A program made the translations under genes and the position numbers. From Basidiobolus meristosporus CBS 931.73 (Eukaryota; Fungi; Basidiobolomycota): 64,000 nt of DNA. The stretch lies in contig MCFE01000207.1 in the NCBI GenBank assembly GCA_002104905.1, positions 64,828-128,827 of the forward strand, read 5' to 3'. A model generated the notes under the pieces. The model worked only from the letters and a program-made list of their open reading frames with translations. It was not told the DNA's origin and searched no databases. Of the stretch, positions 1 through 64,000 are shown in pieces. The first letter of the stretch is position 1. Each line of letters opens with the position of its first letter.

Positions 1-244
1 ACCTGCCTTCAACAGTACATCTCAGACCTGCCATCAAGGAGCTTTTCAGGGTAGTGCACAAGACACACTGAGGCCTTTGGAGACACTTAGAGCACCTAGG
101 AAGCTAGAGAAGCAGGAGTTTTTACCAATGTGACATATTGACAAAGACACCAGCAGTTTAGACCCAGAGGTTATTGCACCCATCAGACACCTCACACACC
201 TTGAGTTGTGTAGCTTCTCCCAGGAGTACCTCTACACCACCACA
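1..244 (+). repeat. 3' part of a family-B LTR (window-truncated), abutting a copia integrase remnant
   Basis: Reverse complement of 5345-5590 and 8468-8710; ends in ...CACCACCACA like the LTR at 38834-39903. Confidence 0.8.
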
Positions 245-1748
245 CCGCCTAAGGATAAGTTTTGCATAGGTCCACACAGATCTGAGTGAATTAGATCTAA
301 TTTTCTCTTAGTTTTGATTAACCCAGAGCTCTTGAACGGTTGTCTGGCTTGTTTCCCATATATGCAGGCTTCACAGTGCTCCCAATTAGCTGGGGGATCA
401 ATTTTTACTCCAGAAATTAGCTGATCCTTGATCATTTTGCTCAAATAATCAAAATTGATGTGCCCAAATCTCCTGAGCCAAAGCATTGGTGTTTCTTCAT
501 TTAAGTTACTTATACTGGCTTCCAAATATGATGGAATATAAGTCAACTTGTATAGATTCTGATCTCTGATGCCCAAAGTAATATGGGCACCATTTTGTCA
601 GTGATCTTGCATCCAGAATTGTCAAAGCTGAAACTGAGTCCTTCTGCTGTGGCCTTGCTTACAGATAGTAGGTTCTTGGCAATTTCTGGTACATAGAGTA
701 CTTCTTTAAAGGTCATTGTATGGCTTCCTTCACTGTTTCTTAGGTTTACTTGGATAGTTCCTTCTCCCACTGCATTTAGTATTCTATTGTCACCCATGAA
801 AACCTTCTTCAATTGGAATTTCTTGATATTGGGTGAAAAGTTCTTTTTGGTGTGTAAAGTGTTGAGATGCTCCAGAGTCAATATACCACATCTGAGAATC
901 CTTGTTTGTGGTGATATTTAGTGCAGATATGAACAGTTTATCTTCAGTTGTTACAGCAATTCCATATTCAGGCTTCTTTTGCTGATAATCTCTCTTTTTG
1001 AGACACTGGTCAGATATGTGCCCTTTCCTTTTGCAGTAGTTGCAAAATAGGTTGCTGTTGCCTTTGTAAGGTCTCGGGTACCTCCTTTGTTAGTTATCAT
1101 TGCTTATTAAAGCATTTTCTTCTTCCTTCTTATTGGCACTTGATTTTCATAATTCTTCATCCAGGAGCCTTCCATATATGTAATTTAAGGTCAAGTCTTC
1201 AGTTCTGGACTCTATGGCTGATACAAGGCCCTGAAACTTGTCTGTCAGGCTATACAGGATGGTAACTATCACATCCTCATCAGTAGTTGGTATGCCCACA
1301 GATTTCATCTCATCTACCAGCAGGGTAATTCTGTTAATTAGATTTTCATTTCTTCTCCTGGCAGCATCTTTGTAGTAAAGAATTTTTGTCTGAGATACAT
1401 TTTCTTAGCAGCTGAACATGACTGGTAGGTGTCTTCTAGTGCTTTCCAGGCATTCTTTGCTGTTTTTGCTCTTGGCATTGAATTGGCAATTTGTCTTTAA
1501 CATTAAGGCAAATGCAGTAAAAGGCACCTTGTTCTTTCTTCTGGTACTTCAAGGCTTCCTCTCCCACATTTTTAGGAGGGCATTCTTCTCCCATAACAGT
1601 ATACCAAAGGCCTCTTTCTTGTAGCAGCATCTTCATCTTCACCTTCCACACTTGATAGTTAGATCCATCCAACTTTTCAGCAGAGGGAAAAATTCCAGTA
1701 ATAGCAGTAGTAGACATTGCAGAGAATGACAGCTTGGGGCTCATAACC
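245..1748 (-). mobile_element. Degenerate Ty1/copia gag-protease-GAG-pre-integrase-integrase start
   Basis: EKLDGSNYQVWKVKMKMLL gag N-terminus; LWLRRFGHINF..CEACIYGKQARQPF; LDLIHSDLCGPM; stops and frameshifts; PBS GGTTATGAGCCCC at 1736-1748. Confidence 0.9.
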
Positions 1749-2023
1749 TGTTGTAAGAGTCTGGGAGATATTGGAAGTGGTTGGGAGGACAAGTAGATTA
1801 TGTGGTTTTTACTTAATGATTTATTGAATGTAAGGTTAGTATTGATATTTTTACCTGGTTTTGGCATTACAAACATGTAGAATTGGTTAAGGAAGGTCCC
1901 AAGAACATGTGTGCAAAGTTTGGGGCTGTTTGGACAACTTTAAGAATTTTCATATTCTGGGTACCTGGTATTTTGGTGAAAATATTCCAAGTAAATCCCA
2001 ACATGGAATTTGGTCAGTATTCT
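1749..2023 (-). repeat. Copia 5' LTR, truncated by a CACTA fragment
   Basis: Starts TGTTGTAAGAG on the + strand; matches 49017-49364 and 51805-52136. Confidence 0.8.
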
Positions 2024-2870
2024 ACCTGAGTTCCTTCTTTGCAGCAAAGATACTGCATTCTCTACCTGGGATATTGACTTCTCTACATATATTATCTGCT
2101 CACCCTGTTGCTGGACTATATCTTGATTTCTCTGAGCTATTGCATATATCCTACCAGCCACAGCACCTAATTGCCTCATTAGTGCTTTTGTATAAGCTGA
2201 CAACATACTGGCTTATATGGATGTTGGTGATGTGGTGGTGGCCACTTACTGGTCTTCAACCAAAGGTACTGCATTTACTACATTCACATCTGCCTGCACA
2301 TTGTGTTTAGCATGGGGCTCTGCAGAAGCTCTCATTTATCTATGTGGCTGAGAACCTGAGGAGTCCACATTATTACCTTCAGTGAGCACACTGTCAACAC
2401 GACCTTTTTTGGATGTAGCCCTGGTTGTTATACTATATGTCAAAGAAAGCTGGTATCCAACCATTCTTCTACTGCAATCAATAATGCAGTTTGGTTGTGA
2501 ACCTGACTGCTTTGCTTTATTTTTGGGCAGAATATATATAGAAGTTAGTCAAACCAAAGTGGAAATAATGTTGCATATATATGTATATGTGGTGCCACAG
2601 CTTTATTTATAAGGCTTACTATGGGTGGCCATCATTGAATCTTACATTCATGTATTTGTAATGTCCCAATTACAAGACTGTCTTGAGCTCATACGAGTAT
2701 TGACAAAAAAGTGAAATAATAGTGTTATGTTGCTGAGTGTCAAACCCTTTGCCCCATGGAGAAGACTACTTTGATCTAATGCCATAATAGAAGAGAAAAA
2801 CAGCATGTGGCTATTTTAACAAGCCTTTCAGCCATGAAGTATACAGTCAGCAAAGTAAGTATTACAAGTG
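2024..2870 (-). mobile_element. Fragment of the CACTA-like element (5' part of ORF2 and the inter-ORF region)
   Basis: MLSAYTKALMRQLGAVA... homologous to 4600-5200 and 21200-21960. Confidence 0.65.
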
Positions 2871-5344
2871 TCCCTATGAAAAGTTATTGTGACAATCCCA
2901 TCAAAAGACCGTCACAAATTTAATGTCCCATGACTAAGAGGTACTGATCCCATCAGGACTTCATGTAGAGACCATTTAAAAATAATTGCAACCCAGATTT
3001 CACAAAAATCTTTGTCAAGATTTTCATCAGAATAATATAATAGTGGCTTTTGATTAGTTCCCTCCCAATTTGCTAACTTTCTGATCCTGGACACTTGATC
3101 ACCTCCTACATTGGTGTACATCAACTGACTACTGCCCCTTTCTCACACTCCATACTTCCTGACTCAACCATTTCTCTTACTTTTGATGTATACAACTTGA
3201 CTTATTTCCATTGAAACTTCAGTTGTACCTCAATTGCCAATTTTTTTGACCTATATTAGTCCCTATACCCTACACTAACATCAGGCTGAGCCCCACAACC
3301 AACAAGTAACTCCATTAAAATCCACCACTTGGTAAGTATTTCTGCTGTCATGCTCTGTTTCCATGACTCCAGCAGGAACCCAACAGTTTTATGCCACTTT
3401 CATTCTCTGGTTCCCACATGTCTGGGTCTTCCACTGGCACTACAAGGTCAAGCATCTCATCTGCCAGTCTTTGCAATAAATCCTTGCAATATTCAAGTGC
3501 ATTTTCTTGGGCACTGCTCTTGAAGAAGTGCTGCAACCTGTTTGTTTGCCTATTAATTCCAAAATTCCACTGAAGACATTCTGATAGTCTTTCAAGTTCT
3601 TTGCATTATAGCCTTGTCTGTCAGTTGGATCTCCACTCCATCCACAACAGAGGATGTGGAGGCTTTGGTAGACAAATTACCATTCTCTGCAAACTCATTG
3701 ACCTTGCTGGAGTGTAGCTCAACTGCCTGTGCTTCCAACTTTTGTGAAAACAGCTCTTTTGTTGTTGGAATTCTTCTTGGCTATGATGGTATTTAGTCTG
3801 TTCTGGGCTTATGGCGCTAATTGGCAAGAACTGCAGTTTCTTTTGTATGCTTCTCAGTCTCTGGCTTGAGTGGATATTTTCTCCCTCACCTATTCCTTTA
3901 TCACTGCCAGGTCTCTCACTGCTACTGTGTCTGTGTGCTACTTGTAATGAACTACATTTTCTCCTTGATAAATTCTGCACTGATGTATCTGTTTTGATCT
4001 GCTTGTCCCTTGCTGGCACTCTCATGGCAACTTGATGTTTCTTTACCACTGGCCTTGAGCTCTTGGCGCAGTTTTGGAAGGCTCCTGAGAAAGCCACTGA
4101 TTTTATCACTGCAAGGTCCTTCACTGCTGCTTTGAATGGGTTCTTTGTGAGTGGTAGTATGCCTTTTCCTTGATAAGTATTATACTGGGGCATCCATGTC
4201 TGCCTGCTTGTCCCTTACTGGCAATCTTCCAGCTACCTGACATCTCTTTGTTGCTTGCTTCAAGCTTTTGGCCCTGCTTGTAACAGGCTCTGAGGAAGCT
4301 GCTAGTTTTTAGCCATGGCACCTTTGTTCTTCTGCCTTTGATAGTTTCTGCTATTCTTAAGATACTTTTATAGCATACCAATGCTAGCCCAAAATCTGTT
4401 TGCCCATCACAGATCTTCAATGACTTTTGATTTTGAGACTTTGGTATATACACCACATTGTCTTCCTCCCATGCTGTGATTGGTTTTTCTGTAAGCTTTA
4501 TCTTTGGACATTTTTGTGATGCTACAAGGAGTGTATGGTGTTTCCCTGCTGTTACATTTGTAGATGGCTCAATTCTTGGCTGTGACATTGCGCTACCTGA
4601 GTTCCTTCTTTACAGCAAAGATACTACTCTCTCTACCTGAGATATTGATTGCTCTAGACATATTGTTTACTCATCCTGTATCTGGACAATTTTCTGATTT
4701 CTCTGGGCCATTGCATCTATCCTATCAGCTACTGCACCTAATTGCCTCATCAATGATTTGGTATGAGCTGACAACATACATGCTAATATGGGTGGTAGTG
4801 ATGTTATGACAGCCACTCAATTGTCTTCAACTGAGGGTACTGCATTTACTACACACTACTCTGCCTGAGCATGATGGTTGGCTTGTGGATCCACAGAGGT
4901 CCTCAATTGCCTACATGACTGAAAGCTTCAGCAGTTTGCATTTCTACCTTCAGTGGGCACACTGTCAACATGGCCTTTTTGGATGTGGCCCCTGTTCTTG
5001 CACTGGATGTCAAAGCAAGCTGTTGCTCAACTGTTCTACTGCTACCATCAGTAGTGGGGTTGATTGAGAACCAGACAGCTTTGCATTATTTTTTTGGTGG
5101 CATATATATGGAAGTGAGTCAAGCCAAAGAGGAAATACATGGATCACAGCAAGTGTTTTGCCACACAAGTCATCTTTGTCCATTCTTCAATCTATACTGT
5201 ACCATCTTTGCCTTGTGAATATGGCACACAGAGTGATAGCTCTGATAAAGAAGGCTCACTGATGGATTGTGAATCTATTTCTCCTAACAACAGTACCACA
5301 AATGAGCCCAGTCAAACCCCAATATGCAATCAGAGTGCACCTGT

Positions 5345-8300
5345 TGTGGTGGTTTACAGGTACTCCTAGGAGAGGCTACCAAACTCAAGGTGTATGAGGT
5401 ATCTGATGGGTGCAATACCCTTGGGGTCTAAACTGCTAGTGTCATTGTCACTCTGTTACTATAGTAGGAGCTCCTGCTTATCTAGCTTCCTTGGTGCTCC
5501 AAGTGTCTCCAAAGGCCTCTGTGTGTCTTGTGCACTACCCTGTAAAGCTCTTTGATGGCAGGTCTGAGGTGTAACTGTTGAAGGCAGGTGCAGTAATCAA
5601 CTACTAATCAATAAGGGAGATGTGTCACTGATAGAAGGGATAATTTATTAATTAGGGATTGACTTCCCTTGAATACTTTTTCAGATTGCAAAGTGATTAC
5701 TGATAAAAGGTTCTAAAAGGTTCCAAGCATCACAGGAATTCATGATGACATCACTTTGAGCTAAAAGTACTCCAAGAAGCTCTTGAAAGGTTCTAAAAGG
5801 CACAGCACATTCAGTCAATCAGGGATCAGAGGTCTGAAACTTGTGTAGCATAGAGATACCATATGAAGTATTGAAATGGTAGGGATGGTAGCACAGACTT
5901 AGGCCATGTATCACTGGTACTGATGCAGGTACTTGCCTAATGTAAATACATATACTAATAACAAAGCTGAATAACATATGGGATAACTGATGCTAGTAAC
6001 TAATCAGGAGTAACATCATATGGGGATAATACTAATACTATAGGCAAAGATGAAGAGGTTAATACTGATAAGACAGAATTTGGATAAGTGCATTATACTA
6101 GCTATATGGATAAACCTGTCTGTGGGAGGTAAATTTACCCTACCATATTCACCCCCCACTTCAGCTAAAAGTTCCCTGAAGCTTTTTAGCCAGCCACTGT
6201 AAGTATGGAGAACAAAGTGCTCTCTCAGTCATTGTCATTGAAACCACCTCTCTTTTCCTGGGATAGAAATGTATATTATGTCACTGATTGGGTATTTCTA
6301 GAGTCCACACCACAAAAAGTAGCTGTTAGTCCTGGACTCTCTGAGTATCTTGTATACCATGCTGAGCCATCTGGGTAGCTCACTGCTGTTGCTCTTGCTT
6401 ACACCTCCCATGACCTTCCATGAAGTACGTCACAGTTGGCCTTTGCACAAATGGAGAATTTTGCGGGATATTCCTTCAATGATGAGAGGGAAGCTGTGAA
6501 TGATTCCTAAAAGCTTTGATTGCCCTGAGTTGGCATTCTTCATGCTCCACTTGATGTTGGCGTATATGGGCAATAGGTCTTTGCATGCTAGTTGTTTCCA
6601 AGCCTCCAAAGGCATTGCACATATTTCAGTTCCACTGCCTGTATGACGTCGGATTTCTTGATATGCACAGTTCCAGTAGCTGTTGCAGTTGCCACTGAGT
6701 AGTAGTGTTTTGAGTTCTGATGCAGCTTACTGATATCTTGGCTTCCCTGAACTGTCTTGACCTGGTTGCCTTGGGTTGCTTCATTTGATGCTCTCTTATT
6801 CTGATGTGCTCATCCAGAGTCTTTCCTACAGTAGGCAATACACTGAGTAGCTCTACAGCCTTAATTGATATGTTCCTACCTAATATATGACTTTTCAGAG
6901 CCTCAGGGGTACCTTTTTACATAACTCTGAGCTGCATGTGGTAATTGTTAGCCTTGTCAGACTGTTGCAAAGTTAAAGAGGGTGATGCTTTCTTCTCAAG
7001 CACAACTTCTGGCTCACATCTTGGTACTTTTGTTGATGGGCCTGGATTAGCTAGTTTTTCAGGATGGTGTCTATTTGTATCATAAATTAAAGCTATATGA
7101 TCTTGGGACTCTTTAGGGTCCTCATAATCAAGGTTAAGAGCTTCAGCTGGATCAAAGTAGTGAGGATCTTCATCTTCACAGAGGTGCACCTTTCTTGTGT
7201 GAGAGGTTACTTGCTTGAAGAAAACCCCCATTCCTCTTTGGCCAAATGCTGTAGATAATTTGTCACCATGCTTACCAATTATATATCCCTGAGGACTATA
7301 TACAATATCACCTGTGGATAGTAATAACTGAAGCTATTGGCAATCTCCCTTAGAATGAATGGCAGAGTTACACCATATGCATGCCCTCAGAAAAAAAATT
7401 AAGAAAAGGCCTGTAGAATACCATCAAAAAAAAAGCTGGATTCCAATTTCTCAAATCTGACAACTATCATTATCTCACGTACTAGCAGTTGGGCTGACAA
7501 GCCAACATATTTTCCAAGAGGAGACTAGGTCATCCAGGTTTTATAACAGATTTGGTGATTAGCTGCCCACTACTTCCATCAAAAATTGCAACTGGATATT
7601 TGAACAAACAATACCGGCTGAATACCAGCTAAATACCATTAGAATACCAGCAGCATACTGGCAGAAAATCAGACAAGTTCCAAGTTTGGGATATTTCATA
7701 GGGATGTGTATTTGACTTCCTCAGCTACTGGTTTCTGTCCATATGCTTGGCTGGCCAGTAGCAAAGAAGGTGTCTCTAGTTGCTTTGTCAGCTCCCAGAT
7801 TTTAGTGTATTGCTTACTGGTGTTAAGTAAGTCTTGACTATCTTGAATTTGTGCTTGGCCTGAAAGAAGTTTTCTGATTAGTGGGGCCTCTTCAGGGGCA
7901 AGCAGAATCTTCTTAGCTAATTGAAATGCAGGTGGTGAACTCATAGCTCTCACAGCAGGATCATCTTCAGTCCTTCTCACCTTGCCTTCTGATAGTGCTC
8001 TGAGAAGATAGGCAGATAAAGTGGAATAGGTAATAACTCCTTGGGCTTTCAGTAGCTTTCCAATTTGCTTAAGGCCACTCAAGTGTTCATTCAATGGCAG
8101 CACCTCAAACTTGCTATAAGCAAAGCTCTTTAAACCTTTAAGTGTGTGGTCAACTTGTCTCTATCCATATTCTTCAATCAAATAGATCTTCAAGAGGGTC
8201 CAATTTGCAAGGGGATCATTCCTTTCATATAATGAGGGCATTATCTCATCAGTACTCTAAGGGAGCATCTCTTCTGTTAAATGGCATCTGGTACTTGATG

Positions 8301-9270
8301 GGCTCTGCAGAAAAGCTCCCAGCTCTTAATGAAAGCTTTAACTTTTGTTCCATCAAAGAAAGGAGTCCCTTGCATTCCTGGTAAAGTGGATTCATGGTCT
8401 TGGTAATATTTCTTTCTTGAATATTCTAGGGCAGTTCAATTGTACCCCCCATGTTGGGTGCCAAATATTTGGTGGTGTAGAGGCACTCCTGGGAGAAGCT
8501 ACACAACTCAGGGTGTGTGAGGTGTCTGATGGGTGCAACAACCTCTGGGTCTAAACTGCTGGTGTCTTTGTAATTCTGTTACTTTTGTAAAAGCTCCTGC
8601 TTCTCAAGCTTCCTTAGTGCTCCAAGTGTCTCCAAAGGCCTCTGTGTGCCTTGTGCACTACCCTGTAAAGCTCTTTGATGGCAGGTCTGAGTTGTAACTT
8701 TCAAAGGCAGGTGCAGTGATCAACTGCTAATCAATAAGGGAGATGTGTTACTGATAGAAGGGATGATTTATAAATTAGGGACTGACTTCCCTTTAATACT
8801 TTTCCCAATTGCCAAGTTATTGCCAATGATAAGGTTCTAGAAGATTCCAGCATCAGTAAAATTCTCAATGACATCACTATGAGTTAGAAATACTCCAAGA
8901 AGGTCATGGAAAGTTCTAAAAGGCACAGCACATCCAACCAATCAGGGATCAGTAGTCTGAAGCCTGTGTAGCATAGAGATACCATATGAAGTATTGAAAT
9001 GGTAAGGATGGTAACACCAACTTAGGTCATGTGTCACAGGTACTGATGTGGGCACTTGCCTAATGTAAGTACACATACCGCTCACAAAGCTGAATCCTAT
9101 TTGCAATAATCAATGCTAATAACTAATCAGGAGTAACATTATTTGGGGATAATACTAACAATATGGGCAAAGAAGAATGGGATAATACTGATTAGATAAA
9201 ATATGGAGAAGTGCATTATAACAGCTATATGGATAAACCTGTCTGTGGGAGGTATGGTTACCCTACTAAA
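5345..9270 (-). mobile_element. LTR retrotransposon family B, apparently gag-only (non-autonomous)
   Basis: Direct repeats of about 803 bp (5345-6147, 8468-9270); PBS 8445-8463; PPT 6148-6160; 2.3 kb interior with PFFDGTKVKAFIKSWELFC and zinc knuckle CIWCNSAIHSKGDC (7340-7381); no RT/RH/IN motif recognised. Confidence 0.8.
8445..8463 (-). promoter_or_regulatory. Primer-binding site, tRNA-Lys type, CpG-decayed
   Basis: TGGCACCCAACATGGGGGG, 4 nt inside the 5' LTR, versus the tRNA-Lys1,2 PBS TGGCGCCCAACGTGGGGC; both internal mismatches are CG>CA. Confidence 0.75.
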
Positions 9271-10289
9271 TTGATGAAACAAATGCAGATGATACTTTAT
9301 GGAGCTAAGTAAGCCCAGTAATCCATCTACTGGTGAATGATGTTATCCTGTGGCTAGAGAAGTGGTGTGCTTTCACCAATAATGGTACTGGGGGCTCTGA
9401 GGACTTACTTTTACTGGCAAAAAGCATTCTGAGATACAACTTACGATGTAAATGGTACAAGTGGACAATCCTCATGCAGCTGGCAACATACAACCCAAAA
9501 GCTGTCCTGATTCCAACATGTGTTAACAGTCTCATGGAACTTTAATCCAAAAATATCACCATTGCTACATTTCCAAATTACTAAGAATCCACCACTATTG
9601 GGGGAAGACATTGTTCACACTCCTGATATATTCCAGTAATAACCTGCTTAAAGAAGCTCATGCAGTGTGACAGATATTTCAAAGCTATAGAGTACTGCAC
9701 TCAGTATCAATCAAGTGCAAATATATGCAATTTATTTGATTGTAAACATTGCAAACACCTAAGAATTAAGGGTTACTACAAAGGTATGTATCACCATGCC
9801 TTTACCTTAGCACTTGATGGATTTTCATTAAAGTAGTACTCTACCAGCAATTACTGCTGGCCACAGTTTCTCATCAACCATAATCTGCCACCCATGTCAT
9901 GGTATCAGGGCAAAAATCTGATGGTAGTCTCATTGGTAGCTGGGCCTATATTACTGTCCATACTGGATAGCTACCTGTATCCATTGCTGGATGAGTTTTA
10001 GATGCTTTTCAGTGGGATAACAGTAAATAGCCATCATGTCAAAGTGCATGCTATTATCTGCATTGGAAATACCCCAGCCATCAGCAAGATAGCCTGCTGA
10101 TTACACTCTTCCCTTGGATATAACACTTTTTTTTAGCATTATCACTCTGCATGCTATATTTAGAATGCTGGTGTGATTCTCACAGTGTCACAAATTCACC
10201 AGAATCAGTTTGCCAAAGGTTATAAAGATTGACAGGTACCAATATAGAAGTATTAACTGACCAGCAAGATAATATTGGTACAGTGGTGA

Positions 10290-11011
10290 ATGATAAATGG
10301 TCATATCTGTCTTGTGTGGCAAAACACTGGCCATGATCCTAATCATACTTCCTATGCTGTCTGTGTGCTTCATGGCTCAGAGGCTACCTACAATAGCCAC
10401 ATGGTTTTTTTTCCCTTTACTTGTGGTGTTGAATCAAAGTAGTCTTATCCATGGGGCAAACAGCTTGACTTTCAACAATGTAATGCTATTATATCACTTT
10501 TTGGTCAATACTCATGTGAGTTTAAGACAGTCTTGTATTTGAGAAATTGTACCTATATGAATGTAGGCTTCAATGATAACCTGCCATAGTAAGCACTATT
10601 AATAAAGTTGTGGCCTCATATACCATCACATATGCAACACTATTTTTTCTTTGGTTTGACTCGCTTCTATATAAATGCTTCCAACAAATAAAGCAAAGTT
10701 CTCTGGCTCCCAACTAAACCCCACCACAGAGGGCAGCAGAGAATGGTTGGATAACAACTTGCTTTGATATTCTGTGCACAAGCAGGGCTACATCCAAAAA
10801 AGGTCATTTTGACAATGTGCCTACTGAAGGCAATGATGAGGACACCTCAGGCTCTCAGTCAAGTAGGCAATTGAGAATCTCTGCACAGCTGCAAGCTGTC
10901 CATTATGCTCAGGCAGATGAGAGTGAAGTAAACATAGTACCTTCAGTTGAAGACAAGCAAGTGGCTGTCATAACATCATCACCACCCATATTATATATGT
11001 AGAGCAATCAA
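10290..11011 (+). mobile_element. CACTA-like fragment (inter-ORF region and ORF2 5' part)
   Basis: Homologous to 41370-42030 and to the reverse complement of 21400-21960. Confidence 0.65.
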
Positions 11012-14000
11012 GGTTCACTGGCTATAGGTACACCTATAGCAATTGGTCATTTGGTGGCAAGGTCAATTGCTACTAAGATCCAACAGTTGCATTTCCTAGT
11101 GGTTGGCAGACTTCCAATATAGTTAATTCCCCATCTCTCAAATGGTCCTGCAGGCTCCAAAAGAAAGAATTTGACAAATCTTTGTGGCTGACCTTTATTG
11201 ATTTGGCAGTTTAGGCAGGTTTTCACTGGCCTCTCAATATCCTATTTCATTGTGGCCCACAATGCTCAGGCTTTCACAAAGCTATAGGTTCCTTCAATCC
11301 CAATATGGCCATATCCATTGTGTAGCTTATATATTAAATCTAGGCAAGCAACATAAGGGCAATAGGGAACAGGGCTTCCATCAACAATCCAGTAGAGTGT
11401 TTAATCCTGTACTACAAGCTTGCTGGCTTCATCCTGGATTATCTTCTTGATATCTTCATCCACCTCCTTAGGAATTGCTTGGTCCTCCAAGTACTTTGGC
11501 AATAAGCTAGGTAAATCTGATCCATGCACTAAGCTGAGTTCTGCCACTTGTTGTAGTCTTAACAAGGCATCAGCAACCATGTTGTTATTTCCAGGGCAGT
11601 AGACAATCTCAAAATCAAATTGCTGAATGTATTCACTCCTTGTCATTCTTCTGAATAGTACATTATGGGTAAGTATGTACTTGAGGGAGGTGTAATCAGT
11701 CATTACAGTACATTTGACTCCTTCAATATAGCATCTCCATATCTTCAGGCAGTGTATTATAGCAAGCATCCCCTTCTCATGCACTGGATAGTTGTGTTCT
11801 GCTATGTTCAGTTCCTTGCATTCAAAGGCTATTAGGTAGTCCTTTCCCTTGTGTTCTTGGCTCAGTACTTCCCAATTGCATAGTCAGAATCATTGGTGCA
11901 CATTATTAAACTCTCTCTGCAGTCTGGGATTCTTAAGCTTGGCAGCTTGGCAAAGTCATTCTTGAGTGTCTGATAGGCAGTCTCACGGACTATGTCCCAC
12001 TTGATGGTATTGTCTTTCTTGAGAATATCAATCAAAGGGGCTGCAGTACTTGCAAAGAACTTGACCAATATCTAATAATAGGGAACCATTCCAAGGAATG
12101 GACTGAGCACTGATATGCTATGTGGCTGCTTGAGATTCTCAATGACTTCAACCTTCTTGGGTTCTAAGGTCACTCCTGAGCTATTCACTATGTGTCCCAG
12201 ATAATCAACATGTTCCTTCAAGAATTCACACTTTGCTAGCTTGCCATACAGCTTGTTTCCTCTTAGCTTCTTCAAGTCCTTTTCAATGTGCTCCAAGTGT
12301 TCCACTTCTGTCTTGCTGTATTTCAATATGTCATCTAGGTAGATAACCACAAACTTGTCTAAGCATTTCTGGAAGACTGTTTGAATCAAGGTCATCAATG
12401 TTGCAGGGGCATTGGTGAGGCCAAAACTCATGACTAGATACTTGTAATGTCCATATCTGGTTCTGATTGATGTCTTGGGGATCTCTTTGTTTACACCTTA
12501 ATCTTGTTATATCCTGACATGAGGTCAATCTTGCTGAATACAGTGGCTCCATTAAGTTGGTCCAAAAGCTCATAAAGGCAAGGTGTGGGGCACTTATTCT
12601 TCATGATAACTGAATTGAGGGCTCTGTAATCAATGCACATCCTAAGTATTCCATCCTTCTTTTTCACAAAAAGTATTAGTGCACCCCAAGGTGACTCACT
12701 GGGTCAGATATATCATTGCTCAAATTACTGATCTATTTGTTGCTTCATCTCTTCCAACTTCAATAGACTCATTCTGTAAGATGTCTTACTCATTGCAGGG
12801 CTATCTCCTGTGTCAATGGCATGATCCACATCTCTGACCAGTGGTAGGCTTACAAGTTAATCTGGAAATAGGTCTGAATATTCTTTCAAAAGAGTCTGGA
12901 CCTTCTGAGGGGCTTTAGTAGAGGAATCTTCCTGTAATACTGCCATGAGGAACATCTGAATGCCTTTTCTAAGTGCTCTACAGAACTGTGTCTTGCTAAG
13001 TTCACTTATTTCGCACACACTGGAATTGACCAAGTTCCAGTCAGGCAGGTAATAGCTCATAGGTCTTATTGTCCTTTTGAATCTGAGTAGCATGGGTTCT
13101 CCAGTCAATTAATGGATAGCAGCAAAATAGCCAGGTTTTTCAAGTACAAGGTCTAACATACAGTTTCAAATATTTAGGCCTGTTGGTCATCTTCATAGTC
13201 CTTGATCTTCAACCTTACTGGGTGATTAATATGGTTGATTATGTGAGAGTTCCCATCAGCTGTGGAGACTGAAGTTGATTTAGTGAGTTCTGAGTTGATT
13301 CCAGCTTTCAAAGCAAATTGCCCTGACATGTACTCATGCAATGCTCCTAAGTCAATCATGATCTTGGCAGGTACTCAATTGAGTACTTCATTCAAGTATA
13401 ATGGTTTTCCTGAGTTTGAGGTCATCTGGGATAGTAATTCTTCTATCATATGGAAGGTGAGCTAAGAGTCTTCTTCAAGTTAGTCCTCCATGTTACCAAG
13501 TTCAGGGGCTTCAATATGGTTGAAGGTTCTCAATGGCTGGTGTCCATTTCTTCTCTGAGGGCAGTACAATGCAATATGTCCCTGCTGGTGGCAATTAAAA
13601 CAAAGTCCTTTCTTCTTACATTCTTCTGATGTAGGATTCTTCTGCGTAGCATCTATTTACATTGGCACTGATTCTGATTATCTACTTTCATAGTGATTAT
13701 AGCCTCTCCAACTAGTCCTTGTGGGCTTTGCAACTCCTACCATAGCTGAGTCATATTTAATGGCAATCCTGATGGCTTCTTCAATAGTCTGAGGTCTTCA
13801 ATAGGTCACTTCTTTACAAGTTCTTTCTTTCAACACATCACTAAAGTATTCCATATGATCCAGAGGGTCCATTCTTTGATTTGTCAAAGGAATATCTATA
13901 TTGATAGATGTACTCTTGGACCAGTTCTTTCTGTCTGAGTGTCTTCAACTTTCTTCATAGTAGTGTATGTTGGTGGAGGGGTTTAAAGCATCCTGAATTT

Positions 14001-14793
14001 CCAACACAAACTCATCCCAGGTAGAGATTGTAGAGCATCCCATCATGGTGGCTAACCTGATCTTATTCTGTTACTACTGTAAAGCTGCATCTGCCAGGTA
14101 AGAGGCTACATAATGTAACTTGCTTTCTGGAGCAATTCCCTTAGCCTTGAAAGCTCAATCAATCTGGAAGAGCCAAGTTCCAAAGTTTTCATTAACTTTA
14201 CCATGGTACTGGTTGGCCTTCACACAGAAGTTGCTCTTGACAGGGTTTTGCTGGCTTTGGGTCATGAAAGTTGCTCCTGGTTGCTGCTGGCTAAGGATCT
14301 GGAGTAATTGTAGCTGTTGGGCCAGGATTTGCTGCATAGCATTCTTCCATTCTTGATTTTCTGACATTTAGAGGGAGGCTTGTTCTTTCTTCAGAAGGAG
14401 GTTTCACATTATTGCTGCTACCAATGTTACAAGTCTTGATATAAGAGTTGTAGAGGAATAGGGAGTTTAGCAAGTGCTGTATTCATTAAAACTTGAACTA
14501 ATTATTATTGAGGTTCCAGCAGCTACTTATATACAGCTTGCCAGATCAATTGCTGACTAATTGTACTTCCTAATGTAGGCTGCAGCTGATGACTCATTTG
14601 ATTACATTATCATCACCCAATAAGATCCTACTCAATATATCTATTACTGTCTGATAAGGATCTCCTCATTCAGTTACTGACTAGTGCTACTGATTTGATA
14701 GATAACACTGATATACTGATAGGCTAAACATAAAACCAACTTATTTGACAAAAAGCCAATCTGACTTAAACACTAAAGCGGCATATCACAACA
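11012..14793 (-). mobile_element. Ty3/gypsy family A, degenerate 3'-truncated copy
   Basis: 5' LTR 14425-14793 homologous to 22284-22651; PBS TGGTAGCAGC; gag, protease, RT (YLDD at 12072-12431), RNase H and integrase remnants; ends within integrase. Confidence 0.92.
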
Positions 14794-14838
14794 CTACTAT
14801 GCACAAATACTGGACATAAGTATCACAATGGTAGTAAT

Positions 14839-15060
14839 GTGTTATGACCTACCACTTGAATGTTTAAGTTAGATCAGTGTTTAGCAAAGTCAATTAGTTT
14901 AGTAGGCATCCATTATTGTATTTGGCTTGTTCCAAAATTTGTTCTTGTAAGGGTAAAGATACTTTCTGTCTTTGTCACTTTTGACCAAAGTTGCATGGGT
15001 ATTGAGTCCCTGCTAGTTGAGCTTACAGCTGCTTTGACAGTGGTGACCAAATCTCTCTCT
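14839..15060 (+). repeat. Mosaic of LTR fragments (family A start, then a piece of the long family-B LTR)
   Basis: 14839-14900 resembles the start of LTR A; 14910-15060 resembles 39500-39650. Confidence 0.5.
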
Positions 15061-15249
15061 TGAAGTCATTCACCTTTCTAAATTTGGCATGTATCACAAA
15101 GGGCTCATGCAAGCTCCTCAGATGCACCAAGACTTACCAGATAATTTTAGCAGTTATCAACCTATTGAAAAGGGATTATCATTATTATCACTTGCTAGAA
15201 TTGTAAAATGATCTTCCTACACAAAATGGATCCCATACTATTACCACTC

Positions 15250-15930
15250 TCACATGTAGCTCCATAGTTTGATGGAAGGAATGTGAGGAGCATCATTTAC
15301 AAATGGGAGAAGCTCTGCAAGATGGGCTCCCTGTCTGCATAAGAAGTGGCTGAATACTTCTCCATCTACTACTCCAATAATGTTACCACTAAGCTTTTTA
15401 GACAAGATATTTTCAGTGACAGGACCTTGAGCAAAGTGTAACTGCAAACCAAGTATGTTAGATCCCAAATACTCTATGGAATTGTGGAACTGAGATACTT
15501 TGGAAGGACAGCATTTGCAAAGCTGCCACTTGAATAATTCATTCAGCAACATGAAGACATGTCCAAGCCACTGTTACAGTTGTGGGCTGTAACTGAGCTT
15601 ACCCTGATCTAATACCTTAATCAAGGACTTCCCAAGAACTTGGCACAGAAAGCTGACCTACTTACAGCCAAGTATAACAAGTCTAGGCTCATGCTTTGCA
15701 GAGATGAACTATGAACTTCCAGACACAAAGCATACTGCCAACTTTAAGAAGCTCTGACAGTTTAATCTGGCAGACCGGTTGACCAAAGAGGCAAGGGATA
15801 CTGCTGCTGAGAAGTAAGCATACACCACATACAGCATTAGTCAACTTGCCAAGCAGCTGCAGAAGCTAGCCCTCAAGATTAGTGATTCAGAGGAGATTGC
15901 TAAAGAAGGCCAAAGACCTTTGCCAAGCAT
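15250..15930 (+). pseudogene. Highly degraded coding remnant, possibly retrotransposon gag
   Basis: Interrupted helical-looking reading frames in CpG-depleted DNA; no diagnostic motif. Confidence 0.2.
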
Positions 15931-16639
15931 TATATCCGGTGTAAATATAGAGTTAAATAGGAAGTTGATTGGAGAACATTAACATAATACCCACTTGTTG
16001 TCTTTTTGGGTTGTAACAGAGTGTTGGTACTATAGCACAACTATGTAAAAGCACCACTTGGTCCTTGTTGGAAGATACTCAGAAGTATTAGTGCCAAGTT
16101 TCTGTTCACTTGGACAAGTTTCAGCGCTTTTTGAATCTCAGCATTTCACTAATTCCTGATGAATAGCAAATATCTTGCAAACTAATCTTCAGATAATAAC
16201 CTGAAATACACTGTCTAACTGAGTGCTAGTGCAACGTATATCAGAAACTAGGTGGACTTACAACTATTCATACATCCCAGCAGCTAGCAAGTTTTTGATG
16301 TGTCATTTCATGCTTGACATCAAGCATTTGCATGTACAGACACCCTGACTACTTAAACAAGCAACAATGCCCATCAGAAGGAAGGAAGAAAAATTCAGTT
16401 TATATAAAAGATGCTACCAGCAAATACTGTAACTATAAGAGGTGCTGTAATACTCCCATTTGATTACAGCTTTGCACAGAGCTTTAGTGGCTACTCCATC
16501 TATGCAACATCTGAGCTTTCCACAAGTTACAAGGATGTCCTCCCGGATGAGACATCAAGACACATATTTACATTCTAGACACCATTTGACACCATTACAA
16601 GATAAAAATACTTGAAGAATGTCCCAAAGGTTTTAAAAT

Positions 16640-16986
16640 GCATAGCACATCCAAACAGTTAGATATTAGTAATTTGAAACCTGAGAAACAGACAAATGCC
16701 ATCAATGGTGCAGAAATGGCATGGACAGTTACACAGACCTAGGCCATGTGTCATGGGAACCAATGAGGGTACTTGCCTAAACTGATTACATCTGGTGGAC
16801 ACAAAGTTAAGCTAAATCTAGGATAACCATTGCTGATAACTTATGAGAGTATCATGACTCAGGGGTAATACTGATAATTTGTGCAAAGAAGAATGGGACA
16901 AACTCATAAGAATAAATATGAATAAGTGCATCATTATAGCAATGTTAGTGAACTTGTCAATGGGAAGTATGACTTCCCTACTATAC
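16640..16986 (-). repeat. Family-B LTR fragment (U3 end)
   Basis: Similar to 5840-6147 and 8960-9270; ends CCCTACTATA. Confidence 0.65.
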
Positions 16987-16989
16987 TAT

Positions 16990-18021
16990 TATATCAAAGC
17001 GCATATTATTATCTGAACTGATGATACCCCTGCCATCAGCAAGATAGCTGGCATTTCTGGGCACCCTAGATGGGTTACTGATGAGTGTATAAGATCCAGG
17101 GCATATACTTAATAACTCACACATATTATCATTGTCCAAATACCAGCGCAAAGAACATCATCTTCCCACAGAGAACATATAAATTTTGGCATGTGATTGC
17201 AGCAAAGTTGGCAAGCTATAAGCCATTGGCCAGAATATTTGGTCAATTGGAAACAGGAAATAGTTAAGACAGAGAATATTTGCTGGAGCAAAAGATATTC
17301 CTTGAGGTTATTCTTGAGGTACTCTTGCAAAAGTGGCAGCAACTAAGTATATGTTTGCAAAATGTATATGATACCAGCAATAATAGATATATGGCAACTT
17401 TGCAAGTATCAAATTAAAAAGCTGTAAAGTTGAAGTCTTATTAATGTATCAACTGCAGGTGAGCAAATAGATAGAGACTGGTAAGCAGGAGGCCATAGTT
17501 TTCTTTGATCTAAATAATATGTGGAATATGCAAGGTAGTACTAGGTAAGCAAATAAAGAGGGGTGCTTCACAAGTGGAATATTTGACTGTCACAGGGGAA
17601 GGAAGAGAGAAAAAACCATTTGGTAAATTAGTGAGGTGGCATAATACAGATTTAGCTGTGGACCACTGTACTGCATTGTAATCCATGCAAAGCTTTGTGA
17701 TGAGGTCATCAGTGCACCATCAAGTCTCCAGCTAAATAAGGCAATTAGATGTATTAGCTTGTTAGGTCTGCTGAAACAAACAAAAAGTGCATTAAGACCA
17801 TTGGAATGCCATGCAATTTTAGTCCAAAAACTGCTTGAGCACAGCCAAGTTTATTACTTTATTTAGTAGTAAAATCAGCAAAATACCATCATGATCCTGT
17901 CACAAGATTGTCCAGATAGTCAATAATTTCAAGCTGATAGTATTATGATAGATGCATTGGGTGATCCTGATGGCTAATCTGGATTGCATCCACCCTGAGG
18001 ATAAAGCTATTTTTCACCAGG
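16990..18021 (+). mobile_element. CACTA-like transposase 3' remnants with a degenerate right terminus
   Basis: Homologous to 27830-28090 and 29080-29783; degenerate TIR TATTTTTCACCAGG at about 18008-18021. Confidence 0.65.
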
Positions 18022-18029
18022 CAGCAATG

Positions 18030-18330
18030 CAAGTCAATTTCAATAGACTTTGTTCCTTACCTCCCAGAATCAAACTGATTTAATTCAGTCCTAGTAGTGG
18101 CAGGTAAACTCACAAAGATGGCTCACTTCATTCCCTAGTCCAAGAGCATATATGCCAAGGAGACTACCCACTCAGTAATCTAGAGCATCTTCCAACTCCA
18201 TGGTATTCCCAGTGACATTGTATTGGATAGAGGACCCCAGTTCAAATCAAATTTGCAGTAACACCTTGTGAAATATCTTGGTGTGCTAGTCAAGCTCTCA
18301 ACTAGTTTCCATCCTCAGCAGATTGCTGGA
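18030..18330 (+). pseudogene. Chromovirus-type (Tf1/MAGGY-like) integrase core remnant
   Basis: ISIDFVPYLP..FNSVLVVAGKLTKMAHFIP..HGIPSDIVLDRGPQF..KLSTSFHPQ. Confidence 0.75.
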
Positions 18331-18929
18331 CTAAAAGAATTACCCAGATCCTTGATCAATACCTTTAGTGCTATATCAGCTTACAGCAAGACAACAGGAA
18401 CCTGCTGTGGTGGTGTAGCAGTACTTATGAGAGAAGCTACACAACACCAGGTGTGTGAAGTGTCTGATGGGTGCAATAGCCCTATGAAAAATTATTGAGA
18501 TGATAGCATCAAAAGGCCATCACAAAGTTAAAGTCCTGTGAGTAGAGATACTGATCTTGCTGGGACACCATCCACAGACTGTTGAAAAATAATTGCACCC
18601 CAGATTTCACAAAAAACTTTGTCAAAATTTTTCATCACAACAATGTATAAGTGGCTTCTGATTGGTTCCCTGCCAATTTGCTCACTTTCTGATCCTGGAC
18701 ACTCTAGTACCTCCTACATTTGTGTGACTTGACTGGCTATTGCCTCTTTTTCACACTGCTTACTTCCTGACTCAACCGTTTCTCTTACTTTTCTTGGAAC
18801 AAATTTATTAATTTTGGTAGAAACTTCAGTTGTACCTCAATTGCCAATTGTATTGACATAAACAAGTTTCCATACACTACACTAACATTAAGCTCAACCC
18901 AACACTCAACTAGTAACTCCATTAAAATC

Positions 18930-21648
18930 CACTATTCAATTAGTATTTCTGCGGTAATGTTCTGGTTCCACAACTTTGATGGGAACCCAATGGCTTTATG
19001 CCACTGTTCATTCACTGGTTCCCACACATCTTGGTCTTCAGCTGGCACTGCAAGGTCTAGCTCCTCATCTGCCAGCCTTTGCAATAGGTCCTTGCAACAT
19101 TCCAGTATGTTTTCTTGAGCACTGCTCATGAAGAAGTGCTGCAACCTCTTGGTGTGCCAATTAATGTCCAAAGCTCCACTAAAGGCATTGTGATAGTTCT
19201 TCAAGCTCTTGACATTGTAGCCTTATCTGTTAGTGGGATCTCCAATCTGTCAACAATGAAGGCTGTGGAGGCTGTGGTAGACAAATTGCCTCTTTCAGCA
19301 AACTCATCTACCTTGCTGGAGTGTAGCTCAACTGGCTGCACTTCCAACTCATGTGAAAACAGCTGCTTTCTTGTTGGTAATTCTTCTTGACTATGATGGG
19401 ATTCAGACTCTTCCTGGCTTGCAGTGTTAATTGGTGAGAACTGCAGTTTTTTTGCATGCCTACCTGTCTCAGGCTTGGGTAAATATTTTTCCCTTGACCT
19501 TTTCCATTATCTCTGCCAGGTCTTTCACTGCTACTTTGACAGGGTGCTTCTTGAGTGGTACTACACCTTTTCCTTGATAAATATTGTGTTGTTACATCTG
19601 TGTCTGCCTGCTTATCCTTGGTTGGCACTCTTCCAGCTACCTGACATCTCTTTGACGCTTTTCTGGAGCTTTTAGCTCTGGTTGTAATGGGCTATTGAGG
19701 AAGTTGCTGGTTTTTAGCCATGGCACCCTTGTTCTTATGGTTTTAATAGTTTCTGCTATTCTTAAGATACTAGACTTGTTCCGTTGGATAGTGCCACATT
19801 GAGCCATGAGTGCCATATGATGCCATAGTGTGCCAAAGGGGTAAAGTGAGCTTATACTTGGCCACAGAGTGTGAAACATAGATCTGCATCTTCATGTAAA
19901 GCAGCCCCTGTGTTTCACCCATTGAGCTGGAAAAAGTCCATTTTTTTACCTTTTTTTTTGAATCAATGTCATGCAGGATGTGTAAGAGCACAAAAAGATA
20001 TAAGACATGCATTGGGTACTCAATACCCATGGCACTCTGAATCTAGCTCCTGTAGCTTGTATCATGTCACAAATATGAATGGCACTATCTTGGTCCACTG
20101 GTACTATCTGGCACTATAAGTGCTTTGTACAGATCTTACTTTAGGGCTAGTATTTAAATATAGTGCCTGATAGTACCGGTGGACCAAGATAGTGCCATTC
20201 ATTTTTGTGACATGATACAAGCTACAGGAGCTAGATTCAGAGTGCCATGGGTATTGAGTACCAGATGCATATCTTCAGTCTGCTTGTGCTCTAACATATC
20301 CTGCACAACATTGATTCAAAAAAAAAGGTCAAAAAATGGATTTTCTCCAACACAATGGGTGAAACACAGGGGCTGCTTTGCATGAAGATGCGGAGCTATG
20401 TTTCACACCCTGTGGCCAGGTAGAGGCTCAATTGGACTCTCTGGCATACTATGGCATCATTTGGCACTCATGGCTCAATGTGGCACTATCCAACAGAACA
20501 AGTCTACTTTGTTAGCATACCAACGCTGGCACAAAATCTGTTAGCCCATGTGAATCCGGGATAATGCTCATGGAACAAGTCAAGTGCATTCTACTTGGCC
20601 TTGAGTTCCTGATGGTCCCATGGTATGTTGGCCTTATGGTGATGGCATGCTAGACTTCTGATAGCCTCTTGTATTTCAGCCTACTCTTCACTATTGCACT
20701 CAATGGCTTCACAGAACTTCAATGTCTTTTGAATTTTAGGCTTTAGTATAAACACCACATTGTCTCCCTCCCACACTGTGATAAATTTTTCTGTGGGCTC
20801 TATATTTGGGCATTGTTATTGTGCTTCAAAGACTGTACAGTGTTCCTCTGCTGTTACATTGCAAAATGGCACAATTCTTGGTTGTGACATTGAGCTACTT
20901 GAGTTCCTTCTTTGCAGCAAAGATACTGCTTTCTCTACCTGGGATATTGATTGCTCTTCACATATTATCCCCTCATCTGGTTTCTGGACTATTTCCTGAT
21001 TTCTCTGGGCCATAGCGGGAAGAGTGCCAATAAGGGACAAGCAGGCAGACATGGATGCACCAGCGCTACATTTATCAAGAAAAAAGCATAGTACCACTCA
21101 AGTAGCACTCAGTCAAAGTAGCAGTGAAGGACCCGGCAGTGGTAAAGATAAGCGGCTTTCTCAGGAGCCTGCTTTATCTACTGGGTATATAAATTGCTTT
21201 ATACATATTATCTGCGCATCCTGTTTCTGGACTATTTCCTGATTTTGTGGGCCATTGCATCTATTCCATCAGCCACTGCACCTAATTGCCTTATTAATGC
21301 TTTGGTATGAGCTGACAATATACTTGCTGATATGGGTGGTGGTAATGTTATTATGGCCACTTGCTGGTCTTCAACTTAGAGTACTGTGTTTGCTACATTC
21401 TCATCTGCCTGAGCATAACCATCACCTTGTAGCTCCACAGAGATTCTCCATTGCCTACTTGACTGAGAGCCTGAGGAGTCCACATAATATCCTTCAATGG
21501 GCACACTGTCCACAGGGTCTTTTTTGTATATAGCCCCACTTGTTGCACTGAATGTCAAAGCAAGCTGTTGTCCAACCATTCTTCTGATGCCATCAGTTGT
21601 GGTGTTTAGTTGAGAACCAGACAACTTTGCTTTATTTTTTGGTGGCAT
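18930..21648 (-). pseudogene. CACTA accessory ORF2 (starts MPPKNKAKLSGSQLN), degenerate and interrupted by MITE 1
   Basis: ATG at 21648; homologous peptides recur at 3300-5100, 33400-35330, 35860-37680 and 41700-42750. Confidence 0.6.
19772..20505. mobile_element. Foldback MITE copy 1 (734 bp; 347-bp arms, 40-bp spacer)
   Basis: AGACTTGTTC...GAACAAGTCT termini; TSD ACT/ACT; empty-site homologue at about 4360. Confidence 0.92.
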
Positions 21649-22283
21649 ATATATTAAAGTGAATGAAACTAAAGGGAAAATACTGTTGTTAATATGTGTG
21701 TACGTGGTGCCACAACTATATTTATATTGCTTACTATGGCAGGTCATCATTGAATCTTACATTCATGTAGGTGCAATGTCTCCAATACAAGACTGTCTTT
21801 AGCTCACATGAGTATTGACTAAAAAGCAATATAATGGTGTTACATTGTTGAAGGTCAAACTGTTTGCCCCATGGACAAGACTACTTTGACTCAACACCTT
21901 AAGAGAAGAGAAAAAAGACCATGTGGCTAGAGTGGCAAGCCTCTCAGCCATGAAGTATGCAGCCTTCTGAATATGGCATGCAGAGTGACAGCTCTGAAGG
22001 AGAAGGTTCACTGATGGATTTTGAGCATACCTCCCCTAATAACAGTACCATGTATGAGTCCCGCCAAGTCCTTATATGCAATGAGGAAACACTTGTCAAA
22101 ACAAATGCCAAGGATACTTTATGGAGCCAAGTGAGCGCAGTAATTCATCTACTTGTGAATGATGTAATGTTGTGGCTAGAGAAGTGGAGCATTTCCACTA
22201 ATAACAGTAATGGGGGCTTTGAGGATTTATTATTACTTCCTGCCAAAATCACACCAGGATGCAACTTACCATGTACATGATAC

Positions 22284-25200
22284 TGTTATGATCTGCTGCT
22301 TGAATGTTCAAGTTAGATCAGTTTTTAGTCAAATCAATTAGTATATGTCTAGGTTATCAGTATATCAGTATTATCTATGATATCAGTGGCATTAGTCAGC
22401 AAATGAATCAGCAGATCCTTATCAGACAGAAATAGATATATTAAGTAGGATCTTACTGGGTGAGGATGATGCAATCAAATGAGTCATCAGCCACAACCTA
22501 TATTAGGAAATACAATTAGTCAGCAATTGATCTGGAAAAATGTATATAAGGTGCTGCTGGAACCTCAATAAAAATCAGTTCAAGTTTTAGTGAATACAAT
22601 ACTAGCTAAACTCCCTATTCCTCTACAACTCTTATACCAAGACTTGTAACATTGGTAGCAGCAATAACCAGAAACCTCCCTCCTAAAGAAAGAAGAAACC
22701 ACCCTCAAGATGTTGGACAATCAAGAATGGACGTATGCCATGCAGCAAATCCTGGCCCAACAGCAACAGTTACTCCAGATCCTCAGCCAACAGCAACAAG
22801 GAAAGACTACCATGGCTCAGAACCAGCAAAGCCCTGTTAAGAGCAACTTTAGTGTGAAGGTCAACCGGTACCGTAGCAGAGTCAATGAAAACCTGGGAAC
22901 TTGGCTCTTTCAGATTGAAAAAGCTTTTAAAACTAAAGAAATTGCTCCAGAAAGCAAGTTGCATTATGCAGCTTCTTACCTGGCAGATGCAGCTTTACAG
23001 TGGTACCACAATAAGATCAGGTTGGCCACTATGATGGGATGCTCTACAATCTCTACCTGGGATGAGTTTGTGTCGGAAATTCAGGATGCTTTTGAACCTC
23101 CACACCAGCAGACACTACTAAGAAGGAAGTTAAAGACACTCAGACAGAAAGGAATGGTGCAAGAATACATCTATGAGTACAGATATCTACTTGGACAAAT
23201 TGAAAGAATGGACCCCTTGGATCAAGTTGAATACTTTGTTGATGGGTTGAAAGAAAGAACTTGCAAGGAAGTGAATTACCAAAGACCTCAGACTATTGAA
23301 GAAGCCATCAAGATTGCCATTGACTATGATTCAGCTATGTTTGGAGTTGGGAAGCCTACAGTTTCTAATCAGAAAGGCTACAATCATTATGAAAGAAGAC
23401 AATCAGAAGCAGTACCAATGGAAATAGATGCTATGCAGAAGAATCCTACCTCAGAAGAATGTAAGAAGAAAGGACTTTGCTTCAATTGCCACCAGCAAGG
23501 ACATATTGCAAAGTACTGCCCTCAGAGAAGAAATGGACACCAGCTAACAAGAACCTTCAATCATATTGAGTCCCATGAACACAGTAATGTTGAAGATGTG
23601 CTTGAAGAAGACTCAGAACTCACCTTCCATATGACAGAAGAGTACTTGTCCCAAAAGACCTCAAACTCAGGGAAGTTATTGTACTTGAATGGAGTAATCA
23701 ATGGAGTACCTGCCAAGATCATGATTGACTCAGGAGCATTGCATGAGTACATGCCAGAGCAATTTGCCTTGAAAGCTGGAATCAACTTGAAACCTACCAA
23801 ATCAACTTCAGTCTCCACAGCTGATGGGAACTCTCACATAATCAACTGTATTACCCAGCCAGTAAGAATGAAGATCAATGACTATGAAGAAGACCTACAG
23901 GCTTATATATTTGGGAACTGCAAGTTTGACCTTGTACTTGGAAAAACCTGGCTATTTTGTTGTAATCCATCAATCAACTGAAGAACCCATGCTACTCAGA
24001 TCCAAAAAGACAACAAGACCTATGAGCTATTACCTGCCAGGCTGGATTTCAACTTGGTCAATTTCAGTAAGTGTGAGACAAGTGAACTTAGCAAGACCCA
24101 GTTCTGTAGAGCACTTAGAAAAGGCAACCAGATATTCCTCATGGCTGATTTACAGGAGGATTCCACTACCCCAACACCCCAGCAGGTCCAGACTCTGTTG
24201 AAGAAATATTTGGACATGTTTCCAGATGAGCTTGTAAGCCTACCACCAGTCAGAGACGTGGATCATGCCATTGACACAGGAGATAGCCCTCCAGTGAGCA
24301 AGACACCTTACAGAATAAGTCCATTGGAATTGGAGGAAATGAAGAGACAAATTGATCAGCTATTGGAGCAAGGATACATCAGGCCCAGCAAGTCACCCTG
24401 GGGAGCACCAGTACTTTTGTGAAAAAGAAGGATGGAACACTTAGGATGTGCATTGACTACAGAGCCCTGAACTCAGTTACCATCAAGAATAAGTACCCCA
24501 TACCTTGGATTGATGAGCTTTTGGACCAACTTAATGGAGCCACTATTTTCAGCAAGATTGACCTCATGTCAGGATACAACCAGATTAGGGTGAAGCCAGA
24601 AGACATCCCTAAGACAGCATTCAGGACCAGATATAGACATTACAAGTACTTAGTCATGAGTTTTGGCCTCACTAATGCCCCTGCAACTTTCATGACCCTG
24701 ATGCAGACTGTCTTCCAGGAGTACTTAGACAAGTTTGTCATAATCTACCTAGATGATATACTGATATACATCAAGACAGAAGAGGATCACTTGGTGCACA
24801 TTGAAAAGGTCTTGAAGAAGCTAAGAGAGAACAAGCTTTATGGCAAGCTACCCAAGTGTGAATTCTTCAAGGAACACATAGAATATCTGGGACACATAGT
24901 GACTAGCACAGGAGTAACCTTAGACTTCAAGAAGGTGGAAGTAATCAAGAATTTGAAGCAGCCCCATAGCATATCAGAACTCAGATCATTCCTTGGAATG
25001 GTTTCCTATTATTGGAGATTTGTCAAGTCTTTTGCAAGTATTGCAGCCCCTTTAACTGATACCCTCAAGAAAGACAATGCCTACAAGTGGGACATAGCTT
25101 GTGAGACTGCCTTCCAGATGCTCAAGAATGAACTTGCTAAGCTGCCAAGCTTAAGAATACCAGACTTCAGAAAAGAGTTCACTCTGTGCACAGATGCTTC

Positions 25201-27220
25201 AGATTATGTACTTGGTGGAGTGCTGAGCCAAGAACACAAGGGAAAGGACTACCTTGTTGCCTTTGAATCCAAGAAACTGAACTCAGCAGAACAAAACTAT
25301 CCAGTCCATGAGAAGGAGATGCTTGCTATAATACACTGTTTGAAGACATGGAGATGCTATATTGAAGGAGTCATATGCACTGTGAAGACTGATCATGCCT
25401 CTCTCAAGTATATATTTACTCAGAAGGTACTCTCTAGAAGAATGACAAGATGGAGTGAATACATTCAGCAATTTGACCTGGAGATTTTCTACTGCCCTGG
25501 AAAAAACAACACAGTTGCTGATGCCTTATCAAGATTAGATCAAGTTGCACAACTCAACTTGGTGCATGAATCGGATTGGCCTAGCCTATTACCAAAGTAC
25601 TTGGAGGACCAAGCCATTCCTAATGAGGTGGATGAAGATATCAAGAAGATAATCTGTGATGAAGCCAGCAAATTTGTTGTAGAGGATGAAACACTCTACC
25701 AAATTGTTGATGGAAGCCCTATTGCCTATTGTCCTTATGTTGCTCACCTGGATTTAATACATAAACTACACAATGGATATGGACATCTTGGGATTGAAGG
25801 AACCTATAGCCTTGTGAAAGCCAGAGCATGGTGGCCCAGAATGAAACACAATATTGAGAAGCTAGTGAAAACATGCCCAAACTGCCAAATCAATCAAGGC
25901 CAGCCACAAAGAATTGCCAAACTCTTCCCTTTGGAGCCTGTAAGACCATTTGAGAGATGGGGAATGGACTTTATTGGGAGACTGCCAACTACCAGGAAAT
26001 GCAACCTTTGAATCCTAGTAGCAATTGACCATGCTACTATATGGCCAGTTGCTAAAGCTGTACCAATAGCCAGTGAACAAGAAGTTGCAAGTTTCATTTA
26101 CCATGAGATCTTGATGAAGTTTGGATGCCCTGTGGAGATCTTATCCAATAGAGGTGCAAACTTTATGGCAAAGACATTAGAGGCTTACCTGGAAATGCAG
26201 CAGATCAGACACTTGAAAACCTTGGCATATCACCCCAGAACTAATGGAGTCACTGAGCGGTTTATTGGATTATTTGGAAAAATGCTGACCAAGTATGCAA
26301 ATGAAGTTGTCAGTAGATGGGATGAGTATATAGACCAAGCGCTCTCTGCATGCAGAGTCAGAGTACACAACACTACCCAGCAATCACCATTTTGCTTAGT
26401 TTATGGATGTGAACCAAGGATTCCAGGAGATCTCACACAACCAAAACTTACAGACACCTTAGCAGATGAACTCAGTCAGCCAAGTAGACACCAGCAACTG
26501 GAACAAAGACGCCAAGAGGCACAGACCAAAGTATCTCAAAGTGCACAAAAGATGAAGCAGAGATTTGATAAGACTATAGCACCAGAAGCATTGACAGTTG
26601 GGAACTTTGTATTGCTAAGAAACAACACTTGGAAGAAGTTTGAGCCACAATGGACAGGACCATTCAAGATCATCAGAGAATGTCCATTTGCAACTTACCA
26701 ACTGGTGGACAAACAAGGCAATATCCAGGAAGACTAAGTGCATAGGGACTGACTCAAGCTTGCAAGACTTGCTGCTAATACTGAACCATCAAGATATTGG
26801 TATCACAAGAAAAGAGATTCAGGAGAACCCTCTCAACTTTAGTAGGGGAGAATGTTATAATCTGCCGCTTGAATGTTTAAGTTAGATCAGTTTTTAGTCA
26901 AATCAATTAGTATATGTTTAGGTTATCAGTATATCAGTATTATCTATGAAATCAGTAGCATTAGTCAGCAAATGAATCAGCAGATCCTTATCAGCCAGAA
27001 ATAGATATATTAAGTAGGATCTTATTGGGTGAGGATGATGCAATCAAATGAGTCATCAGCCACAACCTATATTAGGAAATACAATTAGTCAGCAATTGAT
27101 CTGGCAAAATGTAAATAAGGAGCCGCTGGAACCTCAATAAAAATCAGTTCAAGTTTTAGTGAGTACAATATTAGCTAAACTCCCTATTCCTCTACAACTC
27201 TTATACCAAGACTTGTAACA
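22284..27220 (+). mobile_element. Near-intact Ty3/gypsy LTR retrotransposon, family A
   Basis: 368-bp TG..CA LTRs (22284-22651, 26853-27220) with about 14 differences by eye; PBS TGGTAGCAG (tRNA-iMet-like); PPT AGTAGGGGAGAA; 4-bp TSD ATAC. Confidence 0.97.
22710..26737 (+). pseudogene. gag-pol polyprotein (gag, CCHC knuckle, aspartic protease, RT, RNase H, integrase) with two TGA stops and one 1-bp deletion
   Basis: CFNCHQQGHIAKYC; IDSGA; YLDD; TDASD; H..H..CPNC; MDFIG; HPRTNGVTER. Confidence 0.95.
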
Positions 27221-30200
27221 ATACAAATGCACAAGTATCATGTGGCTGGCAACATATAATCCAAATACTGTCCTGATTCCAGCATGTGTTAACAGTTTCA
27301 TGGCATTCACATCTAAAAATGCTACCATTGTAACATGTCCAAATTGTCAGGAATCCACCACCATTGAGGGAACGCATTGATCACACTCTGGATACATTCA
27401 AGTCATACCCCATCTGAGGAAACTGATGCAGTCTGCCAGATATTGCAAAGCTATATAGTACTACACTCTGTATCAATCAAGAGCAAACATATCCAATATA
27501 TTTGATGGCAAACATTACAAACAGCTAAGAAGCGAGGGCTACTTTGAAGGCATAAATGACCATGCCATTGCTTCAGCACCTGATAGAATCTCATTAAACA
27601 AGTACTCTGCCACCAAATCCTGCTGGCCACTGATTCTCATCAATCTGAATCTGCCACCCATCTTATGGTATCAGAGCAATAATCTGATGGTGGTATCACT
27701 GGTATCTGGGCCTAAATCCCAGTCCAACCAGGAAAGCTACCTGTATCCATTGCTGAATGATTATTGTATGCTTTCCAGCGGGATAATGGTAAATGGCTGT
27801 GATGTAAAAGCACAAATTATTATCTGCATTGGAGATACCTCAGCCATCAGGAAGATAGCAGGCTTTTCCAGGCACATAGGACAGCATTGCTGTTGAATGT
27901 GTGAGGTCCAGGGGATTTACTCTATAGCTCACACACATTATTATTACCTAAACACCAGCACTAAGAAAATCATCTTTGCTCAGAGAGAACCTACAGAACT
28001 AAGCATGCAATTGCAGCAAAGTTGGCAAGCTATAAGTCATTGGCCAGAATATAGAATCAATTGGAAACTGGAGATACTTAAGATAGAGAGTATCTGTTGG
28101 GGCAAAAGCTTTCCACTGGGAGCAATGCATTTGCTTTTCAATAATATCCCTATACTGATGACCTAGTTGTACATGGGGCATTTCAAGCTAAATGAGCCTT
28201 TTCAGATACCAAAGAAATTTGAAAGAATTGGCAATATATTACAAAGTATTGGCTACCCTAAATACTTCTCACAGGCTCCAATCAATATTCATATGCATAT
28301 GCAACAATACAAATGCAAAGACTGTATGAGCTGGATGTGTATTTATTTAAGTGGTGTTCTGAAGCCATTCCTACCAAGAGTACATTGGAAACAATGGCAG
28401 TCATATGTTGACATTGTAGGAATATTTATCCAGAAGCAGATCATCAATTCTAACTTGAGGCATCTAGAGCGGCTGTGTGAGGAGTTTGTGACAGGGTTTG
28501 AGTGGCCATACTACAAACATACAGCTGAATGTGTAGATATCTACCGCTACTGTATCCATTCTCTACTCCATCTTGCATGGTGCATGGAGAATATTGGGCC
28601 TTGCTTCATCTTTTGGGAGTTTCCTATGGAGTGAATGTGTGGGGAGATTGGAAGACAAGTCTAGTTGCAGGTACTACCATATCTTAATCTCATCAGGAAT
28701 ATTACCTTCAAGTCTGTCATGGATGTGATGAGTTAGCACATGGAGGACAGCCAGAAAGAGTTGAAAAATATTGAGAACAAATGTGCACATGGCGACACCT
28801 ATGCCTATGGCATTAAGAAGCTAAGCAGCCCCAATGCGTCAGTAGTCAGTTAAGTAATGCAAAGTTGGGCTGGGTGCAACAAGCAACTAATTTTTATCAG
28901 AAAAACTCCACCAAGATATGTTGGATTTCTCATGGTCACAAGCCAACTTCTACACCATTCCATATGGAATTCACACCAACAAAAGCCAGAGTACACCTAT
29001 AAGTGGGACTAGAATCCAGCAGGGAAAGGATTATTGGCTAAATACCAAGAAGTTCTTTGTGGATATTCAAGAGGTATTCATGGCAGAAGTGGTGGCAACC
29101 AAGCATATGTTTGCAGCATGTATATGTTACCAGCAGTATTAGGTATATCAAAACTTTGCAAGTATCACATTAAACAGCCGTAAAGTTGAGGTGATAGAAG
29201 TATGTCAATTGCAGCAGGTGTGCATAATTGGAGAGGTTGGTAAGCGGGAGGCCATAGTTTTTTTGATTCAAACTATATATGGAATACACAAGGTAGTAGT
29301 GGGTAAGCAAACAAAGAGGGGTGATTCTACAGTGGAATAAATGAATTGCACAAGGGGAGGTAGAAAAAGAAAATACCATTTGGTAAATTGGTATTGTAGC
29401 ATCATACAGAACCAGTGGTTGACTGTCATACTGCCAATATAATGCCATCAGAGTCTTGCTGTGACACCATCAAAATACCTTCAAGTTTCTTGCCATATAA
29501 GGCTATTGGATGTCCTGACCAGCAGGATCCACTTAAAATAGTTATAGAGTGCTGAAAGACCGCAACAATACCATGCAAATATTGTGACAGCACTGATAAA
29601 ATATTGTCAAGTTTTATCCCTTTTATTGGTTGTAAAACTAGCAAAACACCGTCATGATCCCGCCATAAGATTGTAGGGAGCGTCACTAATTCCAAGCTGC
29701 TGTTATTATGATGGTCTCTAAATGGGATCTTGACGGCTGATTCAGATTGGATCCACCTGTAGGACCAAATTATTTTTGTAGGGTAACCTTTGGATCTTAA
29801 CTGCTTGCATCCTTGTCATTATATCAATATGGTAAAAGCTCCTGCTACTCTAGCTGCCTAGGTGCTCCAAGTGTCTCCAAATGCCTCTATGTGCCTTGTG
29901 CACTACCCAGAAAAGCTCCTTGATGGCAGGTCCTAGGTGTCACTGTTGAAGGTAGGTGCAGTGATCAACTGCTAATCAATAAGGGAGAAATGTTACTGAC
30001 AGAAGGGATGATTTACTGATGAGGAATTGGCCTCCCTAAAATACATTTCCTGATTGCCAAGTGACCACCTTTGATAAGATTCTAGAGGGTTTCAGGCATC
30101 AGTGTGATTTTTGATGACACTACTATGGGCTAAGAATACTCCTAGAAGGTCCCAGAAGGTTCTAAAAGGCACAGCACATCCAACCCATCAGAGATCAGTA

Positions 30201-30276
30201 GTATGAAACCTGTGTGGTGTAGAGATACCATATTTGGCATTTAAACAGTAGGGATGGTAACACAATCTTTGGCCAT

Positions 30277-31010
30277 AGACTTGTTCTGTTGGATAGTGCC
30301 ACATTGAGCCATGAGTGCCAAATGATGCCATAGTGTGCCAGAGAGGCCAAGTGAGCCTATACTTGGCCACAGAGGGTGAAACATGGATCTGCATCCTCAT
30401 GCAAAGTAGCCACTCTGTTTCACCTAAGATGCAGGAGAAAATACATTTTTTGACGTTTTTTTGCAGATCAATGTTGTACAGGATGTGTAAGAGCACAGAA
30501 GAACTGAAGACATGCATCAGGTACTCAATACCCATGGCACTCTGAATCTAGCTCCTGTGGCCTGTAACATGTCACAAAAATGAATGACACTATCTTGGTC
30601 CACTGGTACTATCTGGCACTATATTTAATTATTAGCCCCAAAGTAAGATCTATACAAAGCACTTATAGTGCCAGATAGTACCAGTGGACCAAGATAATGC
30701 CATGCATTTTTGTGACATGTTACAAGCCACAGGAGCTAGACTCAGAGTGCCATGGGTATTGAGTACCAAATGCATATTTTCAATTCTTTTGTGCTCTTAC
30801 GCATCCTGCACAACATTGACCTAAAAATAAAGGTCAAAAAATGGATTTTCTCCAACGCAATTGGTGAAACACAGGGGCTGCTTTGCATGAAGATGCAGAG
30901 CTATGTTTCACACTCTGTGGCCAGATAGAGGCTCACTTCGCCTCTCTGGCACACTATGGCATCATTTGGCACTCATGGCTCAATGTGGCACTATCCAATG
31001 GAACAAGTCT
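30277..31010. mobile_element. Foldback MITE copy 2 (734 bp)
   Basis: Same termini; TSD CAT/CAT inside a family-B LTR. Confidence 0.92.
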
Positions 31011-31139
31011 CATGAGTGATGGGTACTGACACAGGTATTTGCCCAATGTGGATATATATACTGATTGCAAAGATGATAGCCCCTGAGGGTACAAAAGGTT
31101 TGCAGCCAGCAAACAGCAGCTTAGTCCCAAGCCTACTGA

Positions 31140-31470
31140 AGGGGACTTAGTATGACTATTGAAAAAAACATTGCTACCTGCCATATTTGTGGTAATTTAG
31201 ACTAAGAGAAACTAAGTCCCTTCAAGATCTAGTGGAAGCTGAGTCCAACCACAATTACCACCAAGTATGAAGATCCATGACATGTTACATGTATCCCTCC
31301 CAGAACCATTCCATGCTAGTATTCTACCCAGCCAGCACCCAGTAAGTTGCCCAGCCATTTAAGTAGACAGGCATCAAGAGTTTGAAGATTGGCATATATT
31401 AGATTCAAAGCATTTCAGATCCCAACTTCACTACCTAGTAGACTGGAGTGGTTATAGCACATATGATTGA
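31140..31470 (+). pseudogene. Chromovirus integrase C-terminus with GPF/Y-like motif and chromodomain remnant
   Basis: EKLSPFKI; MKIHDMLHVSLPEPF; VDRHQEFEDWHILDSKHFRSQLHYLVDWSGY. Confidence 0.75.
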
Positions 31471-31735
31471 GCTTAAAAATCAGTAACGTACCAAACAGAT
31501 TGCAAAGATCTTGTTGTGCTATTTCACCAAATATATAGCAACCAGCCAAAGCCAAAGGCTTGGGCACATGACATTCTTTGCCTTCTACAACTGGGCTAAA
31601 TCAAGTTGGTGAAGAAATTCAATTCCTTCTGGAGAGTTCTATTACATTCTATCAGCCTCTTGAAAGCTCTAAGTCAACATTGTACAATGAAATATATTAT
31701 GGAAGCTTTCCATTGTATTTTTGTAGCTCAATACT

Positions 31736-32470
31736 AGACTTGTTCCGTTGGATAGTGCCACATTGAGCCATGAGTGCCAAATAATGCCATAGTGTGCCAG
31801 AGAGGCCAAGTGAGCCTCTACCTGGCCACAGAGTGTGAAACATAGCTCTGCATCTTCATGCAAAGCAGCCCTTGTGCTTCACCCATTGTGCTAGAGAAAA
31901 TCCATTTTTTTCCCTTTTTTTTTTGGATCAATTTTGTGCAGGATGTGTTAGAGCACATGCAGATTCAAGGTATGCATCTGGTACTCAATACCCATGGCAC
32001 TCTGAATCTAGCTCCTGTAGCTTGTATCATGTTACAAAAATGAATGGCACTATCTTGGTCCGCTGGTACTATCTGGCACTATATTTAAATATTAGCACTA
32101 GAGTAAGATCTATACAAAGCACGTATAGTGCCAGATAGTACCAGTGGACCAAGATAGTGCCATTCATTTTTGTAACATGATACAAGCTACAGGAGCTAGA
32201 TTCAGAGTGCCATGAGTATTGAGTACCAGATGCATATCTTCAGTTCTCCTGTGCTCTTACACATCCTGAGCTACATTGATCCACAAAAAAAGGTCAAAAA
32301 ATGGAAATTCTCCTGCGCAATGGGTGAAACACAGGGGCTGCTTTACATGAAGATGCAGAGCTATGTTTCACACTCACTGGCCAAGTGTAGGCTCACTTTA
32401 CCTCTCTGGCACATGACGGCATCATTTGGCACTCATAGCTCAATGTGGCACTATCCAATGGAATAAGTCT
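31736..32470. mobile_element. Foldback MITE copy 3 (735 bp)
   Basis: Same termini; flanks ACT/AGT (one mismatch). Confidence 0.9.
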
Positions 32471-32799
32471 AGTAGCTCCAGGACACATGACATAGTCGGC
32501 CAATCAACTGACCCCTGGCATATCCCCATGTGTCAATCCAGTCTGTTCTGTAGTAAATTGGCATCTTGACTCACGTACTATGCCTCATCCTAGAATCCCA
32601 TTAGTATTAGCCAATGTCTCTTTGTATTCATGTTGCCAGGAAGTATATATATTCCTATCTCCCCTGATGCATTCTTAGTCCAGTAAACACAGGGCTTGAA
32701 TCAACAGCATTGCTTTGGAATCTGCCTTACATTGCTGATCCATACCTACATTCTTTCCTGGTCTTGCCTTGCCCAGATTTACTATCCTGCCTTGACTCT

Positions 32800-35735
32800 A
32801 TTCATAACACCATCAGTGAGCCTTCTTCTTCAGAGTTGACACTTGGGGTGCAATATTCAGAAGGCTGAGGTGAGCCTAAAGGTGTGACAAACTCACCTAG
32901 CTCAGTTTGCCCAAGGTGACAGGCACAGCAAAGTGCTATTACAGAAGCCTCAAGTGGCCAGCCAGATAGTGTTGGTATACTAGAGACTGACAAATGATCA
33001 AATTTGATTTATGTAGCAAAACGCTGTCCATGATCATTATAATACAATGCATGCCCCATTGCTGAGAGGCTTGCTTCAATAGCCACATGGTCTTTTTTCA
33101 CTTCTCTTACTGCATTGAAGTGAAGTAATCTTCTCAAACAGGCCAATGGTCTGAAACACAACAGTGTAATGCTATTATATTGTGTTTTTGTCAGTACTCA
33201 TTTGGATGTAAGATAGTCTTATATTTGATACATTACACCAACATTAATGTAAGATTCAATGATGACCTACCATAGCAAGCATTATAAGCAGAGTTGTGGC
33301 ACCACGCACACATGTACTAATAGCAGTATTTTCCCTTTAGTTTGACCCAATTCCATATATAGTCTGCAAAAAAAATAGCAACATTGTGTGGTTCCCAACT
33401 AAACCCCACTACTGACAGCAGCAGAAGAACAGTTTGCAACAGCTTGCTCTGGCAATCAGCTCAACATTCAGAGCTACATTCAAAAAAGGACATGTTAATA
33501 GTGAGTCCACTGAAGCCAATAATGTTGTCTCCTCAGGCTCTTATTCAAGTATACAAATAAGAACTGCTGCAGACCGGTAAGCTGACTATAGTGATCAGGC
33601 AGATGCAAATGAAGCAAACACCGTACCTTTGGTTGAAGACCAGTAAGTGGCCATCAAAACATCACCATCACCTGTAATAGAAAGTAAGTTATCAGCTCAT
33701 ACAAAGCATCATTGAGGCAATTAGATGCTGTGGCTGATAGGATAGATGCAAAGACTCAGAGAAATCCAGAAAGGTCCTAAGATGGGATGAGTTGATAATA
33801 TGAGTAGATCAATCATTATCCCATACAAAGAACTCAGCATTTTTGTGGTAACAAAGGATCTTAAATATTCCAATATTACAGCCAAGAACTGAGCCATTTC
33901 CCAATGTAACATCAGAGCAACACCCAACAGTCCTTGAACCACAACAATAGTGCCAATAGATAAAGCCCTCACAAAAACCTGTTGCAGTTTGATACAGAGA
34001 GACAGAGGTGTTCAAACCCAAGTCTAAGAATCAGCTGATATTGAAGATCCATGAAGCTGTTGGGTTCAATGATGAAGATTGGGCTAATATTCAAAAGGCC
34101 ATTGTGAGTATAGCATGACATCAACCCAAGGCCAGCATACTATGGGACCATCAATAGCTCAAGGCCAGGTAGAATGAGCTTATCTGACTCTATAAATATT
34201 ATCCTGGAATTGCAGTCAGCAAACAGATTTTGGACCTACATTGGTGTGCTAGGAAAGTAACTCAAGAATAGCCAAAAAATTAAAGGCAGAAGAACAAGGG
34301 TACCACTGCTAAAAATCAACAGCTTCCTCAATGGTGTGTCACAAGCAAGGCTGAAAGCTCTATACAAGTGGCAAAGATATGTCAGATTGCCTGAAGAGGA
34401 CTAGTACTAGAGACAAGCATACAAATCAGAAGCATCAGTGCATCACTAATAAAAGAAGCTAGTTCATTACAAGCACTTGATGGCATCAGGGGTAAAAGAC
34501 CTAACTGTTGTTATGTCCACAGCTCTCTCAGGAGCCTGTTACAGGCAAAGGTGCCAAACATGCATCAAAGAAATATTAAGTTACTGGTTGAGTACTTGCT
34601 GGGGATAAGCTGGCCAGAACTTATGAACCAGTGCAGCATTCATCAAGGAGAAAATTTGGTAGCATACAAGAAACACTCAGCAAAAGTAGTAGTGATAGAC
34701 TTAGCAGTGATAAAGGTAAAGGTAAAGAGAAAATAATGTCCCCAAGCCAGAGATAGGAAGCATGAGAAAAAAGCTTTTATTCTCACCAATTAGTGCTGTC
34801 AGCCTGGAGCAGGCTGATCCCTATAATAGCCAAGAAGAAGTATACACAAGACAAAACTGATCTCAGAAGAGTAAGATGTGCTGTCATTACAGCTACACAC
34901 TAGTAAGGTATATAAGCTTGCAGAGATAAGCAACTGATCAACCACTACCACCACATACTTCATTGAACAGAGTAAAGATTCCATTGATACACAAAGCAAC
35001 AATCTCAAGATATCAAAAGACTATCACAATGCCTATGGTAGAGCTCAGGAATATTAAGTGGCACATGAAGAAGTTGCAGCACTTGTTTGAGATTGGTACT
35101 CAAGAAAATGTACTTACATATTGCAACAATTTATTGCAATACTGGTAGTTGAGATGCTAGACCTTGTAGTGCCAGCTGAATACCAGGATCCATGGGAACC
35201 AGTGAATGAACAGTTGCATAATGAAGTGTGGTTCTCACTAAATCATAGAAAAAGTGCATCACAGAACAAATACCTATTGAATGGTGGATTTTAATGGAGT
35301 TACTTGTCAAGTGTGGCATTGAGCCTAAAGTCAGTGTAGCATATAGGGACTTATATAGGTTAGTACAGCTTTCAATTGATTATATAATTGAAGTTTCAGT
35401 AGAGATATACCATTTGTATGCATGAAAAGTAGCAAAATTGATTGATTCATGAAGCAATGAGTATGAAGAAGTGACAATAGCCAATCAATTTATATAAATG
35501 TAGGAGGTGGTTTTATGTCCAGAATCATAATGTGAGTGAATTGACAGAGAGCCAGCTCAAAGTCACAGATTTATTGTTATGACTAAAATTTGATAAGTTT
35601 ATTGTGAAATTTAGTATACAATAATTTCTTTGATAGTCTTTGCACAATATCCCAATGGGAACAGTACCTCCTAGTAATAGGATTTAATCTTGTGGAGGCC
35701 TTTTGACAGGATCATCACATTTATTCTTAAAGAAA
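32800..35735. mobile_element. Reversed CACTA-like copy: transposase N-terminus (-), ORF2 (+), degenerate left terminus
   Basis: Homologous to the reverse complement of 18480-22000; ORF 32802-32993 matches 40576-40775. Confidence 0.65.
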
Positions 35736-35859
35736 TATTACAGCAAAGTATAAGTATCTTATTCATCCAATGGATGTAAATACTGCATTTCTGAATGGGG
35801 GCCTTGATATGATGTGCAAATAAACCGGCCTGATTGGTTTGTAGACCAAGAAACCCCAC

Positions 35860-37680
35860 ATGGACTGCACTGTTAGGAAACCTCTATAGAGTTCAAAATA
35901 CTCACCAAGAGCCTAGTCTTTTGAGTTTTTGACATTGTTGCTTTGTCTATCAGTGGAGTCCCCACTCTGTCTACAATGGAGGATGTGGATGGAGTGGTAG
36001 ACAAGTTGCTGTTCACTGCAAACTCATCTGCCTCACTGGAGTGTAGCTTGACTGACTGAGCTTCCAACTCTTAGCAAAGCAGCTTTTGTCTTGTTGGTCA
36101 ATCTTACTGGTTATTATGGGATTCAGCCTATTCTGGACTGGCAACTTTGATTAGTGGGAGCTGCAGCTTTATCTTACACTTCCCTCTCTCTGGCCAGAAA
36201 ATAGACTTGTTCCGTTGGATAGTGCCATATTGAGCCATGGGTGCCAAATAGTGCCATTGCATGCCAGAAAGGCATAGCCAACCTAAACCTGGCCACTAAG
36301 TGTGAAACATGACTCTTCATCTTCATGCAAAGCAGCCCCTGTGCTTCACCCATTGCGCTGGAGAATATCCATTTTTTGACCTTTTTTTTTGTATCAATGT
36401 TGTGCAGGATGTGTAAGAGCACAACAAGATTGAAGACATACATTCAATACTCAATACCCATAGCACTCTGAATCTAGCTCCTGTGACTTGTATCATGTCA
36501 CAAAAATGCACGGCACTATCTTGGTCCGCTGTTACTATCTGGCACTATATTTAAATATTAGCCCTAAAGTAAAACCTATATAAAGTACTTATAGTGCCAG
36601 ATAGTAACAGTGGACCAAGATAGTGCCATTCATTTTTGTGACATGATACAAGCCACAGGAGCTAGATTCAAAGTGCCATGGGTATTGAGTATTGGATGCA
36701 TGTCTTCAATTTTGTTGTGCTCTTACACATCCTGCACAACATTGATACAAAAAAAAAGGTCAAAAAATGGATATTCTGCAGCACAATGGGTGAAAGACAG
36801 GGGCTGCTTTGCATGAAGATGTAGAGCTATGTTTCACACTCTGTGGCCATGTATAGGCTTACTAGGCCTCCTTGGCACACTATGGCATCATTTGGCACTC
36901 ATGGCTCAATGTGGCACTATCCAACAGAACAGGTCTAATATCTTCTCACTTTCACATAACCTTTACCATTACCAAGTCTTCAGAGGTACTGTGACTGAGC
37001 GCTTCTTGTACTGAACTACATTTTCCCCTTGATAAATGCTGCACTGATGCATGTGTTTCTACCTGCTGGTCCCTTGCAGGCACTGACCTGACAACACAAC
37101 ACTTCTTTGCCTCTTGTTCAGAACCTTTACCTGCTTGTGAGAGGCTCCAGAGAAAGCTGTGGGCTTTTATGGCTGTTTTTTGTTTCACCAAAAGTGTAAC
37201 TGAGTGCTTCTTGTAATGGACAAGCTTCTTTTTTCAGTAGTGATGAACTGATTCATCAAGTCTTGCATGCTTGTCTCTTACTGGCACTCTTCTGGCTACC
37301 TGACATTTGTATGCTACTTGCACAGAGCCTTCAGTCCTGCTTGTGACAAGCTGTTGAGGAAGCCGCTGGTTTTTAGTGGCAGCACCCTTGTTCTTCTACC
37401 TTTGATACTTTCTGCTATTCTGGAAATACTTTCTTAGCATAACATTGCTGTGCCAAAATAAGTTTGCTTACTTAAGTCTAGGATTATGCTCATGGAACTG
37501 GTCAAGCACATTCTGCTTTGCCCTGAGTTCCTGATAGACCAATGATATGCTGGCCTTGAGGTGATTCCTTGCTAGATTTCTAACAGCCTCTTGAATATTA
37601 GCCCATGCTTCAGCATTACACTCAGCACATTCCCAGGCCTTCAATGCCTTTTGACTTTTAGACTTGGGTATAAACTGCTG
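35860..37680 (-). mobile_element. CACTA ORF2 fragment carrying MITE 4
   Basis: AWANIQEAVRNLARNHLKASI..Q..K..VLDQFHEHNPRL matches 42280-42430 and 20560-20720. Confidence 0.65.
36203..36936. mobile_element. Foldback MITE copy 4 (734 bp, divergent subfamily)
   Basis: AGACTTG...CAGGTCT; TSD AAT/AAT. Confidence 0.9.
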
Positions 37681-37739
37681 CAATACTCTGATAACTATTG
37701 GAACTGATGTGGAGAACTAGTGAATTTACCTGTCATTCA

Positions 37740-39903
37740 CTTTTATACATGTTGGTCAAAAAAAAGCCACCTACAATACCACAGCTCAGAGGTACTACTG
37801 GGAAAACACGTATTATGATATCCAACACTTTGTTGAGTCATCTGTAGCCTGCCAGAAGAGATCCTCCAAGCATTATGAAGAGCCACTGCATCCTACTTAC
37901 ACAATCTGTCTATGGCAAAAGGTTGGTATTGACCTTGTCCACATGCAAACAGCTTAATCAGAAAAGTACCTGATTATTGCTAGAGATGACATTAGTGGAT
38001 GGGCAGAGGCTTGAGCCTTGCGCAACAACAAGAGCCATACCATACGGAGATTTATACTTGAAGACATCATCTGCAGATTTGGCGGCATCCAACAGTCTGT
38101 TGCTGACAGAGGAGAGATGACATCCCAAATGATCTAGGAGTTGTCCTCAAAGTACAAGATACACATTGCTTTTACAACAGCGTACCACCCTCAAGCCAAT
38201 GGAATGATAGAGAGGAGACATGGACCATTGGTGAACTCTCTTGTCAAGACCAGTGAGAATAACACAACACTGTGGCCACAGCAATTACATCTTGCACTCT
38301 GGGCAGATAGAAATACTACCAAGAAAACAACTGGATTATTGACATTCAAGCTACCCTATGGACATGACTGCATACTACCAGTTGAGTTAAACACAGTCAC
38401 TTGGAACTCATTGAATTGGAGATCCAATATGCAGACTGAAGACCTCCTTGCAACTCGCATATGGCAACTTGATCACCATGATTTGAATATCAGCAGAGCT
38501 GCTGAACAACTTAAGGATACACAACTGAAGAGCAAGGAGCCCTTTGACAAATAACACCCAACAAGTCCAAAACTACTATCACTAGGAGACCCAGTATTAC
38601 TCTATGATTCCACCTTGGACAAACAATGGAGTTGGAAGTTTGACAACAAATGGACTGGCCCCTACCTCATTTCCAAAGTGATTGGAAATGGAAGTTATTA
38701 CATATCCAAGCTTGACAACACCCAGTTGAGAGCACCAGTTGCAGGAAACCAGCTTAAGTTATTCAAGCATAGGAATTTCACACATCAAGATTAATTTGCT
38801 TTGACCTAAGCACAAAGCTGCAACAGGGGTGGATGTAGTGGGGTGACAGTGACACCCACTGACAGATGTGGTCATTCCCATATTTTCTACTTCCCTATAT
38901 CTCTACTACACTTATTCTAGTTTTATCCCATTTGTTGTACCTGATGAGTACTATCCCATAAGCTGGTTGACTATCCCACCTGCTTACCTTATTACATAAG
39001 TTACCCCTCACTTTATGCAAGATTACTAGCTATAAGTGCTTCTATATTAGGCAAGAACCTGCACCAGTGCCCGTGACACATGATCAACCCGTGTCACCAT
39101 CCCTACCATTTCTGTACCATATATGTTATCCCTATATTATACAGGCTTCAGAATACCAATTCCTGATTGGTTGGATGTGCTGCACCTCTTAGAACCTTCC
39201 GGCACCTACTTGGAAGATTCTTAGGTCATTCTGATGTCATAAAGATTGCTATTGATATCTGGAACCTTCTGGAACACCATGATTAGTAATCAATTAGCCA
39301 GTAAGAAAAGTATTTAAGGGAGGCTATCCCTCAGCAATAAATCATCATCCCTTTTATCAATATACCAACTTGTTGATTAGTGTGATCACTGCTACCTGCT
39401 GCTACCTGAGCTTCCAACCCCAGACCACAGGACACTCCCAGAAAACCGTGCTGACAGCCAACTGACCTTGGAGGCACCACTTGTGAGGAATACTCAGAGT
39501 AGGTTTCTATTATTATATTTGATTCTTTCCCAAGTTTGTTCTTGTACAGGCAAAGATACTCTTCTGTCTTTGTAACTATTGACCACAGCTGCATTCTCAT
39601 CAAGTCCCTGCTGGTGTAGTATACAGTTGTTTTGACTTTGGAAGCTTTAGTACATTGTCATCTCAAAGGAGGCTGAACCCAGCACATACTTTTGTTAAGA
39701 CACCAACTAAGTTGGGGATTGTAGCTCAATAGCTTTCCCTTGACAAGCTTGTGGCTTTATTCCCCATCACATTAGATTAGAGACAGAACCCAAGTATTCC
39801 CAACAAGCTTTTGTCAGAGATTATTGCACCCAGCAAACACCCCACACTCAAAAACTTGAGAAGTGTTGGATGTATTTCTCCCTTGGACTTATACACCACC
39901 ACA
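37740..39903 (+). mobile_element. 3' end of an integrase-bearing family-B gypsy element: integrase remnant, PPT and long-variant LTR (38834-39903)
   Basis: WQKVGIDLV, IARDDISGWAEA, TTAYHPQANGMIER, KWTGPY; PPT AACAGGGGTGGA; LTR TGTAG...CCACA homologous to 5345-6147. Confidence 0.85.
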
Positions 39904-39904
39904 A

Positions 39905-42900
39905 TGTTGGCACTGGTGATTGGCTTCTGGGAAAATATTCCTCAAATGGCAATATTTGACTTCTAATGCTTCCAATGTACTCTTGGTTGATATGGCCTCA
40001 GAAGTCTACTTTTATACATTCATATCTAGCTCATCCAGTTCTTATACTTGCATTGTTGTATATGCATTTAATACTGATTAATGCCTATGAGAAGTACTTT
40101 GGGTTGGACTGCATGAGCTTCTTTAGACAGTGTATTAATGGAGTATATCTGTAGTGTGAAAGATGCTTTCCTCCTATGGTTGTGGATTCCCGACAAGTTG
40201 GACACCTTGCAATGGTGGCATTTTCTGATGTGAATTCTATGCAATTGTTAACACATGCTGGTAATAGGTTAATCTCCGGGTCATATGTTGTCAACCATCT
40301 GATGGCTGTTCTACCATGTATAAAATAATTCTTATCTCTTAATGACTATGATAAGAAGTAGGAGTAAATCCTCAAAGCCCCCATTACTGCTATTAGTGGA
40401 AACACTCCGCTTCTGTAACCAGAACATCACATCATTCACAAGTAGATGAGTTATACGGCTCATTTGGCTCCATAAAGTATCCATGACATTTTTCTCTGTG
40501 GGTGTTGTGTCATTGCAAATTGGGATTTTGCCAGGCTCATGCAAGGTACTATTTTCAGGAGAGAAAGACTTACAACCCACCATTGAGCCTTCTTCCTCAG
40601 AGCTATCACTCTGCATGCCATATTCAGAAGGCTGAGATGAGCCTAAAGATGTCATAAACTCACCTGACTCAGTTTGGGTAAGGTGACAAGCATGACTAGG
40701 AGCTGTAATAGAAGTATCAAGTGGCGGACCAGATATTGTTGGTATGGTGATCCCTGAGGAAGGGTCAAATATCACTTGTGTGGCAAAACACTAGCCATCA
40801 TCCTTGCATTACTTACTATGCTGTCTGAATGCTTCATGGCTGAGAGGCTTGTTACAATAGCTACATGCCTTTTTTCTCTTCTGTCACCACATTAAATCAA
40901 GGTAGTTATATCAATGGGGCAAACATATTGACACTCAACAGTGTAATGCCATTATACCACTTTTTTGTGAATTTGCAGGTAAATAAGACAGTCTTGTATT
41001 TGAGACATTGCACCAGCATGGATGTAAGATTCAACAATGACCCCCATGGTAGGCATTGTAAGTAAAGTGGTGGCACCACATACACACCTATATATAGCAC
41101 TATTACCCCTTTTGTGTGGCTTACTTCCATATATGTCACCAAAAAACAAAGCAAAGTCATCTGTTACCAACTCAGCCCCACTGTAGACAGCTGTAATGGA
41201 TAGAACAAGTCAGGGGAGTAGAGCTAGGCAAGGTAGGACAAGGAAAGGACTTAAGTGTGGAGCAACAAGGCAAGGCTGATTATTCAAGACCATTATTTAT
41301 CAGACTAAGGAATAAATAAGGGGGGGTAGAACTAGTGAATGATGAATGCTCAAATATGACTTGCATGGCAAGATACTGGCTGTGATCTTTGTGAAACTTC
41401 CTATGCTGTCTGTATGCTTCATAGCCAAGAAGCTTGCTACAATAGCCACATAGTCATTTTTCTCTTCTCTTACAGCATTGAGTCAAAGAGGTCTTGTCAA
41501 TGGGGCAAACATTTTGACCTTCATCAATGTATTGCTATTATATTCCTTTTTGGTCAATAGTTGAGACATTGCACTTACATGAATGCAAGACGCAATGATG
41601 ACCTGCCTAAGTAAGCATTATAAGTAAAGTTATGGCACCACATACACATGTATATATCACACTATTTCCCCTTTGGCTTGACTCACTTCCATATTTATGC
41701 TACCAAAAAATGAAGTAAAGTTGTCTGGATCCCAACTAAGCCCTACCGCTGACAGCAGCAGAAGAATGGTTGGAAAACAGCTTGCTTAGACATTCAGGGC
41801 AGTAGGCAGGGCTACATCCAAAAAAGGCTGTGTTGACAGTGTGTTCACTCAAGGTAACAATGTAAGCTCCTCAGGCTCTCAGTCAGGTACTTGTTTGAGA
41901 ACCTCTGTGGAGCTTCAAGCTGACCATTATACTCAGGCACAGGAGTGTGTAGCAAATGCAGTACCTTCAGTTATAGACCAACAAGTGGCCATCATAACAT
42001 CATCACCACCCATGTTATGTATGTAGAGCAATCAATATTCCAGGTTGAGTAAATAGTATCTTTACTGCACAGAAGGAACTCAAGTAGCTCAATGTCACAG
42101 CCAAGAATTGGTCCATTTCCCAATGTAACAACAGAGGCACACCATACAGTCCTTGAAGCACAACAACAGTGCCCAAAGATAAAGCCCACAGCAAAACCAA
42201 TCACAGCATGGGAGGGAGACAATGTGGTGTTTATACCAAAGCCTAAAAGTCAAAAGACATAGAAGATCTGTGAAGCCAATGAGTGCAATAATGAAGAGTG
42301 GGCCAATATCCAAGAGGCCATCAGAAGTCCAGCACAACATCACCTTACAGCCAGCATGCCCTGGGACCATCAGAAACTCATGGACAAGCAGAATACACTT
42401 GACTTGCTCTATGTGCATTATCCTGGGCTCATACAGGCAAACAGATCTTGGCCCAGCATTGGTATGCCAAGAAAGTATCTTAAAAATAGCAGAAACTATC
42501 AGAGGCAAAAGAATAAGGGTGCCATGGCTGAAAACCAGCAGCTTCCTCAAGAGCCGATTAGAGGCAGGGCCCAAAGCTCTAAACAAGTGTCAAAGCAACA
42601 TCAGGTAGTGGGAAGAGTGCCAATAAGGGACAAGTAGGCAGACATGAATGCACCAGCGCAACATTTATCAAGAAAAAAGCACAGTACCACTCAAGAAGCA
42701 CTCAGTCAAAGTAGCAGTGAAGGACCCGGCAGTGGTAAAGATAAGCGGCTTTCTCAGGAGCCTGCTTTCTCTGCTGGGGATATTGATTGCTCTATATATT
42801 AGACTTGCTCTGTTGGATAGTGCCACATTGAGCCATGAGTGCCAAATGATGCTGTCGTGTGCCAGAGAGGTAAAGTGAGCCTACACTTGGCCAGTGAGTG

Positions 42901-45750
42901 TGAAACATAGCTCTGCATCTTCATGTAAAGAAGCCCCTGTGTTTCACCCATTGCGCAGGAGAAAATCCATTTTTTGACCTTTTTTTGTGGATCAATGTAG
43001 CTCAGGATGTGTAAGAGCACAGGAGAACTGAAGATATGCATCTGGTACTCAATACTCATGGCACTCTGAATCTAGCTCCTGTAGCTTGTATCATATCACA
43101 AAAATGAATGGCACTATCTTGGTCCACTGCTACTATCTGGCACTATATTTAAATATTAGCCCTAAAGTAAGATCTATACAAAGCACTTATAGTGCCTGAT
43201 AGTACCAGTGGACCAAGATAGTGCCATTCATTTTTGTGACATGATACAAGCTACAGGGGCTAGATTCAGAGTGCCATAGGTATTGAGTACCAGATGCATA
43301 TCTTCAATCTGCTTGTGCTCTATCACATCCTGCATAACATTGATCCAAAAAAAAAGGTCAAAAAATGGATTTTCTCTAGCACAATGGGTGAAACACAGGG
43401 GCTGCTTTCCATGAAGATGCAGAGCTATGTTTCACACTCTGTGGCCAGGTAGAGGCTCACTTGGCCTCTCTGGTACACTATGGCATCATTTTGCACTCAT
43501 GGCTCAATGTGGCACTATCCAATGGAACAAGTCTATTATCTGCCCATCCTGTTTCTGGACTATTTCCTAATTTTCTGGGCCATTGCATCTATTCTATCAG
43601 CCACTGCACCTAATTGCTTCATCAATGCTTTGGTATGAGCTGACAACATACTTGCTATTTTGGGTGGTGGTGATGTTATGACTGCCACCTTCTGGTCTTC
43701 AACTGAAGGTACTGCATTTGCTACACTGTCATCTGCCTGAGCATAACGGTTGGTTTGAGGCTCTGCAGAGGTTCTCAATTGCCTACTTGACTAAGAGCTT
43801 GCCAAGCCCTCATTATTACCTTCAGTGGGCACACTATCCAAAGAGCCTTTTTTGGTTGTAGCCCCACTTGTGGTACAGAATGTCAAAGCAAGCTGCTGTC
43901 CAACTATTCTTCTACTGCTGTTAGTGGTAGGGTTTGCAAACATATGCAATAGATTCAATGGCAATCATCACAAACAACTAAGAAATAAGGGCTACCTTGA
44001 AGGTATGTATGTCTATGCCTTTGCCTTGGCACATGATGGACTCTCATTAGCAAGTACTCTACTAGCAAATCTTGCTGGCCACTAATTCCTGTCAACCTGA
44101 ATATGCTGCCTATCTTGTGGTATCAGAGCAGAAATCTGTTGGCAGTCTTACTGGTGTCTGGGTCTAAATCACTGTTCAACCTAGATAGCTACCAGTATTC
44201 ATTGCTGGATGAATCTTGTATGATTTCCAGCAGGATAACAGTTGTCATGTCAAAATGCATATTATTGTCTGCATTGGAGATACCCCAGCCATCAGCAAGA
44301 TGGCCAGCTTCTCTGGGCACAATAGATGGTATTGTTGTCAATTGTGTGAGATCCAGCGGATTTACTCCATAACTCACACACATTATTATTACCCAAACAC
44401 CAACACTATGAACATCATCTTCCTGAATAGAGAATGCATAGAAGTAAGCATGTAATTGCAGTAAAGTTGGCAAGCTGTAAGCCATTGTTTGCAATATAGA
44501 ATTTACTGGAAGCATGATATATGCAATATATAGGGTATCTGTGGGAGCAAAAGCTTTCCACTGGGAGCAACTCATTAGCTTTTCAACTATATTCCTACAC
44601 TGATGACCAAGTTGTACATGTAGCATTTCAAGCTGAATGTACCCTTCAAGATACTGGAATATTTGAAAGAATTGGCAAACTATCACAGAGTATCTGCTGC
44701 CCTAAGTACTTCTCACTGGCTCCAATCAGCACTCATATGAGTATACAATAATACAAGTGCAAGGACTGGATGAACTGGATATGTGTTTATTTGAATGGTC
44801 TTCTGAAGCCATTCCTACTACAGTGCATTGGGAGCATTAGGAGCTATATGTTCACATTTTAGGAATATTTATCCAGAAGCTGATCTTCAATGCCAACTTG
44901 ACCCATCTACAGCTTGTATGTAAGGAGTTTGTGACAAGATTTGAGCAGTTACACTACATGCATAAAGCTGAATGTGCAAATCTCTGCCACTACTGTAATC
45001 ATTATCCACTCCATATTGCTTGGTGTGTAGAGAATATTGAGCCTTACTTCACCATTAGGCAGTTTTCTATGGAGTGGATATGTGGGGAGATAGGAAGACA
45101 GGTCAAGTTGCAGGGAGTGCCATATCCCAGTCTCACCAGCAATATTGCCATCAAGTCTGTTATTCATGTGATGAGTTGGCACATGGAGGACAGCCAGGGA
45201 GAGTTGGAAAATACTGAGCACAAATGTGCACTTGGAGATACCTATGTTTTTGGCCTTAAGAAGCTAAGCAGCCCAAAGCAAGGGTAATTAGTTAAGAAAT
45301 GCAAAGTTGGGCTGGGTGCTACAAGTAGCTTGTTGCTATTAGGACACCTTTACCAAAGTATGCTGGGTTTCTGTTGGTCACAAGCCAGCTCCTGCACCAT
45401 TTATTACAGAAATTACATAAACAAAAGCCCAAATGCACCTATAAGAGGCACCAGATTGCAGTAGGGAGAGGGAATGTTTTGGTTAAATACCAAGAAGTTT
45501 GTTGCAGAAACTCAAGATGCATTCATGGTTAATGTAGGGGCAACCAGGCATATTTTTGCAATATATATATATATGTTACCAGTAACACAAAGTACATGGC
45601 AACATTGCAAGTATCACTCTAAAGGCCATAAAGTTGAGGTTACAGAAGTGTGTCAATTGGAGCAGGTGTGTGTATGTAGAGGTTGGTAAGCAGGAGGCCA
45701 TAGTTTTTTGCTCCAAACTTTATGTGGAATACTGAAGGTAGTAGTGTAAC
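39905..45750. mobile_element. Composite of rearranged CACTA-like fragments: transposase N-terminus (-) 39905-40775, ORF2 (+) 41370-42750, ORF2 (-) 42760-43930, transposase (+) 43930-45750
   Basis: LPACVNNCIEF/CPTC; ORF2 peptides; IGDTPAISKMA, IAWCVENIEP..QFSMEWICGEIG. Confidence 0.75.
42801..43534. mobile_element. Foldback MITE copy 5 (734 bp)
   Basis: Same termini; TSD ATT/ATT; empty-site homologue at about 20960. Confidence 0.92.
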
Positions 45751-47445
45751 ATACCTTAAAGCACTTCATTCACCTCTGCAAAATTTGTGGGATAGAGTAA
45801 GAGACTACTGTGCCAAGCTCCTCACAGCAAAATGGTGTAGCAGAATGTGCAAATAGATGAGTAATTAATATGGTAAGATCTATGATGTGTGATCAAAAAT
45901 ACTCAAATGATTGTTGGGCAGAATCTGTTGTACAGCAGCATATCTTTAGAGTTGGAGTTGAGGCAGAATACTTTGTGATTCTACTTTGCTTGTTGCATGA
46001 AGTGGATACTCCCTAATTGCAGAGTACCTTAGAATAACTGGTTCCATAACATGTGCCAGAAACTGCCTGGAAATCAATTAAATATTAGACAAAAGGTGTA
46101 TGATACCTATTTTGGGTTATTGGAATGAGAGTACAACATAAATACTATATGTGGATAATCTTATTATAGCTGCTAATAACCAATAAACCTTGGTAGAGAT
46201 TAAATCCAGCTTATCCAAGGAGTTCAAGATGTCCAACATAGGAGAATTCAGTTACTACTTAAGAATAAAGCACTCCACTGACAGAAGAATTCAGACTCTC
46301 AACCTAAGCCAGTCTAAGTATACTCAAGATATATATTCAAGAAGTACCAAGTTTAATACTGGAAACTGGCATCTAACTCAATGGAAGTAAACCTTAACTT
46401 GGTCAAAACCCAACCATATCAAGAGATGATGGTGCCAGCTGAAAGCCCAGCATTTCCTTACCAACCTATGGTTGGCAGTCAGATTTATATCATGCCTGAA
46501 ACATACCCAGGTATCTAATATTTAGTGGGAGTTGTTAGCCAGCATAATCAGAACTATAGATTTAGTCACATTGTAGCAGTTAAGCAGATTTTTAGATACC
46601 TAGAAGGACCTGCTGCTATCTGTTTAGGGTACTCCCTTAAGGATTCAGAGCTGGATCTTGTGAGGTATTCTGATGCTGATTGGAACACACTTACAAGGTA
46701 GAAGATGAATCCCAGGATACACCTTTCTTTTCCTCAAAGAAGTGATTTCATGCAATTCAAGAAAGCATCCAATTGTAGCACTTCCATCACAGCGGCAAGG
46801 TTTATGGCAGCCTGTGAAGCTACAAGTGAAACATTGAGTCTAAGAAAGCTCTCTAACAACTTAGGCTGATGTCAAAAAGTGTCTATCACCTATTTACATA
46901 ATAATACAGGATGTATATAATATGTAGAAGTCCAACTTTTCATGCTAGAACTAATTACATAGTGTTAACATCTTTTCATACATGAAGCCACAGTGAGTCA
47001 CTGAGTTAACTGGATTTACTGTCCCACAGAAGCAAAGACTGCGGATATATTTACAAATCTATTAGCCCAAGACAAATTTGAGTATTTTTATTGTAATTAG
47101 GACTGGTCTGTAGGGGCATTTAGTGTCATGGGAGTGTTACAACAATTGAATTTACTTAGAATATTATTACCAAAATAGCAGGTACCCAGAACATGAAAAC
47201 TCTCAAGGTTGCCCAAACAGCACCAAGCTTTGTTCACATGCTTTTGGGATCTTGCTAAGCATATTCTTAGAGTTTACAATGCAAGACTGTGTAAAAGTAT
47301 AAATACTACTGTTACAGACAAGAAATCATTAAGTGAAAACACATACTCTACTTGCTCTCCCAATCACTTCCAATATCTTCTAGACTCTTATAAAAGCTTC
47401 AAGCCTTCTGATCATGCACCACTGGGATTGCTGTGCATCAACATT
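45750..47445 (+). mobile_element. Degenerate Ty1/copia 3' part (integrase, RT and RNase H remnants, PPT, LTR about 47136-47445)
   Basis: PQQNGVAE-like motif; EIKSSLSKEFKMSNIG; YSDADW; LTR is the reverse complement of 49017-49364. Confidence 0.8.
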
Positions 47446-49016
47446 TAACAATTTGACTAATTTTACTACACTATAAAGTCTAGTGCCCTAACTGATTTCC
47501 CCTAACCCAAACATAACTAATCCTGGTTATGGTTTATTTTATTGCACCTCTGAATATACTTTTGGCTGTCACACTATTTACACTTCTACATGGTCTTAGC
47601 ATAACAAACATGTAGAATAGGCTTAGAAAGATCCCACAAACATGTGTACAAAGCTTGGGGCTGTTAGGGCAACTTTGGGAGTTCTCACATTGTGGGTACT
47701 TGATGTACTTGGTGATAGTTTTTCAAGTGGATCCTAAGAAGGAAACAAGTCAGAGTTCTCTAAGATTTGTAGGTATTAATATAAGCGACTAAGCTGGGTG
47801 AATATATTGGTGAAAATAAAAACCTTTACAACACCCCCACTCAACTCAATGCTCATACTGACTAGTCAAATTTAGACTTAAGATATTCAAATTTGTCTCT
47901 AGTTAGTGGTTTGATATATATATATATGCAATCATTTCATCTGTAGGCAAGTAAACTAAGTTAACTTGGTTACACTTGGTAGCTTCACATATGAAGTTAT
48001 GTCTAATATCTATATGCCTAGTTCTAGCATGAGAAGTTGGACTTTGATCTAATTGTTTACATCCTTAATTAGTTTGCAATAGAGTCATAGGCATTTTTGA
48101 TATAATCCTGAGTCTTGAAGATGCTTCCTGAACCACATTGCTTCTTTAGTAGCTTTACAGGCTGCCATGTACTCAGCCTCTATGGTGGAAAGTGCTACAG
48201 GGGGCTGCTTTCTTGAATTGCATAAAGTTGCGCTAGCTGGCTTATAGTAGATACTACAGACAGCAGTACTTATTTGAAAACTCAAAGATTTCAAGCAGGA
48301 ATCTCTCACTTAAATCCAGACTCTTGGTGATGGTATGAGACCAAATAGAGGCTTTTCAAGCTTGCAAGCCAAATGGGGATTGTTTTGGTAAACAGACCCA
48401 TCAGGCTGCTACAGGTCCATGTCCTCATTAATATCCCTGTTCAAAGATGCAGTTATACATCCATTTGATGTATAGTAACTTATATTTGTCTGCAAAAGCC
48501 AATAATATTCTGATGGAATTAAGCTTGGCAACTGGTGTAAAGGTTGCAGTATAGACAAGTTCTTTTGTTTGAGAGTATACTTTGGCCACAGGTCTGGCTT
48601 TGTATCTTATATTTACACCATAAGCCTTGTAATTTGTCTTGAAGACACATCTGCATGCAAATGATTTCAAGTTGACCAGCAATTTGACCAAGTTCCATGT
48701 CTGATTTCCATCAGTGCCTGATACTCCTCAGTCATTGTAGATCTCTGAGCTTTGCCTGAGGGCTATTTAGTTACAGTTTTACAGCCTGGGGCTCATTAAT
48801 ATGGAATGATTAGGTATAGGCTAACTTTGTACCCACATATATATATTAATATGAGCAATTTCTGATCTGGTTCAATCTTTTGGTTTGTAACTACAGAATG
48901 ATTACATCTGAGATATTCTGGGGCACTAATTCAGGATGAGCCATGGTTGTAGAGTCCTTGGAAGTGAGAAAATGGCACTGTTTTGCTCTGATTCAATCCT
49001 GACTATTGGTGGAATT

Positions 49017-49364
49017 TGTTGTAAGAGTCTTGGAGATATTGGAAGTGATTTGGGAGGACAAGTAGATTATGTGGTTTTCACTCAATGATTTATTGAATGT
49101 AAAGTAGTATTTATACTTTTACCTGGTCTTGGCATTACATACACGTAGAATAGGTTAAAGAAGGTCCCAAGAACATGTGTGCAAAATTTGGGTCTGTTTG
49201 GACAACTTTGAGAATTTTCATGTTCTGGGCACCCGGTATTTTGGTGAAATATTCCAAGTAAATCCCAACAAGGAATTTGGTCAGTATTCTCTAGGATTTG
49301 AGGGTAATGATCTAAGTGACTAAGTTAGGTGAATATTTAGGTGGAATTATGAATTTTTACAACA
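49017..49364 (-). repeat. Copia solo LTR nested between IN and RT of its own family
   Basis: TGTTGTAA...TTACAACA; flanks GAATT/GACTT (4 of 5 TSD bases match). Confidence 0.8.
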
Positions 49365-50493
49365 GACTTAAGATCATATTTTTGTCATTATCTGATATCA
49401 TTGTATGTAAAGAATCGGGATTTACATCAAACAACAGATCCCTGAGCTTGACCAGATTTTTTGCTTTGATACTACAGAGTCTATAGGCCTTACTATCATT
49501 GCAGTAGCCCAAAAATATCCATTTTGCATTTTGGGGCACAAATTTTGACTGATTTCTAGGCAGTTGCTTGGCATATGCTCTACAACCAAGAATTCTCAGG
49601 GGTTCAGCCATTGGTTGGTATGCATACCATGCCTCATTTACAATAAAATCCCAATGTGTTCTTCAGTAACTTCTATTTCTGAGATATATATTTGTAGCAA
49701 CTAATTACACCCAAAAATCCTGGGTTAATTTTCAATTATCAATTATAGATCTTACCACATTAATCATTGATTTGTTTGCCTGTTCTGATACCCCATTTTG
49801 CTGTGGGGGTATAGTGGTCTCTTTCTTTATACCATAAATACACAGAAGTGGATGAAGAGTCTTGAGGTATATTCTTCACCATTGTCAGAGCATATTTTAT
49901 AATTTTTTCATCAGTTTCTCTCTCCACCAGGGCTCTGAGCTCCCTAAACTTAGACAGGGGCTCTTCCTTTCCTTCCATGAAATAGACCCATATATATCTT
50001 GAATCATCATCCATAAAAGTGATCAAATATGTTGTCCCATACAAGGCTAAATTTGCATATGTCTATGCAGTTATGAGTGAATTAGATCTAATTTTTCTTA
50101 GTTTTGATTAACCCAGAGCTCTTGAATGATAGTCTGGCTTGATTCCCATATTTGCAGGCATCACAGTGCCCCGAGTTTGCTGGGGGATCAACTTTTACTC
50201 TGGAAATTAGCTGATCATTTAGTGCAAATAAACAAATAGATGTGACCAAGTCTCCTATGCCAAAGAATGGGTGTATCTTTATTTAAGTTACTTATATTGG
50301 CTTCCAAGTATCCTTGAATATAGGTCAACTTTTATAGATTCTGATCTCTGATACCCAAAGCAATAAGGAAACCATTTTGATTAGTGACCTAGCATCTAGA
50401 ATTGTCAAAACTGAAACTGAGTGTGTAACTTCATTCACTGCCTTTGGGGTTTGCCTGGATAGTTGCTTCTCCTACTGCATCAACTGTTCTATA

Positions 50494-50840
50494 TGTTGTA
50501 ATTATTAAGTAGGCACCTAAACATTCATGCTAACTTAGTCACATAGATCTTACTCTGTAATTAGCATTCTGACCTGACCAAACTTCTTGTAGGGATTTAC
50601 TTGGAATATTTTCACCAAATAATCTGGTACCCAGGTTATGATCTTTTTCAAAGATGTCCAAAAGCTCCCAAACTTTACACATATTTTTGTGACCTTCATT
50701 AACAAGCTCTACATGCTTGTTTGCTCTACTTTATTAAAAGTAAGAATACTATACTTTTGATCTATCAGTCTACAAGTGAGTAACATGTGTATCCTCTAGC
50801 TCTCCACATCACTTTCAATACTCCTGAGAATTTTGCAGCA
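50494..50840 (+). repeat. Inverted copia solo LTR nested in the protease region of its own family
   Basis: TGTTGTAA...TTGCAGCA; flanks CTATA/CTATC; empty site at about 785-795. Confidence 0.75.
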
Positions 50841-52142
50841 CTATCATCACTCATGAAAACCATCTTAATTGGAATTCCTGATATTAGGTAAAAAGCTCTT
50901 TTTGGTGTGGGAGGTGTTGAGATGCTCCAGAGTCAATACACCACATCTGAGAATCCTTGTTGGTGGTCACAATCAGTTGAGATATGAATAGTTTATCTTC
51001 AGGTGATGCAGCATTTCTCTATTGATACTTCTTTCACTAATTATCACTCTTTTTGAGGTGCCAGTGTGATGTGTGTCTTTTTCTTTGGCAGTAGTTGCAA
51101 AACAGGCAGCTGCTGCCTTCAAAGTGTATTGGGTACCTCCCTTACTGGTTATTATTGCTTATTATAGCATTGTCTTCTTCCTTCTTATTGGCACCTGATT
51201 TTCATAATTCTTCATCCAGGAGCATTCCATATACGCAATTTAAGGTCAAACCTTCAGTTCTGGACTCTAGGGCTGATACAAGACCTTAAAGCTTGTCTGT
51301 CAGGCTATTCAGGATGGTTACTATCACATCCTCATCAGTAGTTGGTACACCCACAGATTCCATCTCATCCACCAGCATGGTCATTCTGTTAATAAGATTT
51401 TTCATTTCTTCTCCTGGCTGCATCTTTGTAGTAAAGAATATTGTCTATGATACATTTTCTTAGCAGCTGAACATGACTGGTAGGTGTCTTCTAATGTCTT
51501 CCAAGCATTCTTTGTCACTTTTGCTCTTGGGCATTGAATTAGCCATTTGTCTTTAACATTAAGGCAAATGCAGTTAAGAGCACTTTGTTCTTTCATTTGA
51601 TACTTTTGGGCTTCCTCTCTCACATTTTTGAGTGGGCATTCTTTTCCCATGATAATATTCCAAATGCCTCTTTCTTATAGCAGCATCTTCATCTTCACCT
51701 TCCACACTTGGCAGTTAGACCCATCCAACTTTTCAGCAAAGGGAAAAATTCCAGTAATATTAGTAGTAGACATTGCAGAGAGTGACAGCTTGGGGTTCAT
51801 AACCTGTTGTAAGAGTCTTGAAGATATTGGAAGTGATTGGGAGGACAAATAGATTATGTGGTTTTCACTTGTTGATTTATTGAATGTAAAAGTAGTATTT
51901 ATACTTTTACATGGCCTTGGCTTAGCAAACATGTAGAATAGGTTAAGGAAGGTCCCAAGAGCATGTGTGCAAGGTTGGGGGCCATTTGGACAACTTATCT
52001 AATTCTCATGTACTGGGTAAATATTTTAAGTAAATCCCAACAAGGAATTTGGTCAGTATTCTCTAGGATTTGAAGGTAATGACCTGAGTGACTAAGTTAG
52101 GTGAATATTCAGGTGGAATTCCAAATTTTTGCAACATATATA

Positions 52143-52437
52143 GGTGCAATCACAAAATTTACAACACAAATCTTTGAGTATTTTGAGCAAATTTCTTATT
52201 GGGATATACTTGGGGCATTTCACCAAAAATATCAGGTATTCATGACATGAAAAACTTATAGGTTGTCCACAGACCCCCCCAAAAAAAATTTGTGTACTTG
52301 TTCTTGGGACCTTCCCAAGTGTATTCTAGGTGTGTGCATTTGCAAATCCATGTAAAAGTGTAAATACCATTATAACATTCAATCAATCATTAAGTGAAAA
52401 CCATATAATCTACTTGCTCTCCCAAGCTCTTACAGCA
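52143..52437 (+). repeat. Inverted copia LTR copy abutting the 5' LTR
   Basis: Reverse complement similar to 51805-52136; ends CTTACAGCA. Confidence 0.65.
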
Positions 52438-52759
52438 ATATATAGGCCCTTGCAAACACTTTTCTAAGGCAAACTATGAAGTTGAGCAACTAGTCTACCA
52501 AGTAGTGGGATACCATTGCAGGGCAACATTGAGAAGGCAAGCAAAATGGCCAAGAGAAATTGCATTGAGAAGTTTCCAATCAAGATGCACAAGCACCACT
52601 CGAGTTGTCAAGAGAGGAAAGGTCACTTCAAGGGGATCTTAAATTGGTAGAATGATTTATTCAAAGAAGGGTTGGAAATAATTAAGGGAAAGGGGTGGTT
52701 ATTAATACATATTAAAATCAATCCTAGCAATGATGAAACAAGATTCGAAGCCTGCTTGC

Positions 52760-54000
52760 CTACTCTTCCTAATTAATAAGGATGAAGCCAAATATTAGCG
52801 AATGTGATGTTGATCTCCACACGATCGGCCCTACCTCAATGACAAACGTTTCACTGTCGTTCACCCCTAAATATGGCGACGGGGAATCTTCCATCTTCTT
52901 GTATTGACCATAGAGGCTGTCATAGGAAAGGTTCCAGAGTGAGTACTTTCTACCGTAAAGCACCAAGGCTAGCGAGCCTAATACACACACTCCAACGACG
53001 ACCAACGCTAGGATGGTGGCGTAGAGTGAGGTGGAAAAGGAATATGCGGGGTCTAATCCATCTACTGGCGGGCGAGTAAGATCGCTAAGGATCCCACTAC
53101 TGCCCTGTCGGTATTTCAAGCCAAATGACATCTCTGGTGCTGTACTTTGAGGTAACTCTGATGTGCTATAAGGAGAAGGTGAGGAAGAGTCGTTCGTGGT
53201 TTCCGCTGGATAGGTGGACGAGGTCGTGGTGGAAAGACTGACGGCCTCTTCAGAATTCGGCTCTGGCGTAGCGGTAGGGTTTTCGGTAGAGGTAGGTTCA
53301 GCTAAGGAAAGATTTGCCTCAGCCGTGGATGTGGTTGCAGGTAATGGGCGCGTATTGAGCGGCATGGTGGCATTTGTATCTATTTGCAGTCCGTTTGGAT
53401 AGCAATCGGCAGTTGACCGGAAGTAGGTTGCGTTGATGTTCTCGTCAATCACGTTGATGTCAGTAAACGGTTGAGAGTCGTTGCATACTGAGACTGCACG
53501 CTGCCTACGAGGGAATATTAATCGTGAGCACTTCCACGGATGCATCCTCTGAGGACTTTACCGAACTTCCCGACAGACAGCGTGAATGTTGAACGTTTCA
53601 GGATCGCAGTAATCGTAGTTCATGAAACAGAGCGCCTTCCGAATGGCCAAAAAGCACTCGGCACCAGCACTTTCATATCCCTCTCTGCTCATTTTATCTA
53701 GAGAAGCTGGATTGAAACGAAGTGTGAGTAATGGCATAGTTGCTCATCCACAAGGAGGTGGGAATACTTTTGATCTGGGCGTCTGTGACCTCCACATCCT
53801 GAATCGTGGTGGCATAGTTCACCTCGGGACATAATTTAGAGGGAATGATTAGGGGTTGGCAGTGCTCGGCTTTTGGGCCAGCTGGATAAATGAGCTGAGT
53901 AAGTGGTTCAGGACGAGCAGGGAAAACAATAGTTACCCGTAGCGAGTCTAATAAATATTGCCAAAGTAAGAAATAACCTTGGGCTCGTTAGGGAATGCAT
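52760..54000 (-). CDS. Type I membrane protein, about 330 aa: signal peptide, Frizzled-like cysteine-rich domain, Ser/Thr-rich stalk, one TM helix, short Tyr-rich tail
   Basis: Manual 5-exon model: 54000-53937, 53881-53768, 53697-53562, 53504-52835, 52768-52760; all GT-AG, 993 nt in frame; introns 2 and 3 contain in-frame stops; CQPLIIPSKLCPEVNYATT and ECFLAIRKALCFMNYDYC..VCREVRQRAVSVC. Confidence 0.8.
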
Positions 54001-54484
54001 TCTACGCTGAATATCAAGGATATTCAGCAGTAAAGAACATGAGTTTCAACAAATACTTCATGTGGGAGCTAATTAAGTGGCCTATGCCATATTCAGGTGC
54101 GCTCATGTGACAGACATGTATATAATTAGTGTGAGATTCCGATTTCGAGTATTTTTGGTACTTTGGCCTAATTCACTCGATAATAGGAGTATTGAACTAT
54201 TATCATATGCGCATTGATCTACCGATGATGCTTGCTGTTGGTCGATTGTATTCGGTTGCTCCAGCTATGTGCTTATTGATGGTCAATTATATTCCTTTGG
54301 TTGTGCAGCAAGCACCTCTCTTTTCTGCCGAAGGAGAAAAATGTGGAGCGATGCCATAACTCTTTCCTCTTAGTAACCTAGCCAGAAATACCGGGCTTGT
54401 TTGGACTTGCTGTCCAGCTCCAACCTTTTAACCTCACAAACCCTCTAACCGGAAGCATAACTTGGACAATCCGAAATTCGAGTT

Positions 54485-55546
54485 ATGCACCAGCACCTTT
54501 TGATGATATTTAGCTTTTGCCTTTGTTTGCCAAGTACCGCTTCTACTAAAGCACCTGTCTACCCTAAATTCTTAATCTATGGAGGGACACCCGTCAAACT
54601 ATCTAACAGCTATCCCTGGATGGCCTTTACATACCTTCAGAATCCAGCCATTGGAGAAATGCGGTGGTGCGGCGGTGTTGTTTTGGACTCGACGACGATC
54701 TTGTCGGCGGCACACTGTTTCCACGAGAAACCAGTGGGAGAGATTCTGGTTCATTTACTGCGGCATAACCTCAAGGTAAAAGCGGAAGAGGAGGGGGGTC
54801 TGGTGGTTCCGGCGGTGAACATAACCATCCACCCCGATTGGGACAGAAACCGGGCGATCAATGATTGTAAGAATATTTTACCATGCTTTGTATAGGGGAC
54901 GTTCTAGACAACACTAATCCCGCTCCTGTAGTTGCAATATTGAAATTGGCCCACCCACTCCCTTCGCAGATAACATTTCTTCCCATCCAGCAAGCAAAGC
55001 AACCGATACCCAATCGAGCCCATGTCAAAGCGCTGGGTTGGGGTTTGACTTCAGCCACACAATATCCAGATATCCTACAGGAGATTGAGATGAGTGTGCT
55101 GGACGAGAAATTATGTATTCAGAAATACAGCTCCCTAAACATTCCATTCAACCCCACGGCTGTATTATGTGTGGGAACCGAGCAAGGAGTACGAAGTAAG
55201 TGAAGCCCACGCGAATTCCCGAGCAACCCTATACTCGTCATATTGACCCGCTTCTGACTGCGTCACAGATGTTTGTTCCGGCGACTCTGGTGGGCCGCTA
55301 GTGTCTTTTGATGGCGCTGGCAATCCGTGGCTAATAGGAATAACGAGTTATAGCGCGGGGTGTGGTATCGATGTACCAGCAGCATTCGCACGAGTCGCTG
55401 CCCAGGCAAACTGGATCAATCGCTATGTCGACCCACCAAAACCCAAAAAACCCCGGTGTACGCGAACGAGAAACACCAATTCCACTAGACGCCACAATAG
55501 AGGTAGTTTCTCTCAAGTCAACAAACATGAGGTTTATTCGAAATAA
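54485..55546 (+). CDS. Secreted S1 (chymotrypsin-fold) serine protease
   Basis: Exons 54485-54866, 54932-55195, 55269-55546; signal peptide; IYGG activation site; LSAAHC, NDFAILKL, GDSGGP catalytic triad. Confidence 0.93.
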
Positions 55547-55759
55547 AGCATAGTGGAGGAGTGCAAAAACGAGTGATTTAAATGGGGGCCCTCATCCCAA
55601 AGCGGGGTCATGAAGAACGGTACACGTAGATACTAGCCGCCATATTGTTTAAAAAATCCATTGAAAGTCAACAAGTGCTCGCGTAGGGGTTTACCGCCAT
55701 ATGGATTCGTTCTGTCTGATAGATGGTTTGCTTGGCGAGCGAAAAACGAACAGCAACCT

Positions 55760-56901
55760 TTAGTTGTCGGAGTTCAGTTCATTTAGAATTCTTAGAATGG
55801 CCAAGAAAAGGTTGATGACGTCAAGATACAGATCGATACTAGCAATGATATACTCATCAGGAGACAACCGATTGATAATCATGTAAGTATCGTAAACGAT
55901 GTATCCACAGAACAGAACTGCCACCACGATGGCGATAGCGAACTGAACGCCGTTGCTGAATGGGAAGAATATCTGGACGAAAGAAGCAATAACGACCAGC
56001 CAAAGGACAATCCCAAGCCTACATAGAAAAAGGTTGGGTTAAAGGCTGGACAAGATCGGCATGCTATGCAGGGTCTATACATACATGGGTCCCATACCAC
56101 TGAAGTCGTATTTCGATTGCATGGTGAAAAGAGTGAGCCCGATGAAGAGTGCGAAGGTAATGATCAATGCTTGCAAGACGACTTTGGACGAATAAAATGT
56201 AACTAAAAATGCGTTTGATTAGGCACCCGTATGAATGATCGATTAACCAAGATTTGCCACTCACTGACAGTCCCAACACTATAGGCTTCAAGTAAGGTAA
56301 AGGCACCAAGAAGATACAGGTTCAAGGGCGATGAGTGACGCTTCCAGAACAAAGCTAGCATTACTCCAATAGCACCAAATAGAGATACAAACATTGCCCA
56401 ATCACTGCATAAGGGTTAGTAAAGGAGTAAATGCACGGTTAGAGGACCGAGCAAAAACATACTTGGACTGAACCCATTGACGGGCCTGTGTGTTGAAGAA
56501 GAATACGCTTCCAAGAAGAACAGTGGCACCCAATTGTGTGGTCAGGATTAAATAAACCTTACGGATGAACGCTTTTGATTCGAGTCAACGGTAGATTGGT
56601 TAGGATGGAGGTATAGGCGAATAGAATAAAGTGGATCTACAAACCCATTCTGATTTCAATCTCACACTGCGCCACACTGACACCATATTTGAAGTCATCG
56701 TCTTCGTTCTCTGCATGGCCGCCTGGCGCACTACTATTACCTCCGAAGGCTTGGTGATAGGTAGGGGGAAGAGCACCGTATTGAACGCCTGGGTGCTGAC
56801 CTGTATATACAAACTAGTAAGAGACATGGGTAACAAAGGAAGGATTTGCTGGAAAACTCACCAGAATTAGGTTGGTGCGGATGGACGTATGGTTGCGACA
56901 T
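55760..56901 (-). CDS. BXI1: Bax inhibitor-1/TMBIM family membrane protein (BXI1/TMBIM4-like), multi-exon
   Basis: DDFKYGVSVAQCEIEIRMAFIRKVYLILTTQL; YIVYDTY; SPDEYIIASIDLYLDVINLFLAILRIL. Confidence 0.9.
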
Positions 56902-57180
56902 TTGGATTAGACTGCTGTGGGAAGGAGCAAGTGGTAATACAGTGACAACTTTACATATGCCACATATTATATAATTGATGATGTTTCCAGACACTTCCGA
57001 TCGTTTGCCGCAGAAATGATTGATATATTATCGATGTTAGGAATTCCATTGAATCCCCCCCACCCAGTGTCATGTGAAACTCAAACATAATGACCGCAAT
57101 TCATCAGAATTCGGATAAAGCACCAAGCAGAAATGGAGGCTATTCTCTTCTGTACATTTTATTAAAAAAGAAATAGTATC

Positions 57181-58308
57181 TTAGGCTAATGGGGTCAAGC
57201 GTTTATCGGCATTGGAGGTATATCCACTAAGGACCTTCTCAGCGGTGATTTTGGCAGGAACATTGGAGGAAATGGCTCCGAACACGGGGGTTGCTTTCTC
57301 ATTGGCATCTGACGCGACCTTGAGAAGAGTTTGGAGCTCGCCAACGGTATGATCCCCAGCCCGGAGGGCTGCTTCAATGGCTTTGTAGGCAGCCAAGGAG
57401 CGATCCGATTCATCCTCAGGATAAAGCTCGGCGGCGAGTTTGAACTCTTCGGCAGCCTTGTTGCAGAGCTCCAGATCATAGGCACCATTGGTCTCGGCTC
57501 TCTCACGGTAAACGAAGCCACGAGCCATTCTAGCATGAGCAGCAAGGTATGTGCTGAATGCCAATTTATCTTTAGGTTCATTGGTTGAGCTGTCGTTCTC
57601 GATTGAAGCCAAGATGGCATCAGCTTCGGCAAGGATATCATCCAAAGAGAAGGTTTCTTTGTCGGAAGTAGTGGCATAGCCTAACATGATGGCGTTCATA
57701 AGAGTCTGTCTAAGAGCACGCAAGAAGGATTCCTTCAGGGCGGGGCCACGCTTATCACCGGCAGTGGGCTCAAGAGCGACGTTAGCAGCAACGATGATAT
57801 CGACTGCACGACGGAAATGAGCCAAAGCTTCCTTAGCTCTACCGAGGACACCAAAGGTAAGCAAGCCGACCAAAAAGGAGGCACGAATGCTGACGTCGAT
57901 GGCAGGTTGAACATCCTCCCAACCGTGGTTTTGAAGGCGTTTTTGGTATTCTTGGATCAATTCAGAAACAGGAATGTCAGAAGAAGCGCAATCACGGACT
58001 TGTTGTTCGAACATGAGGACTTTCTGGAGGCCTTCCAAATCCTTTTGTCCCTCGAGGTAGAAGCAACGAGGATCACGTAACAAAGCATCGGTGATAGCCT
58101 CCAAAGCGCCCACAGGTCCGGCAATACTGTTGGCAACGTTCTCATGTTGCTTGTATTGGGACATGATGAATTTTCCTTGCTCGAAAGATTGGATGGCGTG
58201 CATCAACTTCTCAGCTGCTGTCAAAGGTAAAGGATATTCTTCATTGTTCTTTTTCTTCTCAAGGATGACAGCATCCAAGCGAAAAACGGGGCATTGCTCT
58301 TCAGACAT
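57181..58308 (-). CDS. Intronless 375-aa predicted all-alpha (TPR-like) protein of unknown function
   Basis: Uninterrupted ATG-to-stop ORF with biased codon usage, in the CpG-normal gene region. Confidence 0.85.
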   Translation of the reverse strand: MSEEQCPVFRLDAVILEKKKNNEEYPLPLTAAEKLMHAIQSFEQGKFIMSQYKQHENVANSIAGPVGALEAITDALLRDPRCFYLEGQKDLEGLQKVLMFEQQVRDCASSDIPVSELIQEYQKRLQNHGWEDVQPAIDVSIRASFLVGLLTFGVLGRAKEALAHFRRAVDIIVAANVALEPTAGDKRGPALKESFLRALRQTLMNAIMLGYATTSDKETFSLDDILAEADAILASIENDSSTNEPKDKLAFSTYLAAHARMARGFVYRERAETNGAYDLELCNKAAEEFKLAAELYPEDESDRSLAAYKAIEAALRAGDHTVGELQTLLKVASDANEKATPVFGAISSNVPAKITAEKVLSGYTSNADKRLTPLA

Positions 58309-58653
58309 AGTTTTGGCGTGAGTTTGCTCTATCTACAAAGCAAAAGCACAACCCAAATTATGTTGAAAATTTATTTCTTTTTTTCTCTGCCAGAGAGGTA
58401 CCATGTTTGTGGAATGATTTGATGGTGAATAAACTTTATATCATACTCCCTTGATTGGGTTGTACTGACGGATAGTACAGTAACACAGGTTAGGCAAACT
58501 TTTATTCATTTGATTTAAAGCCGAGATGGTGGGATCTCCAGTGTGCTCGGATAATCAAACTTCACGGAATTTCGCATGATGCATTATTTAGCGCGTTCAA
58601 GAGGAGAGCATATACTCACCGAGTTTCAGCTAACATAGAAATACTCGTCCTTG

Positions 58654-61112
58654 ATGGAATCCCTAAACATCCCCAAAACTTCCAACGCCGAGAATGAGCT
58701 ACGACCTGAACTCTCCTCCTTATCGTCATCTCCGATTTTGACTGGAAAATTCTCTACCGTCAAATCTAAGCCCTCTATTCATCTTTCTGTAGATAACACT
58801 CTCTCATTACGGCCAGCTTCCCCTTCTGTAGCATCAAATCTCAGCAGTTGCTCAACCATTTCCAGATTAAGCGGGGACATTATGTTAGACGCCTCTAGTT
58901 TCCGCTCAAGAGAGAGTGCCGATACAGAATACATGCTAAGGATTGGGCAAATGAGTCCCAGGCCTAAACCTACTTTAGGAGCTGAATTGGATAGAGAGTT
59001 TGCTAATCCTCAGGAGAGTGAAACCTCTTCTCTGAAAGAGACCATAGACCAAGCTGTGTCAGGTAGCTATCAACTAGCCTGACTTTAGATATATGGAATT
59101 AACGCTTGGTGCTTGCCAGATAGCCCATTCTATTCTAATGAAACTGAGGAAGGAAAAGTTCAGCCAGACGAGGAGCTTGAGAGTGAAGCTGAGTTTTTTG
59201 CCGAGATGAATGTAGAGACTTTGAGACAGCGCTCAAGACAGAATAGCGAATGCTCTGACGTTTACTCGGAGGAAGGTTGGCATCCTGTCGCTTCAAGTTA
59301 ATTGACGTTGGAAATACGCATACTAAGTGCGATTTATTTGAAAGACCCTTATTCGCCCGGCTGGTCGGCCCATGACAAGCACTTCTTCATTTTGAGTAGC
59401 GCCGGAAAGCCCATCTATTCGCGCTTTGGGGATGAATCAAAACTTTCAAGTTATATGGGAGTGATCCAGGCTATTGTGTCCTTCTTCGTTGATACTGGCG
59501 ACTCCATTCGGTGCGTCTATTTCGCATGAATCACCTAACTCTTTTTAACCAACATTGTAACACCACCCAGGTCCATAACTGCTGGTGAGCATAAATTTGT
59601 GTTCCTACTTAAGAACCCACTTTATCTTTTAGCCGTCACAAAAACTGGAGAACCCGAGAGTCATGTAGGATTGACGCCCATCCGTTACAGCAATTCTAAG
59701 GATTGTGTACTAATGGCCGCTCTTGTAGATTCAAACTCAACTGATGTATCTATATAACCAAGTTCTAAGCATCGTAACAGTAACCCAGTTGACTCGGATC
59801 TTTGAGCAGAGAGTCAACTTCGACCTACGCCACTTGCTAAGTGGTAAGTATCTGAACGCCTAAAAACAAACCGTTTACATTACAAATCGAAAATTCCCCC
59901 ATTATAGGCACCGAGTCATTTCTTGATAGTTTATGTAGAGAAGTGACCTGCGATCCGAGTATTACGTTAGGGGCGGTCCATGCCATGAAAATGGAGAAGC
60001 CTCTGAGAGCCAGATTTAACAAAGCTCTCCAGTTGATAAAATCGAAGGTAGCGTGGGCAAGTGTTCATCATGATACATTCAGCACTCCTGAGTAACACCA
60101 TCCACCAGCATGTACTTTTCGGCATGTTAATTGCCAACGGCAAATTGGTAACTTTGCTACGTCCAAGGAAACAGAGTCTGCACGTGTCCGGTAAGTCTTT
60201 CCTATCGATTTTTCTAAATATATTCGAGGCTAACATAGTGCCTCTTAGATCTGCATCTAATCTGCAACATGGTCAATGGCTCCACCACATTTCATTCTGG
60301 CGAGTCATGGACACCTGTGTGCCTTCCAAGGTTCAATAGTAAAGGGTTCCTTCACGCTTATGTGTGCTTTGTGGCCAAAGAAACATGTCTGGTTTTGATA
60401 TCTCCAAGTAAAGACAAGTTCTACGAATGCTCGGCGTCGAAGGATCTTGTCGTAGAGGTAAGTCGCGATGAATTTTCGTCGGGTGACTCACATTCATAGA
60501 TTGACCGGTGAACTTCAATAACCAGCATTTGAATAAAACGGGGGCACTTGTGGAGCTGGCAGAGATCGCAGAGCGGAAAGAATACACCCTTGGTAAGGCT
60601 TCTCTGTGATAGAAAGATATGGAGCACACAATAACTAGGGTACGAAGATGAACTAGGAATCCCCGGGCTCCGACATTTTTTGTACAAATCCAAACAACAT
60701 ATTCAGATAACTTCGCCCACTTACTTGCCATATTATGAGAGCATTGACGAGCAACGGCGGTTAGTAACCATGACCTACCCTGCCAGAAACAGCTATTTAT
60801 TCCATTTCAGACTCTTCCGTATGTACCAGCATATTCACGATCGAATGCATGCCAAGACGTTGCCATTGAAAACCTTTTATGAAGTGACAAGTACCGAGAT
60901 TATCATCGGATGGGTAGGAGGCGTTATCTGTTGCTATGTATTGACGACAACTCACCAACAACCTCCATCAGAATTCACGATACTTCGAGATGTATGCCGC
61001 CTTTGGCCCGCTGGTCACCAAAGCGAGCATCATCGCCTCATTAACCGCGCTTCGAAAATGGATCCACCAGGAGGAGGAAACGGTGTTTGTAATTAATTCC
61101 CCGGTTTACTAG
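58654..61112 (+). CDS. MON1: Vacuolar fusion protein Mon1 (Mon1-Ccz1 Rab7/Ypt7 GEF subunit), multi-exon
   Basis: [31 protein letters not shown]; NFDLRHLL; [21 protein letters not shown]; [10 protein letters not shown]; FEMYAAFGP. Confidence 0.95.
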
Positions 61113-61343
61113 ACGGCTTTCGGATCTGTTTATCCTGTACATTGTAATCCAATAAAATCCCCTTAGACCTGGTTGGGGTTATTGGATAGTTAACTCAATC
61201 CAATAAATAACTGATTTGTTTACTGACCAGAGTGAACCAATCAATGGTCTCTTTTGGTAATCAAAACAAACCCACATTTCATAGACCATCAAATCTACTG
61301 CGACATCCTATTCTTCATTGAACCACTCATTGTAACCACCCAC

Positions 61344-63812
61344 ATGAACAGACAGTACTCACTTGGTGGCTCCGGCTTTCAGACTCCTTCGGGAGCAAAC
61401 CGCTCTACATCCAGACTCTCCCTGGCTAGCACCGGGATTTCGGGTCCTCCGCTTCGTCTCTCGGACTTCCGACTCTCCACCGGTGGCCCCACCGCCAACA
61501 ACAACCGTCAAAGTGTCGGCGGCTCTACCATAAGGTCAGTTGTTTGTTAGGAGGGTGCCTTCTTTGATTCTCCCTGACCCCTTTTGTTCCCTATAACAGA
61601 CGCACGAGTGTGAGGAATTCGCTCGCCCCCAATGGCGGACCCTCGAAAGATCCCCGCCCCCTACGTGACAAAAGTTGGCAACACGACACCATCCGAGCTC
61701 TCACCGAATTTCTCATCGAGACCGGGTACAACCAACCTATCTCTACGAAGACTTTGCAAACCCCTACCTCCAAGGACTTCCAGAGTATCTTCAAGTTCCT
61801 CTACGCCAAGCTGGACCCTAGATACGTCTACCAGAAGAAGTTCGAAGAGGAGGTGCCCGGCCTGCTCAAGGGATTAAAGTAGGCCACCTTCATCTTGGCC
61901 TCTTACTCCAGCCTCGAGCTAACCCTTGTGCTCCCACCTTTCAGATACCCCTTCGCCGACCAGATTAGTAAATCCCAGCTGTATGCCGTGGGCTCCATGC
62001 ACTCGTGGCCCAATCTTTTAGGAATGCTTCAATGGATCATGGACTTGATCATCGTAGGTGGCCATCACTCGTGTTCTCCACTCGCAGTTCCTAACCCTAG
62101 TGCGTTTCCAGTGTGTTGACAAGTTGAACCACAGCCCCGAATTTGACGGACAGCCAGGAAACGAGCCGGCCTTCCAGGACGAGATGTTTTTCAAGTACAT
62201 CTCCAGATCATACATCGCCTTCCTGAGTGGCGACGACAATTACGAGGACATGGAGCAAGATCTCACCATTCATTTCGGTAAGTTTCCCTTGAGCACCACC
62301 CGGCCTTCACCTCCACTTACCGGGACGTCACATCAGAGCAAAAGCTGGATCACATCGAGACGGAGATCTCGAAGCTAAACAAGGAGATCGAGCAACTCCA
62401 ACAAGAGCACGAGGGCTATGTCTCAGTCGAGGTAATTCTCGTTGGTTACGAACGACCCACACCCCCTCACGCACCGGACTAATCAACATCCCAGTCACCC
62501 CTTGTAGCCGCCCAGAAGGAGCACGACATCTTGAAGTCCGACACGGAGAAGTTCACCGAGTACCTCAACCACTTGCAGAGCAAGAAAGAGAAATTGCAGG
62601 ACTCCAATGTTGCGTTGACTGAGGAGGTCCAGTCGAAGGAGCAGGAGCTGGGGCAACTGGAAGAGGAGAAGGCGGACCTTCAGAGACAAGTGGATGAGCA
62701 GGAGATCTCCATGACTGATGTTGAGCGGATGAACGCTGAGCGGGACCAGTTAAGCAAGAACCTCAACACGGCCAACAGTCGCTTGGAGGAGATCAACAAG
62801 ACCTCCTGGGAGAAGGAGATTGAAACCCAGAAGAAGTTGGACGACGTACGTTGCACTTTACTGGCTCGAAAGAGCCTGCCTAACCCAACCTGGACCCTAA
62901 CCCGTTGCCATCTAGGTTGAGAGAGTGATCCAGGAATTCAACTCGTTTGCTTACAAGCTTGGCCTCATTCCTAGCGACTCTCCATACGCCAACGGGATCG
63001 AGTTCGACATCAAGCTCAACCAGCATGCCACCAGGGTGGAGGAAATGGTCTCGGTTGACATTAAGAACGTGATCAGAGTGAGTACAGCCCGATTCACTCC
63101 CTCAGCCTCTCGGAAATCGCTAACCCACACTCCGTGTTTCTAACAGCCCGCCTTGATGGAGTTGAGAAGCAACCTTAATAGCTCACTTCATCACACAGAG
63201 GACGAGGCAATCGTCCTCCAGGAGAACCTGGATCGCTTGACCGAAACCGTTGCCGATAAGCTCGACGAGCTGAAGTCGATGGAGAACCGGATCCAGAAGT
63301 TGGTGACCCAGCACCAAGACGAGAAAGAGGTACATGTTCATAGTTCGTCTCCGTACCCCACGGATCTAACCCGGCACAATCTAGGCGGCCAACCGGGAGA
63401 ATACCGCCAGCAACACCGAGATGGACAACCTGGAGCAAGAGCTGCAACGCATGAGGCTCGAGGGCAACACCGGCCTCCTCGGCTCACAACAACGCGTTCA
63501 AAAGATCCAGATTGAGTCAGTATTAGATACATTTCATCGCGCACAGCCACCACCTCTAACCCGAACCACCCTCCTAGGTATGACCAGCTGCTGCTCAAAT
63601 GCAACGAGAAGAAAGAAGAAGCCGGAAGAGAAATCCTCAGGATCCTCGAGGAGCTGATCTCCTTCAAATCCCACGTCGAGAACAGTTTGTCCGACCTGGA
63701 GAACTTGGCCAAGGAGGAGTACCAAGCATCCAAAGAAGGGCTTCAGTCCGTCAGGGGGAAGTCCAGCAAGTCCGACTCCGCCGTCAACTCCCCGATGGTC
63801 GCTGGCAACTAA
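61344..63812 (+). CDS. NDC80: Kinetochore protein Ndc80/HEC1, multi-exon
   Basis: KDPRPLRDK..PTSKDFQSIFKFLY..KFEEEV..LKYPFADQISKSQLYAVGSMHSWPNLLGMLQWI CH domain, followed by a long coiled coil. Confidence 0.96.
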
Positions 63813-64000
63813 ATCACCCACCGTTGAATGCACCCCCAATTGATTTATTCTTTGTTGTTTAATCCGCCTAGAGTTTTCACGAACACTCTTTACTCTGTAA
63901 ATAGTTGGAGATGTCATGAGTTGTATTTTTTTCCTTTTGTTCTTGTTAGGTGGTTCTGGTTCCATAAAGGTCATCTCACCCTACGTCTGATAAATGATGG

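What the first reader, a model, noticed from the sequence alone, without database searches (positions are those of the whole stretch)
52760..54000. Hidden receptor-like gene: Frizzled-type cysteine-rich domain lacking exactly the C7-C9 disulfide pair
The ORF track shows only the Ser/Thr stalk. Splicing four GT-AG introns (seen in sequence) gives MHSLTSPRLFLTLAIFIRLATA-GPKAEH-CQPLIIPSKLCPEVNYATT...ECFLAIRKALCFMNYDYCDPETFNIHAVCREVRQRAVSVC...DCYP, then a stalk, one TM helix and a tail with YDSL, YKKM and YLGV motifs. The first block matches the Frizzled CRD start (CxPIxIPxCxxIGYNxT), and VCREVRQRAVSVC matches PCRSLCERARAGC. The Fz CRD has 10 Cys bonded 1-5, 2-4, 3-8, 6-10 and 7-9 (established). 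This protein keeps 8 and lacks exactly C7 and C9, as expected if one disulfide was lost together. A single-pass Fz-CRD protein in an organism with no known Wnt pathway could be an unrecognised lipid or ligand sensor (inference). It does not have the architecture of fungal Mid1.
Basis: partly seen in the sequence, partly recalled or inferred. Interest (0 to 1): 0.78.

Follow-up and report, generated by a model that had tools for sequence, protein, structure and literature searches.

The report
Fungal single-pass Frizzled-type domain protein
A five-exon gene of the fungus Basidiobolus meristosporus encodes a cell-surface membrane protein whose outer head is a real but divergent Frizzled-type cysteine-rich domain with four instead of five disulfides; the gene is already annotated, so this is a modest new variant of a known domain, not a surprise.

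Summary
On the minus strand at 52760-54000, five exons joined by four GT-AG introns give a 333-aa protein: signal peptide, 8-Cys domain, Ser/Thr/Pro stalk, one TM helix and a 43-aa tail.

The gene is not hidden. It is identical to GenBank K493DRAFT_408029 (hypothetical protein, Basidiobolus meristosporus CBS 931.73). The syntenic B. ranarum orthologue has the same first three exon lengths and the same intron phases.

The Frizzled-type reading is supported by several lines:
- **Pfam:** sub-threshold but colinear Fz hits in this protein and 9 of 11 relatives scanned.
- **Sequence profile:** a family profile hits only Smoothened and Frizzled CRDs in the PDB.
- **Predicted fold:** an AlphaFold2 model (pLDDT 88) ranks only Fz-type CRDs at the top of two structure searches (MuSK Z 9.2, ROR2 8.9, Smoothened 8.3).
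- **Cysteine spacing:** CX8CX6C and C6-X10-C8 are exact, with Arg in the C7 slot.

The family is small: 15 representatives, and all ten named ones are early-diverging fungi. Novelty is modest. UniProt already calls two paralogues "FZ domain-containing", Fz-type CRDs are known outside animals, and one of the five disulfides is already known to vary among Fz-like CRDs.

Function is untested. The motif aligned to the Smoothened sterol site is charged (SREG), which argues against a lipid pocket. No RNA runs were listed. The scan noted a similar finding on another piece of this genome (s1-227763).

The parts
53937..54000 (-). Exon 1 (64 nt): start codon and signal peptide (residues 1-22; likely cleavage after the A-T-A at 20-22)
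   Evidence: The exon length is identical in the B. ranarum orthologue. The cleavage site is inferred from the -3/-1 rule and was not computed.
53882..53936 (-). Intron 1, 55 nt, GT..AG, phase 1
   Evidence: Same position and phase in B. ranarum, where the intron is 57 nt.
53768..53881 (-). Exon 2 (114 nt): N-terminal part of the CRD with C1 (Cys29) and C2 (Cys39)
53707..53767 (-). Intron 2, 61 nt, GT..AG, phase 1. A second in-frame AG lies 9 nt downstream, at 53698.
   Evidence: The family consensus across this junction (VKxLLDKISREG) favours the acceptor at 53707.
53562..53706 (-). Exon 3 (145 nt): CRD core with the SREG motif, C3 (Cys77), C4 (Cys86), C5 (Cys93) and C6 (Cys104)
53505..53561 (-). 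Intron 3, 57 nt, GT..AG, phase 2. It splits the Arg108 codon, which is the residue in the C7 slot.
52835..53504 (-). Exon 4 (670 nt): end of the CRD (Cys115 = C8, Cys142 = C10), the Ser/Thr/Pro stalk, the TM helix and most of the tail
53402..53861 (-). Coding span of the Frizzled-type CRD, Cys29 to Cys142 (includes introns 2 and 3)
   Evidence: Pfam Fz E 4.6e-4. Family profile against the PDB. AF2 model with pLDDT 88.3. Fold searches. Cys spacing.
53042..53392 (-). Mucin-like stalk, residues 146-262, 45% Ser+Thr+Pro, with three N-x-S/T sequons (152, 172, 212)
   Evidence: This region is poorly conserved among paralogues.
52958..53026 (-). Transmembrane helix, about residues 268-290, followed by a basic G-R-K stretch
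   Evidence: The best 19-residue Kyte-Doolittle window scores 3.0 at residues 272-290.
52892..52903 (-). YKKM (residues 309-312). Its Tyr is the only invariant tail residue, and the motif fits Y-x-x-hydrophobic in all seven Basidiobolus paralogues.
52769..52834 (-). Intron 4, 66 nt, GT..AG, phase 0
   Evidence: A phase-0 intron just before a tiny last exon is also present in B. ranarum. Splicing gives a ...FVIE-EE end like the FV(I/L)E(D/E) ends of paralogues.
52760..52768 (-). Exon 5 (9 nt): Glu-Glu-stop

Best explanation
This is an ordinary, already annotated gene of Basidiobolus meristosporus. It encodes a type-I cell-surface glycoprotein of 333 aa. The parts in order are a signal peptide, a divergent Frizzled-type cysteine-rich domain (residues about 29-142), a mucin-like stalk of about 115 aa, one TM helix and a 43-aa cytoplasmic tail.

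Shown here:
- the exon model;
- the Fz-type fold and sequence kinship;
- the retention of eight of the ten canonical Cys at exact spacing, with a family-wide Arg (Lys once) in the C7 slot;
- membership of a small family found only in early-diverging fungi.

Inferred:
- The four disulfides are C29-C93, C39-C86, C77-C115 and C104-C142, i.e. the 1-5, 2-4, 3-8 and 6-10 bridges.
- The CRD is an extracellular binding head, held out through the cell wall by the O-glycosylated stalk.
- Its working surface is the groove that binds ligand in Frizzled and Smoothened, but here that groove carries the conserved charged motif S-R-E-G. The ligand is therefore more likely polar than a lipid.
- The tail carries trafficking signals (Y-x-x-hydrophobic plus an acidic C-terminal F-V-I-E-E-E). 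The protein would then act as a cycling surface receptor or sensor, not as an enzyme or a 7TM signaller.
For: Gene model:
- Searches give the exons; searches show identity to K493DRAFT_408029.
- Searches show conserved exon lengths and intron phases in the orthologue, which sits next to an orthologous trypsin gene (69-74% aa identity).

Fz kinship:
- Pfam Fz is the only family hit: 21.2 bits, E 4.6e-4, residues 29-118 on profile positions 1-89 of 110.
- The same colinear hit appears in 9 of the 11 relatives scanned whole (8 of 10; P0017 plus a repeat of P0015).
- A profile of 15 family CRDs returned 26 PDB sequences, all Smoothened or Frizzled CRDs, best E 0.0021.
- Language-model neighbours are Fz clusters.

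Fold:
- AF2 model with pLDDT 88.3 and pTM 0.83.
- The Foldseek top 50 are all FZD, MuSK, ROR2 or SMO CRDs, probability up to 1.0.
- The Foldseek-independent search ranks 12 Fz-type CRDs first: MuSK Z 9.2, rmsd 2.9 Å over 109 residues; ROR2 Z 8.9; Smoothened Z 8.3; FZD4 Z 7.7. NPC1 follows at Z 5.6 and unrelated chains start at 5.2.
- Atlas TM-scores are 0.70-0.73 to 'FZ domain-containing' clusters.

Cysteines:
- The published pattern C*C*CX8CX6C*CX3CX6,7C*C*C (PMC4256011) is met at X8, X6 and C6-X10-C8 in all 17 members with an uninterrupted C3-C8 block. The C7 slot holds Arg 16 times and Lys once.

Topology and tail.

Groove motif: the alignment read against the oxysterol-contact residues named in PMC3809587.
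Against: - Every Pfam Fz score is below the gathering cut-off (14-24 bits against 32.1).
- Foldseek E-values are only 6e-3 to 8e-2, with TM about 0.5. Z values of 8-9 are in the range the tool calls 'middling', although the ranking is clean.
- No transcript data exist here. Intron 4 and the 9-nt last exon rest on comparative evidence only.
- Y-x-x-hydrophobic is a short motif, expected by chance in roughly a third of tails of this length.
- Nothing here tests binding, localisation or signalling.
Confidence: 0.8

Rival explanations
1. Lipid or sterol sensor. The CRD would bind a fatty acyl chain or a sterol in a hydrophobic groove, as FZD8 binds Wnt palmitoleate and Smoothened binds oxysterols or cholesterol. 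Occupancy would be relayed or the ligand internalised.
For: [quoted passage not shown]
- Smoothened CRDs are the best sequence-profile hits and score Z 8.0-8.3.
- NPC1 and the ergosterol-bound yeast NCR1 N-terminal domain are detectable at Z 4.2-5.6.
Against: - In the alignment, zebrafish Smoothened oxysterol-contact positions M86, W87 and G89 correspond to Arg67, Glu68 and Tyr70. Arg, Glu and the following Gly are nearly invariant in the family. That is a charged rim, not a greasy one.
- Drosophila Smoothened shows that a conserved fold does not imply sterol binding.
- No binding data exist.
Confidence: 0.2
2. Wsc/Mid2-like cell-wall mechanosensor with a different head group. The CRD would anchor in the wall, the O-mannosylated stalk would act as a spring, and strain would be passed to the short tail.
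For: The layout is the same as that of Wsc-type sensors: N-terminal Cys-rich head, Ser/Thr-rich O-mannosylated region, one TM helix and a short tail (PMC9148135). Long-form relatives carry an extra MAM/carbohydrate-binding-module-like jelly-roll, which suits wall or glycan contact.
Against: - There was no Pfam WSC hit even at E 10.
- The head is a different fold.
- Long-form relatives insert a Cys-rich module and a jelly-roll domain between the CRD and a stalk region, so the bare head-plus-stalk layout of the Basidiobolus proteins is not general to the family.
- Resemblance of layout is not evidence of mechanism.
Confidence: 0.2
3. Divergent Mid1/FAM155-type calcium-channel auxiliary subunit, since Mid1 also carries a Frizzled-like Cys-rich region.
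For: Mid1's Cys-rich domain is regarded as Fz-related. A Mid1 cluster appears in the Atlas fold search at TM 0.65. FAM155A appears at Z 4.5.
Against: - There was no PF12929 hit at E up to 10.
- FAM155A ranks 21st, at Z 4.5, below unrelated chains (which start at Z 5.2) and far below MuSK at Z 9.2.
- Mid1 has 12 conserved Cys in a C-terminal domain. Here there are 8 Cys in an N-terminal domain, followed by a stalk and a TM helix.
Confidence: 0.03
4. Artefact: a mis-spliced gene model, a pseudogene, or a Cys-rich domain of another fold (CFEM, WSC) that only mimics the Fz pattern.
For: There is no RNA evidence. All sequence scores to Fz are sub-threshold.
Against: - Exon lengths and intron phases are conserved in a second species, in synteny.
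- The CRD is 65% identical between the orthologues.
- The Cys spacing is exact in all 17 members with an uninterrupted C3-C8 block.
- The AF2 model is confident, and its top structural matches are exclusively Fz-type.
Confidence: 0.03

Closest known systems
Canonical FZ-CRD (Pfam PF01392) of Frizzled, Smoothened, sFRP, ROR and MuSK
   Same: Same helical fold (Z 7.3-9.2, 104-112 residues aligned). Colinear sequence match over profile positions 1-89. Cys C1-C6, C8 and C10 are at the canonical spacing. Like ROR and MuSK, it sits on a single-pass type-I protein.
   Different: Only 8 Cys, with Arg in the C7 slot and no C9. Scores fall below Pfam's cut-off. There is no 7TM, kinase, NTR or kringle partner domain. 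The groove-rim motif is charged (SREG). The host organism has no Wnt or Hedgehog pathway (established knowledge for fungi).
Smoothened CRD
   Same: Best sequence-profile hits (E 0.0021) and Z 8.0-8.3. In the printed alignment Smoothened also has no Cys four residues after C6. [quoted passage not shown]
   Different: Smoothened's extra bridge between its N- and C-terminal cysteines is absent here. Its sterol-contact residues are replaced by Arg, Glu and Tyr. Smoothened is a 7TM receptor.
Fungal Mid1 / animal FAM155 Cys-rich domain
   Same: A fungal extracellular Cys-rich domain regarded as Fz-related. The fold is weakly similar.
   Different: No PF12929 match. The Cys number, domain position and architecture all differ, and structural similarity is much lower (Z 4.5).
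Wsc-type fungal cell-wall sensors
   Same: Same head-stalk-TM-short-tail layout, and an 8-Cys head (the Cys count is from my own knowledge; the layout is from PMC9148135).
   Different: The head domain is an unrelated fold, with no sequence match. This is an analogy of design only.
Frizzled-like 7TM receptors with an N-terminal CRD in Mucoromycota (Atlas cluster, PF01534/PF00002) and Frizzled-family receptors reported in Spizellomyces
   Same: They show that Fz-type CRDs already exist in early-diverging fungi. The CRD fold matches at TM 0.70. The Spizellomyces report is PMC3251606.
   Different: Those are seven-pass receptors. This family is single-pass. None of those receptors was among the 15 proteins found by the exhaustive sequence search.

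Membership tests
FZ-CRD (Pfam PF01392 / Frizzled-type cysteine-rich domain) | Sequence match to the family model at or above the curated threshold | tested here: not met
   Scores are 18.3-21.2 bits against a gathering score of 32.1, and 14-24 bits in relatives. Fz is nevertheless the only family hit and the match is colinear. A family profile finds only SMO and FZD CRDs in the PDB.
FZ-CRD (Pfam PF01392 / Frizzled-type cysteine-rich domain) | Ten conserved Cys in the pattern C*C*CX8CX6C*CX3CX6,7C*C*C (PMC4256011) | tested here: not met
   Eight of the ten are present. X8, X6 and the C6-to-C8 distance (10) are exact. C7 is Arg108 and there is no C9. The same holds in all 17 members with an uninterrupted C3-C8 block.
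FZ-CRD (Pfam PF01392 / Frizzled-type cysteine-rich domain) | Core helical fold superposable on solved Fz-type CRDs | tested here: met
   AF2 model with pLDDT 88.3. The top 12 of 48,161 chains are Fz-type CRDs, Z 5.8-9.2. The Foldseek top 50 are all Fz-type.
FZ-CRD (Pfam PF01392 / Frizzled-type cysteine-rich domain) | Disulfide connectivity 1-5, 2-4, 3-8, 6-10 (the bridges shared by Fz-like CRDs) | not testable with these tools
   Model coordinates are not exposed. The pairing is inferred from the alignment of Cys positions and from the published connectivity.
FZ-CRD (Pfam PF01392 / Frizzled-type cysteine-rich domain) | Ligand binding (Wnt lipid, sterol or other) in the helical groove | not tested
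   There is only an alignment-based remark: the groove-rim positions are Arg, Glu and Tyr.
Mid1 / FAM155 (Pfam PF12929) | Match to the Mid1 model, with a 12-Cys C-terminal domain | tested here: not met
   No hit at E up to 10. There are 8 Cys and the domain is N-terminal. FAM155A scores Z 4.5.
Wsc-type cell-wall sensors (Pfam PF01822 WSC head) | WSC domain at the N-terminus | tested here: not met
   No WSC hit at E up to 10. The head is Fz-type. Only the stalk-TM-tail layout is shared.

The most novel reading that the evidence does not exclude
This would be a previously undescribed, fungus-specific branch of the Frizzled-CRD superfamily. In it, the variable fifth disulfide (C7-C9) has been replaced by a conserved Arg, perhaps paired with the near-invariant Asp123. 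The lipid groove has been re-tooled into a charged S-R-E-G site for a non-lipid ligand. The ancestral form, kept in Syncephalis, Conidiobolus and Gonapodya, would be a CRD + Cys-rich module + MAM/CBM-like jelly-roll surface receptor that cycles by endocytosis. The family would have been lost in Dikarya.
Probability: 0.3. Interest if true: 0.55.

Novelty: new variant of a known kind. Interest (0 to 1): 0.4.

Why it matters
It adds a clean, conserved example of a Frizzled-type domain working outside any Wnt or Hedgehog context, in a lineage close to the base of the fungi. It also defines a minimal four-disulfide version of the fold, with a conserved Arg where C7 normally sits.

That is useful for tracing how this mobile ligand-binding module was reused before animals adopted it for morphogen signalling. 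It also gives a small, tractable domain (about 120 aa) for asking what such domains bound originally.

It does not change current views. Fz-type CRDs were already known to be widespread in eukaryotes, and automatic annotation already flags two paralogues.

Tried and rejected
Searches that gave nothing:
- Pfam on the three larger exons taken singly by reference gave no hit; the pieces are too short.
- Single-sequence phmmer of the CRD against PDB sequences gave nothing. Only the family profile reached SMO and FZD.
- No RNA-seq run was listed for this stretch, so read laying was not used and splice sites have no transcript support.
- The word-index search with the full-length family alignment was swamped by low-complexity candidates from the stalk and returned only 3 of its own 7 inputs. 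It is useless for distribution.
- NCBIfam gave nothing.
- Pei & Grishin 2012 (Protein Sci 21:1172), the key survey of Fz-related CRDs, is not held. What I say of it comes from papers that cite it.
- A literature search for Frizzled together with Basidiobolus, Conidiobolus, Zoopagomycota, Mortierella or chytrids listed no paper that mentions Frizzled.

Readings considered and rejected:
- Mid1, WSC and CFEM identity.
- The alternative in-frame acceptor at 53698, because the family consensus keeps the three extra residues.
- The unspliced 353-aa C-terminus, because paralogues end in FV(I/L)E(D/E), as the spliced form does.

Procedure: the joined spliced model was built only inside scripts, for comparison with the database protein, and was never sent to a search tool. 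All later searches used the stored protein P0001, which is identical to it.
Full report
**What is in the sequence**

The finding lies on the minus strand. The start codon is at 54000. Five exons (54000-53937, 53881-53768, 53706-53562, 53504-52835, 52768-52760) are joined by four short GT..AG introns of 55, 61, 57 and 66 nt. Together they give an open frame of 333 codons plus stop.

The product has these parts:
- an N-terminal hydrophobic leader;
- eight ectodomain Cys at 29, 39, 77, 86, 93, 104, 115 and 142;
- a 117-residue segment with 45% Ser+Thr+Pro;
- one strongly hydrophobic helix at about 268-290, followed by a basic stretch;
- a 43-residue tail holding YDSL, YKKM and YLGV.

The joined model was built only inside scripts and was never sent to a search tool. 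Later searches used the stored database protein P0001, which proved identical to it.

**It is an annotated gene of a known fungus**

The exon-4 translation retrieved one protein, P0001: 333 aa, NCBI 'hypothetical protein K493DRAFT_408029', Basidiobolus meristosporus CBS 931.73. It equals the five-exon model residue for residue. So the gene is hidden only from an ORF track.

**Support for the exon model without RNA**

No RNA run was listed, so I used comparison instead.
- The closest relative, P0002 of B. ranarum, lies next to a divergently transcribed trypsin-family gene, as here (window 54485-55203+, Pfam Trypsin). The two trypsin genes are 69-74% identical in protein, so P0002 is the positional orthologue.
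- Its exons are 64, 114, 145, 661 and 6 nt, with introns in phases 1, 1, 2 and 0. The window gene has 64, 114, 145, 670 and 9 nt with the same phases.
- The residues across each junction match the family consensus. In particular, the stretch after intron 2 favours the acceptor at 53707 over an in-frame AG 9 nt further on. The spliced C-terminus (F-V-I-E-E-E) resembles the FV(I/L)E(D/E) ends of paralogues.

**Is the head a Frizzled-type domain?**

Several lines agree.

1. *Pfam.* Fz (PF01392) is the only family hit for the whole protein and for residues 20-150. The best score is E 4.6e-4 at 21.2 bits, with residues 29-118 on profile positions 1-89 of 110. That is below the 32.1-bit cut-off. The same colinear sub-threshold hit recurs in 9 of the 11 relatives scanned whole (8 of 10; P0017 added).
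2. *PDB sequences.* A profile of the 15 family CRDs (alignment A1), searched against all PDB sequences, returned 26 sequences. Every one is a Smoothened or Frizzled CRD, and the best E is 0.0021.
3. *Predicted structure.* AlphaFold2 on A1 gave a confident model with pLDDT 88.3 and pTM 0.83.
   - The Foldseek top 50 are all Fz-type CRDs (FZD2/3/4/5/7/8/10, MuSK, ROR2, Smoothened), with probabilities 0.82-1.0, although E is only 6e-3 to 8e-2 and TM about 0.5.
   - The Foldseek-independent scan of 48,161 chains ranks twelve Fz-type CRDs first. MuSK scores Z 9.2 (rmsd 2.9 Å, 109 residues), ROR2 8.9, Drosophila Ror2 8.4, Smoothened 8.3 and 8.0, FZD4 7.7, FZD2 7.4 and sFRP3 7.3.
   - NPC1 N-terminal domains follow at Z 5.6 and 5.3, and unrelated chains start at 5.2. 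FAM155A, the animal kin of Mid1, scores only 4.5.
   - ESM-Atlas models called 'FZ domain-containing' match at TM 0.70-0.73.
4. *Language-model neighbours* are Fz clusters.

**The cysteines**

The published FZ-CRD pattern is C*C*CX8CX6C*CX3CX6,7C*C*C, with bonds 1-5, 2-4, 3-8, 6-10 and 7-9 (PMC4256011).
- Here C77-X8-C86-X6-C93 is exact. C104 to C115 are separated by 10 residues, exactly the C6-to-C8 distance. The C7 slot holds Arg108.
- The same spacing holds in all 17 family members that carry an uninterrupted C3-C8 block. The slot is Arg in 16 and Lys in one.
- Only one Cys follows C8. If all eight are paired as in the alignment, it must partner C6, and so plays the part of C10.

The pairing itself could not be measured because model coordinates are not exposed.

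It is not an unusual loss.
- Zebrafish Smoothened shares four of its five bridges with Fz8, sFRP3 and MuSK. [quoted passage not shown]
- In the printed alignment Smoothened also lacks a Cys four residues after C6.
- NPC1 lacks both C-terminal bridges.

**The family**

An exhaustive HMMER pass over 1.84 billion representatives found only 15 proteins at E up to 1e-3. The ten named ones are all early-diverging fungi:
- five further Basidiobolus proteins besides the B. ranarum orthologue;
- Syncephalis (two species);
- Olpidium, Conidiobolus, Gonapodya and Mortierella.

Three others are unnamed metagenome proteins. No Dikarya protein appeared. All full-length members are single-pass, with the CRD at the N-terminus.

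UniProt already labels two paralogues (P0003, P0005) 'FZ domain-containing protein'.

Syncephalis, Conidiobolus and Gonapodya have long forms (655-736 aa) with an extra Cys-rich module. They also carry a β-sandwich that resembles MAM domains and carbohydrate-binding modules (AF2 pLDDT 77; VesC C-terminal domain Z 12.6; RPTPmu MAM Z 10.7). Pfam does not recognise it.

**How it probably works (inference)**

The topology is that of a type-I surface glycoprotein whose head is pushed out by a mucin-like stalk. That layout is the one described for Wsc-type wall sensors (PMC9148135), but with an unrelated head.

The best-conserved non-Cys motif, K-(I/M)-S-R-E-G, ends helix 1. In the profile alignment it lies on the Smoothened segment whose residues M86, W87 and G89 contact oxysterol. 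They correspond to Arg67, Glu68 and Tyr70. So the conserved site is where Fz-type CRDs bind ligand, but it is charged. I read this as evidence against a Smoothened-like sterol pocket and in favour of a polar ligand. Without coordinates this remains weak.

In the tail, the only invariant residue among seven Basidiobolus paralogues is the Tyr of YKKM, always in a Y-x-x-hydrophobic context. An acidic F-V-(I/L)-E-(D/E) end, often with Ser/Asp runs, is also shared. Twelve of fourteen family members have such a Tyr motif 9-24 residues after the TM helix. These look like sorting signals, but the motif is short enough to arise by chance in about a third of tails. YDSL and YLGV are not conserved.

**Comparison and novelty**

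This is a divergent member of the Fz-CRD superfamily. It is nearer to the FZD/SMO/ROR/MuSK group than to the NPC1/folate-receptor group or to Mid1/FAM155.

It fails two formal membership tests, the Pfam threshold and the ten-Cys pattern, and passes the fold test. I therefore file it as a new variant, not a plain member.

Fz-type CRDs outside animals are already on record:
- fungal Mid1, and the wide eukaryotic distribution of Fz- and NPC1-related domains;
- Frizzled-family receptors reported in Spizellomyces;
- a Mucoromycota 7TM cluster with the same CRD fold.

I listed no paper naming Frizzled together with these fungi. The scan itself noted a like finding on another piece of this genome (s1-227763).

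Interest is moderate.

Noticed in passing
window 54485-55203 (+): A trypsin-family serine protease gene (Pfam Trypsin, E 3e-11), split over at least two ORFs, is transcribed divergently from the CRD gene. The same head-to-head pair is kept in B. ranarum (69-74% protein identity), so the 484-bp spacer 54001-54484 may be a shared promoter region.
   Followed up: partly
window 49760-50044 (-): A 94-aa ORF has the look of a Ty1/copia-type integrase core, judged by eye from the translation and not scanned. The region 46000-52000 is also the most AT-rich part of the window (GC 0.36-0.38), which suggests transposon debris downstream of the gene.
   Followed up: no
window 53698 (-), 9 nt inside exon 3: A second AG, in frame with the annotated acceptor at 53707, would remove three residues (S-L-D, with T becoming N). 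Family conservation favours the annotated site, but alternative use cannot be excluded without RNA.
   Followed up: partly
P0011 (K493DRAFT_297072, another contig of the same genome): This paralogue's public model starts at C2, with no signal peptide and no C1. It also carries a 13-residue insertion exactly where intron 3 lies in the window gene. The model is probably truncated and has a retained or mis-set intron.
   Followed up: no
P0008:183-457, P0014:299-605, P0016:202-539 (Syncephalis, Gonapodya, Conidiobolus): Long-form relatives carry a Pfam-blank module between the CRD and the stalk: about 100 residues with 8 invariant Cys, then a β-sandwich resembling MAM domains and carbohydrate-binding modules (Z up to 12.6). 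The Cys-rich half was not searched on its own.
   Followed up: partly
ESM Atlas cluster, row 3: A Mucoromycota cluster of 583-aa seven-pass receptors (PF00002 59%, PF01534 Frizzled 48%) has an N-terminal domain of the same fold (TM 0.70). Its relation to the single-pass family was not examined.
   Followed up: no
window 57181-58308 (-): A long uninterrupted 375-aa ORF of unknown identity was not examined.
   Followed up: no
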